Shown: positions 1-64,000, counted from the first letter of the stretch. The stretch: 64,000 bases of DNA from Bdellovibrionales bacterium (GCA_965199825.1 OZ241329.1:2176001-2240000), one strand, 5' to 3'. The notes: generated from the sequence alone by a model not told the origin. Made by a program: numbers and translations.

Positions 1-1772
1 TGTTCGGCTTCAGACTTGGCCTCTTTTAAGTTTTGGACCAACCTCAACTGTTCATGAGCCGCTCGGGTTTTATGTGTGACGTCAATCACCACACACAGAC
101 GAGCGGTTCGTTCATTAAAGATAAAATCGGTGGTGCTGAGTTCAACATTAAACACCGATTTATCTTTTTTAAAATGCTGATTTTTTGTTCCAAGGTCCGA
201 CATATGAAGAGTTAAAAATTCTTTTTTTGAATACTGATAGTGGGTTAAAGCGGATTGATTGACGTCGGTAATTTTTTGATTTTGGAGATCGTAAATCAAT
301 ATTGGCAAAGGGCTATAATCAAAAAGAGTTTGATAGCGTTTTTCTGAGCGTTTGAGATCTTCCTCCATCCTTTTTCGATCGGTCACATCTAAAAATGAAA
401 TTGCAATGCCGGATTGAAACGGAAAAGGTGTGGAGCGAAACCATTTTTTGTGTTCCGGATGAAAGCTCTCAAAGGTGCGAGGCTTTCGATCGATCATGGT
501 TTGTTTATAAATCATCCCAAATTCGGTATGTTCTAAACTTGGAAATATGGACCAAATATTTTTACCTATAAGTTCGGACGCACTTCGGCCATTGACCACA
601 GTGGCTGCGGGATTCCAGTAAATAATATTCCAGTCTTTGTCACAGGCAAAAAATGGGGTGGGCATCTCTTCAATCAGTGACGCCAAAAGTTCAAGTGACG
701 TGCGGTTGTTCACTTGAGCCGTGACCTCAACACCGAGAATCATGATCCCATCGATCTGGCCCGATTGAGCTCTTCGAGCTGCATAGGTCAAATTAAAATA
801 ATGAAGCGAGCGGCCGAGGGTCACCGGAATTTCTCTTAAGTGGGCGGTCTTGCCGGTTTGGTAAACCCGGTCAAGAATCCCATGAACCTCTACCGATTCA
901 GGCTGAGCCTCGTGGACTGTCATGCCAGTAGCATCAAATCCCAACAGCTTGACGTGAGCCTTATTCACAAATTCAAAGCGATGTTCCGGGCCTCCCAAAA
1001 TACAAACAATCTCTGGAGATTGATAAAACAGATTGCGAAAATTTTCGCGCTCATTGACCACCGCATTTTTTGCATGCTCAACCGCTAGCCGAGCTTCCAC
1101 ACGATCGGTCACATCGGTACCTTGGGTAGCGACCGCATAAATTTCGCCGTTGGCTTTTCTGAGTGGCTGATAAACAAAATCAAGATACACTTTGCGCACA
1201 CCCTCAGGATCAAAATAGGTCATCAAAAATTCTTTACCCACAAACGGTCTTCCGCTTTTAATCACCTGATTTAAAATCTCAATGATGCCTCGGCTTTTGG
1301 CTTCGGGGGCCACCTCGAGCAGAGTTCGCCCGATAATGTTTTTTTTGCCGATCATTTTGGCGTGAGCTTTATTCGATTTAAGATAGCGAAAGTCGGGAAC
1401 AGAAAGGAGCGACATAAAACTGGTGGATTCTGAAAAAATTTGATCAAGCACTTTTGATTCGGGCTGCTCACTTTCAAGATTGATATTGCAAACCTGAGCA
1501 ATCAAAGAATCTTCATCAAGTGGATTAAATTTTATTTTTGCTAAAAAGCGAGATTGATCTTTTCGGGTTTGCCAACTTTCAAAGATGGTTTCTGATCCAA
1601 AATCATGTGAGAATTCGCTGAGGTGAGAAAAATTTTTATCTAAAACCTCATGTTTTAAATATTGGTAAAGTGATTCGGCACTTGGACTCCAAACTCGAAT
1701 TTGCCCACTGCGATTTAAAACGCAAAACGCGTGAGACGAAAAGTCAAATGACTGTTCAGTTCTATTGTTCAA
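1..1772 (-). CDS. Multi-PAS sensor histidine kinase, N-terminal part (runs off window start; absent from the ORF track)
   Basis: Manual translation of both ends: TTG at 1772 with GAGG RBS at 1777-1780 gives MNNRTEQSFDFSSHAFCVLNRSGQIRVWSPSAESLYQY (PAS-like). The same frame ends ...LVQNLKEAKSEAE, the helix that usually precedes a HisKA H-box. Middle not fully translated. Confidence 0.75.
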   Translation of the reverse strand, partial: MNNRTEQSFDFSSHAFCVLNRSGQIRVWSPSAESLYQYLKHEVLDKNFSHLSEFSHDFGSETIFESWQTRKDQSRFLAKIKFNPLDEDSLIAQVCNINLESEQPESKVLDQIFSESTSFMSLLSVPDFRYLKSNKAHAKMIGKKNIIGRTLLEVAPEAKSRGIIEILNQVIKSGRPFVGKEFLMTYFDPEGVRKVYLDFVYQPLRKANGEIYAVATQGTDVTDRVEARLAVEHAKNAVVNERENFRNLFYQSPEIVCILGGPEHRFEFVNKAHVKLLGFDATGMTVHEAQPESVEVHGILDRVYQTGKTAHLREIPVTLGRSLHYFNLTYAARRAQSGQIDGIMILGVEVTAQVNNRTSLELLASLIEEMPTPFFACDKDWNIIYWNPAATVVNGRSASELIGKNIWSIFPSLEHTEFGMIYKQTMIDRKPRTFESFHPEHKKWFRSTPFPFQSGIAISFLDVTDRKRMEEDLKRSEKRYQTLFDYSPLPILIYDLQNQKITDVNQSALTHYQYSKKEFLTLHMSDLGTKNQHFKKDKSVFNVELSTTDFIFNERTARLCVVIDVTHKTRAAHEQLRLVQNLKEAKSEAE

Positions 1773-1903
1773 CTGACCTCACTTTAAACGCATAGTTTTA
1801 CCCCAAAGATCTCACAGGCGAAAGTCGTGAATAAATCCAAAATCTAAGTTTTTAATTTCCACGTCGACACTGTTCGTTAAGATAAAAGACAAGCGGGGGC
1901 AAC

Positions 1904-2752
1904 ATGATCTTATTTCTTATTTTGCACACATTTGGATTTTCGTCTGAGGCACCTAAGGGCGCATTTCAAGATTTAGTGGAATGTGCCACACAGGCTGGGC
2001 CAGGCGAGACGCCCTATACCAATTTTTTTCCAGCTCAAGGTAATCAGCCCAAAACTGTGATTGTTCCAAACACCACGGGCACAAAAAAGGAGCACCAGGC
2101 ACTTTATGCCATTCAAGCGAATCGGGCTTATACGTGTAAACAATCAACCAGTGATGACTTAAATAATCATATGAAAATCAAATTTAGCTTTGATGGACAA
2201 AACTCAACAAATTCTATTGATGCCCAAATGATTGATTCCAAAATTCAAATCACCCACGATTCTTTCAACACCGATGGCGTATTAACAAAATTCGAGTGCA
2301 AAACTAGTCTCGATGTGAATGAGCAAATGCCAAATTTAATTAATGAAATCAAAAAGGGAATTGGTCTTATTGGCGAAGTTGAGCTTACCCAGATGGAAAC
2401 CCAAGAGAAGGATCTTCACGGACTTAATTATAGAAAAAAAATCGATGATGCGGGTGACAGCGCAAAATCCTCAAAAACCTACAACACCGGGGCTTCGCAA
2501 TACCAAAACGAACAACACCAAAAATTTTCGAAGACATTGGATCAAGCCATCAGTCGATTACAAACTTGTGCGAACACAAAACCTCCAAGTGGAGCTTCGG
2601 ATTCGCTGAAGCAAGCGTTTGATGATCTCCATGCCACGGTTGAGCCGCAACTGACCGCAATGAAAAAGCTGTATGAGGCCTCGCAGAGTATTGTGCGGAA
2701 AACTGTACCATCGGCAGACCAAGCCCTCCCTTCCTCAGATACGGCTCGTTAA
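1904..2752 (+). CDS. Hypothetical secreted protein
   Basis: 282-aa ORF with a short hydrophobic N-terminus (MILFLILHTFGFS) and GCGGGGG upstream; no recognised domain. Confidence 0.7.
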   Translation: MILFLILHTFGFSSEAPKGAFQDLVECATQAGPGETPYTNFFPAQGNQPKTVIVPNTTGTKKEHQALYAIQANRAYTCKQSTSDDLNNHMKIKFSFDGQNSTNSIDAQMIDSKIQITHDSFNTDGVLTKFECKTSLDVNEQMPNLINEIKKGIGLIGEVELTQMETQEKDLHGLNYRKKIDDAGDSAKSSKTYNTGASQYQNEQHQKFSKTLDQAISRLQTCANTKPPSGASDSLKQAFDDLHATVEPQLTAMKKLYEASQSIVRKTVPSADQALPSSDTAR

Positions 2753-4488
2753 AGACGCAGTGGAGCGGGGATTCCCAGCAGGCTCAAGCCTCGCCGTAAA
2801 GTCATTTGAGTTGTCTTAACAAGTGCTAGGCGAGACTGCATCAGTTCAGGCGAAGCCGCAGTCTTGATGGGGCACTCTTTATAAAAACGATTAAACAATT
2901 TGGCCAAATCAAAAAGATAAGCACAAAAGATCGAAGGCTTATATTCGGTGGCGGCTTGCAAGAGCGCATTTTTAAATTTTTCGATATGCAAAATTAAAAG
3001 TTGCTCTGGAAGAGATTCCAAATGCGGGATCTGATCATCAATAGGCTCACCCACTTTTTTTAAAATACTCGAACACCGCGCATGAACATATTGAAGGTAG
3101 GGGCCGGTTTCGCCATCAAGCTTTAACCAATCTTCGAGCACAAACTGAATGCTCCGATTCGGATCAATCTTCAACATTCCATATTTAATTGCGCCTAAAA
3201 CAATTTGCTCGCTGAGCTCTTCAATCTGGGTGTCTGACCATTCCGATTTGAGCGGAGTGAGATACTGTTCAATCACTTGGTGGCTCACTTTATTATTGAA
3301 ATCTTTAAGCGACATCGCATTCATGGTGCGCGAACTAAAAGGAGCCCCTTTTGTATCGGTGACCAATTCATAACCTAAAAACAAAGATTTTTTGGCCTGT
3401 GGAAATCCCATCAATTCTGCGGTTTTAAAAAGCTGTTGAAAGTGGAGGCGTTGGCGCGAATCGACAACATAAATAGATTTTGTAATTGTTGGATCCGAAA
3501 ATTTTTGCTTTATCAGTTCTAAATCTTTGGTTAAATAAAGTCCTGAGCCATCGCTTTTAAGATAAATCGCAAATCCAAGGTCGTACTCATTGAGATCAAT
3601 GCCGATGGCGCCTTCACTTAAAACAAAAAAGCCTTCCTCAAATTTTTTCTTTACCAATTCTTTTGAGGGCTGATCGCATTCGCTTTCATAAAACCATTTA
3701 TCAAATCGGACATTGAGCCATTCGTAAACACTTTTCATTTCGTCAAGCGACCACTCTCGGGTTTTTAGGTAAAGCTCATAGGTCTCACCCGATTTCTTTT
3801 CGAGTTGCAAAGCCACCTGATAAATTTCTTGTTTGACCGATTCTGGCGGGTCATTTTTAAGATAGGCATCCGCCGCCGAATACATCTCGCCGAGCCAATG
3901 GGCATCTGGCGACTGGGGAATTTCTGTTTTTTTAAATTTTTGAATAAACCAAATCGCTTTGGCAATGTGAGCCCCCATATCGCCAGGATAGGTGGCCCTT
4001 ACGATGTGATGTCCGATTGCCTCTAATAAATTACACACCACATCGCCATAAATGGTGTTTCTTAAGTGACCTAAATGAAGTGCTTTATGGGTATTGGGTT
4101 GTGAGAATTCGACAATGATTTTTTCTTGCTCTGATTTTTCTAACATCGGTGAGCGAAGGTATTTTTCACCCGAACACTGCTCGAAAGATTCCTTTAAACA
4201 CAAATCAAGATCAAAAATAAAATTCAAATAACCATTTAGCTCTTGAACGACTTTAATACGCTTTAAAGGATATTTTTGGACGGCTTGACACAGAGTTTGT
4301 GCGATCAATTTTGGCGACTGCTTTAAGCTTTTTGCCAGCGAATGACAGGGAAAGGCCGCATGAGCCATCTCGGGCTGGGGTGAAAAGCTCACCAACTCTG
4401 TAATCGATTGATTTAAACCGTAGGTTTCGTTTACCGCTTTTTGACAAAGCTCTTTGGCCTCGTCGAGATACAAACTCAAATGTGTCAT
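2749..4488 (-). CDS. argS: Arginine--tRNA ligase
   Basis: VEFSQPNTHKALHLGHLRN (HIGH motif), YVVDSRQ, GETGPYLQYVHAR, FNRFY anticodon-binding domain. Confidence 0.96.
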   Translation of the reverse strand: MTHLSLYLDEAKELCQKAVNETYGLNQSITELVSFSPQPEMAHAAFPCHSLAKSLKQSPKLIAQTLCQAVQKYPLKRIKVVQELNGYLNFIFDLDLCLKESFEQCSGEKYLRSPMLEKSEQEKIIVEFSQPNTHKALHLGHLRNTIYGDVVCNLLEAIGHHIVRATYPGDMGAHIAKAIWFIQKFKKTEIPQSPDAHWLGEMYSAADAYLKNDPPESVKQEIYQVALQLEKKSGETYELYLKTREWSLDEMKSVYEWLNVRFDKWFYESECDQPSKELVKKKFEEGFFVLSEGAIGIDLNEYDLGFAIYLKSDGSGLYLTKDLELIKQKFSDPTITKSIYVVDSRQRLHFQQLFKTAELMGFPQAKKSLFLGYELVTDTKGAPFSSRTMNAMSLKDFNNKVSHQVIEQYLTPLKSEWSDTQIEELSEQIVLGAIKYGMLKIDPNRSIQFVLEDWLKLDGETGPYLQYVHARCSSILKKVGEPIDDQIPHLESLPEQLLILHIEKFKNALLQAATEYKPSIFCAYLFDLAKLFNRFYKECPIKTAASPELMQSRLALVKTTQMTLRRGLSLLGIPAPLRL

Positions 4489-4528
4489 TGAGTTGTGGTA
4501 GCACGAATTTTTTTTTTTATAAAGGTTG

Positions 4529-5839
4529 TTAAGCAGCCAGAGCTTTGAGTTTTGAGGTCAAGGCAGGATCAAATTCGCTGTTTTTTTCGCACAGGATTTT
4601 AACCGCAAAGGCAAAAGTACGACCGGGGCTTCGACCCATGGGGCTCATCAATTCATTAAGTGCGACCGCAATGCCCATCACTTGGGCTTCGGGCTTCAAA
4701 CGGTTGGGTTTTGCAGGATAGCCCGAGCCATCCACACGCTCATGATGATGCTCGATCATATTTAAAACATTGTCGGCCAAAATCATCTTTTGATGTTTTA
4801 CCAAATTGATTGAGAATGTGGGATGAGACTTATATTTTTCGGCTTCTTGAGGTGAGCGATCGGTTTTAAGTAAAATCTCATGAGCAACTTCTGCAAGGCC
4901 CACGTCATGAAGTAGTCCTGCTAAAGCAAAGTCCTTGGAATTTCCCACCTGGAGTGCATGCGAAAGTAAACTTGCAAGACGACTCACACGCATGGCTTGA
5001 TGATAAACTGACGTCTCAATCAATGGTGCAAGTTGCAACAGGCGTTCGCGATATTGGGTGTCGTCGTCATCGAGGCAAATATAATTTTTAACAATATCTT
5101 GAAAGTCGGTCACCAGTTGTCGACCGTGTTCCATGTTGCCTTCGCTCGAAGGTGCAAAGATATTTGTTAAGGCTTCGCGAATCGCTTTTAAGCAGCGTTC
5201 GTGTTTTTCGGTCGCACTGATTTTGTTTAAAGTATTGCGGGCCGAAAATTCATAAAATTGCAGCATGTCTTTTTGATCAACAAAGCAATCTTTGATTTGA
5301 TGTTCGGCAAGTTTCTGTATTTTTTTATCAGACAATGTGGAATCCGCCGACACATATCGCACTTTGCGATTATTTCGTGGCAAGTGAACATAAAGATCAA
5401 ATCCCAACACCGCATCGGGTTTGACATCGTCAAGTTGAACACGGCGATAGAGTTTTTCAGAATTCAAATGAGCGAGTGTTGTGGTCAGCTGAAGACTAAA
5501 CTCTTCTTGATCAAACGGAAAAAGATAAGCGTCGTCAAAACCATTTTTGATGGTGAGTTTTCTTTCAAACTGCGCTCTTGAGTCGACAACGTAAAAAATA
5601 ACGGCGTTTGGATAAAACATCCGCATGGTTTGTCCAACTTCAATGATCTTTAAGCCTTCAGGTGGCACTCCACATAAGACAATGCCGATATCCTCGCGAA
5701 GAGCTCCCTCAAGAACCGCATCGTTATAGGCGATATCGACAATTTCACAATTGGAATCCAAAGAGCGAAGAACGTCCTGCCATTTTTGGCAAACACCAAC
5801 TGCGAGCAGTGCGGGTTTTTGTGGACGTGCTTGACCCAT
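4529..5839 (-). CDS. HD-GYP domain protein with degenerate receiver-like N-terminus
   Basis: LLHDVG and HHERVDGSGYP motifs; N-terminal REC-like alpha/beta pattern (NGFDDAYLFPFD). Confidence 0.85.
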   Translation of the reverse strand: MGQARPQKPALLAVGVCQKWQDVLRSLDSNCEIVDIAYNDAVLEGALREDIGIVLCGVPPEGLKIIEVGQTMRMFYPNAVIFYVVDSRAQFERKLTIKNGFDDAYLFPFDQEEFSLQLTTTLAHLNSEKLYRRVQLDDVKPDAVLGFDLYVHLPRNNRKVRYVSADSTLSDKKIQKLAEHQIKDCFVDQKDMLQFYEFSARNTLNKISATEKHERCLKAIREALTNIFAPSSEGNMEHGRQLVTDFQDIVKNYICLDDDDTQYRERLLQLAPLIETSVYHQAMRVSRLASLLSHALQVGNSKDFALAGLLHDVGLAEVAHEILLKTDRSPQEAEKYKSHPTFSINLVKHQKMILADNVLNMIEHHHERVDGSGYPAKPNRLKPEAQVMGIAVALNELMSPMGRSPGRTFAFAVKILCEKNSEFDPALTSKLKALAA

Positions 5840-5845
5840 AAAAAA

Positions 5846-6247
5846 TTAGGCTGCTTTCACGGTTTTTGCGTGAACCTTTTCAAGGTTCATTTTTAAAGTT
5901 TCCGCATTGAACGGCTTCACAATATAACTATCCACTTTGGCTGCTAAGGCCTGAACAATTTGTGCTTGTTCAGTTTCTGCAGTGACCAACACGAACGGAA
6001 GTTTTTGAAAGCGTTGATCTCCTCGAACGCGCTTTAAAAGTTCAAGACCTGTGCAATTGGGCATGTTCCAATCTGAAATAACCAAACCAATGGGAGGTTG
6101 TGCGGTCGAAATGGCTTGCCATCCAAGTGCACCATCTGCGGCTTCTTGAATATCGGTAAATCCAAGTTCGCGGCACACTTTGGCGACGATTTTTCTCATC
6201 GTCATCATATCGTCGATAATTAATACTCGTGTTGCTGGATCAAACAT
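5846..6247 (-). CDS. cheY: CheY-like single-domain response regulator
   Basis: VLIIDDMMTMRKI, ISDWNMPNCTG, VTAE, YIVKPF. Confidence 0.88.
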   Translation of the reverse strand: MFDPATRVLIIDDMMTMRKIVAKVCRELGFTDIQEAADGALGWQAISTAQPPIGLVISDWNMPNCTGLELLKRVRGDQRFQKLPFVLVTAETEQAQIVQALAAKVDSYIVKPFNAETLKMNLEKVHAKTVKAA

Positions 6248-6269
6248 ATGTGGTTCTCCCTCTTTATGT

Positions 6270-6296
6270 GTATCGGTGAACTTGAGAGGGAATTAA
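6270..6296 (-). promoter_or_regulatory. Putative sigma-28 (FliA) promoter for cheY/HD-GYP
   Basis: Minus strand TTAA-N15-ACCGATAC versus consensus TAAA-N15-GCCGATAA, 22 nt upstream of the cheY ATG. Confidence 0.5.
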
Positions 6297-6298
6297 AA

Positions 6299-7750
6299 TC
6301 AATAAAACTTGACTGGATGTTGGGCCATATTGAGATGGCTTACGCATTCACGTAAGCTCTGAACCCCGCCAAAATGAGCCGCCTTATTTTCAGAAATCCC
6401 AGAAAGATAATATTGGCTGCGATGCCATTCGCCAGTGGGATCATCTTCAACATCTAGAGCCGGAAAGGCCTTAAAGAGCGGCATCAATTGATCTAAAAAA
6501 AAGGTCTGGGTACTTTTTAGTTGCTCAATCTCACATTGAAGCACCGAGCGGAGCTTTTTTTGTAGTCGAAATTTTAAAAACTTTTTAAACATAATTTGTT
6601 GGTCCTGATAAACGTCGAGAGCCTCTTTTAAAGTGTAGGTCATCTCGGATTGAAGGCCAAAAACCAAAGGCAAAATCCTTTTGTCTTGCTCCGGATGCAT
6701 CTTTATTTCTTTAGCATAATCTTTAAGTTGCCGATATTGGTTAAAGGTCAATCTGAGCTGCGCAGTCGAGATCTCCTCGCGACGCGATTGACAGTCCTCA
6801 AGGGCATCAATCAATTTCTCCGACTGATCATGAAGAGGATCGTTGAAAAGTAAAATCGATTTTGCATTTTCGGTACAAATCGAGAGTGATTTTTCAGCGG
6901 AGTCGCTGCGCAAGTTAAAAACTTTTTGCTCTAAATCAAACTCAATAATAAATGCGGTCACCACACCAAGCACCAGTCCCGCACCATTGGCAGCCAAACT
7001 GGTATAACCTTTTAAGAACGGTCCTAGACGCAAAGTGATATAGCTTCCAAGCAAAAGTGCTGCAGAGGCGATTGTGAGATCATTGATCGTTCCGTGAGTT
7101 TGAAAGATATTCGACATCATTCGATTTCTTAATTCAGGTGATTTTAATAAAATAAAACCCATGTTTTTAAGCTGCTCTTGGAGTGCCGCAAAAGATTTTT
7201 GGGCTTCGACATTTTCATGATGGTGAGAAATCGAGTCGATCAAAGGTAAAAGATTATTGGTTCGGGCAAAGCACTCGGAGGTGGAACATAAAGATCTGGC
7301 TTCGGTCCACAATTGTCTAAAAAATTCCCAAGTGTAAGCGGTGATAGCCACCGGAACGGCAGAGAGTAAAAATTGTCGCATCAAGGATTTGCCGGCTTTG
7401 TTTTTAAATGCCCACTCGAGCCCCGCACGCGCAGGCTCGGCAAGTACGAATGCACTTGCGAGCGAAGTCGAAACCCCAATCCACAGACTCGGGTCATTGA
7501 TGACGGATTCAATGGAGTCAGCAATTATTAATTTAAGATGATCTCGTGAGACTGTTTTCACGGTGTGTCCCGAGATTGTGAGGTGACGGACCACCGACTG
7601 GACTGCAGAAAAGAAAACCATAAAAAAAACGATCTGTACATTTTGATTGATCGCCGAGGCCGCCACTTGGGACGGCGGCCGCAGATGAATTTCGGGAACT
7701 TCAGCAAAACAAATTTGAATTGAAAAAAGCCAAATCAGCAACCACTTCAT
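6299..7750 (-). CDS. Hypothetical membrane/secreted protein
   Basis: Signal peptide MKWLLIWLFSIQICFA plus several hydrophobic segments; no recognised domain. Confidence 0.7.
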   Translation of the reverse strand: MKWLLIWLFSIQICFAEVPEIHLRPPSQVAASAINQNVQIVFFMVFFSAVQSVVRHLTISGHTVKTVSRDHLKLIIADSIESVINDPSLWIGVSTSLASAFVLAEPARAGLEWAFKNKAGKSLMRQFLLSAVPVAITAYTWEFFRQLWTEARSLCSTSECFARTNNLLPLIDSISHHHENVEAQKSFAALQEQLKNMGFILLKSPELRNRMMSNIFQTHGTINDLTIASAALLLGSYITLRLGPFLKGYTSLAANGAGLVLGVVTAFIIEFDLEQKVFNLRSDSAEKSLSICTENAKSILLFNDPLHDQSEKLIDALEDCQSRREEISTAQLRLTFNQYRQLKDYAKEIKMHPEQDKRILPLVFGLQSEMTYTLKEALDVYQDQQIMFKKFLKFRLQKKLRSVLQCEIEQLKSTQTFFLDQLMPLFKAFPALDVEDDPTGEWHRSQYYLSGISENKAAHFGGVQSLRECVSHLNMAQHPVKFY

Positions 7751-7752
7751 TT

Positions 7753-8067
7753 TTATTCTTTGTTGTCTTGGTCCTGACTGTTGACGCTGATGTCTTCGAG
7801 CGTTTGATCTTGATTGGTTAAAAATCCATCGGATTGAAGAGACTCATTGAGCTCGCCATTTTCTTCACTATTGCGCGATTGAATTCCAGCACCCATCGAA
7901 GCTTCAACTGCGGGCAATTCCGAATCTTCGATCAGATCACTGGCCACATGCGCAGTGGGCCCTGCTTGGTGCATGCCTTCTTGAGAGAGTCTGGAAGTTT
8001 TTGGTACAGATGGATTTTGTAAGTCGACCTGCTGTAGATTGCGTCTTGTGTTTTCGGTGGTAGGCAT
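7753..8067 (-). CDS. Small acidic, low-complexity hypothetical protein
   Basis: 104-aa ORF with AGGAG RBS upstream; stop 2 nt before the next gene. Confidence 0.6.
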   Translation of the reverse strand: MPTTENTRRNLQQVDLQNPSVPKTSRLSQEGMHQAGPTAHVASDLIEDSELPAVEASMGAGIQSRNSEENGELNESLQSDGFLTNQDQTLEDISVNSQDQDNKE

Positions 8068-8202
8068 CTAATTCTCCTAAGTGGGGTTTAACTTACAAAA
8101 AAGATCTGCAACTTAAGTGCCCTCAAATAATTTGGGCGCTCAATCTGCATGAGGAAAGAATCGCTTCTTAGACGACCTTTTATTCCCCATAAAGGAAGAT
8201 GA

Positions 8203-9906
8203 ATGTTAGTTTTTTTGATTTGGCTTTTGGGGCCACTCGCAGTGGCTCAGACTTCGATTTGTCATTCTGTTTTTATTACTGGGCTCAACCTCAAACTCAG
8301 TCAAAACGAAAAGATTTTGATTTGCGGCACCAATGATGATTCGGCTTGGGGTGAAGTGCCTTTATCTCAAGCTCAATATCAACTCAAAGTGCTTCTTCAA
8401 AATAAGGGATATCTCAATCCCAGTTTTGAGCGACGTAACAATCAACTCTTTGTGAACGTCAACGCCCAAACTCAAACCGAAAATTTGATCATTCAAGGTG
8501 CTCTTCTTAATCCGAATAAAAAAAGAAAGATTATTGGCTATCCTCTTGAGCCCAAAAAATTAGATGAGGTTAAGCAATGGGCCGAGGTCGAATTGAGGCG
8601 TCAAGGCTACGCCTGTCCCCAAATTGAAGTTGAGGCGAGTGATCGCAATATCCATCTTCAAATTCAGCCGGGTCAAAAAGGCTATTACACCACAATTGAG
8701 CGGCGTGGTTTTGAGTCTCTTACAGACTCAGTTCCACTCCGATTTGAAGCCTACAAATTGGGTCAACCCTTTGAGGCTTTTGATTCCCAAATTACGGTGA
8801 ACCGCTTACTCAACCATGGGCTATTTCAAAGTGCATTTACCAATCTTAAATGTGTTAACAATACGGTCAGTCTAAAACTTGTGGCGGGTGTGGGTAAGCC
8901 TCGACTGGTCCGATTTGGAGTGGGGGCTTCGACTGAAGAGATTGCGTTTACCGAAGTTTTATTTCGTGACACCAAGCTCGACAATAAAGCCTCAACGTTT
9001 AGTGCATCGGCTCGAGCATCAGTGATTCGCCAAGAATTAAAGCTCGATTCACAATTTTTTATTTTACCGGTCATAACCAAATCCTATTTAGGTCCCCATT
9101 TGTTGGTAGAACGTAGAAAAGAGCGAACCTATGAAATCGCCCGCACCCAAGTGGGGGCTGATATTGGTTATGATTTTGATTTTATGGATTACCGCTTTCA
9201 AGCTCGCGGCGGACCCCTTTTCAACTATGAAAAAACATTTACCGGTGTGGGCCCAAGGGATTCAAAATTTATTTCGATTGGTGCGGATTTAAAATTTAGC
9301 TCACACAATTATGAAGCTCTGCTCAGGCAGCAATTTGAAGGACTCACCGGCGAGCTCAACTATCAAGGTCAACGTGAGGGTATTGGATCCAGTATCAATG
9401 TGGATCGCTATGACATCACACTCAAACATCTGTGGAATATCCATGGGTTTTCGCCTCCGCTCTTTGTGTTTGCAACTCGGTTTGAGCTTACACTGGTTGA
9501 TTCAGCCGACATCGATCGCGCGGTCAACAGCGATATTTTGCCGATTGATTACCGGGTTTTTTATGGTGGAGATGCAAATCTCCGTGGGTTTAGTCGAGAG
9601 TCGATCAACAACAATGGTCTTGGATTTTTGAGTGCACTCCAGCTTGGTTTTGAATTGCGTTTGGTTGAAGAGTTGCCTTATGGTCTTGAACCTTTTTTGC
9701 TTTATGATCTTTCTCGCGTCGGTGATGAGCGCTATAAACTTTTACCCTCCACATTGGTTTCCACAGGACTTGGGTTAAGATGGGCATCGCCCTTTGGAAC
9801 TCTAAGATTTTCTGCAGCACAAGGACAAATTTGGAATATGACACCTGAGCTTGAAAATGTTCATCAAGGGCTTGTCATCAATGTGAGTTTTGGTCAGGAA
9901 TTTTGA
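8203..9906 (+). CDS. tamA: Omp85-family outer membrane protein (TamA/BamA-like)
   Basis: Signal peptide, POTRA-like N-terminus, FYGGDANLRGF loop motif, GLGLRWASPFGTLR, C-terminal FGQEF. Confidence 0.8.
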   Translation: MLVFLIWLLGPLAVAQTSICHSVFITGLNLKLSQNEKILICGTNDDSAWGEVPLSQAQYQLKVLLQNKGYLNPSFERRNNQLFVNVNAQTQTENLIIQGALLNPNKKRKIIGYPLEPKKLDEVKQWAEVELRRQGYACPQIEVEASDRNIHLQIQPGQKGYYTTIERRGFESLTDSVPLRFEAYKLGQPFEAFDSQITVNRLLNHGLFQSAFTNLKCVNNTVSLKLVAGVGKPRLVRFGVGASTEEIAFTEVLFRDTKLDNKASTFSASARASVIRQELKLDSQFFILPVITKSYLGPHLLVERRKERTYEIARTQVGADIGYDFDFMDYRFQARGGPLFNYEKTFTGVGPRDSKFISIGADLKFSSHNYEALLRQQFEGLTGELNYQGQREGIGSSINVDRYDITLKHLWNIHGFSPPLFVFATRFELTLVDSADIDRAVNSDILPIDYRVFYGGDANLRGFSRESINNNGLGFLSALQLGFELRLVEELPYGLEPFLLYDLSRVGDERYKLLPSTLVSTGLGLRWASPFGTLRFSAAQGQIWNMTPELENVHQGLVINVSFGQEF

Positions 9907-12098
9907 TGATTAAAAAAATAATTTTAAGCATTCTGTTATTTATTTTTGTTGGTGTGATTGGGCTCACATCTTTTATTTACTTTGCACCTCACAAATTTTT
10001 CGAAATTGCGGCAAATTTTGTTCTTCCAAAAGATCTTAAAATTGATTTTTCATCGGCCCATTTTGAGCGCAGTGGAAAAAGCGTAAATCTGATTCTCGAA
10101 GATCTTGATGTGCAAAAATCAAGTCCACGCCTGAATCTTCCCTTGGGTCATGTTGAGGTCAAAGTTCTTTTTGGCTTTGAGCGGCCTTATATCACGATCC
10201 AGAATCTGATTTTGAAATCCGAAAAACCGCTGCAATATTTCGAAACTTTTGATCCTCATCCTGAACCTGTCGAATATTCCGAGCAAATTCGAAAAATCCC
10301 GTCTTACCTCGGATACGCAAACACAATTTTTCGATTTCAACACGCATCCATCGATATTCCGACCTTTGAATACGTCAGACTGGATGGGGACAGCATCAAA
10401 CTTAGCGCTGAGTACCAAAAAGATGAGCTCAAAGATCATGGACAATTGCAAACAAAGCTTTCAAAAAATATAAACATTAATGGTTTATTTCATTTGATGC
10501 CCAGTGCAAAACTCAACCTGGATATTAAAAACAAGCAAATTCAGGCCACTCTCAACCTTGAATTTATGGGCGAAAAGATTTTGCTCGCCAGCGAATTTTC
10601 AACTCCCACCGGAGCGGGCGATGCCAAAGGTTTTATCAATCCTCAAAAGTTTGATGTTGAAGTCAATTTACGCGGATCAAAGAAATTAAAATTGCTCAAA
10701 TCCTTTGGTGAACTCAAAAGTCATTTTGTTGGTGATCTAGAAAATAAAAAATTGCCCGTGGTTTTCGAGGCTCAACTTCCGCTCCAGAGCGATATTGTGC
10801 CAGAGCATTTGCATCGTGAAGTCCAAATGGCCTGTCAGTGCCATTTGCCACAGATCCTTTTTATTTCGGCTAATGGAACTCTTTTTGGTCAGGCTTTTTT
10901 AGACGGTCGGGATGGGACCTTGGTTAAAACAGACATCTCGCTCGATAGTATCAGCAATATTTTGTTTGCCCTTAAGCTCGGTGGGTCGATCGAAATTGCA
11001 AAAGAACATCAGCAGTTTGTTTATAAACCAAAACTAGATTCTTCCCTGATCATTTATCGATTTCGCAGGATCACCCAATTATTAGATGCACTTGGTCTCG
11101 TGATTCCTGCCCCCTTTAGTGTGCTCGACGGAACCGTGATCGCAAAGGCCAACACCGATGTTCAAATGATGCAAAAAATCACAACCGATCTTTCGGTGGA
11201 TCTCAATTTAAAATCCAAATCGCAACAGGTCAGCATGAACCACAAAATCCAAATCTCTGCTGACTCTCATTTTAAAAATGTAGCGGCCATTATTAAAACT
11301 AACATTGACCGAATTCGGTTGGAGCTTCCGCCGTTAAATCCCTTCGCAGGACTTCCCCAACTAAAAACGGATGAGCGCATTAAACTCTCAAAGCAGTCAC
11401 AACCTCAGTCACAGATGCGGATGGATCTCGATTTTAATATCGAGACGGCCACGGATGGTGCAATTGAGCTGATGTCGAATTTGGCTGATCCATTTATTCC
11501 GCTTGATATTCAGTTTCAAAAAGTAAAGGAAAGTGAGCAGGGGCATTTAAGAATTCGGCCATTTAAAATAAAATATTTAAGGCGCACGGTTGCGGTGGAT
11601 GATGTGAATATCGATCTCAATCCAACTTCCATGGGGGATTACCCGCTCACTGCCGAAATGCATGTGCAGCAGACCAGTTACAAAGTGATGATCCACGTGG
11701 GAGGCACAACCGCAAATCCCTCAATCAAATTATCAAGTGATCCTGATCTTTCGCGCGAAGATATTATTTCTGTTTTGCTTTATGATCATAAAACAAGCCA
11801 AGGGAGTGATGCCGAAAATGTTGGAAATGTCCAAGCGGCGATTGCCGACAAAGCGATTGGTCTTTTTGGGATTTGGGCCTTTGCCTCAACCCCGGTCAAA
11901 AGTGTGTCTTACAACCCGGTCACAAAAGTCTACGAAGCCACTTTTGATATTGGTAACGGTGTAACTGCAAGTGTCGGAACCAATTGGGATCAGCAAGCCA
12001 CCTTGGCCTTACGTCGACGTTTGAGCAAGCGCTGGGTTGTGACCGCGTCTTGGGGCAATGTGGGCTCTGTGGTGCTTCAGTGGGAAAAGCGTTTTTAA
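9903..12098 (+). CDS. tamB: TamB/DUF490-like translocation-assembly protein
   Basis: N-terminal TM anchor, beta-rich body, GGTTANPSIKLSSDPDLSREDIISVLL, C-terminal WEKRF; overlaps the tamA stop. Confidence 0.75.
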   Translation: MMIKKIILSILLFIFVGVIGLTSFIYFAPHKFFEIAANFVLPKDLKIDFSSAHFERSGKSVNLILEDLDVQKSSPRLNLPLGHVEVKVLFGFERPYITIQNLILKSEKPLQYFETFDPHPEPVEYSEQIRKIPSYLGYANTIFRFQHASIDIPTFEYVRLDGDSIKLSAEYQKDELKDHGQLQTKLSKNININGLFHLMPSAKLNLDIKNKQIQATLNLEFMGEKILLASEFSTPTGAGDAKGFINPQKFDVEVNLRGSKKLKLLKSFGELKSHFVGDLENKKLPVVFEAQLPLQSDIVPEHLHREVQMACQCHLPQILFISANGTLFGQAFLDGRDGTLVKTDISLDSISNILFALKLGGSIEIAKEHQQFVYKPKLDSSLIIYRFRRITQLLDALGLVIPAPFSVLDGTVIAKANTDVQMMQKITTDLSVDLNLKSKSQQVSMNHKIQISADSHFKNVAAIIKTNIDRIRLELPPLNPFAGLPQLKTDERIKLSKQSQPQSQMRMDLDFNIETATDGAIELMSNLADPFIPLDIQFQKVKESEQGHLRIRPFKIKYLRRTVAVDDVNIDLNPTSMGDYPLTAEMHVQQTSYKVMIHVGGTTANPSIKLSSDPDLSREDIISVLLYDHKTSQGSDAENVGNVQAAIADKAIGLFGIWAFASTPVKSVSYNPVTKVYEATFDIGNGVTASVGTNWDQQATLALRRRLSKRWVVTASWGNVGSVVLQWEKRF

Positions 12099-12676
12099 GG
12101 AGTTTGATTCAAGGCTTCGATGGCCTCGATAAAGGATTCGGCTTGAGTCTCAACCAATTTCGGTCGGGTCACGCGTTGTAAAAACCAAGGGTGTTTGCTG
12201 TACACATTGATGGCGATCGCAACACCAAGCATATAATGATTTTTTGGTTGTAAGACCATTGCTCCATGAAGATCGCTCATATTTGGATCATCGCTATTTT
12301 GCTGCCACTCGATCACACCATGATGATGAAGATCTTCGTAAAATGTGATTCGCACCGGAGTCTTACCCATCAAAAGATTATTTTTCGTAGCGGTCACGGT
12401 GCTCACTAAGCTCAAATATTTTTCTAATCCATCCTGACGATTGAGATCAGATTTGAAAACCAAGTAAGGCACATTGATCCGTTTTTCGGCCTTGGCGGCA
12501 TAATACAGATCATGGTCTACGCGCCGTCCCCAGTCGGAATAAGGGGTGGTGTGCATCTGGTGGTGTTCGATAAAGGTCGCTTGCGAAATAAAATTGAAAA
12601 TCAACGGTTTAACAAAATCTTGCACCTGAAGATTTTGAGCAAAAAGGCTGGATACAAAAAGAGCAAGAAAAGTCAT
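12095..12676 (-). CDS. Hypothetical secreted protein
   Basis: Start moved to ATG 12676 (MTFLALFVSSLFAQ, signal peptide) to avoid overlap with the divergent gene. Confidence 0.6.
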   Translation of the reverse strand: MTFLALFVSSLFAQNLQVQDFVKPLIFNFISQATFIEHHQMHTTPYSDWGRRVDHDLYYAAKAEKRINVPYLVFKSDLNRQDGLEKYLSLVSTVTATKNNLLMGKTPVRITFYEDLHHHGVIEWQQNSDDPNMSDLHGAMVLQPKNHYMLGVAIAINVYSKHPWFLQRVTRPKLVETQAESFIEAIEALNQTP

Positions 12677-12722
12677 TGAGAGAAAATTGACTCTCAACCT
12701 TTGGAATGTCAACGTAATGCCT

Positions 12723-13193
12723 ATGAAAACGCGACGCGAATTTTTAAGCACCTCGTTGGTTTTAAGTTTATTTGGTCCATTTTTATTGGCCTCATCAAAG
12801 TGCGACAATACAAAGAGCTCGCTCTCACTCAAAGACCAAGGTTTTGTATTTGCGAATGAGCCCACTAATGTCTATCTGTTTAGTTTTAGTGATTTTCCAG
12901 ATCTGATGCGAATAGGTGGCAGTGCGCGTTTTGCGGTGAATGCAACCAGCGGAATCAAAACCATTTCGATTGTACGGCTCAACTCCACCCAAGCTTTTAC
13001 CGCGCTGAACGTTTGCCCCCAATCTGGGTGTGAATTAGGGGCCTTTAACTCCAGGGGGATTGGCTATTCGTGTGACTGCGATATAGCCACTTTTGATGCC
13101 ACCGGTGCTGTTTTGTATGGGGCTCAATCGTTAAATCTTACGATGTTTCCAACAGTTATCAATACCACCAATGTTTCAGTGACAATAGCATAA
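12723..13193 (+). CDS. Tat-exported Rieske-fold protein lacking both His ligands
   Basis: MKTRREFL twin-arginine signal; CPQSGC and CDCDIATFD aligned to Rieske boxes CxHxGC and CPCHGSxFD. Confidence 0.7.
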   Translation: MKTRREFLSTSLVLSLFGPFLLASSKCDNTKSSLSLKDQGFVFANEPTNVYLFSFSDFPDLMRIGGSARFAVNATSGIKTISIVRLNSTQAFTALNVCPQSGCELGAFNSRGIGYSCDCDIATFDATGAVLYGAQSLNLTMFPTVINTTNVSVTIA

Positions 13194-13265
13194 CCGAAGC
13201 AAACAAAATTTCATTAGTTTTGAAGACCATTGCGAAAACCAACTGACCTGAGCGATCTTGGTCGG

Positions 13266-14132
13266 ATGTTAGCAATTATTTTTTCATGTTTTATGGCTCA
13301 AGCGATGACCCGGCCTGCTCAACAAGAGATTGAGGGCTATCTGCAGGCGGCGAATGCCGAAAATGCTTCCTTCGTTTTGACCTATACTCCAGATCAAAAA
13401 AATCTATTTGCCAGAACTTCATTTAAATTATTGCCCACCAGTTTTGATTTGCAGTCGCAGTTTCGAACCCTTCATCCTAACGATAAAGTCAAAGTGAGTG
13501 GGGTTGTGAACAAGGGTGCAATGGCGGTCCAATCGCTCGAAGTGATTTTGAGCTTTTTGCCCGAAGAATTTAAAAAATGTGAAGAAAAATCGGTTGGTGA
13601 TTTTGAATTTTCTGGAGGCTTTACTGAGGCTCTGGTTTATAGCCGCAATAACTCAAATATCATATTACAAGTGGGTGATCAGATTTTCCCCACCCGCTTT
13701 CATGGTGATACGAGCGAGATTGCCCTTGGTGATTTGTTATTTGTAAATCTCAACGTTTTTAAAAATAAAAAACGAATTATTGAAGCGACCGCCAAAACAT
13801 TTCGTATCAAACAAAAGCTCTCTGAGCATTCAGCCGAAATTTCAGGAAATCTGGCGATGGTTTCGATTCAAGGCAAGATGAGCTTTGCGGTGGAAGAGGT
13901 TTTAGCCCCCCATCTTAAACGATATTATCCTTTGACCAATGCCACTGAGGTGACTCCGCTTGGTTTAAGCCTCAAAAATTTATGGAAGCAAAAAAGCTCC
14001 TGTCAGCTCAGCCTTGATCATCTTGCAGCCACTTCAAATATCAAGGTCGAAGTCACCGCTCAGTCATTTGCTCAAATGAATGTGCAAGCCTCAGCGGTTA
14101 TCGAAAAGTCGGAGCAACAAAAATCTCTTTAA
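13266..14132 (+). CDS. Hypothetical secreted beta-rich protein
   Basis: ATG 13266 gives signal peptide MLAIIFSCFMAQA; OB-fold-like DKVKVSGVV segment. Confidence 0.6.
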   Translation: MLAIIFSCFMAQAMTRPAQQEIEGYLQAANAENASFVLTYTPDQKNLFARTSFKLLPTSFDLQSQFRTLHPNDKVKVSGVVNKGAMAVQSLEVILSFLPEEFKKCEEKSVGDFEFSGGFTEALVYSRNNSNIILQVGDQIFPTRFHGDTSEIALGDLLFVNLNVFKNKKRIIEATAKTFRIKQKLSEHSAEISGNLAMVSIQGKMSFAVEEVLAPHLKRYYPLTNATEVTPLGLSLKNLWKQKSSCQLSLDHLAATSNIKVEVTAQSFAQMNVQASAVIEKSEQQKSL

Positions 14133-14904
14133 CGAGGAGATGAGAATATTTAAGTCCCACCCGATCCTTTACATAAATAAAATAAATCACTCGTTTTAAT
14201 AGTTGCCAGAGCCATAAGGCTTTTGAAAACAACGGCGAGGGTGAATATTTTTTGATTAACAAAAGACGGTTGCGCTGGAAATAAAAGCCAGAATATTTAC
14301 GGTCCTTGCGGCAGGTTTTTCCGCCTAAGTGTGCCACCTTAAAATCGGGTAGCACCTCCATCCCAATATTTTGTTTGTGTAGTCGAATACAAAGATCCAC
14401 ATCTTCAAGATAGGTATAAAACTGGATATCGAATTTTAAAAATACCGAACGATGAATCAAAAAGGAATGCCCTGGGATATAAAAAATTTCTGATAGCTTT
14501 GTTTCACCAGGATTTTTTTGATGAAATATTTGGCCGGTTTTAAGATTGTAGATCCCGCCGCAGGATTCTAAGGTTTTTTTATCTTTTCGATATAGCCATG
14601 GACCGTAAAGACCGGGTTGAGCAGGAATCTTGGCGACACTCATCAGTTCGGTGTCATTGGTTAAAAAATAAATCCAGTCCGTTGAACAATTCTCAATTGC
14701 TGTGTTTGCGCCTGCGGCAAATCCAATATTTTGAGGCAAAACAAGATGGGTCACTTGAGGAAAATTTTTTTGTAAGCCCGTCACATGTTTTTTTTCGCTG
14801 CCATTATGAACCAAAAGAATGGGATAGCCAAAGGGAAGAAGGCTATTGAGGCAGCGTGAAGTGATCTCAGGATGGTTAAATGACAAAACCGCAAATTGAA
14901 ACAC
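14098..14904 (-). CDS. Glycosyltransferase family 2
   Basis: GTG 14904 with GGAG RBS; AVLSFN, VHNGS, NIGFAAGAN, FLTNDT, YLEDVDLC motifs. Confidence 0.85.
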   Translation of the reverse strand: MFQFAVLSFNHPEITSRCLNSLLPFGYPILLVHNGSEKKHVTGLQKNFPQVTHLVLPQNIGFAAGANTAIENCSTDWIYFLTNDTELMSVAKIPAQPGLYGPWLYRKDKKTLESCGGIYNLKTGQIFHQKNPGETKLSEIFYIPGHSFLIHRSVFLKFDIQFYTYLEDVDLCIRLHKQNIGMEVLPDFKVAHLGGKTCRKDRKYSGFYFQRNRLLLIKKYSPSPLFSKALWLWQLLKRVIYFIYVKDRVGLKYSHLLVKEIFVAPTFR

Positions 14905-15527
14905 CCCTTGTTCTCCTTCCGGCCGCAGGGTTTGGCCGACGAAATGGATCGCCCCCAGCAAAAGAATTATTTCTTCATCCAAAAAAGAATCGACCTTTGA
15001 TTGAGGTGGCCCTCAAAAATTGTGATCACTTGAACTACCAGGCCCATGTGATTCTCAGAAGCGAAAAAAAAGAACTCAAAAATTTCTTACTTCAATCTCG
15101 GTATCGTCCCCAAATTCAAGAGGTCTCACCCACCGAAGAGTGGGCCGCCACGGTTCTTTTGTCTCAAGCCCATTGGCACCACCACAATCTGCTCTATCTG
15201 CCCGACACCGAATTTGAGCCACTCGATATATTAAAGGACATGGTGCACAGCCTGACCACCACGCCGGTGAGCTTCGGGGTTTTTGAAGTCGATGATCCCT
15301 CACTCTGGGGAACCATCAAGGGCTCAACAATTGGCGAAAAAGCGAGGGGTCCAAAGGGTCCAGCCGTAGCCTGGGGGGTAATTGGTTTTACCAAAGAATA
15401 TGGAGTTCAGTTGTTTGAGACAATCTTAGAGGCCTATCGCTCAAGGACTTATCAACCTCTAAGTCTTGAGCCAAAGCTCTTTTCACTTAAATCTTTTGAC
15501 GACTTGACCCGCCATTCTGCACCATAA
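14880..15527 (+). CDS. Sugar-nucleotidyltransferase-fold protein
   Basis: LLPAAGFGRR...PAKEL N-terminal motif, LPDT, WGVIGF. Confidence 0.7.
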   Translation: MTKPQIETPLVLLPAAGFGRRNGSPPAKELFLHPKKNRPLIEVALKNCDHLNYQAHVILRSEKKELKNFLLQSRYRPQIQEVSPTEEWAATVLLSQAHWHHHNLLYLPDTEFEPLDILKDMVHSLTTTPVSFGVFEVDDPSLWGTIKGSTIGEKARGPKGPAVAWGVIGFTKEYGVQLFETILEAYRSRTYQPLSLEPKLFSLKSFDDLTRHSAP

Positions 15528-15542
15528 AATAAGCAGGAGTCA

Positions 15543-16736
15543 TTGATGTCATTTCGATTGGGTTTAGAAAATCTTTTGGCCGATACCTCGTTGGTGAGCA
15601 AATTAAAAACAAAACGGGTGGCGCTCTTGGCCCATCCTGCTTCGGTGACTCAGAGTCTCACCCATTCGATCGATGCCTTGCTCGAAGTAGGGATCAAACT
15701 GAGCTGTGCCTTTGGTCCGCAGCACGGCTTAAAGGGCGACAAGCAAGACAACATGATCGAGACTCAAGACGAGATCGATCCCTTTTATAAAATTCCGATA
15801 TTTAGTTTGTACGGTGAGGTGAGGCGTCCCACCAAACAGATGCTTTCTGAATTTGATGTGTTGCTGATTGATCTGCAAGATGTGGGCTGCCGCATTTATA
15901 CTTTTTTGACCACTTTATTTTATTTGTTAGAAGATGCAGAAGTCGCAGATAAAGAAATTATTGTGCTCGATCGGCCAAATCCGATTGCTCGCATGGTTGA
16001 GGGATCCCTGCTCGAGGAAAGTCTTCATAGCTTTGTGGGTGCAGCACCGGTCCCCATGAGTCACGGCTTAACCTTGGGCGAAGCGGCCAATTGGTACAAA
16101 AATTTAAAGAAATTAAAAACCAATCTTCAAGTGATTAAGATGAGTGGATTTGATGTGAAGTCCTCATGGCCCAAGGAATTGGCTTGGGTCAATCCCTCGC
16201 CCAATATGCCAAAACTCCAAACAGCAAATGTTTACCCGGGTACTGTTTTATTTGAGGGAACTCTTTTATCCGAGGGGCGTGGCACAACAACCCCGCTCGA
16301 AGTTTTTGGCTGCCCCAATCTTCAGGCGCGTGAAATATTAAATGCACTATTGAGTGAATATTCGGCTTGGACTCAAGGGCTAAAAATGAGAACTGTTTAT
16401 TTTGAGCCCACTTTTCATAAGTTTAAAGGCCAATTGGTTTCGGGCCTCCAACTGCATTCCGATCCGCAGTTTTTTGATAAGCAAAAAATTAAGCCCTACC
16501 GGTTGGTTGCGGCCTTCTTAAAGCTTGTGCGCCAATTTCATCCAGAAGTTGAGATCTGGAGATCGCCCCCTTATGAGTATGAAACGGTCAAGCGCCCCTT
16601 TGATCTTTTGTCGGGCTCGGTGTTTTTGCGCGAGTGGATTGATAATAAATCCTCAACCCCGCAGGACCTCGAGAAGTATCTCAGCAAAGATGAAAATTCA
16701 TTTATCAATAATTCTAAACAGTTTTACTTATACTAG
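15543..16736 (+). CDS. DUF1343 / NamZ-like exo-beta-N-acetylmuramidase
   Basis: [44 protein letters not shown]. Confidence 0.88.
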
Positions 16737-17222
16737 TTCTTTTTTTAAAGATTTATAGTCATGGTGCACTTTCTTTTTTTGGGAGTGCCGGTGTTTTGCC
16801 AACAATTTTAAAATCTTTTGATCATTCAGTGCCAATATTCTCAACGCCAAAAGGGCGGCATTGGTGGCGTTATCAATCGCTACGGTTGCAACGGGCACAC
16901 CCTTTGGCATTTGCAGAATTGAAAGAAGCGAATCGATTCCTTTGAGAGCCTCAAGCAAAATCGGCACACCAATTACCGGAAGATGGGTCAGACTTGCCAC
17001 CATGCCCGGCAAATGAGCCGCGCCTCCGGCACCTGCGATAATCACTTGATACCCTTTGGTTTCGGCATTTTTGGCAAAGTGTTGCATTTTTTCAGGAGTG
17101 CGATGAGCCGAGACGATTTCGACATGCGCTTTGACATCGAATTCTTTTAAGATATCTACCGCTGCTTTCATAATCGGCCAATCGGATTTACTTCCCATAA
17201 TGACCGCCACCTTTTTTTTCAT
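16728..17222 (-). CDS. purE: N5-carboxyaminoimidazole ribonucleotide mutase
   Basis: [39 protein letters not shown]. Confidence 0.97.
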
Positions 17223-18313
17223 AACGACAATTTCCTTCCATATTTTTTTGCCCGTTTGAGAGCCTGATTTGCACTTTGATCAAGCACGTTGAGGTGCCCA
17301 AGCTTTCGGCCGTTTTTAAATTCTTTTTTTCCGTACCAATAAAAAGCACAGTCCGAATCGGGAATCAGATCGCGAACAGGCCCCAAAATATTCCACATCG
17401 CAAAACCCTTGGACAACAGTTTAGGTTTTGGAAGGGATAATCCTAATCCGGCGCGCACATGCATCTCGAATTGATCGCACTTAAGAGCATCCATGGAGTA
17501 GTGCCCCGAATTGTGCACCCGGGGTGCAATTTCATTTACGATCAATTTATTTTTATAATCAAAAAGTTCAAACGACAAAGTTCCAACAAAATTAATTTCA
17601 CTTACAAAATTTAAAATCTTAAGATTTTTAAGATCTTTATGTTTTTCGGGCCCTTTGACAGACAGGCATCGGGCATCTTTTTGATAGGTTTCAACCAATG
17701 GAAAAATTTGGGCTTGTCCAGCCGAATTTCTAAACACCTGCACCGCACACTCGCGCTCAAAAGGAATCAAAGCTTCTGCGATATATCCCGCCGGATTTTC
17801 GATAAATTCGGTGGGGTTGATCGATGTGCCGTTGCCGTCGTAACCAAACAGTCTTTTTTTAAGAACAAACCCTTTGGGAAATTTTTTTTTGAGTTTTAAA
17901 AAATCTTTTTTTGTTTCGACATTACAAAAATCGGCGGTGGGAATTTTATATTTCTGCAGCAATTTTTTTTGGCTCAAACGATCAGCCAGAGCATCCATCA
18001 ATCGAGGTTGAGGATAGAAATGATCTTTATTTGAAAGATTTAATAAAAGTTCTCCATCCCAAAATTCAGATTCAAAAGTGACAACGTCAACACGTCCCAA
18101 AAACTTTTTTAAAGATTTATGGTCGGTCTTTGACCCTTGAGAGTGAAAGGCGGTCACTTGAGCCGCAGGATCATCGGCATTTTCAGAATAGATATGGACC
18201 TCAAGTCCCAACTGCTGCGCTTTTTGGGCGAGCATGCGGGCGAGTTGCCCTCCGCCCAAAATTCCAAATTTTAAACCCAACCTAAAAAGTGGTATGACTC
18301 TTTGATGTTTCAT
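17219..18313 (-). CDS. purK: N5-carboxyaminoimidazole ribonucleotide synthase
   Basis: [35 protein letters not shown]; start uncertain (ATG 18313 or TTG 18322). Confidence 0.95.
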
Positions 18314-19348
18314 CAGTTTCAACCCTTACCCCAAGTCAACTTTCCGGTGGTGCTTGCCCCCATGGTCGGTCTGTCACACATCGGACTTCGATATCTAGTA
18401 CGCTTCTATACCCCGCGCAATGCTCGAACTTTTTGGCCCACAGAAATGCTCAACTCGCGAAGATTGCCCTTAGAAAAAATGGGATTTACCGAAGAAACTC
18501 TCAAAGACTGTGCAGAGGATCTTTTGGTGCCCCAACTCCTTGGCAATGAACAAACCGCTATTACCGAATCGATTCGCCGCCTCGAGGATTGGGGAGCTCA
18601 AGCCATCGACATCAATATGGGTTGCCCTGTGGCAAAAGCCTTACGTCATAATTACGGCGTCGCCCTCATGGGCAATAGCGATTATGCCGCAGAAGTTGTT
18701 GCCATGGCGGTGCGAAGCACCAAGAAACCGATCTCGGTCAAGCTTCGTGCGGGCATCGATAGCAATCGACAAACACTGCTCGAATTTATTTTAAAACTCG
18801 AAAGTGCGGGGGCCTCATGGGTCACCCTTCATCCAAGATTAGCTCATCAAAAGCGAAGGGGAGTGGCCGACTGGGATGTGATTCGATTTATTAAAAGCGA
18901 AGTTAAAATCCCGGTGATCGGCAATGGCGATGTGCAAACCAAAGAGGATGTCTTCTCGATGCTTTCGACCACCGGCTGCCAAGGTGTAATGGTCGGTCGA
19001 GCCTTGACCGCAAGACCTTGGCTCATGTGGCAAGTGGGTGAGGCTTTGGGTTTTGAAACTCCATCAGGGTGTTCCGGCGTTGCACCTCAAACTCCCTATG
19101 AAGAAGGTGCCGAGTACGGCCGCTCGCTATTGATTTTGCTTCATTTTTTATCCACCGTTTATCCACCCCTAAAACTCAAAAAGAAATTTATGTATCACGT
19201 GAAGACCTCGCACTGGTGGCTGCAGTTTGGTCATACGTTATTTAGTGAGCTCAGTGGGGCGGACGACGTGCCAAAGCTTGAGCGAATTATTCGTAAGTTT
19301 TTTAGCCAGCCCCAAGCAATGAATCAAAAAACATCGCTTCGCGAATAA
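18305..19348 (+). CDS. tRNA-dihydrouridine synthase (DusB-like)
   Basis: LAPMVG, IDINMGCP, SVKLR, LHPR, VIGNGD, VMVGR. Confidence 0.9.
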   Translation: MFHQFQPLPQVNFPVVLAPMVGLSHIGLRYLVRFYTPRNARTFWPTEMLNSRRLPLEKMGFTEETLKDCAEDLLVPQLLGNEQTAITESIRRLEDWGAQAIDINMGCPVAKALRHNYGVALMGNSDYAAEVVAMAVRSTKKPISVKLRAGIDSNRQTLLEFILKLESAGASWVTLHPRLAHQKRRGVADWDVIRFIKSEVKIPVIGNGDVQTKEDVFSMLSTTGCQGVMVGRALTARPWLMWQVGEALGFETPSGCSGVAPQTPYEEGAEYGRSLLILLHFLSTVYPPLKLKKKFMYHVKTSHWWLQFGHTLFSELSGADDVPKLERIIRKFFSQPQAMNQKTSLRE

Positions 19349-19358
19349 ACAAGTGAGC

Positions 19359-19610
19359 TCAAATTTTATTCATCAGCTCGCCACTTTGTTCCAGCGCCGA
19401 AAGCTCTGAAAACCCACCAATAAATTCGTCTTTGATAAAAATTTGGGGGATGGTTCGCATTCCGGTGCGGGCTCTTAGGGCATTGACCTCATCATCTTTG
19501 CCATCGAGATCGATTTCATTAAACGGAATATTTTTGCTCTTTAAAAGATTCTTGGCTCGAATGCAAAATGGGCAGTTGCTCCAGGTGTAAACCGTAACTG
19601 TTGGGCTCAT
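19359..19610 (-). CDS. grxC: Dithiol glutaredoxin
   Basis: CPFC active site, TIPQIFI, IGGFSEL. Confidence 0.9.
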   Translation of the reverse strand: MSPTVTVYTWSNCPFCIRAKNLLKSKNIPFNEIDLDGKDDEVNALRARTGMRTIPQIFIKDEFIGGFSELSALEQSGELMNKI

Positions 19611-20529
19611 GACAGGTCTCCAGACTTTTTGTTAATTCGATGAGAGATTCAGAACGTTTGATCTTTTCAAAAACAATTTTGGCTTCTAAAAAATTTCGGC
19701 TGAGAAGCTTGGTCCACTGTTTGACTCGGGTCACTGCGAAGTGCTCATGCCTAAATTCTTTAGAAAAGGTCGCAAATTTTTGTAACATCAAAACCATCTC
19801 ATCCCAATCAACTTTTTTTCCACCCCGGAGTTCTCGGGCGAGGCTCGGTTGGGCCACAAGTCCTCTGCCTAGAGCAAAGCGCTCACAGCCAGTCACAGAT
19901 TGGCAGCGCGAAAAATCATCGATGGACCAAATCTCACCATTGGCGATCACCGGGATTTTTATATGTTGGCGCATGTACTTGATATATTCCCAGTGAGCGG
20001 GGGGCTTATAGCCCTCAAGTTTTGTGCGAGCATGAACAGTCAATTCGCTTGCACCCCCGCGCTCGACTTCTGAGGCGATCTCGAGATGAAAATCTTTATG
20101 CTCAAATCCCAGTCGCACTTTGGCGGTCACCGGCACTGAGACATTTTGTTTCACCTGATCGACACATTCAAAAAGTCGTGAAGGCATTTTGAGTAAAGCC
20201 GCACCCCCGTCGTGACGATTGACCGTTTTTGCAGGGCAGCCAAAATTAAGATCAATTCCGAGGGCGCCGGCCTCCACAGCCGCCTTGGCATTGAGGCCCA
20301 ACCAATTGGGTTTTCCACCAAGGAGTTGCAAATAAACAGGGGTGCCCTCAAAAGTGCGCCCTCCAGTTTCGAGTTCAGGGCAATACTTGATAAAAGTTTT
20401 TTTGGGCAAAAGTTGATCTGTGACTCTCACAAACTCGGTCACATAGCGGTCGATCCCGCCGATCTCTGAGAGCAATCGACGCATGCAGTAGTCAACCACT
20501 CCTTCCATAGGGGCTTGATTCAGGATCAT
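19519..20529 (-). CDS. dusC: tRNA-dihydrouridine synthase (DusC-like)
   Basis: APMEGV, TEFVRVT, DLNFGCPAKTVNRHDGGA, VHARTK, ANGEI. Confidence 0.88.
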   Translation of the reverse strand: MILNQAPMEGVVDYCMRRLLSEIGGIDRYVTEFVRVTDQLLPKKTFIKYCPELETGGRTFEGTPVYLQLLGGKPNWLGLNAKAAVEAGALGIDLNFGCPAKTVNRHDGGAALLKMPSRLFECVDQVKQNVSVPVTAKVRLGFEHKDFHLEIASEVERGGASELTVHARTKLEGYKPPAHWEYIKYMRQHIKIPVIANGEIWSIDDFSRCQSVTGCERFALGRGLVAQPSLARELRGGKKVDWDEMVLMLQKFATFSKEFRHEHFAVTRVKQWTKLLSRNFLEAKIVFEKIKRSESLIELTKSLETCHEPNSYGLHLEQLPILHSSQESFKEQKYSV

Positions 20530-20963
20530 TGGGTGAGCTCTTCAAAATCAGATTTTTCAACCGGGGTGATCGAGAGGCGATTGCCTTTTTTTAAAATTGC
20601 AAGCTCAGGAGTTTTGGTTTTGATTTCGTTTAAAGGCAAAAAATCGAGCGTTTTAACAAACTCAATTTCAACACAAAACCAGCGCGGATTTTGTTTGCTA
20701 CTTTTGGGATCAAAAAATTCTCCCTTGATTTCAAACTGGGTGGGATCACTTTGAGCTGGCCTTTTGACTTTTGCCACACCCGAAATTCCTGGGGGTGTAC
20801 AATTGGAATGATAAAATAAGATGAGATCGCCCGGTTTCATCTCGTTCATCATAAAATTGCGGGCTTGGTAATTTCGAATCCCAGTCCAAAGGGTTGATTT
20901 TACTTTTTTAAGATCTTCAATCGAAAAACTTGAAGGTTCAGATTTCATCAGCCAATAGCGCAT
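20526..20963 (-). CDS. EVE domain protein
   Basis: YWLMKSEP, WTGIRNYQARN, FYHSNC, RLSITPV. Confidence 0.93.
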   Translation of the reverse strand: MRYWLMKSEPSSFSIEDLKKVKSTLWTGIRNYQARNFMMNEMKPGDLILFYHSNCTPPGISGVAKVKRPAQSDPTQFEIKGEFFDPKSSKQNPRWFCVEIEFVKTLDFLPLNEIKTKTPELAILKKGNRLSITPVEKSDFEELTQ

Positions 20964-21039
20964 AAGAGCTGTTGAACCTAACCAACATTGACCGCTTGCT
21001 CAATCTAGTTTTTTATAAGCCCTAAAAAGGAGAACTTGA

Positions 21040-22443
21040 ATGGCGTCACGAATTGAAAAAGATAGCATGGGCGAAATCGCAGTGCCCCAAAATAGCTTGT
21101 GGGGAGCCCAGACCCAGCGCTCGATCGAAAATTTTAAGATTGGCGGCGATCGATTTCCGCGCGCGATGATTCGGGCCTTAGGGATCCTAAAAAAAGCGGC
21201 GGCCTTGGCCAATGCCGACCTCAAACTTCTTGATCTTGAAAAATCAAAAAAAATTGCTAAGGCCGCAGACGAGGTGATCGAGGGAAAATTGGATGAGCAA
21301 TTTCCACTCGTCGTTTGGCAAACGGGTAGCGGCACCCAAACCAATATGAATGCCAACGAGGTGATTGCCAACCGTGCGATCCAAATTGGCGGAGGACAAA
21401 TTGGTGATAAGAGTGTGCATCCCAATGATGACGTCAATAAAGCCCAATCGAGCAACGACACCTTTCCCACTGCGATGCACATTGCAGCCGCCGAAATGGT
21501 GCATCACCAACTTTTGCCAGCTTTACAAAAAATTGAAGCAGGGCTTTTGATCAAACAAAAAGAATTTAGCTCAATTGTTAAAATTGGCCGTACCCATTTG
21601 ATGGATGCGGTCCCTTTAACCCTGGGGCAAGAATTTTCTGGCTACATTCAACAGGTCAAAATGGCTCAAGTGCGACTCAAATCAAATTTAGAACCGGTTT
21701 ATGAGCTTGCTCTCGGCGGAACCGCTGTGGGTACAGGTCTCAATACGCATCCCGATTTTTCACAAAAAGCCTGTGAGCAAATTGCTTCAGAAACCGGTCT
21801 GCCATTTCGATCGGCCCCCAATAAATTTGAGGCTTTAGCTGCTCATGATGCGATGGTGCAACTCAGTGGAACCTTAAAAACCATCGCTTGCTCGTTTATG
21901 AAGATCGCAAATGATTTTCGTTTACTCGGCAGCGGTCCGCGCTGTGGATTTGGTGAACTGTTTTTACCCGCCAATGAGCCCGGCAGCTCGATCATGCCCG
22001 GAAAAGTCAACCCCACCCAATCTGAAGCGATGACTATGGTCTGCGCTCAGGTGATCGGCAACGACATGGCCGTTGCGGTTGGTGGCGCCACCGGGCATTT
22101 TGAACTCAATGTTTTTAAGCCGCTGATTATTCATAATGTTTTAAAAAGTATTCAGCTGTTGAGTGATGCGGTGACGTCATTTGACGAGCATTGCGTAAAA
22201 AATGTTAAAGCCAACACCTCACAAATCGAAAAGCATCTCGAAAATTCTTTGATGCTGGTGACAGCACTCAATCCTTATATCGGCTACGACAAGGCAGCTA
22301 AAATCGCAAAACTTGCGTTTGATAAAAATTTGACCTTAAAGGCTGCAGCCTTGGAGCTTAAATATTTGTCGGCAGAGGATTTTGACAAATACATTCAGCC
22401 TGATCAAATGCTTGGACCAGGAGCAAATCTTTCTGGAGCTTAA
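21040..22443 (+). CDS. fumC: Class II fumarate hydratase
   Basis: [34 protein letters not shown]. Confidence 0.97.
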
Positions 22444-22445
22444 AA

Positions 22446-22988
22446 ATGGATAAGAATATCAGCGTCTTTTGCAGCTCGCTCAACACCTTGGCACCTCTTC
22501 ATTTTGCGGTGACCGAGGATGTGGGGCGCCTGCTCTCAGAACTCAAATTTAGGGTGTATTACGGGGGAACAGATCAAGGTCTTATGGGCTCGCTTGCGAC
22601 AGGTGTAAAAAAAAACGGCGGCGAGCTCGTCGGCATTTTGCCAAAGAGCGAGTATTTTTCTGACAAAGCCTCAAAAGGGCTTAACCATTTGGTTGAGGTC
22701 GAAACCTTAAGTGATCGAAAAAACAAATTAATAGAAGCTTCAACGGTGTGTCTGGTCTTACCTGGAGGCATTGGCACCCTCGACGAGCTCTTTGATGTGC
22801 TTGCTCTCAATAGTGTGTCGCGAGAGAAAAAAACAATTTTACTTTATAATGAGCTTAAATTTTTTGATCCCTTGCTCGATATGCTGGACCTTTACACCGA
22901 GCAAGGCTTCATAAATGCCGAACACTTAAGTATACTCAAGGAAATTAAAAGTCTCGATCATCTCAAAGACTTTCTTGAGGGGCTATGA
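22446..22988 (+). CDS. LOG-family nucleotide phosphoribohydrolase
   Basis: YYGG...GLMG, DRK, PGGIGTLDE. Confidence 0.9.
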   Translation: MDKNISVFCSSLNTLAPLHFAVTEDVGRLLSELKFRVYYGGTDQGLMGSLATGVKKNGGELVGILPKSEYFSDKASKGLNHLVEVETLSDRKNKLIEASTVCLVLPGGIGTLDELFDVLALNSVSREKKTILLYNELKFFDPLLDMLDLYTEQGFINAEHLSILKEIKSLDHLKDFLEGL

Positions 22989-23836
22989 CCATCGCAAAAA
23001 AATTTGATTGGCTCGATGGCGATCAAATTCGTCCATATGTTTATGTGCGACCCGAAAATGAAATTGAATCACCCGGCACCTTTGCTCAGTGCGATTGGTT
23101 TCCATTTGCGCCAATAAAAAAAAATCCCTTAAAAGTCTCAGAAGTCGATTTTGCCAACCAAATTTTGAATCTTGAGGCGAGCGCATTCCATAGTTCGCAG
23201 ATGGCCATGCCGCGATGGGTTTTTTTTGATTGTGCAATTATGCCGGGCATTGTGACCGGATTTGCCACTCGCACAAAAAATTTAAATCAAAAAATGATCG
23301 ATCTCTTAAAGCCCGATCCAAAGTCGGAGTGGTCGCCGCTTTCCTTATTTATAATTATTCCGACCAGCGGCAAAGAGTGGGTGGCTCATAACTTGTGTTC
23401 GATCAATTCGGAACTTGATCCTGTCGATCAGTTTTATGGACTTGGATTTTTGTCTAAGGCTTTTGGACTGTGGTACGCCAATATCGAAGTGTGTTGCGGT
23501 ATGACTCAATGGAACGGCCATGCCCTCAAACTTCATTCACACTATGGTGCGCTCGAAGTTCTGACATCTTATACCCCTGTTCATTCTTTTCCAGAGACTT
23601 TGACCTACCGACTCAAAGTGGATTCCGATTACTGGAATTGTTTTTTTAATAAAAAGCCCTCGGATCATTTTCATGCGACTTATAAGCCCACATCGCTTCA
23701 AGTGGAGCCTTTAAATGTTTTGAGCCTTCAAAAATTACAAGGTTTGATCGAGCAAGGGGAGGGTCCATTTTTTCTCGACGGTGATGAAATCCGTAAAAAT
23801 GGCAAACCCTCTTTGACAGTCTATCAGTCAAAATGA
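22985..23836 (+). CDS. Hypothetical protein, possibly GNAT-like fold
   Basis: 283-aa ORF coupled to the LOG gene (ATGA overlap); FYGLGFL and NGHALKLHSHYG resemble GNAT motifs A/B. Confidence 0.6.
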   Translation: MTIAKKFDWLDGDQIRPYVYVRPENEIESPGTFAQCDWFPFAPIKKNPLKVSEVDFANQILNLEASAFHSSQMAMPRWVFFDCAIMPGIVTGFATRTKNLNQKMIDLLKPDPKSEWSPLSLFIIIPTSGKEWVAHNLCSINSELDPVDQFYGLGFLSKAFGLWYANIEVCCGMTQWNGHALKLHSHYGALEVLTSYTPVHSFPETLTYRLKVDSDYWNCFFNKKPSDHFHATYKPTSLQVEPLNVLSLQKLQGLIEQGEGPFFLDGDEIRKNGKPSLTVYQSK

Positions 23837-23848
23837 TTATATGGCCTG

Positions 23849-24247
23849 ATGCAAACACAACTTCCTCCCGTGGCTCAAAAGGTTTATCAATTTTGTAAGA
23901 AATGTGATTGTGAGCGCTACCATGTGGTTTTGGCTCACGTGGATTCCGAAACCGCGAAACTAGAATGTGAAGTTTGCAAAAAAAAATCGCGGATGAGCAT
24001 CAAGAAAAAAGTGGCCAAGCCCAGAAAGTCGGCGACACCCAAAGTCTCCTCAGCTGATAAATGGAGTGAGCTTATTGAGCGCAACTCCACCGATGCGTCG
24101 CCTTATAATCAAAAATCAAAATATTCGACCAACACCAAAATTGATCACGCCCGTTTTGGATTGGGTGTTGTGACTGGTGTTGTTGGCAATCAAATGGAAG
24201 TTGTTTTTGAAGACGGAATAAAATCTCTCGTTCACAATCGCCCATGA
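23849..24247 (+). CDS. Zn-ribbon plus Tudor-like (UvrD/PcrA-CTD-like) small protein
   Basis: CKKC...CEVC, Lys-rich linker, IDHARFGLGVV...EVVFEDGIKSL. Confidence 0.65.
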   Translation: MQTQLPPVAQKVYQFCKKCDCERYHVVLAHVDSETAKLECEVCKKKSRMSIKKKVAKPRKSATPKVSSADKWSELIERNSTDASPYNQKSKYSTNTKIDHARFGLGVVTGVVGNQMEVVFEDGIKSLVHNRP

Positions 24248-25257
24248 AGATTACGACCTACAATTTATGGCATGGGCTCAATGCCCGTGGGACGCTTGAA
24301 TTTGAGCGGCTTGAGCCTCTTGCTCGAACCTTAAATCGCAATATCGAGCAACTGCGCATGATGCAAAAATCAGATTCCCAGATCTTTTTTTTTCAAGAGG
24401 TCAACCCTCTCAGACTTCGGATAAAAGAATTTGAAAAATTAGGTTTTGAAGTCCACGCCCATGCCGACAATTTGGGGCTAAAACTTTTTGGATTTGGTTT
24501 TCCTTCAAACCTCAAGTCCGGTTTGGTGATCGCACTTAAAAAACCCTCAATCTCCAAACTGGTGATGGCCCTTAAACTGAGCGGAACTCCGCTCTCGGTG
24601 GATTCGCCTCTTTTCTCTTTGCAGTTAAAAGAAAATCGCTACGCGCTTTTGGTTGAAACCTTTGTGACCGAAATAGGGCGGGTGCTCCTGGTGAATACCC
24701 ATCTGCATCACGGCCCTGAATTCACCACCGATTTAAAACTAAAGCTTTTAAGTTGGAGTGAATCGGAAAAAGTTCCCTCACGCTTTTTAAAAATCGTCGA
24801 GAAGTCTCTCCTTCAAGGTGAAAAGCGCCGCCTCGCTGAAGTGGATCTTTTATTAAAAACTCTTTTGCCATTAAAATCAGAATACGATGCCATCGTTTTG
24901 GGTGGCGATCTTAATTTTTCACCAAACAGTCCGCTTAAGACTAAACTGATTGAGTTTGGTTTTGTAGACAGTTGCAATAAAGAGTATTTGACCTTTGATA
25001 GCGATCACAACACCACTCATCTGCTCACAAAAGATTTTGAACTTCCTGTAAAGGTTGCAGTCGGGACCCCGGGTGCCAAAAAATTGCGAGTCTTACTCAC
25101 AAACCACGATCAACGCCCCCGCCGGATTGACTATGTCTTTGTGTTTTCGGGCTCTCATCGGGTAAAAGAAATTTCGAGTCATCTTGTGAAATCACCAACC
25201 GAAATCGAAGTCTCCGATCATTATGGTGTGGAGGCCTCTGTCGAGTTTGTAAAATGA
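24244..25257 (+). CDS. Endonuclease/exonuclease/phosphatase (EEP) family protein
   Basis: TYN, FQEV, NTHL, GDLN, RIDYVF, SDH catalytic motifs. Confidence 0.88.
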   Translation: MKITTYNLWHGLNARGTLEFERLEPLARTLNRNIEQLRMMQKSDSQIFFFQEVNPLRLRIKEFEKLGFEVHAHADNLGLKLFGFGFPSNLKSGLVIALKKPSISKLVMALKLSGTPLSVDSPLFSLQLKENRYALLVETFVTEIGRVLLVNTHLHHGPEFTTDLKLKLLSWSESEKVPSRFLKIVEKSLLQGEKRRLAEVDLLLKTLLPLKSEYDAIVLGGDLNFSPNSPLKTKLIEFGFVDSCNKEYLTFDSDHNTTHLLTKDFELPVKVAVGTPGAKKLRVLLTNHDQRPRRIDYVFVFSGSHRVKEISSHLVKSPTEIEVSDHYGVEASVEFVK

Positions 25258-25547
25258 AAATGAGAGATCAGATCGAACTTCAGCTTAAAAAATTAAATTC
25301 TGTTCATTTGAGCATCGAAGACGAAAGTCATCAGCACTCAAGAGGCCTTGAAACCCACTTCAAAGTGGTGCTTGTCAGCCAGGTATTTGAAGGGCTCTCT
25401 CGGATTCAGCGCTCGCGCTTGATTCACCAAGAACTTAACAACGAACTTCAAAAAATTCATTCACTCACCACACGATTGTTGACACCCCAAGAATGGCAGC
25501 TCGACAGCACAGTGCCGCAATCGCCCAAATGTCAAAATTCGAAGTAA
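25254..25547 (+). CDS. bolA: BolA family protein
   Basis: DESHQH, ETHFKVVLVS, IHSL, TPQEW. Confidence 0.88.
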   Translation: MKMRDQIELQLKKLNSVHLSIEDESHQHSRGLETHFKVVLVSQVFEGLSRIQRSRLIHQELNNELQKIHSLTTRLLTPQEWQLDSTVPQSPKCQNSK

Positions 25548-25556
25548 AGGAGCACG

Positions 25557-27236
25557 ATGTCGCACGAAATTATTTATACCATGAAGGGTGTTTCAAAAGT
25601 TTATCCACCCAATCGCTATGTCTTAAAAAATATTTACCTCTCTTATTTTTATGGCGCAAAAATCGGAGTGCTTGGGCTTAACGGCTCGGGGAAATCCTCA
25701 CTCTTAAGAATCATGGCCGCGGTGGACGCTGACTTTTTGGGTGAGGCCTTTCCGGCAAGAGATTTCAGAGTGGGATATCTCGAGCAAGAACCCCATCTCA
25801 ACATGAACAAGTCGGTAAAAGAAAACATCATGGAAGGACTTGGTCCCTTAGGTGGATGGCTTGATGATTTTCAAAAAATTTCTGAAAAGTTTAGTGATCC
25901 CGATCTTGATCCTGACCAAATGGAAAAAATGATTGAGCAGCAAGGAAAGCTGCAAGAAAAAATTGAAGCCGTCGACGGTTGGTCTGTCGACCAGACTCTT
26001 GAGCAAGCCATGGACGCACTTCGTTGCCCTCCGGGCGAGGCTCGAGTGGAGTATCTCTCAGGAGGAGAAAAGCGCCGTGTGGCTCTTGCCCGTTTGCTTC
26101 TGTCAAAACCTGATATTCTCCTTCTTGATGAGCCCACCAACCACTTGGATGCAGAGTCGGTGGGTTGGCTTGAAAATTTCTTGCACGAATTTCCGGGCAC
26201 CGTCATCGCTGTGACCCATGATCGTTATTTTTTGGATAATGTGGCCGGATGGATATTGGAGCTTGATCGTGGTGAGGGGATTCCGTGGAAGGGCAATTAC
26301 TCTTCCTGGCTCGATCAAAAGGATCGCCGTCTCCAACAAGAGCAACGTTCAGATTCGCGTAAATCAAAAACCCTTGAGCGCGAGCTGGAGTGGATTCGGA
26401 TGTCTCCAAAGGCGCGACAAGGAAAATCAAAAGCCAGAATTTCGGCCTACGAAAAATTACTCCAAGAGCCATCGCAAGAAAAACTTCAAGAACTCCAAAT
26501 CTATATTCCACCGGGCCCCCGATTGGGCGATGTGGTGGTCGAAGCCAAAGATGTGGCTAAAGGATTTGATGGAAATTTACTTTACGAAAATCTTAATTTC
26601 TCGATTCCCAAGGGGGCAATCGTTGGTGTGATCGGGCCCAATGGTGCTGGTAAAACCACGCTGTTTCGAATGATCACAGGCCAAGAAACACCAGACAAAG
26701 GAAGTTTCACAGTGGGCTCCACCGTGAAGCTTGCTTACATGGATCAATCTCGCGACGACTTGCAATTGGATAAAACCGTTTTTGAAGAAATTTCGGGCGG
26801 GGAAGATGTGATTCGTTTAGGGGGACGCGAAGTCGCCTCACGAGCGTATTGCTCATGGTTTAATTTTACCGGTACCGATCAGCAAAAACGGGTCAGAGAT
26901 CTTTCGGGTGGTGAAAAAAATCGGATGTACATGGCAAAGATGCTCAAAACCGGTGGCAATCTTTTGTTGCTCGATGAGCCCACCAACGATTTGGACGTCA
27001 ACACGATGAGAGCTTTAGAAGAAGCCCTCTTAGAGTACGCGGGTTGTGCGGTAATTATCAGCCATGATCGTTGGTTTTTAGATCGTGTGTGCACCCATAT
27101 TTTGGCCTTCGAAGGCGACTCGCATGTGGAATGGTACGTGGGCAATTATAGCGAGTACGAAGAAAATCTCAAATCTCGTTTGGGTGTCGACGCCATCACT
27201 CCTAAGCGGATCAAATACCGAAAAATTGTAAACTAA
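25557..27236 (+). CDS. ettA: Energy-dependent translational throttle ABC-F protein
   Basis: Two ABC domains (GLNGSGKS, GPNGAGKT), GAKIGVLG, RELEWIR, LLDEPTN twice. Confidence 0.95.
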   Translation: MSHEIIYTMKGVSKVYPPNRYVLKNIYLSYFYGAKIGVLGLNGSGKSSLLRIMAAVDADFLGEAFPARDFRVGYLEQEPHLNMNKSVKENIMEGLGPLGGWLDDFQKISEKFSDPDLDPDQMEKMIEQQGKLQEKIEAVDGWSVDQTLEQAMDALRCPPGEARVEYLSGGEKRRVALARLLLSKPDILLLDEPTNHLDAESVGWLENFLHEFPGTVIAVTHDRYFLDNVAGWILELDRGEGIPWKGNYSSWLDQKDRRLQQEQRSDSRKSKTLERELEWIRMSPKARQGKSKARISAYEKLLQEPSQEKLQELQIYIPPGPRLGDVVVEAKDVAKGFDGNLLYENLNFSIPKGAIVGVIGPNGAGKTTLFRMITGQETPDKGSFTVGSTVKLAYMDQSRDDLQLDKTVFEEISGGEDVIRLGGREVASRAYCSWFNFTGTDQQKRVRDLSGGEKNRMYMAKMLKTGGNLLLLDEPTNDLDVNTMRALEEALLEYAGCAVIISHDRWFLDRVCTHILAFEGDSHVEWYVGNYSEYEENLKSRLGVDAITPKRIKYRKIVN

Positions 27237-27242
27237 ATTTAG

Positions 27243-27258
27243 CGGCATTCTTTTTGCT
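27243..27258 (+). promoter_or_regulatory. Possible sigma-54 -24/-12 promoter
   Basis: CGGCATTCTTTTTGCT (GG-N10-GC) just upstream of ORF 27271; would imply a near-leaderless mRNA. Confidence 0.35.
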
Positions 27259-27270
27259 CAAACAAAAGGA

Positions 27271-27900
27271 ATGCTAGCTCTTTTATTTATTTCGATGCTC
27301 GGTTGGTCTCAGGACTTTAAAAATTCGTCCGTATTTAAAGAGACCGTTGAAACTTTAAATCCACTTTTTATTGAGAATCAAATTTCTCCCGACGAATTAA
27401 GTTTGATCATGGACCAACTAAAGGTCGCTGCGGCACTGGTTGATGTTCGAGGTCTTTTAACACGTCGTCATAATGAACAAGAACTGAATCTGCTTTTTAG
27501 CCAGACTTCATTCAAAATTATGGAATTAATCAAAAAGCTTAACGACGCTGATCTGAATCAAATGCCTCGAACACTTGGGCAATGGGTCACATCGGGCGAA
27601 CAAGATTCGATTTTGTTCACGCGCCAAACCCAAGTCATACTTTCATCGCTCAGATATATTCAAAGTGTTTTGTTTAGTGCATCGGATGCTGCAAAACTTC
27701 ACCGCCTTGAGGCCAATTATGGTGAAAAGTTGGAGCGAAGCTTTCAGCGATTCAATGTCACTTGCACCGAAGTTTTGGGGCTTTCCCACATTTGGTCAAG
27801 CAATCTCAATGGATTTAAGGTGTTGAGAAGTCTTCTTGAACAAGCCTCTCGCTCTTATGAAATTGGGGTTAAAAACAACCTTCGTTCACGATCTGAATAG
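27271..27900 (+). CDS. Hypothetical secreted helical protein
   Basis: Signal peptide MLALLFISMLGWS; no recognised domain. Confidence 0.65.
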   Translation: MLALLFISMLGWSQDFKNSSVFKETVETLNPLFIENQISPDELSLIMDQLKVAAALVDVRGLLTRRHNEQELNLLFSQTSFKIMELIKKLNDADLNQMPRTLGQWVTSGEQDSILFTRQTQVILSSLRYIQSVLFSASDAAKLHRLEANYGEKLERSFQRFNVTCTEVLGLSHIWSSNLNGFKVLRSLLEQASRSYEIGVKNNLRSRSE

Positions 27901-28356
27901 TTGAGCTAAGGGGCGGTAGGCATCAGCCACGCCTAAAAAATCATCGCTTGATCCGCCGTGGTCGGGATGAGCCGAAAAGCTTTTTCTGCGATAAAGTTTT
28001 TTAAGATGATCTTCGGTCAGAGTTTCTAGGTCACCGCCGCCCAATACTTGAAGGCATGCTTGCTCGAGAACATCGAGTTCTGAGACTTGAATTACCATTT
28101 TTAATTTGGGTCGAGGTGCCATGGGGCGAACGCCATAGAGGGTGCGAGCACGAGTGGTTTTGGATGTTTCAAAATTAAAATGAAGAAGAGGTTCTGCACG
28201 AAACTCAAACTTTGGTTGCTCCATTGTCGAGGGAGTTTCGAGGTTCATATGACTTTTTAAAATCTCTTTGAATGAACTCTTTGGCAGCATAAGAGACTTT
28301 TCGGCACGTTTTGAGATTTTCTCGAGAGTAAATTTCGCTAGACAAGGAGGTTTCAT
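27886..28356 (-). CDS. Protein with C-terminal J-domain fragment
   Basis: LKKLYRRKSFSAHPDHGG...AY; true start may be a downstream ATG. Confidence 0.7.
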   Translation of the reverse strand: MKPPCLAKFTLEKISKRAEKSLMLPKSSFKEILKSHMNLETPSTMEQPKFEFRAEPLLHFNFETSKTTRARTLYGVRPMAPRPKLKMVIQVSELDVLEQACLQVLGGGDLETLTEDHLKKLYRRKSFSAHPDHGGSSDDFLGVADAYRPLAQLFRS

Positions 28357-28427
28357 CCAGTATCATGTCCAGGAGGGTTTAACGCGATTTCATAAACAAA
28401 TTTCTTATTCATCTGGAGGGTAAGACA

Positions 28428-28817
28428 ATGGCAACCGCAACAAAGAAAAAAACATCGAAGAAAGCACCGGTAAAAAAAGCGGCTAAGACAGCTGATAAAC
28501 CAGCTGCTAAGGCTGCAAAAAAAACCGCAGCTCCAAAAAAAGCGGCAACAAGCAAAAAAGCTTCTGGACGTAAGCCAAACGCCGCATTTATGCGTCCTTT
28601 GACTCCAAGTGCAGCTCTAGCCGAAGTGGTGGGCGCAAAACCTCTACCACGTACAGAGGTTGTAAAAAAACTCTGGGCTTACATCCGTAAAATGAATCTT
28701 CAGGATCCAAAAAATCGTCGCAACATCAATGCGGATGCAAAACTCAAAACGATTTTTGGCAAAGCCACAGTTTCAATGTTTGAAATGACAAAAATTGTTT
28801 CAAAACACCTGACCTGA
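28428..28817 (+). CDS. SWIB/MDM2-domain protein with histone-H1-like Lys/Ala-rich N-terminus
   Basis: PSAALAEVVG...RTEVVKKLWAYIRKMNLQDPKNRRNINAD; GGAGG RBS. Confidence 0.92.
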   Translation: MATATKKKTSKKAPVKKAAKTADKPAAKAAKKTAAPKKAATSKKASGRKPNAAFMRPLTPSAALAEVVGAKPLPRTEVVKKLWAYIRKMNLQDPKNRRNINADAKLKTIFGKATVSMFEMTKIVSKHLT

Positions 28818-28836
28818 AGCCGTCTCGTCTTTAAAT

Positions 28837-28869
28837 AAAAAAGCTCGCTGATCTCGGCGGGCTTTTTTT
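28837..28869 (+). terminator. Rho-independent terminator (potentially bidirectional)
   Basis: AAAAA-AGCTCGCTG-atct-CGGCGGGCT-TTTTTT hairpin after the SWIB gene. Confidence 0.8.
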
Positions 28870-28899
28870 ATTTGTGCTCCTCTGATACTAATTCTTCCA

Positions 28900-29655
28900 A
28901 TGACACCTCTTAATTCTGACGAAATAAAATTAATGAAAGCCTCGTGCCAGCTGGCAGCCCGTCTCTTAGAGCATGTGGGTCGGTTTGTAACGGTCGGCGT
29001 ATCAACCAATGAACTCAATCAAATAGCTGATGAATTTACCCGCTCTCACGGCGCCACGCCTGCGCCACTCGGGTATCATGGCTTTCCCAAATCGATTTGC
29101 ACCTCGATCAATTCTTGTGTGTGTCACGGAGTGCCTGATGAAACCAAACTTCAATCGGGCGATATCATCAATGTGGATGTGACCACTTTGCTCAATGGAT
29201 TTTACGGCGATACCTCGGCCACTTTTTTCGTGGGCCAAAAAACCTTGCAAGCCGAACGGCTTGTTCAGTGCGCCAAGGATGCAATGTTTAAAGGAATCGA
29301 TGAGGTCCTGCCTTTTGCGACCACTGGCGATATTGGTTTTGCGGTAAATAAATTTGTGAGCAAACAAGGATACACCACGGTCAAAGACATCGGGGGCCAC
29401 GGTATTGGTCGCACTTTTCATGATGATCCCTTTGTGCCGTCCTACGGCAAAAAAGGTCGTGGTGAAAAATTAAGGCCTTGGTGCTGTTTGACGGTTGAGC
29501 CCATGATCAACGAAACCGCAGCAAAGTTAATCGAAAAGCCAATTCCTGGATCTACAATAAAATATTACGAAACCGCAGACAGTTGTCTCTCGGCGCAATT
29601 TGAACACACAATATTGATCACAGATAAAGGACATGAGATCTTAACGCTCTTGTAA
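28900..29655 (+). CDS. map: Methionine aminopeptidase type I
   Basis: [45 protein letters not shown]. Confidence 0.96.
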
Positions 29656-29678
29656 CTTTAAAAAAAAGGACGACACAT

Positions 29679-31061
29679 TTGAAAAACCCGGTGGAAACAA
29701 AAAAATCAAAGCCCACATCAAAATTGATGGCTGTTAAAACTCCCGATTACAAAGTTTGTAAAGAGGCGATGAACGATCCCAAACAATTTGCCGAACTTGC
29801 ACGTTGGGGTCGCGAAGAGATTCGGATTGCAGAGACCGAAATGCCAGGCCTGATGTCTTTAAGACAAGAGTTCGGTAAGAAAAAACCTCTCAAAGGATCG
29901 CGCATCACCGGTTGCCTTCATATGACCATTCAAACTGCGGTGCTGATGGAAACTTTGATTGAACTTGGCGCAGAGATTCGTTGGTCGTCGTGCAATATCT
30001 ATTCGACCCAAGATCATGCAGCGGTGGCGATGGCGGCCGCAGGAATTCCTGTTTATGCTTGGAAGGGCGAAACCGATGAGGAATTCAATTGGTGTATCGA
30101 GCAAACAATCACAGGTTGGGGCGATGACGGATTTGATTTGATTTTGGATGACGGCGGCGATCTGACCAACATGATGCACGAGCCGCGTTTCAATGTGATG
30201 ATCAAAAAAATCAAAGGGCTTTCTGAAGAAACCACCACGGGCATTCACAATCTTGAGCGTATGCTTTCAGAGGGTCGACTCAAAGTTCCGGCAATCAATG
30301 TCAATGATTCGGTGACAAAAACAAAATTTGATAATCTCTATGGCTGCCGCGAATCTTTGGCCGATGGACTTAAGCGCGCAACCGATGTGATGCTTGCCGG
30401 AAAAATTGTTGTGGTCGCAGGTTACGGCGACGTGGGTAAAGGATGCGCGGCTTCACTCAAGAGCTATGGCTCGCGCGTTTTGGTTACCGAAATTGATCCG
30501 ATCTGTGCGCTGCAAGCCGCAATGGAAGGTTATGAAGTCACCACTATGGAGGAGGCCGCAAGTGTGGCCGATATTTTTGTGACCGCCACCGGGTGCTGCG
30601 ATATAATTAGCGATAAGCATTTTAAAAAAATGAAGTCGGGTGCGATTGTTTGCAACATTGGTCACTTTGATATTGAGATCGACATGGCGTGGCTCAATAA
30701 AAATACCAAAATGCGCGAGATCAAACCGCAAGTGGATATCCACAGTTTTAAAGACGGCAGAGACATTATTGTGCTCGCCAAAGGACGCCTCGTCAATTTG
30801 GGCTGTGCGACCGGGCATCCCAGTTTTGTGATGAGCAACTCGTTTACCAATCAGGTTTTGGCCCAAATGGAATTGTGGAACAATTTGCCTCAGTATAAAA
30901 AAATTGATGTTTATCGTTTGCCCAAACACTTGGATGAAAAAGTTGCGGCACTGCACTTGAATAAACTTGGTGTGAAGCTAACGTCTTTGAGTGACAAACA
31001 GAGTAAATATTTAGGCCTCGATAAAGCCGGACCATTTAAGTCCGAGCACTATCGCTATTAA
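29679..31061 (+). CDS. ahcY: Adenosylhomocysteinase
   Basis: [51 protein letters not shown]; start uncertain. Confidence 0.97.
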
Positions 31062-31589
31062 TTATTTATCAAGTTCTAACGGAATAAGACTAAGGTAAAA
31101 CTGAAACTCGGCAATGCTCTCTCGAATGTCATCAATGGCGCGATGAGAGCCTTGCTTTTTGTAGCTCTTATTAAAAAATGTTTGAAATACAATTTTCCAC
31201 GATGTCACGTCGAGCATGCGGTAATGCAAACGCTCGGCAAATTTTCGAAAATATTTATTTATAAAAAGTCGATCTTGCATAATCGAATTGCCACACAAAA
31301 CCGCTTTTTCACTTTCAAAATGAATATCTAATAAATCAAGCAGATCGCGCTCAACCACATCTGGCGATCTTCCAGAGGGAATCAAAGCGGTGAGGCCCGA
31401 ATCGCGGTGATGCTTTTGATTCCAATGATCCATGCCGTCGATATATTTTTGGGGTTGTTTGACCACACACTGATAAGTGTCGAGCACCGTCATTTTAAGA
31501 TCGGTAATCACAACGCCGACTTCAATGATCACTTCTTTATCGACATCAAGGCCTGACATTTCCATATCGATCCAAAACAATTTTGTCAT
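31062..31589 (-). CDS. orn: Oligoribonuclease
   Basis: WIDMEMSGLD, CGNSI, HYRMLDVTS, HRAIDDIRES; ATG 31589 with GGAG RBS. Confidence 0.93.
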   Translation of the reverse strand: MTKLFWIDMEMSGLDVDKEVIIEVGVVITDLKMTVLDTYQCVVKQPQKYIDGMDHWNQKHHRDSGLTALIPSGRSPDVVERDLLDLLDIHFESEKAVLCGNSIMQDRLFINKYFRKFAERLHYRMLDVTSWKIVFQTFFNKSYKKQGSHRAIDDIRESIAEFQFYLSLIPLELDK

Positions 31590-31590
31590 A

Positions 31591-31815
31591 TCAATCTCCA
31601 AATACGAGCAAGACCCCGGTGTTGCCTTTTTCATAATCAAAAGGATAACCCGCAGTCTTTAAATATTGAGCCACAGCTTTTTGTAAAACCCCCTTGCCTT
31701 TGCCCGTTACAATTCGCAAACGCGTTTTCGATTGGTGGCGCATTAAAAATGCATCCACCGCCGAAAGGGCTTCGTCTTGGGTGAATCCGTGCAAATCAAG
31801 AGTTGGTGCGCTCAT
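31591..31815 (-). CDS. Stand-alone Smr domain protein
   Basis: LDLHG...IVTGKGKGVL...GNTG; ATG 31815 with GGAGG RBS. Confidence 0.88.
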   Translation of the reverse strand: MSAPTLDLHGFTQDEALSAVDAFLMRHQSKTRLRIVTGKGKGVLQKAVAQYLKTAGYPFDYEKGNTGVLLVFGD

Positions 31816-31855
31816 TGTAGCCTCCATGCAAAAATTTGAGTATAGTTTTGTTTAA

Positions 31856-33178
31856 ATGAAAAAGCTCAACAATTGGCTCAATGGTCAAGAAACCGAACCC
31901 ACAACAAAACGCTATCTCACAAAGCTCAATCCTTCAGACGGCGAGCCGCTTTATGAATTTGCCGAGTCGAGTGAACTCGATGTGGTGTTCGCAATCGGTG
32001 CGGCCCACAAATCAAAAAAATCTGCGCCTCAAGAGTTGCTGACACAAATGGCGGATCGATTGGAATCGCGACTCGAAGAGTTTGCGCGCTTTGAAAGTCA
32101 AGATTGCGGAACACCTCTAAATCTTTCGCGTGGTGATGTGCAAAGTGCGGTTCAAGTTCTTCGCCATTATTCATCGTTCGAGATAACGGCCGATCCGTTA
32201 GGAATTGTTGCGCTGGTTGTGTCTTGGCAAACCCCGTTGTTGTCGTTGATCTCGCGCTTGGCGCCGGCTCTGATGAGTGGCAACAGCGTGATTGTGAAAC
32301 CCTCATCACTCGCATCCTTTTCGATTTTTGAATTTTTTAAAATGCTCGATTTTTTGCCGCAAGGTCTTTGCAATCTGATCTTAGGTGCTGATGGCGTGGA
32401 TGATGTTTTGGTTTCTCACCCCGGAGTCAGAGCGGTCAGCATCGAGAGTCAGTTGGATTTTGGCGAGCGTCTGGCCCAAAAGGCATCATCACCGGCCAAA
32501 AAAGTGAATTATGAATTGGGCGGGAAAAATTCCTGTTTGATTTTGGAAGATGCCGATCTTGATTTTTCGAAACTTACAAAATCTTGTCTTGATTATCAGG
32601 GTCAACACCGCGACTCGATCTCAAGAATTTTTGTCCACGACAGTCTTTATCAAAATGTTTTAGATCAATTCGCAAAACTGAATTTGAAAATCGGGGACCC
32701 TCTTGAGGGCTCAACAACCTTTGGACCACTCATCTCAAAAGATCATTTAGAAAAAACAAAAAGTTCGGTTCATATGACTCTTAAAGAGGGGGGACATCGT
32801 TTGCCCATCGATCTTGATCTGCCAGGCCAAGGATATTTTTGCGACCCCCAAATTTTTTCTGATCTCAACAATTGCTCTGAAATTCATCACACCGAAATGC
32901 TTGCGCCCCTCGTGACCATTCAACCATTTAAATATCCGGCCGAGGCCATCAAGTGGACCAACACCACCCCTTACGGCAGACTTTCGGTGGTCTGGACGCG
33001 AAATATTGAAAAGGCTCAGCGATTAGCAAGTGGTCTAGATGTGGGAGTGGTTTTGCTCAATCAATGGAAGCCCGCCGATGGACTGACGCCGCGCCAGGGC
33101 CGCAAGGCCTCGGGCGTTGGACTCTTAAATCCGCAAGCCATGCTCGATTTTTTTAGCAGCAGCAAAACCGTAATGTGA
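31856..33178 (+). CDS. Aldehyde dehydrogenase-fold protein, probably catalytically inactive
   Basis: GNSVIVKPS, ELGGKN and YG motifs kept; GQxC reads GQHR, PWN reads SWQ, FTGS reads IESQ. Confidence 0.85.
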   Translation: MKKLNNWLNGQETEPTTKRYLTKLNPSDGEPLYEFAESSELDVVFAIGAAHKSKKSAPQELLTQMADRLESRLEEFARFESQDCGTPLNLSRGDVQSAVQVLRHYSSFEITADPLGIVALVVSWQTPLLSLISRLAPALMSGNSVIVKPSSLASFSIFEFFKMLDFLPQGLCNLILGADGVDDVLVSHPGVRAVSIESQLDFGERLAQKASSPAKKVNYELGGKNSCLILEDADLDFSKLTKSCLDYQGQHRDSISRIFVHDSLYQNVLDQFAKLNLKIGDPLEGSTTFGPLISKDHLEKTKSSVHMTLKEGGHRLPIDLDLPGQGYFCDPQIFSDLNNCSEIHHTEMLAPLVTIQPFKYPAEAIKWTNTTPYGRLSVVWTRNIEKAQRLASGLDVGVVLLNQWKPADGLTPRQGRKASGVGLLNPQAMLDFFSSSKTVM

Positions 33179-33234
33179 AAAAAGGTTGATCCTTTAGGCG
33201 TTAGTCCCTATACCTTTTGTTTCCGTGTCATTGC

Positions 33235-33311
33235 GGGGTGGTAGTTAAGTTGGTTATAACGTCCGCCTGTCACGCGGAAGGCCGCGGGTTCGAGTCCCGT
33301 CCACCCCGCCA
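33235..33311 (+). tRNA. tRNA-Asp (GTC)
   Basis: Acceptor GGGGTGG/CCACCCC, G discriminator, encoded CCA; anticodon arm TCCGC-CTGTCAC-GCGGA; T-loop GTTCGAG. Confidence 0.97.
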
Positions 33312-33374
33312 ATAATAAAAAGAAAAAGATAAAACCCAAAAGACAAACAAAATTCTGTTCGAAGTTCAAACGCC

Positions 33375-33826
33375 TTCATGCGGGGTGGACGGGACGAGAA
33401 GGTTGAACGCGAACCCGTGGGCGATTCGACCAAAGGGAGAATTGAGTGCGGGGCGGCGGCGCCGGATGCGCCGACGAGCGTTCAAGCCGACTGCATGGCA
33501 GGACGCAGGGCTGAAGGTGGGAACACGAGGATCAAGCGAGTTTCGAGCAAAGCGAGAAGCAAGCGCAATTCATCCCTAAAATACAAATTTCAGACAGGCA
33601 CACCTTCTGAAAATTAGCTTTGTAGTAGCAAACAAGATTTGTTTTAAGTAATCTAAAGTTATTTAGTGGATAAAATAAATTAGGTTTTGATTATCGATAA
33701 ATCAATTCCTTTGAGTTTTATAAATATTGTTCTGATCAAAAGCTAGATGAAGAAATTTGAAAAATTGAATTTTTATTTCAGGATCCATCGCAAGTGAAGG
33801 CGATCGACTTATGGTGACCATGCGTG
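33375..33826 (+). repeat. ~450-bp non-coding direct repeat, copy 1, beginning with the antisense of the tRNA-Asp 3' end
   Basis: Aligns by eye with 37582-38031 from TTCATGCGGGGTGGAC to ACCATGCGTG; GC-rich first ~200 nt nearly identical, AT-rich rest diverged. Confidence 0.92.
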
Positions 33827-33923
33827 AGGACCAGTGGGACTCGTCCTCCAATGTTTTACGTAAACTAATGTTATTTGTTTCTGCAGGTGAGGCTTTAAAA
33901 CTGAATCTGGCAACTGGGGTTGA

Positions 33924-36131
33924 TCACTGACATGTCCCATCGTTCATCATGCCCGTGATAATTCCAGTGACCACGGAGACATTGGACTGATCGGCATTCC
34001 CGTTGGCAGCCAAAAAAGAAGCGCCACTTGCAAACGAGCAATAGTGTCCTTGACCGTTGGAGTTGTAAACAGCCGGTTGATCTGCAATCCTAAAAAATCC
34101 AGCGGGCATGGGAGGGCCACTGCAGGCACCGTCGTTTTGCATCCCATAAGTGATCCCCGTTACCGTTCTGACATTTGAAAGATCACCGTTTCCGTTATCG
34201 GCGATAAAGGTGGCGCTATTGGAAAAGGAACAAAAATGTCCGCTACCGTTCGAGTTATAAATGGTTCCACTTCCTGAAATAATAAAAAATCCACCTGCCA
34301 TAGGGGCAACAACACAAGGCCCAGTCTGTTGCATCATGCTTGTCGCTGAAGCGGCTATGGTTGTGGCGTTGGATTCATCTAAATTTCCGCCGTCAGCCAC
34401 GAATGACGCAATATCCGTATAACCACACCACTGGCCGCTTCCGTTGGAGCGAAAAACAGCAGGCGTGCCATCAATTCTAAAAAATCCTGCGGGCAAAACG
34501 GTCGGACTCAAAGGTGTTGAGCCACCGTTGAGCACTGGGTTTTGTGCAACTGTTCCGGGAACTCTCACTGTCCCCATTGAAATTCCTTGGGGTTCTAAAC
34601 CGATTGCTGAAATTCCGTAAATATAAATCGGCTGCCCCGCGAATTGGGCAAGCGAACTGGGGAGCGGAATCTCAAAACGATAATTTGAACCGCCTCCTTG
34701 ACAAGCTTGATTGACGGCAGCCTCACTTGGTAAATTAGCTGGATATTGCCCAATATAAATTCCACTTCCTGCGGGGCCTTTGACGTACACATTCACTTGA
34801 GCTGAAGTTGCAACTAATGAGGAGCAGGTCCAACCCATAATTTTTGTTTGATCCGCAGAAATTCCGTCAACCATACCAATGGTGGTGTGATCGGCAGGTA
34901 AACCCATCGAGTGTTGTCTTCGATAGTTGAGTAAAGCAGATTTCACCGGACTGTATGTAGTAAATCCCCATTGTTTAGTTGGCTCTATATCCGCGGAGTG
35001 TTGCTGATCGGGGCCTTCGTCTTCATCGTTCGGGCCACGGGGACCTTGAAATTCGTTAAATTGGTGCACAAACAAAAAGATGGGATCTAAACTATTTGCC
35101 ACACTCATAAATTGATTAAAAGTATTTCCGCCATCTGTGAGTGCGGCATCTGGACTGTTCCAGCCGTTTGATCCTGTCACAGCACCTGATGCAGTGAAGG
35201 CTTCAGTTCGGCTTCCTATTTGGGCATAGCTTGGAAATAAATTGTTTGCAGGACTTAGGTGATCAACCCAAGTCCACAGTTGCCACACGGGGTTGACCAT
35301 ATGAGGTGAGTTTGTGGGTGCGGGGTTTGCCCAAAGATTGGGTTGAGAGTCCATATAACCCGCCATAAATCGAAAGGTAAATTTTGAATCCCATCCTTTA
35401 TCTTGAATCGCTTTTTTGAGGAGGGCAAGTGGTGAAGCAGGTGAGGTGTCTTGGCCCGCACCCATAAATACGACGAGTAAGGGCTTACCTTGGTAAATAA
35501 TATTAATATTAGGGTATTTCGAAATTAAATTCGCAAAAAAGCTGACTTGACGGTCAAACGGGCTATTGCCATCTGCACCAATTTGATATTCATTGACCTC
35601 TGCCCCACCAAGAAGTGGAACAATTTTTAGTCTCGTCTTTGAGTTATTGTAGAGCGAGTAAATTGTCGAAACATTATTCGCGATATTGACCACTTGATCT
35701 TTGCCGGCCTGACTACCGCAATTGGAGAGATCACTGCCGAAGGCGCAAGACACACCGTTTGAAGTGTCCAAGGTTACAGCATCAACACCCATCTCTTCGA
35801 GCCAATAAATATGTTGACGAATGATTGCGGGATCGGTGCTGTCGTAACCCGTATTTTGTCCATTTGAGTTTGTCATTGAGGAAGAAGAAAGAAGTGGATT
35901 GTAAAGCGAAGACACATGCTGAGCACCTGGTCCAAACCAACCTTCATATTCCATCACGATCAGTCGCGAATTTTCATTTACATTGAGACTTTGAGAGGCG
36001 GTCGAGAGAGATAAAAATGAACCCGATGCACTACCCGAAATTGCTCGAAGTCCGCTCGTACATCCATTTGTCCATGAAAGCGTAATCAATCCAATGAGAA
36101 GGAACGCTAATGTGCCGAGTCGCAGTTTCAT
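33924..36131 (-). CDS. Secreted/lipoprotein glycoside hydrolase (GH99/GH71-like) with Ig-like domain and three C-terminal repeats
   Basis: WTNGC lipobox-like signal; YEGWFG, IIRQHIYWLEEMGVD, QFNEF, IEP motifs; GMVDG..GW domain; 3x GFF.I....[VI][YF].SNG.G..C. Confidence 0.7.
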   Translation of the reverse strand: MKLRLGTLAFLLIGLITLSWTNGCTSGLRAISGSASGSFLSLSTASQSLNVNENSRLIVMEYEGWFGPGAQHVSSLYNPLLSSSSMTNSNGQNTGYDSTDPAIIRQHIYWLEEMGVDAVTLDTSNGVSCAFGSDLSNCGSQAGKDQVVNIANNVSTIYSLYNNSKTRLKIVPLLGGAEVNEYQIGADGNSPFDRQVSFFANLISKYPNINIIYQGKPLLVVFMGAGQDTSPASPLALLKKAIQDKGWDSKFTFRFMAGYMDSQPNLWANPAPTNSPHMVNPVWQLWTWVDHLSPANNLFPSYAQIGSRTEAFTASGAVTGSNGWNSPDAALTDGGNTFNQFMSVANSLDPIFLFVHQFNEFQGPRGPNDEDEGPDQQHSADIEPTKQWGFTTYSPVKSALLNYRRQHSMGLPADHTTIGMVDGISADQTKIMGWTCSSLVATSAQVNVYVKGPAGSGIYIGQYPANLPSEAAVNQACQGGGSNYRFEIPLPSSLAQFAGQPIYIYGISAIGLEPQGISMGTVRVPGTVAQNPVLNGGSTPLSPTVLPAGFFRIDGTPAVFRSNGSGQWCGYTDIASFVADGGNLDESNATTIAASATSMMQQTGPCVVAPMAGGFFIISGSGTIYNSNGSGHFCSFSNSATFIADNGNGDLSNVRTVTGITYGMQNDGACSGPPMPAGFFRIADQPAVYNSNGQGHYCSFASGASFLAANGNADQSNVSVVTGIITGMMNDGTCQ

Positions 36132-36316
36132 TTGATACCTCTAAAGACTGAATTGCAAAGCAAAGACCTTGCTGTCTCTTACACAGAGCCTTTCGGCGCT
36201 TACCGATTTGACATTGAGAATATTAGTTGAAACTTCAGTCACAAATTGAAGCATATCAAAATGAAACATATTTTTAAGACAAAATAAATTTTATTTATTA
36301 AGCCGCTTTGAGGGAA

Positions 36317-37279
36317 TCACAATTTCAGTTTAACAAGCTTTTCACTCAGTCGATCGTTCATTTCCTTAAAGGGAATTTTGTGGGCACTCGGGTCTAAGTT
36401 ACGATCGCTGATTTCTGTAACGATGACTTTGTAAATCATTGAAAGCGTAAGTTCGCGGCTTGGGCCCATAAGTTCAGACTGAAAGATTCGCCAAACTTCT
36501 GTGCGAGCAGGATCTAGAGTTTCATGTGCATAACTGTTTTCCCAACCCGATGAGTCGTTGGAACGCGTGAAATCACGGCCAGCATATTGTGGATCATTAC
36601 GACCCTCACTCAGCGCATCGCGAATGGCTTGAGGATTTTGAAGTTCTGAAATGACATACAAATCGGCTGCAAACTCCTCGTAAGGTTTGAGATCGAATTG
36701 ATTTGGGACCTCGTTTAAACCCTTTAACGATGCGGCTGCTTGTTTGCGCATCACAGTTAAATCGGGATGGTTGATTGCTTCTTCTTCCCATTTTGATCGT
36801 TGTTCATCATCTGCAGAGTCGTAATGTCCGTGAGAAATTTCTAGCGTTTTGTCAATCACCGAAGTCAAGAACGGCAGGTAATAAAGTTGGAAGTTGCGAC
36901 GATAAGGAAACGGATTTTGGGGGACTTCCAGTTCACTGGCATAAAGATCAAATATCAAGTGGCCCAACTCGTGTAAGGTGAATGTTTGAAGTGTCGCGAG
37001 TGATAGATTTTGTTCCTGATCACGCGGTTTTAAAAATGGCAATGCGTGAATCGTTATTCCTTGAAACGACAAAGCTCCGGTCTCGATGATCATTTTTGGT
37101 GGCAGGTGAAAGTGCTTCAGTTGAGTGAGCGAACGAATGATATTGAGGCCCACTGCAGGGTCGTCTCGAAGTTGCAAATCAGAAAATTCGATTTCGGTCT
37201 GGGACAATATGACCGTACAGCGCTCTTCACCGTAAGCAAAAAGCAGGGGAACAAATAATGCGAATGCGAACTGATACAT
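36317..37279 (-). CDS. Secreted gluzincin-type zinc metallopeptidase-like protein
   Basis: Signal peptide, HELGH (HExxH) and downstream EEFAAD third-ligand motif. Confidence 0.65.
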   Translation of the reverse strand: MYQFAFALFVPLLFAYGEERCTVILSQTEIEFSDLQLRDDPAVGLNIIRSLTQLKHFHLPPKMIIETGALSFQGITIHALPFLKPRDQEQNLSLATLQTFTLHELGHLIFDLYASELEVPQNPFPYRRNFQLYYLPFLTSVIDKTLEISHGHYDSADDEQRSKWEEEAINHPDLTVMRKQAAASLKGLNEVPNQFDLKPYEEFAADLYVISELQNPQAIRDALSEGRNDPQYAGRDFTRSNDSSGWENSYAHETLDPARTEVWRIFQSELMGPSRELTLSMIYKVIVTEISDRNLDPSAHKIPFKEMNDRLSEKLVKLKL

Positions 37280-37581
37280 TGAAATCCTTAGGCAGCAAAC
37301 TTCGCTTTGTTTGAGAATTTTAAAAATAACGTCGCGAACTGTACGGCGATGAATTTCAAAAAACTAGCCACTTCTGTTGGTGGAATCAAAGGGAAAGAGA
37401 AATTATCTTTTACTTTATAGAAGACCTATTTCGATTAAGAGCACTGTAGATCCAATATTGCATTTAGAAAGTTGTTGGTGCTAAGAAGTTGAAATTTAAA
37501 TTAGGGTTTCTCCTGCCTATAAACAAAATAAAAAAATAAAGTGAAGCAGACCTATCGATTTTTGCTAAATGCACTGCCTTG

Positions 37582-38031
37582 TTCATGCGGGGTGGACGGG
37601 ACGAGAAGGTTGAACGCGAACCCGTGGGCGATTCGACCACAGGGAGAATTGAGTGCGGGGCGGCGGCGCGGATGCGTCGACGAGCGTTCAAGCCGACTGC
37701 ATGGCAGGACGCAGGGCTGAAGGTGGGAACACGAGGACCAAGCGAGTTTCGAGCAAAGCGAGAAGTAAGCGGATTTCATCACTGAAATACCAATTTTAGA
37801 CAGGCATACCTTCTAAAAGTTATTTTTGTAATAGAGAACTACATTTAATTTAAATAATCTAAATTTATTTACGTTGAAAAATAAGTTCTGTTTCGAGGAT
37901 CGATAAATCAATTCTTTTGCGACTTATAAATATTGTCTTGATCAAATCCTAAATGAGGAACTTATAAATTTAAATTCTTATTTCAGGATCCATCGCAAGT
38001 GAAGCTGATCGACCTGTTGTCACCATGCGTG
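37582..38031 (+). repeat. ~450-bp non-coding direct repeat, copy 2
   Basis: Second copy of 33375-33826, including GCGGGGTGGACGGGAC and an identical 27-nt block TTATTTCAGGATCCATCGCAAGTGAAG. Confidence 0.92.
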
Positions 38032-38168
38032 CACCTTGAAATTGGCAGATAAGAGCTATTTTTTTATGCTAGAAAATTGAAATGCCAAATTTTGATTCTC
38101 AATTGCGAAAATAATATAAACTCAATTTGTTGATGAAGTGTTGAATTCACTACATCGTTACCTAAATG

Positions 38169-39025
38169 TTAGCGGACCAGTTTTCCAACCAAGGCCTTTG
38201 TATCAAGATTTTTCATTTTACCTGCGTGAGGCAAGCACGTTGAAATATATTTGTGAGCGAGTGCGTGTGAGTCGATCCAATTAGAAGAATTCCAGATCCT
38301 TCTTGTGCAAGAATCTTGGGCGTCACGCTTTCTCAGTAGTTCTGCCGCGGCCAGGGCTGATAGTATGGGATCTTTAGCTGCATCAAAAAGTGCCCCAGGC
38401 ACTTTCGATTTCAATTCATTAAATACCCAATCGTCTTCCAAATATCGATGAAGATCGTATTCCAGAATCACACGCACCCAAAGTTTACTAACGAAGTTGA
38501 TGGTGTCCTCTGTGACATCGGCTTTTGCAAAAAATGATTGAAGTCGACTTGCGCCATCGGATTGAGCGTCCAAACTTCTCTCCATAAGGTCGTCATCTTC
38601 AGCTAAAACGATTTTTATATTCTTCATGAGTTGTTGTTCTTTTTGTGTCAGGTACAACGTTGGTCCTGCAAAAACTAAAAAGGCGTCATCGATAAATTGT
38701 GCTTCTTTGAGATCACGCGCTTTAAGGTTTTCGCGTGCTACGGTATGATAGCTCAATCGACTAAACTCGGTACGCAATGGTGTATGGACTGAAAGTCACT
38801 CAACCACAATTAAGTCGGCGAGTTAAAAAAGTTTGAGATCAGAGTGAAAATTGGCATAGGGTTTGGATTGCTTTTGTAGAGCAGTTCGTGGTCGTCATCT
38901 GTAAACTTCTTTCTAAGTTTTAGTGCTGTTTTTGAGCCTCGCCAACTGACGGAATTTGTCATCGCTGTATGTTTGAGCCAGTAAAGGTGTAAAGCCGATT
39001 GAGAGACAGAGCTAACGTTTGCCAT
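38169..39025 (-). pseudogene. Probable disrupted secreted-protein gene (open 3' part 38169-38777)
   Basis: The 202-aa ORF has an in-frame TGA 7 codons upstream of its TTG. Upstream fragments in other frames include a signal-peptide-like LCLSIGFTPLLAQTYSDDKFRQLARLK. Confidence 0.4.
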
Positions 39026-39042
39026 TTTAAACGAAACAGGAA

Positions 39043-40074
39043 TTGAGTATGGGTATGGATTCAAAAAGTTCACCGAGAAAATTTTTAATTTCTGGCAAAA
39101 TCAATATTCGTTTCTCTTTTTTTACGGCTCTTCTTTTCTTAAGTAATTTTGCTTTTGCAAAAACAAGTGGTGTAACTTTTGATTCAGATGAGCTGACATG
39201 TAAAATCGTTTCCTTAATTCGCGCGCATGGCGACGCAAGATTATTTGAAAATAGGGTGAGTCACGCCGAAACTGCGAGACAATTCATGTCTGATGAAGCG
39301 ACCAATGCGATAGGCGGAAATTTTTTTTACCAAGTTGTGAATTACCGAATTTCCAAGTCGTTAAGCTTTCATTCGATTGGTTTGTTGCCACCACTCTCTC
39401 CTGCGGAAGAACAACCGGATCCGCTGGAGCGAAACGCATGGTCCGGTCTCTTGAACCTGTACAGCGAATCTTCGCACCCGTTACTCGACCTTGTAGGGAA
39501 GAGCGATATGAATTCGCTCCGCAGCTTGATCGATCTTCGTTCGACGCTCCCATCTTTTTTCATTCCAGACGGCCCTCAACAGAAGATTTTTTTTCATCGC
39601 TTTGATGTTCTTTCACAGCCCTTCGTAAGTTGGCTTCTTACTAAACAGATTCACCAGCTTTCAGCGATCGAATTAGTTTCTCAAGTGACTGAGCAAAACA
39701 ATGGTGATGTACTCACAGCACTTGGATTAATCGGACAATCTTTCCATTATGAAAGGATGTACGTGACTTCGGCCGGAGTAGAATCGCGCGCTAAACTTGC
39801 GCTTCTCGGGTCGAGAATTAAACCTCTCTACGAACCGTCAAAAAATCCTATTGGTGTGAATTATCATTTTTGGGCTTACCTTAATATGGGACTCCAGGGA
39901 CCTTTGACTGAAGAACGTATTTTCAGCATCGCTTACGAAAAATGGGCTGAGGATAAAGATGAGTTTGTAATAGATAATCTCGGAATGACAATAGGCTTAC
40001 GTGTTCGGAGAATCATTCTTGAAAATAAATCGTGCCCTTTTTACGACCCCATTGTTTTTCATTACGGACCGTAA
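39043..40074 (+). CDS. Hypothetical secreted protein
   Basis: 343-aa ORF with FSFFTALLFLSNFAFA signal-like segment; start uncertain. Confidence 0.65.
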   Translation: MSMGMDSKSSPRKFLISGKINIRFSFFTALLFLSNFAFAKTSGVTFDSDELTCKIVSLIRAHGDARLFENRVSHAETARQFMSDEATNAIGGNFFYQVVNYRISKSLSFHSIGLLPPLSPAEEQPDPLERNAWSGLLNLYSESSHPLLDLVGKSDMNSLRSLIDLRSTLPSFFIPDGPQQKIFFHRFDVLSQPFVSWLLTKQIHQLSAIELVSQVTEQNNGDVLTALGLIGQSFHYERMYVTSAGVESRAKLALLGSRIKPLYEPSKNPIGVNYHFWAYLNMGLQGPLTEERIFSIAYEKWAEDKDEFVIDNLGMTIGLRVRRIILENKSCPFYDPIVFHYGP

Positions 40075-40317
40075 GCGAATTGTTCCACTGATCATCCCTG
40101 CGGAATGGTTGTATTGGTTTGTATGATTGCATCGTCAAGCCACTACGAACCTTACTAGATATTCCTTTAATTTTTGGTTCATCACTCACTGTCTTAATAG
40201 TAAATATAAAGCAGTGATCACTTTGCTTACGGTGCCGCCACCCACCTGTCTTATTACGAGACATCACGAATTACTAAAGTCGAGACACTTCGATTCCGAA
40301 AAAGAGACAGAGGTTGA

Positions 40318-42750
40318 TTGATGCTCAATATTGTTTCTTTTAATATCTTGCGGGTCATTGCTGGATTAAGCGCTGTTGTTGTCGTGGGAATTACATTTCA
40401 AAATTGTTCGCAGTTTCATCAAGCTCAATTGAAGGCTGTGGCAGGGAGCAGTTACTGTAATGGCAACACAGCAGACAAAGCGTGCCTTTCGTCTCTTGAA
40501 CCCACTTGCATCTTTAATGGCGCACCTGTCGCAAACGGACAAGCTGTCACCGCATATTTTAGTTCGAGTGTTGTCGCTGGAAGCAGCTGTCAATCCCAGT
40601 CACGGATTTGTACCAATGGGACTTTGTCGGGAACATACTCTTACCCAACATGCGGAAGTGATGTTGCCGCAGCTTGCCTTTTTAACGGAAGTGCAGTCGC
40701 AAGTGGTTTTTCTGTTGATGCCTATTTAAATTCTACCGATCCAACCTGCCGATCAGAAAAACGAAACTGCGCGAATGGTGTTCTCTCGGGCTCTTTTTCT
40801 TACGCCACTTGTACAAGTTCATCATATAAATCATGTTTATTTAACGGACAAACGCTTGAACACGGCCAAAGTGTTTCGGCATTTGCAAATTCGCAAGTGG
40901 CTTTTGGACAAACATGCACACCGATCACTCGCACATGCTTCAATGGAGCGTTATCAGCAACTGGCGATTTTGGTTCATGCAGTGTCTCGCCCGTGGCTTC
41001 CTGCTTATTCAACGGGACAACAATTGTGAGTGGGTCGAGCACCACCGCTTATGCCAGCTCTTCGCTCCCTTTTGGACAAAGTTGTGTTGCTCAAACTCGA
41101 GTATGTGCAAATGGAATACTGAGTGGCTCTGGGGATTTCGCGAGCTGTTCAATCGATGCCCCTGTAGGGTGTTTGATCAACGGACAAACTGTAAATCATG
41201 GAAGTTCGATCACTCTTTATTTAAATTCTTCTGTGGGTTCTGGCGAAAACTGTCAGACACAATTAAGAACATGCTCAAACGGAACTCTTTCGGGAAATGC
41301 GACGGCTGCAACTTGCACACCCACCGCGGTTCTTTGTGGAGCGGATGTGGTCAACAATCCTAATGTGGATGCAACACCGTCTCTCCAAGCTTGCATCAAC
41401 ACATCAACGCCTCTGATTGAACTCGTACCGGGTCGATACTATTTAAATAGTCGACTTGTATTTTCAAATCGAACTGCAATGACGATTCGGACTCAGAATT
41501 TAAATGATGGACCTGCGTGCTTCACTTCAGGCGCTGCTCCATGTGCAATTTTAATCGCAAGCCAATCGCACAACGGGCCAACAATTTTTGATAGTTACAG
41601 TAGCAATAACCTCACCTTGAATCATATCGTGTTTGATGGGAACAATGCTGTTCGTCGAGCGATTCATCCGACCAACGATTGGCAAGAAGGCATTGCCTAC
41701 AACAGCCGAATCCACGACTGCGCAGGCTGCAATTTTATTGGATTGAGTTCTGTACGAGCACCACAGGGGACTGGTCTTGAATTCAGTGGGGACAATGCGA
41801 CGTTTGATCATTGTTTATTTCGCGATAATGGATGGGGACTTCCAAATGATCCAAGCACCGCATGGTCTGATGGATTGACCGTTCATTCCTCGTCGAACAT
41901 TCGTATTACAAATTCTATTTTTAAAGATAACTCTGATATCAATTTGATTTTGGGTAATGCGCCCGGTGCGGTGATTCAAAACAATTGGATTGGGAACACC
42001 TATAATTTTGCTTACGGCGCACTGATGCTCGACAATTTTGGCGGCTCAAAGCCCGGAAATTTTACCGGTGCTGTCATAAACAATAATACTATAGATTGTG
42101 GTCAAGGTTTTTGCGGTATTGGGATTAATATTGGGCCACAAATGTGGTATTCGGCTCCGCAGGTGATTGGCGGTGCGGTTTATTCCAACTCCGTTGTTGG
42201 CGCACGCCAAGGTATTTTAACAAACGGAGCTACTGGCTGGGACATCTACTCGAATACGGTCAATGTGCTTGGCATCTACACCGATGGCCATTACTCAACA
42301 AATTTTATTTCGTATTCGAACGGCGATTCGGTCAACATTCACGACAATAGCCAAGCGGCTCAGCTCAGTGGGCTTATGGGGATGTCGCCACAAAATTTGC
42401 CGCTCCTTTACTCGAACTTTAACGGCACAAGCGCTGCGGTTTCAAAAGCGTATCGCGAAGTCTTGGGCCGAGACCCCGATTTGAGTGGAGGTCCTGCGTA
42501 CACTAACGCCGTAGCAAGCGGACGATCAATCGATAGCGTCCGTACCGAGCTGGCCATCAGTGGTGAGAACGCGGCTAAAATAAATAGTATTTATTTACAT
42601 GTATTTGGTCGCTCTGTTGATGATGAGGGCCTGACCAACTGGCGTTATTATTTAATGAGTGGTGGGAGCGTTGACCAAATGTGGGTTCAATTTGAACTCT
42701 CTCCTGAAGGTCTCCAAAACTCAGACTCATTTAACGATCGTCAAAACTAG
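40318..42750 (+). CDS. Surface lipoprotein: five Cys-rich repeats, right-handed beta-helix, DUF4214-like C-terminus
   Basis: ITFQNC signal; 5x C.[FI]NG...C.....R.C.NG.LS; parallel beta-helix stacks (DGLTVH, NIRITNSIFKDNSD); YREVLGRDPD and YLHVFGRSVDDEGLTNW. Confidence 0.8.
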   Translation: MMLNIVSFNILRVIAGLSAVVVVGITFQNCSQFHQAQLKAVAGSSYCNGNTADKACLSSLEPTCIFNGAPVANGQAVTAYFSSSVVAGSSCQSQSRICTNGTLSGTYSYPTCGSDVAAACLFNGSAVASGFSVDAYLNSTDPTCRSEKRNCANGVLSGSFSYATCTSSSYKSCLFNGQTLEHGQSVSAFANSQVAFGQTCTPITRTCFNGALSATGDFGSCSVSPVASCLFNGTTIVSGSSTTAYASSSLPFGQSCVAQTRVCANGILSGSGDFASCSIDAPVGCLINGQTVNHGSSITLYLNSSVGSGENCQTQLRTCSNGTLSGNATAATCTPTAVLCGADVVNNPNVDATPSLQACINTSTPLIELVPGRYYLNSRLVFSNRTAMTIRTQNLNDGPACFTSGAAPCAILIASQSHNGPTIFDSYSSNNLTLNHIVFDGNNAVRRAIHPTNDWQEGIAYNSRIHDCAGCNFIGLSSVRAPQGTGLEFSGDNATFDHCLFRDNGWGLPNDPSTAWSDGLTVHSSSNIRITNSIFKDNSDINLILGNAPGAVIQNNWIGNTYNFAYGALMLDNFGGSKPGNFTGAVINNNTIDCGQGFCGIGINIGPQMWYSAPQVIGGAVYSNSVVGARQGILTNGATGWDIYSNTVNVLGIYTDGHYSTNFISYSNGDSVNIHDNSQAAQLSGLMGMSPQNLPLLYSNFNGTSAAVSKAYREVLGRDPDLSGGPAYTNAVASGRSIDSVRTELAISGENAAKINSIYLHVFGRSVDDEGLTNWRYYLMSGGSVDQMWVQFELSPEGLQNSDSFNDRQN
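40501..41319 (+). repeat. Five tandem ~50-55-aa four-cysteine repeats within the lipoprotein
   Basis: CIFNG, CLFNG, CLFNG, CLFNG, CLING units, each with R.C.NG.LS. Confidence 0.85.
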
Positions 42751-42760
42751 CGCTATTTTT

Positions 42761-43405
42761 TCAGGGCTCAGATAATAACAGGTCTTTAAGTCCAAAAAAA
42801 ATTTTGAGTGGTTCAGAAGATGTGGGGTCATTTAGCGATCTCTTGGCGAAAATGCGAATGATGTGAATTAAACCTTGCTGCTTGTAGCGCTTTGATGTCA
42901 GACGCCCTCTAAAACTTTCGTAGAAATCATCAAATGGAATCTCAACCGTTTGGCCGTATTCAGCAGACAACGCCGGCACTTTAAAATCGCACTCAAAAGT
43001 TAAGGCATCATCCATTGATTGAGCGATCACCAGTTGTGCGGTTAAAACTAAATCACCAGGTTCGATTTTGGTAAACCGAAGTACAAGACCAGCAAACGAC
43101 GGCGATGTCGGATGAGAGATTTTGTTTGAGTCGAATTCAACTCCGGTAAAGCCGACGTATTGGCCTTGATTTCGCTCCGATACAATCGCTCCTAATACTC
43201 CGTTAAACTGTATATCAATCTGCTGAAGTAGATCACTTCGCAAATCCGAAATGACGTGAGCACTTGATCGCGTGATCGGCTTGGCGTTTGGTCGTTGTTC
43301 AGAGTCTAAAAAGATCCGAATTCGTTCGGTGGTCATATTCATAGTGTGGCAGAATTCTGGTGAGGTGAATGCATAAAGCATCACTACGGCAATTAAATAA
43401 TTCAT
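42761..43405 (-). CDS. CIA30-like (galactose-binding-fold) protein
   Basis: VISD, GFTGV, VEIPFDDFYESFRGR resemble CIA30 motifs; N-terminal signal-like segment. Confidence 0.55.
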   Translation of the reverse strand: MNYLIAVVMLYAFTSPEFCHTMNMTTERIRIFLDSEQRPNAKPITRSSAHVISDLRSDLLQQIDIQFNGVLGAIVSERNQGQYVGFTGVEFDSNKISHPTSPSFAGLVLRFTKIEPGDLVLTAQLVIAQSMDDALTFECDFKVPALSAEYGQTVEIPFDDFYESFRGRLTSKRYKQQGLIHIIRIFAKRSLNDPTSSEPLKIFFGLKDLLLSEP

Positions 43406-43659
43406 ACAATAAATATCCCAAACCCAAGGTTGGTATAATCAAAAGTTGTTTAAGTCGAAACTGATTCCTAAAGGGACTATCGCCCGCAACCAACCTGAGC
43501 ACGCAGAAATGCCATATATCTTTCAATACGGGAAGCGTGGCCTTTAGTTTGCTTTAGAACCCTTTTAATTATTTGAACATACATAAAGTGGCTTATCAGG
43601 ACTTGAGCAGCGTACGAAGGTAGACTGTTAAGGCACATTTTTTTATTAAGGGACTCAGG

Positions 43660-44646
43660 ATGACTGAACAAAACTCGTTATCATTATTTTTAGGCTTGAT
43701 CATATGTTTGGCAGTTGCGTTGGTACCGGCGCGATCCCATGCCCAATTTATCTCTAAGGTCACCGATCAAATCAAAGGTTCAGGTTTTTACGAGCCACTT
43801 CAATCGATTCCGTTGCCTCGGGCACTGGCCGATCGATCATTAAAAATTTCTGGGCAACGCGCGATGAGAATTTTAAAGGGAGAAGAGGTTGTCAATTCAG
43901 ATGATCGACTGTTGGTGGCGAATGCGACCATGTCCTACGCGATGGTAAGCAGTCCGCTCCTCGAACGCAGAGATTTTTATTTGTTACCACATGATGGGCC
44001 AAGTCGTTGGCAAACACAAAAAGATCTTGATCGAGCCATCGCAAGAACCGCTGGAAAAAAGAATCTAAATCTGAGTCAAATCTTAAATCAGTTCTTGATC
44101 GCAGTCAGCTTTGAGTCTTACTTACGAAACCAAGGTCTGCCTCAGGACAAAGAACGCCTTCATGTTCTAGCGTCCTATCTTTTAGCAATTGGTGCACTCA
44201 GTGAACAAAACGGCAACCACACTGAAGAACTGGTCTCTTTGCTTCTCGGCTTTAACCCAGTGGTCATCCGAGAGGCCTTAGAGGTTGTGATCGATCAAGG
44301 TCAAAATTTTGAAGTGATTGAGAAATATAATACACTGAACTTTATGGGATTACAGCATCCGGCGCCTTGGTCGATCGGATTAGCTGTAGGAACATTAACA
44401 ATGTTGGCGGATGCGATGGTAGACATTGTATCAGATGGATCTCTCTCCTCAACACTCCGCTCGCTTGGAATGAACGACTATATGACTCTGGCAACCCTTT
44501 TAATCGCTCTTCCTACAGCAGCGGGGATCCCAGCAAGCCAAACCTTTAAGACGATCTTTCAACAGCACTTAAAACCGAAATTAAATCCATATTCATTAAA
44601 AGGTTTCGAGCATATTTGTGAAAAACTGTTGAGTACTAGATCGTGA
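43660..44646 (+). CDS. Hypothetical secreted protein with hydrophobic hairpin and C-terminal CEKLL
   Basis: Signal peptide ending ARSHA; hydrophobic segments near the C-terminus; ends HICEKLLSTRS. Confidence 0.7.
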   Translation: MTEQNSLSLFLGLIICLAVALVPARSHAQFISKVTDQIKGSGFYEPLQSIPLPRALADRSLKISGQRAMRILKGEEVVNSDDRLLVANATMSYAMVSSPLLERRDFYLLPHDGPSRWQTQKDLDRAIARTAGKKNLNLSQILNQFLIAVSFESYLRNQGLPQDKERLHVLASYLLAIGALSEQNGNHTEELVSLLLGFNPVVIREALEVVIDQGQNFEVIEKYNTLNFMGLQHPAPWSIGLAVGTLTMLADAMVDIVSDGSLSSTLRSLGMNDYMTLATLLIALPTAAGIPASQTFKTIFQQHLKPKLNPYSLKGFEHICEKLLSTRS

Positions 44647-44772
44647 ACGAAGGAACATCAGCCGGCCCTATGACAGCATTCCCATTATAAGTTGAATATC
44701 TTGAGTATTCGTTTATTTTGGGAAATCGATTTTTCAAGGCTGATAACGATTTTATTTTTGGAGAAAATATTT

Positions 44773-45159
44773 ATGATTAGAAAAATTTGTTTGGGAACTG
44801 CATGTTGCCTTTTGCTGTCGGCTCCCTCCACAACAAAATCTTTCGCCGAGTCTTTGGAGGAAAGTTTCAAAGAAGCTCAACTGACGGCTGAGTCTGCGGC
44901 CTATCATGAGTATCTTAACAAAATTAATAAAATCCTTTTAAACGCAATTGTGAAGAAGGCGGGTTCAGATGTCGTCGGAACTCCGGATATAAAAACGACG
45001 CTTCCTAAAGAAAGCTCTGGTCACTACGAAACCTATCAGGAGATTTACGCCGAAACTCAAAATAGAAACATCTGCAGAGCATTGACAGCGGTGAGTTCAA
45101 GTGTTGTGGGGAACTACCCTAAGGATGCCAATATTTTTGTCGACTGCTTTCCGAAGTGA
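44773..45159 (+). CDS. Small hypothetical secreted protein
   Basis: ATG 44773 with GGAG RBS, signal peptide MIRKICLGTACCLLLSA; two Cys in the mature part. Confidence 0.65.
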   Translation: MIRKICLGTACCLLLSAPSTTKSFAESLEESFKEAQLTAESAAYHEYLNKINKILLNAIVKKAGSDVVGTPDIKTTLPKESSGHYETYQEIYAETQNRNICRALTAVSSSVVGNYPKDANIFVDCFPK

Positions 45160-45235
45160 AGGCGTCGCGGAAGGTGAATTTAAAATTTGTGGAGCTTTAT
45201 TGATTCGCAAACAAGCTTAGGGCTCCACAGCCCAT

Positions 45236-46420
45236 TCAAGCCGCTCGGGCCATTTTCACCATCAACGGCCCCTGCAACAAATATACACCAATCAAGATCG
45301 CCACACCCACAAGGCTTCCTCCAATATACCCGATCGCATAAAGATGATGAACCGAAGCAATACTTGCGATCAAGGCTCCGCCGCCGATGCCGATATTGTA
45401 GATGCCAGAAAATCCGGCCATCGCTACATCTTCGGCATCGGGTGCAAGTGATAGAACGAGATGCTGCAATACCAAATTATATAAAATAAATGCGAAACCC
45501 CAAATGGCCACTACAGTAAGAGTAAACAAATAAGATACGGACGCGAATCTAAGTCCAATCAAACACAGCGCGACCACAAGCGAGGACATCAGTGCTGTTT
45601 GTTTAAAATATTTCTTTAAAAAATGGGGAGCCACAAAACTTCCTAAACACCCTGCGACTCCCAACATCAGCAATACTGAGGCAATCAATTCTTTCTTGAA
45701 TCCACCGATCTCAGTTAAAAAGGGAGTAATCATCGAGTACACCGTGTAATCGCCAAGCATTGCGGTCACGGTCATCAGGTAAACTAAAACGAGGTTTTTT
45801 CTTTTCATTAGCGGGATAATGCTTTTGAAATTGCCTGAATTTAAACTGGGAGTCGACGGGATGATTTTAAAAAGCACGCCGGCAATCAGTGCAGCACAAA
45901 GTCCAATTGCACCAAAGGTCATCCGCCACCCAAACAGTTGTCCAAAATAAGTTCCAAGTGGAATACCAAGTACCGATCCCAAGGTTGCTCCCGTTACAAC
46001 CATTGTCATCGCCCGCTCGCGCGACTCTTTGGGTCCAAGTCGAATTCCTAATGGAATGGCGATCGCCCAAAAAATAGCATGGCATGAAGCGACCAAAAGA
46101 CGAGAAAGAATAAACAACTCAAAGGTCGAAGATAAACAGGTGAGTCCATGAGCCACAACAAAAATGCCGAGTAAGACCAGCATCAACGGCCGCCGATTAA
46201 ATTTTGAAACGTAGGCGGTGAGTGGCAATGCCAGCAGAGCCACAACCCAAGCATAAATGGTCATGGCAATCGCAGTCTCGGCGTCTGTGCGATGAAAGCT
46301 TTCGCCGATCTCATAAATCAGACCCACCGGAATAAACTCAGAGGTCACAAAAATAAAAGCCGAAAATCCAAGGCTCAGTGTTGCAAGCCAATCTTTTAAA
46401 ATAAATCTTTTTGAATTCAA
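45236..46420 (-). CDS. MFS (DHA1) sugar-efflux transporter, SotB-like
   Basis: FIFVTSEFIPVGL, TIYAWVVA, HAIFWAI, FSGIYNIGIGGGAL; TTG 46420 gives 394 aa. Confidence 0.85.
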   Translation of the reverse strand: MNSKRFILKDWLATLSLGFSAFIFVTSEFIPVGLIYEIGESFHRTDAETAIAMTIYAWVVALLALPLTAYVSKFNRRPLMLVLLGIFVVAHGLTCLSSTFELFILSRLLVASCHAIFWAIAIPLGIRLGPKESRERAMTMVVTGATLGSVLGIPLGTYFGQLFGWRMTFGAIGLCAALIAGVLFKIIPSTPSLNSGNFKSIIPLMKRKNLVLVYLMTVTAMLGDYTVYSMITPFLTEIGGFKKELIASVLLMLGVAGCLGSFVAPHFLKKYFKQTALMSSLVVALCLIGLRFASVSYLFTLTVVAIWGFAFILYNLVLQHLVLSLAPDAEDVAMAGFSGIYNIGIGGGALIASIASVHHLYAIGYIGGSLVGVAILIGVYLLQGPLMVKMARAA

Positions 46421-46508
46421 ATGATGATCTCGTTTTTTAAAATTAAAAACCGAATGTGCCTCATTTGGCGGGGTACGGGTAGCAAAAGCTGAAGTGTTTG
46501 ACCAGCGA

Positions 46509-46988
46509 TTAGAGACGAGGAGTGCCGGTGGTTGCTGCTCGACCCCAACCGCCTTCATGCCATTTTTTTGCGCCAAGCTCCATATCAAACATTTTAAATA
46601 TCTCAACCGAGCACTTGTCGGGTTGGTATTTTGTAAGCCATTGGATTCGGCCCATGGGTTTTTTAAGATTTTTGAGATCTACAATTAAGGTTTGTGATTT
46701 TAAAATCTCGGCTTGTAAAGGACCAAGGGCGGGATCGCAAGCGCCGAGGATAAATTCAATTTTAAATTTAGGCACAATGGATTTTTGTCCATCATTGATA
46801 AAATCTAATTTCAAACCACAGGAATAAGTTGCGTTTGCTTTTTTAATTTTTAAAAATCCTGTGCCGACTGAATCTAAAATAAAAGTAGAGCTCCATTCGC
46901 GATTCGAAGCGTGGCATTTAAAAATTTCAGTATTTTGGGCAAAGCATTGAAATGAAAAAATAAAATAGAGGAAAATTAATTTTTTCAT
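46509..46988 (-). CDS. Hypothetical secreted protein, coupled to the PAD gene
   Basis: Signal peptide MKKLIFLYFIFSFQCFA; four Cys in the mature part; ATGA overlap with the upstream gene. Confidence 0.7.
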   Translation of the reverse strand: MKKLIFLYFIFSFQCFAQNTEIFKCHASNREWSSTFILDSVGTGFLKIKKANATYSCGLKLDFINDGQKSIVPKFKIEFILGACDPALGPLQAEILKSQTLIVDLKNLKKPMGRIQWLTKYQPDKCSVEIFKMFDMELGAKKWHEGGWGRAATTGTPRL

Positions 46989-48526
46989 TTTTGCTCCTTT
47001 GGTTTACAAATATGAATGGTATGGGTTGAACAATGAAGGTTGCCTTCTCCTTCATGGGCATAATCGTAGGTGTCGACAAACTCGGCGTTTAAGCCCCTTT
47101 TTTGATACTCTTCAGTCATATATTTTTTAAAAACTGAATTAAATGGCTCAGGCGAAATGACTGTATCATTAATTGAAACTGCATTTGCTGGATTGGGCAA
47201 AATTGATCGACCAAGTCCCTCAGGAAGATCGTATCCTGCTTCGGTCTTGACCGGCAATCCGCCAAAAAAGAGATCAGGTGTTTCAATAATATCAACGGTG
47301 CATTGCGGATATTTCTGTTTTAATTTTGCTTCAACATCGTTTTTTAGTTTATCCATATTTTTTTGGATCAGATCGTTATAAATCCCTAAATTTGTTTTAG
47401 CTGTCAGCACTTGCAACACATCACTGTTCGTCACATTTGCACAATCGCCTGGATCAGGACTTTTGCTCGGTGCACTTAAAGCCCAAGCGGTTCCCAATGA
47501 AAAAGAGAGGAGTTGTGACGTTGATCGAGACGGCTCTTGAGGTGTTGTGCGTTCTTGATCCGGTAATTGATGTAGGGCTTTGAGACCTAAACACAATTTT
47601 CGCAAGCCCTGGTTTTCTTGAGTGCGACGATCAGAAATATCTTTTGAACCAGTTTTGCTCAATGCAGAGAAATCCAAAAATCGATCATTAGGATTTTTTT
47701 TTAATAAATCCACCGCTCTTTTTGGGCTTGCTAAGACGATTGAAAAATCACATGGTGGCGGGTTATTTTTATTTCTAACCGTTTTCATTATCTCATCTGT
47801 GTGACCCACCTCAAGCCAAGATGTGGGAACTTTGATTCTATTATTTGGATCTTTGCCACAAAATTGATCGGCATAGTTGGACCACTCTTTATCACTCTCA
47901 AAGTCATCGTCACCTAATGCACATATACCTGACGGCAAAGATTGAATATTACCACCCATCATGCCATTTTTTTTGGTTTCGCTCACTAAGTCGGGGCCTT
48001 TGGTAAAGCCACACTCTTGAGTTGCCGCAGAAACTTTACTAAAACTATCGCCCGATTTTTCATAATTTTTTACTGAGCGTAAGACAGGCTGACCCGTTTC
48101 AGGGTTAATAAAAGATTGAAAATAATCCTGCTGCCACGTGTAGCTCTTGGCAGGGATCTGAATCAACGAAGCAAGCCAAACTGTTTTTTGTTTATCGCTG
48201 ACCGGTAAAGATTGAATTCTGTCTTTTAGTTTTTTCATCGTATCATCTTTGACCGGCAACAAGATCACAGGAGTATTCGCGCCTGATCCTTTTAATACTT
48301 TTGTGACAAAATTAGTCGTAAACTCAGAATCGTGTCCGTTGTGTCCTGAGTCTGAAACGAGCACAGCTCCAACGGGATAGGTTTCTGGAATAATTGAACC
48401 TACAGGACAGGTGGGTGTGTCGGCTGGGCGATCTTTTAACCAACCGGGGCAGACACAAAAACCTCTGCGAGATAAACAAAAAATTAGAGCTAGTGCAAAT
48501 ATCTGAATCATTTTACTTTGAGCCAC
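46985..48526 (-). CDS. Secreted protein-arginine deiminase (PAD) family protein
   Basis: WQQD, GGN, WLEVGHTDE, NPAN, GNLHCST match the PAD catalytic Asp/His/Asp/Cys motifs; signal peptide. Confidence 0.8.
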   Translation of the reverse strand: MAQSKMIQIFALALIFCLSRRGFCVCPGWLKDRPADTPTCPVGSIIPETYPVGAVLVSDSGHNGHDSEFTTNFVTKVLKGSGANTPVILLPVKDDTMKKLKDRIQSLPVSDKQKTVWLASLIQIPAKSYTWQQDYFQSFINPETGQPVLRSVKNYEKSGDSFSKVSAATQECGFTKGPDLVSETKKNGMMGGNIQSLPSGICALGDDDFESDKEWSNYADQFCGKDPNNRIKVPTSWLEVGHTDEIMKTVRNKNNPPPCDFSIVLASPKRAVDLLKKNPNDRFLDFSALSKTGSKDISDRRTQENQGLRKLCLGLKALHQLPDQERTTPQEPSRSTSQLLSFSLGTAWALSAPSKSPDPGDCANVTNSDVLQVLTAKTNLGIYNDLIQKNMDKLKNDVEAKLKQKYPQCTVDIIETPDLFFGGLPVKTEAGYDLPEGLGRSILPNPANAVSINDTVISPEPFNSVFKKYMTEEYQKRGLNAEFVDTYDYAHEGEGNLHCSTHTIHICKPKEQK

Positions 48527-48707
48527 TTAAAACCCCTTTCAATTCGACACATCAAACAGCAATTTTAAAGTCAGGCGTTGAGGTCAAGAAGCTCACATAT
48601 TGTGAAAGAGTTTTTGGGTGAATGCGATCTTATTTTCAAAAACTGTTAAATGCAGAAATTAAATATTTTGATCTTCAAATCTTGTTTTAAAGCGGGTAGG
48701 GAGACAT

Positions 48708-50372
48708 ATGAATATCACAATTTTTGTTTTCTTAACCGGGCTTGGATTTTTTATCGCGGGCTCGGTTTCTGCCGCTCCATTTCGTTCGACTCCCCAAGCC
48801 CAAGCTTTTGTCGAAGGACAAAGGATTTACCAAAAAGAATCATCGTCTTACGAGCTCGACTCAAAAACGCGTGCCGATCTTGAGACCGATCAACTTGTTG
48901 TTGGTCAGCTACAAAATTTTGCGCCTTCGCCAATGTCGGCACAGCGTATGTCCTATATGCTCACTCATCCCTTGATGGATGTTGCAGAAATTCAATCTCG
49001 CCAGGAAGCTATTCGATTTATTGCGGATCATGATGAGCTCTTTGAATTGATGACTCAACTTTTCGAAAGGCATCCTTACACTGCCCATTCTCATCAATCG
49101 GATTGGACCAATGCTCAAGGAACCCAGCAACTGTTTGATGCTTTAACTCTTTCGATGCCCACAGCAATGGTTGTTGCTGCCATATTCGCACTCGATAATG
49201 GACAGTGGATTCAGGCGCCGCCCGAAACTAATCGTTTACGAATGACCCTTGGCTCATTTGTACCACTGATCAATAGCATCATGCTCCCTGTGGCAAACAA
49301 AGGTTTTACCGATTTTATAATGGCCAAGGATCGTGCCGCTCAATTGTCACATCTTTATCAAAATAAAATACTCACACAAACCCAATGGGGCCGAGAAATT
49401 CTTGATCAATGTGCAGCTCACCAAAAATGTATCAATGGGATACGAGATTTGGGGCGCGGGATTCCAAGCAATAGCGCATTAAGAAGTCTTTTAACAATTT
49501 CCGGTGTGGGGGGTCTAACGTCTTTACCCCCTCGCATCTTTGGGATGTATCATCGGACCAGGGTGATGAAGCTCATGTCTGTCGCTATCGAACTTGAAAC
49601 TTTTTATGCTTTTGCCAAATACTATCGCTCCTACAGAACTTCGCTTGAATTTCCAAAACTCATTGAGCAAGACAAACCTAGTTTGATTATTGAAGAAGGA
49701 CATCACCCATATCTTCTTTTTAATCCCCAGCATCAGTCAGCGGCGAATTCGATTGAATTTTTAAATTTTAAAAAATCGATTGGAACTTCGACTTACATTT
49801 TAACCGGTCCAAATACAGGAGGAAAAACAACTTTTCTTCGTATGATTGGAAACTTAGGAATTATGGCTCAAGTGGGTCTGCCTGTGCCCGTAAAAGCGAT
49901 GGAGCTGACCCCACTTCAATATATCGCAAGCTTTGCAAGCGTTGGCGATACGGTAACTCAAGGCCACAGCACCTTTTTCGCTCAAGCAAAAAGTGTTGGG
50001 GATATTCAATCTCGAACTGCTCAACAACAGCCATCGTTGATTCTTACCGATGAGATTTTAACAGGGACCTCAAAGGCCGAACACAATGCCTTGGAGTGGG
50101 CTGTGCTTGAAGATTTTAATCAGTCGCCAAATGTCTTAACCTTACTTGCCACTCATGATCGCAGTTTGGTCGAGCTTGAAAAACAAATGTCTGGAGTTTC
50201 AAATATTCATGTCACCTTATCAGGTCACCGAGTGGAAGGTGGTGCATCGACCGATTACAATGCTTTTGTTACCGCCCAAAAAGCAGGAGTCAAAACACAA
50301 ACACTTGAGCGTGCTCAAGAACTGTTTGGTCAACGAAACCCAGGTTCAACCTGTTTGCCTCTGCTAAAATAA
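48708..50372 (+). CDS. MutS domain-V ATPase protein with signal peptide
   Basis: TGPNTGGKTTFLR, MAQVG, STF, LTDEILTGT, ATHD; no MutS domain I; ends STCLPLLK. Confidence 0.82.
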   Translation: MNITIFVFLTGLGFFIAGSVSAAPFRSTPQAQAFVEGQRIYQKESSSYELDSKTRADLETDQLVVGQLQNFAPSPMSAQRMSYMLTHPLMDVAEIQSRQEAIRFIADHDELFELMTQLFERHPYTAHSHQSDWTNAQGTQQLFDALTLSMPTAMVVAAIFALDNGQWIQAPPETNRLRMTLGSFVPLINSIMLPVANKGFTDFIMAKDRAAQLSHLYQNKILTQTQWGREILDQCAAHQKCINGIRDLGRGIPSNSALRSLLTISGVGGLTSLPPRIFGMYHRTRVMKLMSVAIELETFYAFAKYYRSYRTSLEFPKLIEQDKPSLIIEEGHHPYLLFNPQHQSAANSIEFLNFKKSIGTSTYILTGPNTGGKTTFLRMIGNLGIMAQVGLPVPVKAMELTPLQYIASFASVGDTVTQGHSTFFAQAKSVGDIQSRTAQQQPSLILTDEILTGTSKAEHNALEWAVLEDFNQSPNVLTLLATHDRSLVELEKQMSGVSNIHVTLSGHRVEGGASTDYNAFVTAQKAGVKTQTLERAQELFGQRNPGSTCLPLLK

Positions 50373-50572
50373 TTTTGGTCTTCAAATTAAAAAACCTTTG
50401 AAGCCAAAAGAGAATCTGTATCACTCAAGACGGGATGGACATCAAAAACCAAACCTGTACGCACACAAATCCAAACAGACTCATCCTATTTTTCCAATCG
50501 CGAACGAAGGTATAAAAGAAGTATTTTATTTTTTAACAGACAATAGTCAAAAAAAAGTGCTACAGGGTTTGA

Positions 50573-51598
50573 ATGAAATTTCTATTTATTTTTGTTTCTG
50601 TGGCTTGTTTTGCCGGACCTTTTGATTCAAGTCCTTCGCGACTGCAAAAAAGAAAGCAAATGTCTGAATCCTTTTTGTCAGGTCAGCAACAGAGAATTTT
50701 GAGCTTTAGAGACAGAAATCTGTTTGTCCGTAACAATTTAGAGTTTTCGACTGATGCCAAAGTGGTTGATCACATCATCGAGCGATTGTCCCAGATGCTC
50801 ACAATGGATTCGGTACGAATCAATGAGGTGAGCCGAACCCTTCGAGAAGTTTTAATATACCAGCCAAAATATGACCCGCGATTCTATTCTGGTTCCGCCA
50901 AGGCCAATACTGAATTGCAAAAGCATATTTTAAATTTGGGGCAACTTTTTGGACATGCTCTTGCATTTTCCAAAAACCAGCTTGAAGCAGGGGATGAATA
51001 TAAATCTCAATTGTTTACTGAATCAGCTCTTCGAGCGCTGATCGAAGCCTATCTTTCTATCGCTAATGTTACGGGCAAGCATCGTTTGCACATTGCTTTG
51101 AGCCAACGCAATTTTGACTTGCTGGCAACAGGAGGGGTGCTCGCTGGCTTTTATGGTGCTCTCCACCACAACGATGTGGTGACGTTGAGTGCAGTCCTGG
51201 TTACTCTTTTTTCGGTATTGCAGTCGAATCTTGAGGGTTACAAAGTGGAATCGTCGGATCCGATTCAACACGCCTGTCTGCCTAAAGATCCCAATTTTAT
51301 TTGGCCCGCGCTTAAGCGAAAATATTTAGAACGAGAGACACACACTTTGATGAATTCTTTTTGGTCAAAAGCGATCGAGGGATTTGCACAAAAAGGGCAT
51401 TTATTTGATATTGAACTCAAATCAAAACCGGAATGCTACAGTTATAAAGAATGGATTCGGCATGCCGAGCAGTGGGCGCTCACCACACTTGATTCCCTGA
51501 GCCGCAACAAAACAGAAAATTTATTTCATTCGATATGTAGCAAAATGCTCCAATCAGTGAAGCCAAAAATTGAAGTGAACGAAGGTAGACCAGGATAA
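50573..51598 (+). CDS. Secreted hypothetical protein, tandem paralogue 1
   Basis: Signal peptide; YQPKYDPR, ALRALIEAYLSIANVTG, hydrophobic hairpin, CSKML. Confidence 0.75.
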   Translation: MKFLFIFVSVACFAGPFDSSPSRLQKRKQMSESFLSGQQQRILSFRDRNLFVRNNLEFSTDAKVVDHIIERLSQMLTMDSVRINEVSRTLREVLIYQPKYDPRFYSGSAKANTELQKHILNLGQLFGHALAFSKNQLEAGDEYKSQLFTESALRALIEAYLSIANVTGKHRLHIALSQRNFDLLATGGVLAGFYGALHHNDVVTLSAVLVTLFSVLQSNLEGYKVESSDPIQHACLPKDPNFIWPALKRKYLERETHTLMNSFWSKAIEGFAQKGHLFDIELKSKPECYSYKEWIRHAEQWALTTLDSLSRNKTENLFHSICSKMLQSVKPKIEVNEGRPG

Positions 51599-51688
51599 TT
51601 TGTCAGTGGCAATGCCAAGACGGCACAGGAGAGTAGACTTTCTAAACCAACTTGCTGTTTGAAGTTGAGCGAATTAACACCTCTCACT

Positions 51689-52504
51689 ATGCCTTTACTT
51701 ATATTCTTAAATTTGTTTTTCGTCCAAGATCAGCCCCAGCCCGATAAAATAATTGTTTCTGAACATGTTGAGCGATTGGTCTCGAGCTTTTCGGTCCGCC
51801 CCGAAGTTCAAGAACAGCTTCGTTCAGGACTTTACGACATTGCCTCGGCTCAACGGGTGTATGATTCGGAATTTCGGACCCAACCGAATGAAGAATACAA
51901 AGATATCTTGGTCGCAATTGATCATTATGCTCAAATGTTTGCGGCCACATTGATCCAAGCATCTTTATTTAAAGATTATGACATGGATGTTGAGGCAATG
52001 ATTGTTTCACAAATGGCTTTAAAAGTAATGATTGATGCGTATCTCACGATCGCCAAAACCACCGGCAACAGAAAAGATCTCAACGCCAAAAACAGACATC
52101 TTATTGGTCAATGTTTTATGGGCAGCCTGACTCTGGGCTGCGCTCAAATTTTTATCGATTCGCCCGCACTCTTTCAAAGCGTTACCGAAGCATTGACATT
52201 GGTATTTGGAATAAATCTTTTTTTGAATACAAAAACCAGATCGGTTCCTCGCTTAAATTTGGTTTGGCCTTCGTATAGGCGAAAGATTTTGCGAGCCGAT
52301 GCCAAAAACTTAATTAAAGATTTTTGGTGGAGTGTCGAAACCCATCTTAAAAATCATCACAGTGATTTGGGCTTGAAATTAGATCACAAAAATCCCAATT
52401 TTGTTTCTTTAAGTGAAAATTGGGCCTTTGAAAAACTCAAGCAAACAGCCCAATTGCCACTTGAAAAGGTGGCGGTTCAAACATGTGCGGTGTTACTGCA
52501 ATAG
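51689..52504 (+). CDS. Secreted hypothetical protein, tandem paralogue 2
   Basis: ALKVMIDAYLTIAKTTG, hydrophobic hairpin, ENWA, ends CAVLLQ; start ATG 51689 or TTG 51659. Confidence 0.75.
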   Translation: MPLLIFLNLFFVQDQPQPDKIIVSEHVERLVSSFSVRPEVQEQLRSGLYDIASAQRVYDSEFRTQPNEEYKDILVAIDHYAQMFAATLIQASLFKDYDMDVEAMIVSQMALKVMIDAYLTIAKTTGNRKDLNAKNRHLIGQCFMGSLTLGCAQIFIDSPALFQSVTEALTLVFGINLFLNTKTRSVPRLNLVWPSYRRKILRADAKNLIKDFWWSVETHLKNHHSDLGLKLDHKNPNFVSLSENWAFEKLKQTAQLPLEKVAVQTCAVLLQ

Positions 52505-52541
52505 AATTGCGGTCAAATATCCAAAGTGGTATGACGCCTCG

Positions 52542-53600
52542 ATGAAATATTTGTTTATTTTGATTTCATTCTCCAGTTTAGCGAACACGTTTAGCCGTGA
52601 AGAACGTGCTCAAGAGATCTTGGCTGAGCAAAACACACCTGCCCTGCCGAGAATGGCTTTTGATTCTCTCTCACGTTCAGACCGCTACCGTGTGCTTATT
52701 GAGGAGCGTGCATTTCAGAAATTTGAAAAGATTAAGACTCGAACTCTCGACAACGCGAGTAAAGATTTACTTTTTCAAAGAGGTCATCAGTTCGCCTCGG
52801 ATCAAATCTTAGAGCAACAGATGATCGAAAAATTGGCAAAAGTTTTTGGCCATGAGTCCAACGAACCTGACCCATTCAAATCCGACCTTAAAAAAATTGT
52901 TCTTTATCAGCCCAAGTATGATCCAAGATCTTTTCAGCCCTACGATCAAACCCATCGACATCTTGATAAAAGAATCTCAAAACTTGCGATTCTTTTTGCC
53001 GATGCACTCTTTGTGAGCGATCAGCTTCAACAAGAAAATTCTGAGGCCGAGGTCTTTGTCCAAATTGCGGTGAGGGCCTGGATCGAGGCTTATCTGACCA
53101 TGAGTAGGGTGACGGGTGAACACACACGTCACATTCAACGCAGTCAGCTCTATTTGGCGGGATTAAGTGCTTGTGGGGCAGGTTCAGTGTGGTGCGGTCA
53201 TTTAGTTCAATCCTCCGAACTTTTGATGGGTGGCGGTCTTGTTGCGGTATTCATGGGAATCTTAGCGGTTCATGAAAACTCAAAGATAAATTCGAGAACA
53301 GATACGCCACAGTCTCCTCTCATTTCAATTTCGATGATCGAAAGAAAATATTTAGAACAGGAAATTTCGGCTGCGAAAATTCGATTTTGGAACGAGGTCC
53401 ATGGTCGTTTTAGAAAGTATCAAACCGACGATACTCTTAATTTTCCTAAGGCAAGCATAAGAGATCTGAATTATGTAGAAAAGCGCGAGGAGTGGGCAAA
53501 AAATAAATTGCTGACGATGACCCCTTCGCTTCAGGAATCATCCTTAAAAATTTGTAACAAGATGCTGAGCTCAACAAAGACTTTAACTGGCCTTAAGTAA
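52542..53600 (+). CDS. Secreted hypothetical protein, tandem paralogue 3
   Basis: ATG 52542 gives signal MKYLFILISFSSLA; YQPKYDPR, AVRAWIEAYLTMSRVTG, hairpin, CNKML. Confidence 0.75.
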   Translation: MKYLFILISFSSLANTFSREERAQEILAEQNTPALPRMAFDSLSRSDRYRVLIEERAFQKFEKIKTRTLDNASKDLLFQRGHQFASDQILEQQMIEKLAKVFGHESNEPDPFKSDLKKIVLYQPKYDPRSFQPYDQTHRHLDKRISKLAILFADALFVSDQLQQENSEAEVFVQIAVRAWIEAYLTMSRVTGEHTRHIQRSQLYLAGLSACGAGSVWCGHLVQSSELLMGGGLVAVFMGILAVHENSKINSRTDTPQSPLISISMIERKYLEQEISAAKIRFWNEVHGRFRKYQTDDTLNFPKASIRDLNYVEKREEWAKNKLLTMTPSLQESSLKICNKMLSSTKTLTGLK

Positions 53601-56465
53601 ATTCAAATATCCAAGGATCACTTCGGCTAGAACATCTTTTTTGGTGGGTTTTGAAATAAAATTGTTCATTCCCGCATTCAAACACATTTCGCGATCCCGT
53701 CCTGTGGCATTGGCGGTGAGTGCAATAATAGGTAGGGGTGTGAGCGAGTGCTCTTTTTCTTTTTTGCGGATCAATCGAGTGGCTTCAAATCCATCCATTT
53801 CGGGCATCTGGCAATCCATCAACACCAAATGATACTCGGCACCACTTAAGGCCTCTAGAACCTCTCGTCCATTGGCCACAGCATGAGCTTGAAACCCAAG
53901 TTTTTTGAGTTGGGCAAGAGTTAACAGTTGGTTGACCGAATTGTCTTCGGCAACCAAGATTCTAAATTTTGTAAGCTCAGATTTTTCGGGCAGGTTGAAT
54001 GGAAGTGTTGGGGTAAGGGTCAATTGGGCTTGACCCATTTCAAGCGGGATTCGAAATCGAAAATAAGATCCTTGGCCTTCAGCAGTTTCTAAAAAGATTT
54101 CGCCCTTCATCAGCTCAACAAGTTGCTTACAAATCGAAAGCCCAAGACCTGTGCCGCCAAATTTTCGTGCGGTTGTCTCATCTGCCTGAACAAAGGGTTG
54201 AAATAAACGTCTTGCGGCTTCGGGACTTAAACCAATTCCTGTGTCACGCACACCAAATTCGATCACTGTTGTTTTAGAGGTGCGATGAATCACATTTGCG
54301 GTCACGTCGATCGATCCACGTGCGGTAAACTTAATCGCATTTGAAATCAAATTTAAAATAATTTGGCTAATTCGGCCTGAGTCACCTTTGAGATTGATCG
54401 GTAACTGCGAATCACAAATCATGTTGAGCTTCAAACCCTTTTCGCGGGCCTTTACACCCAAGAGTTCAATTTGTGATTCCATTAACGTAACCGGATTAAA
54501 ATCAAGCAGCTCGAGATGCAATTTGCCCGCATCCATTTTTGAAAAATCCAAAATATCATTAATGATCTTTAATAAATGACTGCCGGAGCTTTGAACGATT
54601 GAGGCGTATTTGTGTTGTTTGGCATCGAGTGGTGTTTCGATTAAAAGATCGGTCATCCCAATAATGCCATTTAAAGGCGTGCGAATCTCATGGCTCATAT
54701 TGGCAAAGAACATCGATTTGGCATGGGCCGCATCTAGAGCATTTTGTCTTGCAGCGATCAGATCAAATTCATTTTGTTTGCGTTTTGTAATATCCGAAAT
54801 AAACGCAATAAACGAGTAAACATTATTTGTTAATATCGAAGTGATCGAAAATTGGATCGGAAACCGGGTGCCATCTTTTTTTAGAGCTTCGATTTCGATG
54901 GTTCGGTGCACAAGGTGACTTGCACCGGTTTGAATATACATTTTAAGGCCATATTCAAAATGATGCTGATCTTCGGGTGGAATAATTTTTTGAATGAGGC
55001 TGTAACCCACAATATCAAACGAAGTGTGTCCAAAAATCTTTTCGGCTTGGACATTCCAGTCGGTCACTCGACCTTGTTGGTCGATTCCAATAATGGCATC
55101 GAATGCTGAGTTAACGATAGCTCTTAATCGAGCCTCATTTTTTTCGATCGCCTTTGCCGCATGCTTTTCGACTGCCAAATTTAACAGCTCATTTTCGGTC
55201 TTTTTTTGATCGTGAATATCAGTAGCAGTCCCAAACCACTTTATGATTTGACCTTGAAGATCTCTTGTTGCAACTGCCCGACACAAATGCCAGCGGTACT
55301 GAGAGTCTCCTGCTCTTAGCAGTCGGACTTCAACCTCAAAGGGTGTTCCACTTGAAATTGAAAAATCCCACCGGTTGAGATATCTCATCTGATCATCTTT
55401 ATGCATGGCTTTGATCCAACCAAATTGTTCGGTGTCAGAAGCATTCATCCCGGTATAGTCAAACCAGCGCTGATTGTAATAATCAAAAACGCCATCTTTA
55501 CTCGCGGTCCAAAGAATTTGGGGGGAGAGTTGGGTGACCAATTTGTATTGCTCGTCCGACTCTCGTTTTTTAATATCTGCGGCGTGCATCACCACCGCGT
55601 TTCTTAAGATGAGTACCACAAAAAATAATGTGTTTCCGGTAACCAAAAATACGGGGCTAAAATCTGGGCTTAAAAATCCTGTAGATTCAAAATAATTTTG
55701 GAGCCATCGCATCAGGGGTGGGACAGCAACCGCCCATATCAATAGATTTTTGGCAAGTTGAGCTCCGGCGCTCTCGCTGAGAAGCATCCGCATAAATCCA
55801 TCTTTGGTTTTTGCACCAAGAAAGCTTAAGGACACCAAAGAAACTAAGACGGTGGTGTGAAGAGCCATTTGGGTATAAAACGCAAAACCAAAGGCGTTTT
55901 TGACCCCAAAGATATAAGAAATAAAAGCCTGAAACGCGATCACTAAGGATAAAAATCCAAGGAGCTGCGCAAATCTGGGAAAGGTTTTGATCCTATTAAA
56001 ATTTAAAAATTGCGCCGAACTCATGACGATCATCAAAAATGCGGTGATTGGTGCAAGCCGTCCTGGCGGAAAAAGTCCTGTACGCCCGCTGCCATCGACA
56101 AATAAAAATTCATCGATTCCTAAATTGAGATCGAATCTATATTCGATCAGAGTGGCTACGCCAATTACTAGCGCAACAAGTGATGGCACAAGCGTCCATG
56201 TATTATTTTGATTCGCTTTAAATGATTCACTGCGATTGAGATAATTTGTAAACGCGAGGAGCGATAAACCAATTGCAGTGTTTGTTTTCATGGTGATGTA
56301 GCCAGGTATGATACATTTGAACAGATCAATATCGAATTCCCAACCGAGCAATACAATGGCTGCGATGGCGAACACACAGGTGACGCAAAGTCTCACAAAT
56401 TGCTCAGAATTGGGTTTAAAAAAGTTTAACGCCTTCACCTCTCTCACATCGGATGGATTTTCCAA
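53583..56465 (-). CDS. Hybrid sensor kinase (multi-TM sensor, 2 PAS, HisKA, HATPase, REC)
   Basis: ANMSHEIRTPLNG, NLISNAIKFT, GGTGLGL, AEDN...MDCQMP...SKP. Confidence 0.93.
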   Translation of the reverse strand: MENPSDVREVKALNFFKPNSEQFVRLCVTCVFAIAAIVLLGWEFDIDLFKCIIPGYITMKTNTAIGLSLLAFTNYLNRSESFKANQNNTWTLVPSLVALVIGVATLIEYRFDLNLGIDEFLFVDGSGRTGLFPPGRLAPITAFLMIVMSSAQFLNFNRIKTFPRFAQLLGFLSLVIAFQAFISYIFGVKNAFGFAFYTQMALHTTVLVSLVSLSFLGAKTKDGFMRMLLSESAGAQLAKNLLIWAVAVPPLMRWLQNYFESTGFLSPDFSPVFLVTGNTLFFVVLILRNAVVMHAADIKKRESDEQYKLVTQLSPQILWTASKDGVFDYYNQRWFDYTGMNASDTEQFGWIKAMHKDDQMRYLNRWDFSISSGTPFEVEVRLLRAGDSQYRWHLCRAVATRDLQGQIIKWFGTATDIHDQKKTENELLNLAVEKHAAKAIEKNEARLRAIVNSAFDAIIGIDQQGRVTDWNVQAEKIFGHTSFDIVGYSLIQKIIPPEDQHHFEYGLKMYIQTGASHLVHRTIEIEALKKDGTRFPIQFSITSILTNNVYSFIAFISDITKRKQNEFDLIAARQNALDAAHAKSMFFANMSHEIRTPLNGIIGMTDLLIETPLDAKQHKYASIVQSSGSHLLKIINDILDFSKMDAGKLHLELLDFNPVTLMESQIELLGVKAREKGLKLNMICDSQLPINLKGDSGRISQIILNLISNAIKFTARGSIDVTANVIHRTSKTTVIEFGVRDTGIGLSPEAARRLFQPFVQADETTARKFGGTGLGLSICKQLVELMKGEIFLETAEGQGSYFRFRIPLEMGQAQLTLTPTLPFNLPEKSELTKFRILVAEDNSVNQLLTLAQLKKLGFQAHAVANGREVLEALSGAEYHLVLMDCQMPEMDGFEATRLIRKKEKEHSLTPLPIIALTANATGRDREMCLNAGMNNFISKPTKKDVLAEVILGYLNLLKAS

Positions 56466-56546
56466 AAACTGGATCGGATAAAGGGCTAACTCTCAAGGTT
56501 ATTTGTCTAAACTCTAATTTATTGTAGGCCGAGGAGTAGCTTCGGT

Positions 56547-59500
56547 ATGCGGAACTTAAAGTCTCCTCTTTTTAACATAATCTTTTCGCTCGAAGACAAT
56601 CGAGTGATCGGCCCCGTTTTGACGTTGGTCACCATTGCAGCGATGCAAATCCTCTCTAACACTTCATTGGTTTATTATATTCCTTCTCCCTTAAGTTTAA
56701 TGGTTGTTGTGCTTTTTTATTCTCTTCTTCGAGGAGGAAAAAATTCTGGATTGTTTTCTGCTTTTTTTACCGCGATTTATTTGATTCATTATCTTAAAAC
56801 GAATCATGTCTTTGCTACAAATCCTGAAGAGGCTTGGAATAGAATCGTCAGTTGGACTTTTGCACTCCCAATTATTGTGATGATTATTTCTTCATCAAAG
56901 CAAAAGGCAGTCCGAGTTGCAGTGACCGCCGATCGCGACCGAAAGATTGAAGGTATCGCTGAAGCAATTCCGCATATCGTTTGGACAACAAATCCTGACG
57001 GCTTGGTCACATACTTTAATCAGCGTTGGTTTGATTTTACCGGGTTAACGGTTGAACAAAGTATGGGTCAAAACTGGGCCCAGATTCTTCATCCAGAAGA
57101 CTATCAAAATAGTCTCGAAATCTGGAACCACGCCCTCTCAACGGGCCAAGTGTATTTGGTCAGTTACAGATTAAAGAGTTATGAAGGAATTTATCGGTGG
57201 CATAGTGCTAGAGCACTTCCAATTAAAGATCAAAAAGGCAAAATTGTTTCTTGGGTTGGAACTTGTACCGATATTGATGATCAAAAAAGAGCCTCAGATA
57301 TTCTTGAATCTACAGTGGCAAAAAGGACGTCCGAAGTTTATAAACAAAAAAACTTTTTAGAATCGATTTTAAATACGGTCAGTGAACGCATTTTGGTAGT
57401 AGATAAAGATGGCAAACTCGTTTTGGCCAATCCCAATATGAAAGATGCGATGAAGCAAGACATCACCAATGTTTCTACTTCTGAACGCTCAAAGGCATTT
57501 GGGCTGTTGCTGCCCGATCGGGTCACTCCTATGCCGGCCTCTGAGACTCCATCGAGTCGGGCATTGAGAGGCGAGGTTGTTGAGAATCAAGAAATATTTG
57601 TGATCAGCCCGCGATTTCCGAATGGGTGCTACGCCCTTTGTTCGGCAAGTCCTATTCGCGACGAAGATGGAAATATTATTGGCGCCGTCTCTGTTTCAAG
57701 GGATATCTCCACTCTGAAACAAACCGAGAGAGAATTAAAAGTAAATAGAGATGATTTAGAAGGGCGAGTGCGTGCCCGCACCATGGAACTCCAATCGCTA
57801 ATTAGTGCGATCCCCCAAATCGTTTGGACCGCCAATGTGGATGGATATCATGATTTTGTAAATCAACAGTGGATCAACTACACAGGAATGACGCTTGAAA
57901 ACGTCAACTATTTTGGTTGGGAAGGTGTGATCCACCCTGAGGATTTGCCATCATTCAAAAAACGCTGGCAGGCCTCAATTGAAAAGGGCGAAAATTACGA
58001 ATTTGAATGTCGCCTTTTGCGTCACTCCGATCAAAGTTATCGATGGCATGTTTTAAAAGCTCACGCCTTATTAAATCTTGATGGTCAAATCACCAAGTGG
58101 TTTGGAACCTACACCGATATTCATGATCACAAGATTGCCTTTAATGAAATGACCGAAGCCAAAAAACGGGTGGACACGGTTGTTCGCAATATTGACGCAA
58201 TAATTTTTTCGATCAATAAAGATGGTGTTATGACTTTTGCCGACGGCAAAGGATACAATGCGGTCGGGCTTCGGCCGCAGGACCGAATCGGAAAATCTCT
58301 TTTTGAGCTTTACAAAGACCGGCCCGATTTTTTAAAGCCGATTTATCCCGCTCTTAAAGGTGAACGATCGAGTGCGAGAGTCAAAATCAACAGCCTCTGG
58401 CATCAAATTGTTTATGAACCAATGCAAGATGCAGACGGCAATGTGATTGGTGCAACTGGAATTGCTCTTAATGTTCACGATCAAGAGTTGGCCCAACGTA
58501 TTTTAGGTGAAACCCAAGAAAAGTTAAAAGCGATTTTAAAACATGTGCCCTTTGCGTTCTGGGCAATGGATTTGAATCGAAACATTATCTTCCGTGAAGG
58601 TATTGGACTCAATGGGATGAGCTCGCAAGAGTTGATTGGAAAAAATATTAGTGAGGTTTATAAAGACTCACCCAAAGTGATTGTTGCAATCGAGCGGGTG
58701 TTTCTTGGTGAATCTTTTGAGATGGTCATGCAACACGGAACAAAATGGTACAACGTTGCCTTTGCTCCTTCGTTTGACGAAAAGGGTTTGATCAACGGAA
58801 TTTCTGGAATCACCTTTGACATCACCGACCGAAAAAAAATCGAGCTCGACAACAACGAACTCGAGATAACGGCGCGTGCTGCAAACGAGACCTCACGCCT
58901 GAAATCTGATTTTCTTGCCAATATGAGCCACGAAATCCGAACTCCAATTAATGGCGTGATCGGTATGATGGGTCTCCTCGCAGATACTCGTTTACAAGAC
59001 GAGCAGCGCGAGTACGTCGAATCGGCAAAAACTTCGGCCGATGCTTTGCTCACCATCATCAATGACATTTTGGATTTCTCAAAGGTCGAAGCCGGCAAAC
59101 TTGAATTTGAAAATGTCAATTTTGATCTGACTCATTTATTTAAAGAAGTTTTGAACTCATTTTCATTTCAAGCCAAACACAAAGATTTGGGTCTTGTTTT
59201 GTTGATTGATCCAAACACCACCAAATATGTCAGTGGAGATCCTGGTCGAATCAAGCAGGTCCTTAATAATTTGTTAAGTAATGCGATTAAGTTTACCTCG
59301 GCTGGCCAAATATCGGTGGCGGTCAAATCAGAAGGCCGAGTCGCCGATAAAAATATGATCCGTGTTGAAGTCAAAGACACCGGAATTGGAATTCCAAAAG
59401 GTGCACTCTCTCGGATGTTTCAAGTTTTCTCACAAGCCGATGCTTCAACCACAAGACGTTTTGGTGGCACAGGTTTAGGACTTTCGATCAGTAAGCAGCT

Positions 59501-60041
59501 GATAGAAAAAATGGGAGGCGAGATCGGTGTGATCAGCCACGACGGCGAAGGTTCAAACTTTTGGTTTACCATCGCACTTCCAGAGGGTGCAAAAGTTGAA
59601 AAATCAAAATTCTCCACAGCCGGAAATTTTGCCGAACTTTCGGATAAAAAATTTCGAGTCCTGGTGGCTGAAGACAATCTGGTCAATCAAAAGATCGCAC
59701 TTAAAGTTCTCCAAAAGATGGGCTTGAGTGTTGAGGCTGTGGCCAACGGTCATGAAGCTATCGATGCCTTACGTTCGGTTCCTTATGATTTGGTACTGAT
59801 GGATTGCCAAATGCCAGAGCTTGACGGCTACGAAGCCGCTCGCCTTATTCGGAGCAGTCGCACCCTTCCTCGAAACCAAATTCCAATTGTGGCTATGACC
59901 GCCAATGCCATTCGTGGTGACAAAGAAAAGTGTTTGGCTGCGGGAATGAACGATTATATTTCGAAACCGGTCAAAACAGATGAGTTGTTTGCGGTATTGA
60001 AGAAGTGGTTGATGCCGGACCCAGCCCGTAAAGCAAGTTAG
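56547..60041 (+). CDS. Hybrid sensor kinase (TM domain, about 5 PAS, HisKA, HATPase, REC)
   Basis: Repeated PAS (IPHIVW..YFNQRW, IPQIVW..FVNQQW), ANMSHEIRTPING, GGTGLGL, MDCQMP. Confidence 0.93.
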   Translation: MRNLKSPLFNIIFSLEDNRVIGPVLTLVTIAAMQILSNTSLVYYIPSPLSLMVVVLFYSLLRGGKNSGLFSAFFTAIYLIHYLKTNHVFATNPEEAWNRIVSWTFALPIIVMIISSSKQKAVRVAVTADRDRKIEGIAEAIPHIVWTTNPDGLVTYFNQRWFDFTGLTVEQSMGQNWAQILHPEDYQNSLEIWNHALSTGQVYLVSYRLKSYEGIYRWHSARALPIKDQKGKIVSWVGTCTDIDDQKRASDILESTVAKRTSEVYKQKNFLESILNTVSERILVVDKDGKLVLANPNMKDAMKQDITNVSTSERSKAFGLLLPDRVTPMPASETPSSRALRGEVVENQEIFVISPRFPNGCYALCSASPIRDEDGNIIGAVSVSRDISTLKQTERELKVNRDDLEGRVRARTMELQSLISAIPQIVWTANVDGYHDFVNQQWINYTGMTLENVNYFGWEGVIHPEDLPSFKKRWQASIEKGENYEFECRLLRHSDQSYRWHVLKAHALLNLDGQITKWFGTYTDIHDHKIAFNEMTEAKKRVDTVVRNIDAIIFSINKDGVMTFADGKGYNAVGLRPQDRIGKSLFELYKDRPDFLKPIYPALKGERSSARVKINSLWHQIVYEPMQDADGNVIGATGIALNVHDQELAQRILGETQEKLKAILKHVPFAFWAMDLNRNIIFREGIGLNGMSSQELIGKNISEVYKDSPKVIVAIERVFLGESFEMVMQHGTKWYNVAFAPSFDEKGLINGISGITFDITDRKKIELDNNELEITARAANETSRLKSDFLANMSHEIRTPINGVIGMMGLLADTRLQDEQREYVESAKTSADALLTIINDILDFSKVEAGKLEFENVNFDLTHLFKEVLNSFSFQAKHKDLGLVLLIDPNTTKYVSGDPGRIKQVLNNLLSNAIKFTSAGQISVAVKSEGRVADKNMIRVEVKDTGIGIPKGALSRMFQVFSQADASTTRRFGGTGLGLSISKQLIEKMGGEIGVISHDGEGSNFWFTIALPEGAKVEKSKFSTAGNFAELSDKKFRVLVAEDNLVNQKIALKVLQKMGLSVEAVANGHEAIDALRSVPYDLVLMDCQMPELDGYEAARLIRSSRTLPRNQIPIVAMTANAIRGDKEKCLAAGMNDYISKPVKTDELFAVLKKWLMPDPARKAS

Positions 60042-60053
60042 AGCCACAAGCAA

Positions 60054-60596
60054 TTAAAGGGGCCAGCTTAATAAAGATTGAAAGGTTTTTTTGGCACCCT
60101 CAATCACATCCTGATCCCAAGATTCATCCAAGAGAGACAGTTCCTTTAAAAATCCTTGCCACATTGGTCCGGTATTTTTGCCGTAACCTGCAAAAAAATG
60201 GTGCGGCATCTCGGGAAATTTTTTTGAAAAATGTTTTACAATCATTTGTCCGCCAAGACTTGAACCTTCGATCACGTAAAGGGCTCCCCACAACTCGGCT
60301 TCGTTTTTAAGTTGAGGAATTCCGATTGGATCTTGATTTTGATTTCCAAGATCTTTGATAAGGCCTTCGAGTTTTGTTCGGTCTTTAAGATAAAATTCGG
60401 TGGCGTGATTTGAAGGGATGAGGCGTAAGTGCTCTTCGAACGTCTTATGAAAGCGATAAAACAATGTCAGAATATCTTTGTACTGAGCTTGGGTAATCTC
60501 AGGTTTAAGTAAACCCATTTTATTTTCCACTGCCATATGAGATGGGTGGGTGGCTTCGCGCAGTTTTTCTCTGAGAGGTTTAAATGTGGACAGCAT
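60054..60596 (-). CDS. bphO: Biliverdin-producing heme oxygenase (BphO-type)
   Basis: LREATHPSH, GALYVIEGSSLGG, FFAGYG...W..F, GA..TF. Confidence 0.88.
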   Translation of the reverse strand: MLSTFKPLREKLREATHPSHMAVENKMGLLKPEITQAQYKDILTLFYRFHKTFEEHLRLIPSNHATEFYLKDRTKLEGLIKDLGNQNQDPIGIPQLKNEAELWGALYVIEGSSLGGQMIVKHFSKKFPEMPHHFFAGYGKNTGPMWQGFLKELSLLDESWDQDVIEGAKKTFQSLLSWPL

Positions 60597-62883
60597 TTTG
60601 AGTTAAAGGGGTGTGAAGATGATAATGGATGCGTTCGATAAATGAGTCGACTTCGATCGGCTTGGTCAGATGATCATTTAATCCAAACGCTTTTGATTTT
60701 TCTTTATCGTCATGAAACGCATTTGCGGTCAGAGCCAAAATTGGCCCAATGAATCCTTTTTGACGTAAAATCTTTGTCATCGTGTAACCGTCCATGATGG
60801 GCATTTGAATATCTGTTAGTATCAGATCATATTTTTTTTGTAACGCCATCTCAACACCTTCTTGCCCATTGCTTGCGGTTTCGATTTCGGCTCCGTGATG
60901 GCGCAAAACATTTTCAAATAAACTGCGATTGTCCTCAGAATCCTCGATCAATAAAATTTGCGAGCCTTGAATCGACGAATTTTTTGATGAGGTTGAATGG
61001 GTTATGGCTTTCGAATTCTCAATAACCAACGGCAGTATCAATGCAAAGGTACTGCCCACTCCAGGCTGACTGGAAACCAAAAAGAATCGGCCCTTCATCG
61101 CCTCGGCTAGCCTCTTTGACAACATCAATCCCAGTCCCGTGCCGCCAAACTTTCGAGTGGTCGAAGCATCAGCTTGGCCAAAAGGTTTAAAAAGTTTGGT
61201 CTGACTTTCTTCCTCGATGCCAATCCCGGTGTCGGTAATCATATACTCAAGGGTGGATGGATCTTTCAGAGTTAAGCTTAAGTGAATCACACCTTCAGGA
61301 GTAAATTTGATCGCATTGCCAATCACATTGAATAAAATTTGTCTTAATCTTGTGGTGTCAGATTGAATAATCTCGGGCACGTCGTCAGCCACATGGCTTT
61401 TTAAAAGAAGTCCGCGATCGGAAGCGCGAGGGGACATCAGCTCAAAAATTTCGCTCAAAAATCCACGAATATTTATATTGATAAATTCGAACTCTAATTT
61501 TCCGGCTTCGATTTTTGAAAAATCTAAGATGTCATCGATGATTTGCATAAGGGCATGGCCATTGCGACGAATAGTCGCCGCAAATTGGGTGCGTTCATTG
61601 TCATCGCCAGGTTTTCTCACCAAGAGCTCGGTAAATCCCATGATCGCCCCAAGCGGTGTTCTGATTTCGTGGCTCATGTTGGCCAAAAATTGACCTTTAG
61701 CTTCATTGGCATGTTCGGCTTGATGTTTGGCTTGGTGCAAATCTTCCTGAATTTTTTTAAGTGGAGAAATATCTTGAAACGCGATGGCTACTGCGGGGTC
61801 TTGTTCATAAATCGGCTCAATATAAGCCGAATCGACAAGCACAAATTTTTCGCACACACTTGTTTTGAGTAAAAATTCGCCACCCGAAAATTGTTCGCCC
61901 ACACTGGGCGACAGATAAGGAAGAGGCAAAGATTCAAGTTTATCGCCATTTTTTTGAAAAAATAAATTGGCCACCGTGTTTTCACCAGCCAACACTTTTG
62001 CACCCGCTTTGTTTGTAAATCGAATTTCGTGTGTTTGTGGATTTACCAATAAAAACGGCACGGGTAAGAAATCTAAAACAGTTTCAAACCAACGGGTTTG
62101 GTTGAGTTGCCGTTGCTCGAATTCTCTTTTGTCTGTTTCGTCGCGGATAATGGCGGCAAATCCGTTGGCAATTCCTTTGGCAGAATAAATGTAAGAGAGC
62201 GAGCCCGCGCCCCAAAATATGGTTTTATCTCGCCGCCGAAACCATTTTTCAACCCGCATATTTTTTTTTGAGTAATCAATTTCTGCATGGGATTCAAAAA
62301 GAAATTCAAAAGTATTTCCTAAAACTTCGTCGGTCGAAAATCCAAACAGATGCTCGGCCCCTTTGTTCCACTGAGTAATTGCTCCATGAAGATCTAAAAG
62401 GATGATTGCGTGATCGCGCACACTGTCGACCAGCAAGGAGAGCTGCTCTTGGGTTGCTCGTAACTTTTCGGTTTTTTCAAAAATTTCAAGATCTTGGGCA
62501 TGTTTTTTAATGGCGTTTCGAGTGGCGCGGAGCAGATTTCCAGTAGAGAGATCTGATTTTAAAAGATAATCCTGAGCTCCGCACTTAAGCGCTTGCACCG
62601 CAATGCGCTCATCACCTTGGCCTGTGATCATCACGAGTGGTGCACGCTCGATGAGGCCTAAAATTTTGAGCCGGTCCAAAAATTCGAGGCCATTCATGTC
62701 TGGCAGTTGGTAGTCAAGCAGGATGCAATTAAAACTTTCTTTCAACAATCGATTGAGTGCCTCTTGGCCCACTTCACACTCAACAAATTCAAAAAGATAA
62801 TCGTCGTTTTTATTTAAACTCTCACGATAAATTTCTCGATCTTGAATTGAGTCATCAATAATCAATATTTTTTGTTTAAGCAT
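60580..62883 (-). CDS. Cytoplasmic hybrid kinase REC-PAS-PAS-HisKA-HATPase-REC
   Basis: IIDDS..LDYQLPD..TGQGDE..YLLK; ANMSHEIRTPLG; GGTGLGL; TDIQMP. Confidence 0.92.
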   Translation of the reverse strand: MLKQKILIIDDSIQDREIYRESLNKNDDYLFEFVECEVGQEALNRLLKESFNCILLDYQLPDMNGLEFLDRLKILGLIERAPLVMITGQGDERIAVQALKCGAQDYLLKSDLSTGNLLRATRNAIKKHAQDLEIFEKTEKLRATQEQLSLLVDSVRDHAIILLDLHGAITQWNKGAEHLFGFSTDEVLGNTFEFLFESHAEIDYSKKNMRVEKWFRRRDKTIFWGAGSLSYIYSAKGIANGFAAIIRDETDKREFEQRQLNQTRWFETVLDFLPVPFLLVNPQTHEIRFTNKAGAKVLAGENTVANLFFQKNGDKLESLPLPYLSPSVGEQFSGGEFLLKTSVCEKFVLVDSAYIEPIYEQDPAVAIAFQDISPLKKIQEDLHQAKHQAEHANEAKGQFLANMSHEIRTPLGAIMGFTELLVRKPGDDNERTQFAATIRRNGHALMQIIDDILDFSKIEAGKLEFEFININIRGFLSEIFELMSPRASDRGLLLKSHVADDVPEIIQSDTTRLRQILFNVIGNAIKFTPEGVIHLSLTLKDPSTLEYMITDTGIGIEEESQTKLFKPFGQADASTTRKFGGTGLGLMLSKRLAEAMKGRFFLVSSQPGVGSTFALILPLVIENSKAITHSTSSKNSSIQGSQILLIEDSEDNRSLFENVLRHHGAEIETASNGQEGVEMALQKKYDLILTDIQMPIMDGYTMTKILRQKGFIGPILALTANAFHDDKEKSKAFGLNDHLTKPIEVDSFIERIHYHLHTPLTQNAVHI

Positions 62884-63343
62884 AGGGCTGTCTCACTAAT
62901 TCAAACTGATTTACTCGTGGCAGGATCGTGTCTTCGAGCCAATATTCTTTAAAGCGTTGCACAAAGGTTTCCATGCGTTCATAGCCGGCGGGTTTAACAT
63001 GATAGCTACTTGCCCCTTCAAAATAACAGCGCTCGATATCTTTTGGATTCGATGAGGTTGTTAAAATGATAACAGGCACAATTCGAAATTGCTCGTGACG
63101 TTTTAACAATTTTAAAACTTCGATGCCATCAAGCCCAATCAAATTTAAATCAAGAAGGATCAGTCCCGGAGGTCGCGGCAATTCTTCAAGCGTCTTAAAA
63201 ACTTCCTCGCCCGCAATACATCGCACCACGGGGTTGTCGATCTTAAGATCTGCAAAAAGTGACATTAAAAGCTCAAAATCCTCGTCGCTATCTTCGGCTA
63301 TGAGGAGCGAGAGGCTTTCATTGCCCCACATGAATGTCATCAC
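62876..63343 (-). CDS. Phytochrome-associated (Rcp1-like) single-domain response regulator
   Basis: AEDSDED, LLDLNL, ILTTSSNPKDIERCY, YHVKP, EYWL; start may be ATG 63331. Confidence 0.85.
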   Translation of the reverse strand: MMTFMWGNESLSLLIAEDSDEDFELLMSLFADLKIDNPVVRCIAGEEVFKTLEELPRPPGLILLDLNLIGLDGIEVLKLLKRHEQFRIVPVIILTTSSNPKDIERCYFEGASSYHVKPAGYERMETFVQRFKEYWLEDTILPRVNQFELVRQPYA

Positions 63344-64000
63344 TCATTGTGAAATAAAAGGTGGTGCCTTCGTTCACGTTGGAATCGAGCCAAATTGTGC
63401 CATTATGCCGCTCAATAATTTTTCGGGTGATGGTCAACCCCGTTCCGGTTCCTCCACCAAATTTTTCTTTGGCATGAAGGCGCTTAAAAATTTTAAAAAT
63501 AGCTGTGTGATAATTAGAATCGATTCCGATTCCATTGTCGCGAACAAAAAACACATCTTCGCCGCTTTTGCCGCGAATGCTACCAATCACCACACTTTTA
63601 CTTGGGCTTAAATTGTATTTAAGAGCGTTACTTACCAAATTGGTGAACACTTCGTTAATCAAAACCCGATCACATGTGATCGAAGGTAGATCTTCTTGCA
63701 CTTCGATATGGGCCTTTTTTTCTTCAATCAAAACTCTTAAAGATTCGAGTGCGTTTTTGACGATCTGGTTGGTATCACTCTCACGAATGGTGAGCTCGGC
63801 TCGGCCGACTTGGGAATAATGAAGTAGTGAATTGATCAAGTTCTCAGACCGCTCGGTGAGCTTTACAATTTTATCTAATCGCTCAACCGCATGAAGTGGA
63901 ATTAAACCCTCTTCTTTTTTAAGCAAAAAAGTGGCGTAATTGTGAATGCCGCGAAGCGGTTCCTTTAAATCATGAGAGGCCGCGTAGGCAAAAGAATCAA
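63318..64000 (-). CDS. Histidine kinase C-terminus, probably a bacteriophytochrome (5' part outside window)
   Basis: Frame stays open to the window end: DSFAYAASHDLKEPLRGIHNY H-box, NLVSNALKYN, FKRLH, GTGTGL; upstream of an Rcp1-like RR and bphO. Confidence 0.75.
   Translation of the reverse strand, partial: DSFAYAASHDLKEPLRGIHNYATFLLKKEEGLIPLHAVERLDKIVKLTERSENLINSLLHYSQVGRAELTIRESDTNQIVKNALESLRVLIEEKKAHIEVQEDLPSITCDRVLINEVFTNLVSNALKYNLSPSKSVVIGSIRGKSGEDVFFVRDNGIGIDSNYHTAIFKIFKRLHAKEKFGGGTGTGLTITRKIIERHNGTIWLDSNVNEGTTFYFTMSDDIHVGQ

Follow-up and report, generated by a model that had tools for sequence, protein, structure and literature searches.

What is the short sequence that lies twice behind the tRNA-Asp gene of this genome, each time facing the gene with an antisense copy of its 3' end, and how did it come to bracket two further genes? 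The window, the whole 64,000-nucleotide stretch of DNA analysed here (G000:C1:2176001-2240000), lies within the 2.84-Mb genome G000 of a Bdellovibrionales bacterium. tRNA-Asp(GTC) is the sole tRNA gene of this 64-kb window and the sole tRNA-Asp gene of the genome. The locus comprises the following parts:

33235..33311, + strand, tRNA-Asp(GTC), called by ARAGORN; the target of the element
33312..33374, + strand, A-rich spacer of unit 1
33380..33400, + strand, antisense arm of copy 1, 16 nt exact and 19/21 to T54
33400..33540, + strand, folded core of copy 1, a predicted three-way junction (33400-33492) and then another hairpin
33541..33826, + strand, post-core block and AT-rich tail of copy 1, 77-88% identity with copy 2
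33924..36131, - strand, cargo gene 1, 735 aa
36317..37279, - strand, cargo gene 2, 320 aa
37492..37586, + strand, decayed tRNA 3'-end remnant (end 37518) and spacer of unit 2
37587..37607, + strand, antisense arm of copy 2, identical to the copy 1 arm
37607..37746, + strand, folded core of copy 2, 162/166 identity with copy 1 (over 33375-33540)
37747..38031, + strand, post-core block and tail of copy 2

Copy 1 lies 68 nt 3' of tRNA-Asp on the same strand. The initial annotation had noted an exact antisense of the tRNA 3' end, and this was confirmed at both sites: 33380-33395 and 37587-37602 carry one and the same 16-mer, the perfect reverse complement of tRNA-Asp 33294-33309. Pairing extended to T54 covers 19 of 21 nt, with a 2-nt mismatch in the copy 1 arm facing tRNA positions 57-58. 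When up to two mismatches were allowed, the 16-mer occurred on the + strand of C1 at just the two arm sites, and on the - strand at tRNA-Asp itself and one unrelated site. The copies are direct repeats 4,207 bp apart (33375-33826 and 37582-38031), with 396 of 453 alignment columns identical. A duplicated element of about 450 bp had been proposed; the direct repeats are there, but the element proper is a core of about 165 bp. Identity between the copies is graded, from the core (162/166) through the post-core block (53/60) and the AT-rich tail (132/171) to the last block (49/56). Because the core is 98% identical and its flanks 53-88%, the core would be under strong constraint or would have been converted recently. 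The shared tail of about 260 bp had no third copy in the genome, and its open frames, on both strands, were short and had no clear coding signal.

The 95 nt 5' of copy 2 aligned without gaps to the end of tRNA-Asp and its spacer (50/95 identical), a score reached in none of 1000 shuffles and none of 1000 genomic windows of matched GC. This remnant and spacer equal the tRNA-Asp end and unit 1 spacer in length and register, and the repeat unit was therefore defined as 33312-37518. A direct tRNA copy was absent 3' of the copy 1 core, and no direct 18-mer of the tRNA-Asp 3' end with up to three mismatches was found within 100 kb of the Asp copies. Promoter and terminator scans gave results at or below chance, and no terminator-like site was found by the scan between tRNA-Asp and copy 1.

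Related elements were found behind six tRNA or tmRNA genes of the source genome (Asp, Met, Gln, Leu(CAG), Pro(CGG) and tmRNA). In BLAST searches, core-related sequence followed tRNA-Met (C1 739.8 kb) and tRNA-Gln; the Gln copy was missed by both covariance models described below, and its call rests on BLAST with an E of about 1e-4. Reading of the DNA behind all 39 tRNA/tmRNA genes revealed further arms, each fitting the gene in front of it, at Leu(CAG), Pro(CGG) and tmRNA. Leu(CAG) has two tandem copies, in which the direct tRNA 3' copy is exact both times, and the Pro(CGG) copy ends with a direct tRNA 3' copy bearing two mismatches. At Asp, Met, Gln and tmRNA, none was found within 100 kb. 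The tRNA fragment had been described as inverted in place of the direct copy left by islands; this holds for the Asp copies, which have no direct copy, but intact relatives carry both. The intact layout runs from the tRNA through a spacer, the antisense arm and a covarying core to a direct copy of the tRNA 3' end.

Hairpin repeats of other kinds were also noted on C1. A second hairpin family has six copies, 82-91% identical and free of tRNA-matched arms, directly behind tRNA-Glu (168180), tRNA-Met (2154936) and tRNA-Arg (1818907) and at 169.8, 177.9 and 797.5 kb. Tandem palindromic repeats of about 115 bp lie behind tRNA-Arg(TCG) (C1:1967632-1967969 and 2550.4-2550.8 kb), and a related repeat lies behind tRNA-Arg(CCT).

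BLASTN with the core gave no match in 60 relatives or in phages, and only two 35-nt chance matches in plasmids. Because the relatives yielded nothing to BLASTN, covariance models were needed. Model R1, built from seven sequences, had matches in 19 of the 108 other genomes of the taxonomic family. A same-strand tRNA stood upstream of 51 of its 66 matches outside G000; 44 of these 51 were accompanied by 10 nt or more of exact antisense and 32 by 12 nt or more of direct copy, counts that retain three G115 matches which overlap tandem tRNA-Ser-like copies and look spurious. Model R2 had matches in 27 of 151 genomes of the order and 14 of 151 of the phylum, G000 included. Among the 44 of 50 new R2 order matches examined, 39 lay behind a tRNA or tmRNA, 30 had an arm and 22 a direct copy. 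The combined R1 and R2 sets cover 25 tRNA/tmRNA target types, related genomes not being independent in these family counts. An upstream tRNA/tmRNA was present in the fetched DNA for 90 of 110 examined matches, and 54 of the 90 relatives' matches had 12 nt or more of the tRNA 3' end as a direct copy. The small genomes G002, G017, G115 and G120 (1.5-2 Mb) were rich in matches, with 8-16, some of them weak. A weak R2 match in L145 (E 0.009), in which the element's arms are missing, was treated as chance. A strict sequence pattern had zero matches in genome contigs; a looser one gave real loci in 1 of 7 cases from genome contigs, 2 of 5 from metagenomes and 0 from viral contigs. The pattern match L015 shares its element, flanks and ORFs with G092:C5, a genome of the window's taxonomic family.

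Some loci exist with and without the element. At the same tRNA-Gln site within genus g62, seven genomes have cores, made of different hairpins and with direct arms ranging from intact to truncated, and two have no core. A synteny search with aldehyde dehydrogenase found tRNA-Asp at 2 of 19 loci. In G005 a plain terminator and no element follow the syntenic tRNA-Asp, and in G001 (L212:3361-3450) the terminator is followed by a 14-nt exact antisense arm and no recognised core. Two unusual arrangements were observed elsewhere. In L183 (2843-3090, - strand), L066 and L068, the core is followed by an intact tRNA and preceded by a decayed copy of the same tRNA, a mirror or whole-gene form of the element. 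In L141, the 3' end of the tmRNA, the terminator and the antisense arm together make up a single perfect hairpin of 36 bp that looks like the product of fold-back copying.

The antisense arms matched their own tRNAs closely. The mean matching run was 6.0 nt, compared with 3.2 nt over 7,538 cross-isotype pairs (n=90), and this level was reached by 0 of 2,000 permutations; the test counted just the bases 3' of the conserved T-loop and retained the three G115 matches. In L015 and L018, the arm even tracks single-base differences between tRNA alleles. The proposal of a non-autonomous tRNA-targeting element was thus borne out in that copies at other tRNAs carry the antisense of their own tRNA. The objection that only two copies might exist fails with six genes occupied in this genome and 25 target types overall. 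We conclude that the repeat family is real and structured and that its arms match their targets.

Both junctions have set positions with an offset of 2 nt: the antisense ends at T54, and the direct copy begins at C56, as seen in 45 of 52. The bases before the direct copies are mostly GG or AC, compared with TT in the tRNA, and the direct arm has no T54-T55 in 49 of 52. With the register set from positions 58-66 only, the antisense arm pairs at 54-56 in 70 of 74 copies and at 53 in 5 of 74. Among 77 proximal copies, pairing declines outward from 91% in the T-stem to 49% in the acceptor stem and about 37% beyond, in a register chosen on those same positions. Two bases of the arm can pair with an intact tRNA gene but have no partner in the right arm of the element. 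A guide role would fit this without being proved by it, because T54-T55 are invariant in tRNAs; for the same reason, the AA facing T54-T55 may belong to the core as a motif instead of acting as a guide. In 17 of 42 cases, some of them tandem arrays, the duplicated stretch extends past the CCA into the trailer, where 12 or more of 20 nt are identical. The arm contains the complement of the CCA end in 4 of 90, tRNAs with no encoded CCA being scored as no.

The predicted core fold was supported by covariation. Changes on both sides occurred in 30 of 31 pairs in an alignment fitted to the model, and in 18 of 28 pairs in a plain alignment of seven sequences. The bases of the core were 89% paired, compared with 66% in shuffled and 33-42% in slid controls, and covariation was 0.62, compared with 0.21 and 0.07-0.12, respectively. 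The tRNA-sense strand folded better in 62 of 63 cases with RNA parameters and 61 of 63 with DNA parameters, an asymmetry that fits RNA and single-stranded DNA equally.

Between the two Asp copies lie two genes whose products are likely secreted. The N-terminal half of cargo gene 1 resembles GH99/WbsX glycoside hydrolases in feature comparison (0.90-0.95), which we regard as a lead only, and the gene had zero Pfam, NCBIfam and PDB matches. Its hydrolase half is present in 1 of 108 other genomes of the taxonomic family, and a paralogue of that half lies between two other tRNAs of the same genome. The C-terminus (window 34054-34495) has three cysteine-containing repeats of about 65 aa, and a piece 63% identical to them lies behind tRNA-Arg(TCG) at C1:1970328. 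Cargo gene 2 has an HEXXH motif and zero Pfam or NCBIfam matches; relationship to M4/M36 metalloproteases (scores 0.83-0.84) is a weak lead, and a single near-length search returned no homologue but the protein itself.

The bracketing of cargo seen in the initial annotation is not confined to Asp, as the element-cargo-element layout recurs at three other loci. The tmRNA locus of the source genome consists of an element, a 115-aa ORF, an element, a BrnT/BrnA-like pair (called by similarity to a Pfam-named BrnT) and a partial element. An array at tRNA-Asn of G096 holds a trypsin-like gene. In both, the second unit begins at a remnant of the tmRNA or tRNA end, as at Asp. The array at the G047 tmRNA spans 6.2 kb, and its cargo follows a direct arm that is still partly intact. 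Directly behind the Leu(CAG) element array lies a tandem of four small paralogous ORFs whose products are likely secreted (L007:4902-6454).

No mobilising enzyme was found for the element in the neighbourhoods and genomes searched. Neither ORF of unit 1 had a Pfam or NCBIfam match; the unit holds no integrase and the recombinases of the genome lie elsewhere, in keeping with the earlier remark that none was recognisable beside the element. Among 104 neighbouring ORFs scanned, of 219 selected, there were two tyrosine integrases, two partial Recombinase domains, one DDE fragment, one HNH and no reverse transcriptase (RT); the recombination-related ones apparently belong to separate islands, IS or prophage. 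A co-occurring HUH/RAYT, GIY-YIG or tyrosine recombinase had been suggested, and none proved to be linked. The source genome has 17 Y1 genes, zero of them beside an element; matches between their flanks and the element were at chance level (E 0.02 or worse), and the element-rich genomes G002 and G017 had no Y1_Tnp match. These Y1_Tnp/RAYT-like HUH genes (e.g. 507668, 1243572 and 2165154), most with a conserved 14-nt upstream motif in common, may make up a separate multi-copy HUH element. GIY-YIG candidates other than the ORFs of 236-272 aa and 93 aa had no link to the element, nor had tyrosine integrases, Recombinase domains or RT.

Other recombination genes were recorded along the way. The small genomes G002 and G017 (L183-L192) have many related tyrosine integrases, several ending beside a tRNA gene. 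Small ORFs with an HTH and a Recombinase domain occur at tRNA-linked islands (L081:2585-3256, L082:405-848 and 3168-3845, L077:2890-3675), with an apparent large serine recombinase C-terminus at the opposite end; these are possibly one gene split by integration. A 12-kb contig carries a 1291-aa open frame with a reverse transcriptase domain (G000:C2:1384-1863).

We tentatively favour, with a little less than even confidence, the reading that the element is a gene-less cassette of the kind of E. coli tRNA-linked repeats (TLRs), predicted to fold, which inserts at the T-loop as a folded single strand through an enzyme supplied from elsewhere. The insertion point would lie in the T-loop between T55 and C56. 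In the free element the antisense arm would pair with the direct arm; at insertion it would pair with the top strand of the tRNA gene, and one strand would be exchanged. Damage to the right-hand arm, as at Asp, would let the moving unit extend into flanking DNA. Serial insertions would stack spacer-core-cargo units behind the tRNA, and unit 1 (33312-37518) would be one such unit with two genes aboard. Carriage of the cargo by the core is our presumption here, separate cargo insertion or duplication being the alternatives. It is likely that repeated insertions pile extra genes behind tRNA genes and that the elements mark them. A bolder version, which we consider rather unlikely, would make TLR-type repeats widespread self-programming mobile DNA, with a folded core whose internal guide is rewritten for each tRNA, a host or visiting enzyme that cuts at T54-T55 with a 2-nt offset, and copies that, having lost the right arm, mobilise kilobases of nearby genes. 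If so, elements that have no integrase themselves would build integron-like cargo arrays behind tRNA genes.

Other explanations account for parts of these observations. The element might act as RNA, a processed tRNA-trailer RNA like RtT or RrA/B/F. It would then serve as a sponge for proteins or a decoy in processing, might dampen tRNA maturation, and would spread by duplication and gene conversion only. We think this unlikely, although the sense strand folds better (62/63), no terminator-like site separates tRNA-Asp from the element, and the 5S-linked TLRs of E. coli are transcribed, processed and bound by Hfq and CsrA, according to the extracts of PMC8144298. An equilibrium prediction also paired some 16 of the final 20 bases of tRNA-Asp with the trailer, from a program that ignores tRNA tertiary structure and folding order. 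The control of tRNA maturation suggested earlier is thus thermodynamically possible for copy 1, but the copy 2 arm is perfect though 4.2 kb away behind two convergent genes, which a role as RNA leaves unexplained. So are the base-exact junctions and the new matched arms at 25 target types, and the intact Leu copy is predicted to leave the tRNA's own pairing in place. Spread through an RNA intermediate, with an RT in trans copying element RNA at a nicked tRNA gene, appears improbable to us. An RVT_1 match was found in 4 of 5 element-rich genomes and in the source genome, and the duplication often runs past the CCA (17/42). However, G017, a 95% complete genome in one contig with eight copies, had no RVT_1 match, and no RT was among the scanned neighbours. 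The arm has its anchor in the T-loop, and the CCA-end complement is part of it in only 4 of 90, so it is not a primer-binding site.

The cassettes could also be passive left ends, attachment-site relics, of integrase-driven islands, the cassettes being moved in cis or trans by the tyrosine or large serine recombinase of a visiting island, as happens in accretion arrays. Integrase and serine-recombinase islands do occupy the same tRNA ends in these genomes, Phage_integrase matches number seven in G002 and nine in G017, and the 2-nt offset at TT resembles serine-recombinase cuts. Tyrosine and serine recombinases require the crossover bases in both partners, however, and the direct arm has no T54-T55 in 49 of 52. 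Islands were found on either side of the element, and the source genome had no match to the Recombinase domain and just two XerC/D-sized genes plus a 177-aa tyrosine recombinase of catalytic-domain size (C1:2381444-2381833). We therefore regard this origin as distinctly unlikely. A one-off local duplication or an assembly artefact is highly improbable. The 260-bp tail is confined to the two copies, so the proximal ~520 bp may be locally duplicated, and local duplication could account for the Asp pair, but not for the element itself, which occurs across the phylum. Suspicion that copy 2 is an artefact is dispelled by the contigs of run X1, possibly the source sample, in which each copy is present with its own flanks, zero differences and no joints; run X2, from the same study, contains copy 2 and the tail. 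No circle or deletion joints were found in the contig sets of runs X1-X3, contigs of a kind that drop rare variants.

The favoured reading, insertion of a folded strand at the T-loop, bears on how genes accumulate behind tRNAs. To what is known of TLRs the family adds testable rules: an arm matched to its target, junctions set at positions 54 and 56, alleles with and without the element within one genus, and arrays of cargo. Should the arm direct insertion, the element would amount to a small integration system that can be retargeted, and to a way of gaining genes that island finders based on integrases filter out. If it does not, the elements are still an unannotated structured family absent from Rfam.

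Precedents exist for several of the steps. Integron attC sites, CTX phage attP, IS200/IS605, REP/RAYT and IS91/ISCR combine strand-specific hairpins with an enzyme in trans and tandem arrays, and IS608 guide pairing and ISCR capture of flanking DNA are precedents for the inferred steps. Compared with HUH elements, the element had no cognate enzyme that we could find, and its target differs from copy to copy; the 17 Y1 genes have their own upstream motif, which does not match the element. TwoAYGGAY (RF01731) is likewise a multi-copy structured intergenic element with GGAY-type hairpin loops, and the extracts of its description report neither a tRNA link nor tRNA-matched arms (bioRxiv 10.64898/2026.09.22.753630). 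The window region and seven other element loci had no Rfam match, RF01731 included. Islander-type islands and arrays share the regenerated tRNA gene, displaced 3' fragment, tandem accretion and damaged fragments (PMC4383910, in extract). The elements here differ in having no integrase in the unit, an extra inverted arm and a covarying core. At the far end of unit 1, a decayed remnant of the tRNA 3' end (50/95 with spacer) in exact register may be a counterpart of the displaced fragment. According to the same extracts, Islander drops candidates that are below 2 kb, have no integrase or have inverted fragments (PMC4383910).

The closest likeness is to the TLRs of E. coli, and the element is therefore not as unlike known things as had been supposed. 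The extracts of PMC8144298 describe TLRs (the 178-bp tyrT/tyrV repeat = RtT/RttR, RF00391; RrA/B/F) as gene-less repeats of about 130-210 bp behind tRNA genes, often tandem, known since 1978 and without known function, binding of Hfq and CsrA by RrA/B/F being the only activity reported. They state that 22 E. coli TLRs end with an 18-19 bp copy of the 3' end of the upstream gene, and neither mobility nor an antisense arm appears in their TLR descriptions. Another study found raised mobilome coverage at tyrT/rttR, a signal that its authors attribute, for RNA genes, to RNA/DNA hybrids and not to circles (10.1101/2024.07.17.603846). Our literature search found no account of the family or of an antisense arm matched to its target; the arm may be described in Egan 1978, Rudd 1999 and Bosl 1991. 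RF00391 detected the E. coli tyr and lys repeats (controls 47-138; gathering threshold 45) and had no match in the window region (E up to 5) or at the seven other element loci (E up to 0.5). R1 had no significant match in E. coli TLRs (best E 0.39), and R2 had one weak match, to the rrfB repeat (18 bits, E 0.002 in 23.5 kb). Kinship with the E. coli TLRs would accordingly seem to be one of layout, with no significant sequence match. In the fetched K-12 loci, the tyr repeats have a spacer and an antisense arm closing a stem with the direct copy, like the elements here, and, as in the window copies, their arm is preceded by CATG and followed by GAGAAG. Pairing is looser in the arms of the lys and 5S repeats, and E. 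coli direct copies start at 57-58, compared with 56 here. The window copies have no direct copy and are not RtT members. That the elements as a whole belong with TLR-like elements is well supported; unlike the E. coli TLRs, the window copies have lost the direct arm and bracket kilobases of cargo.
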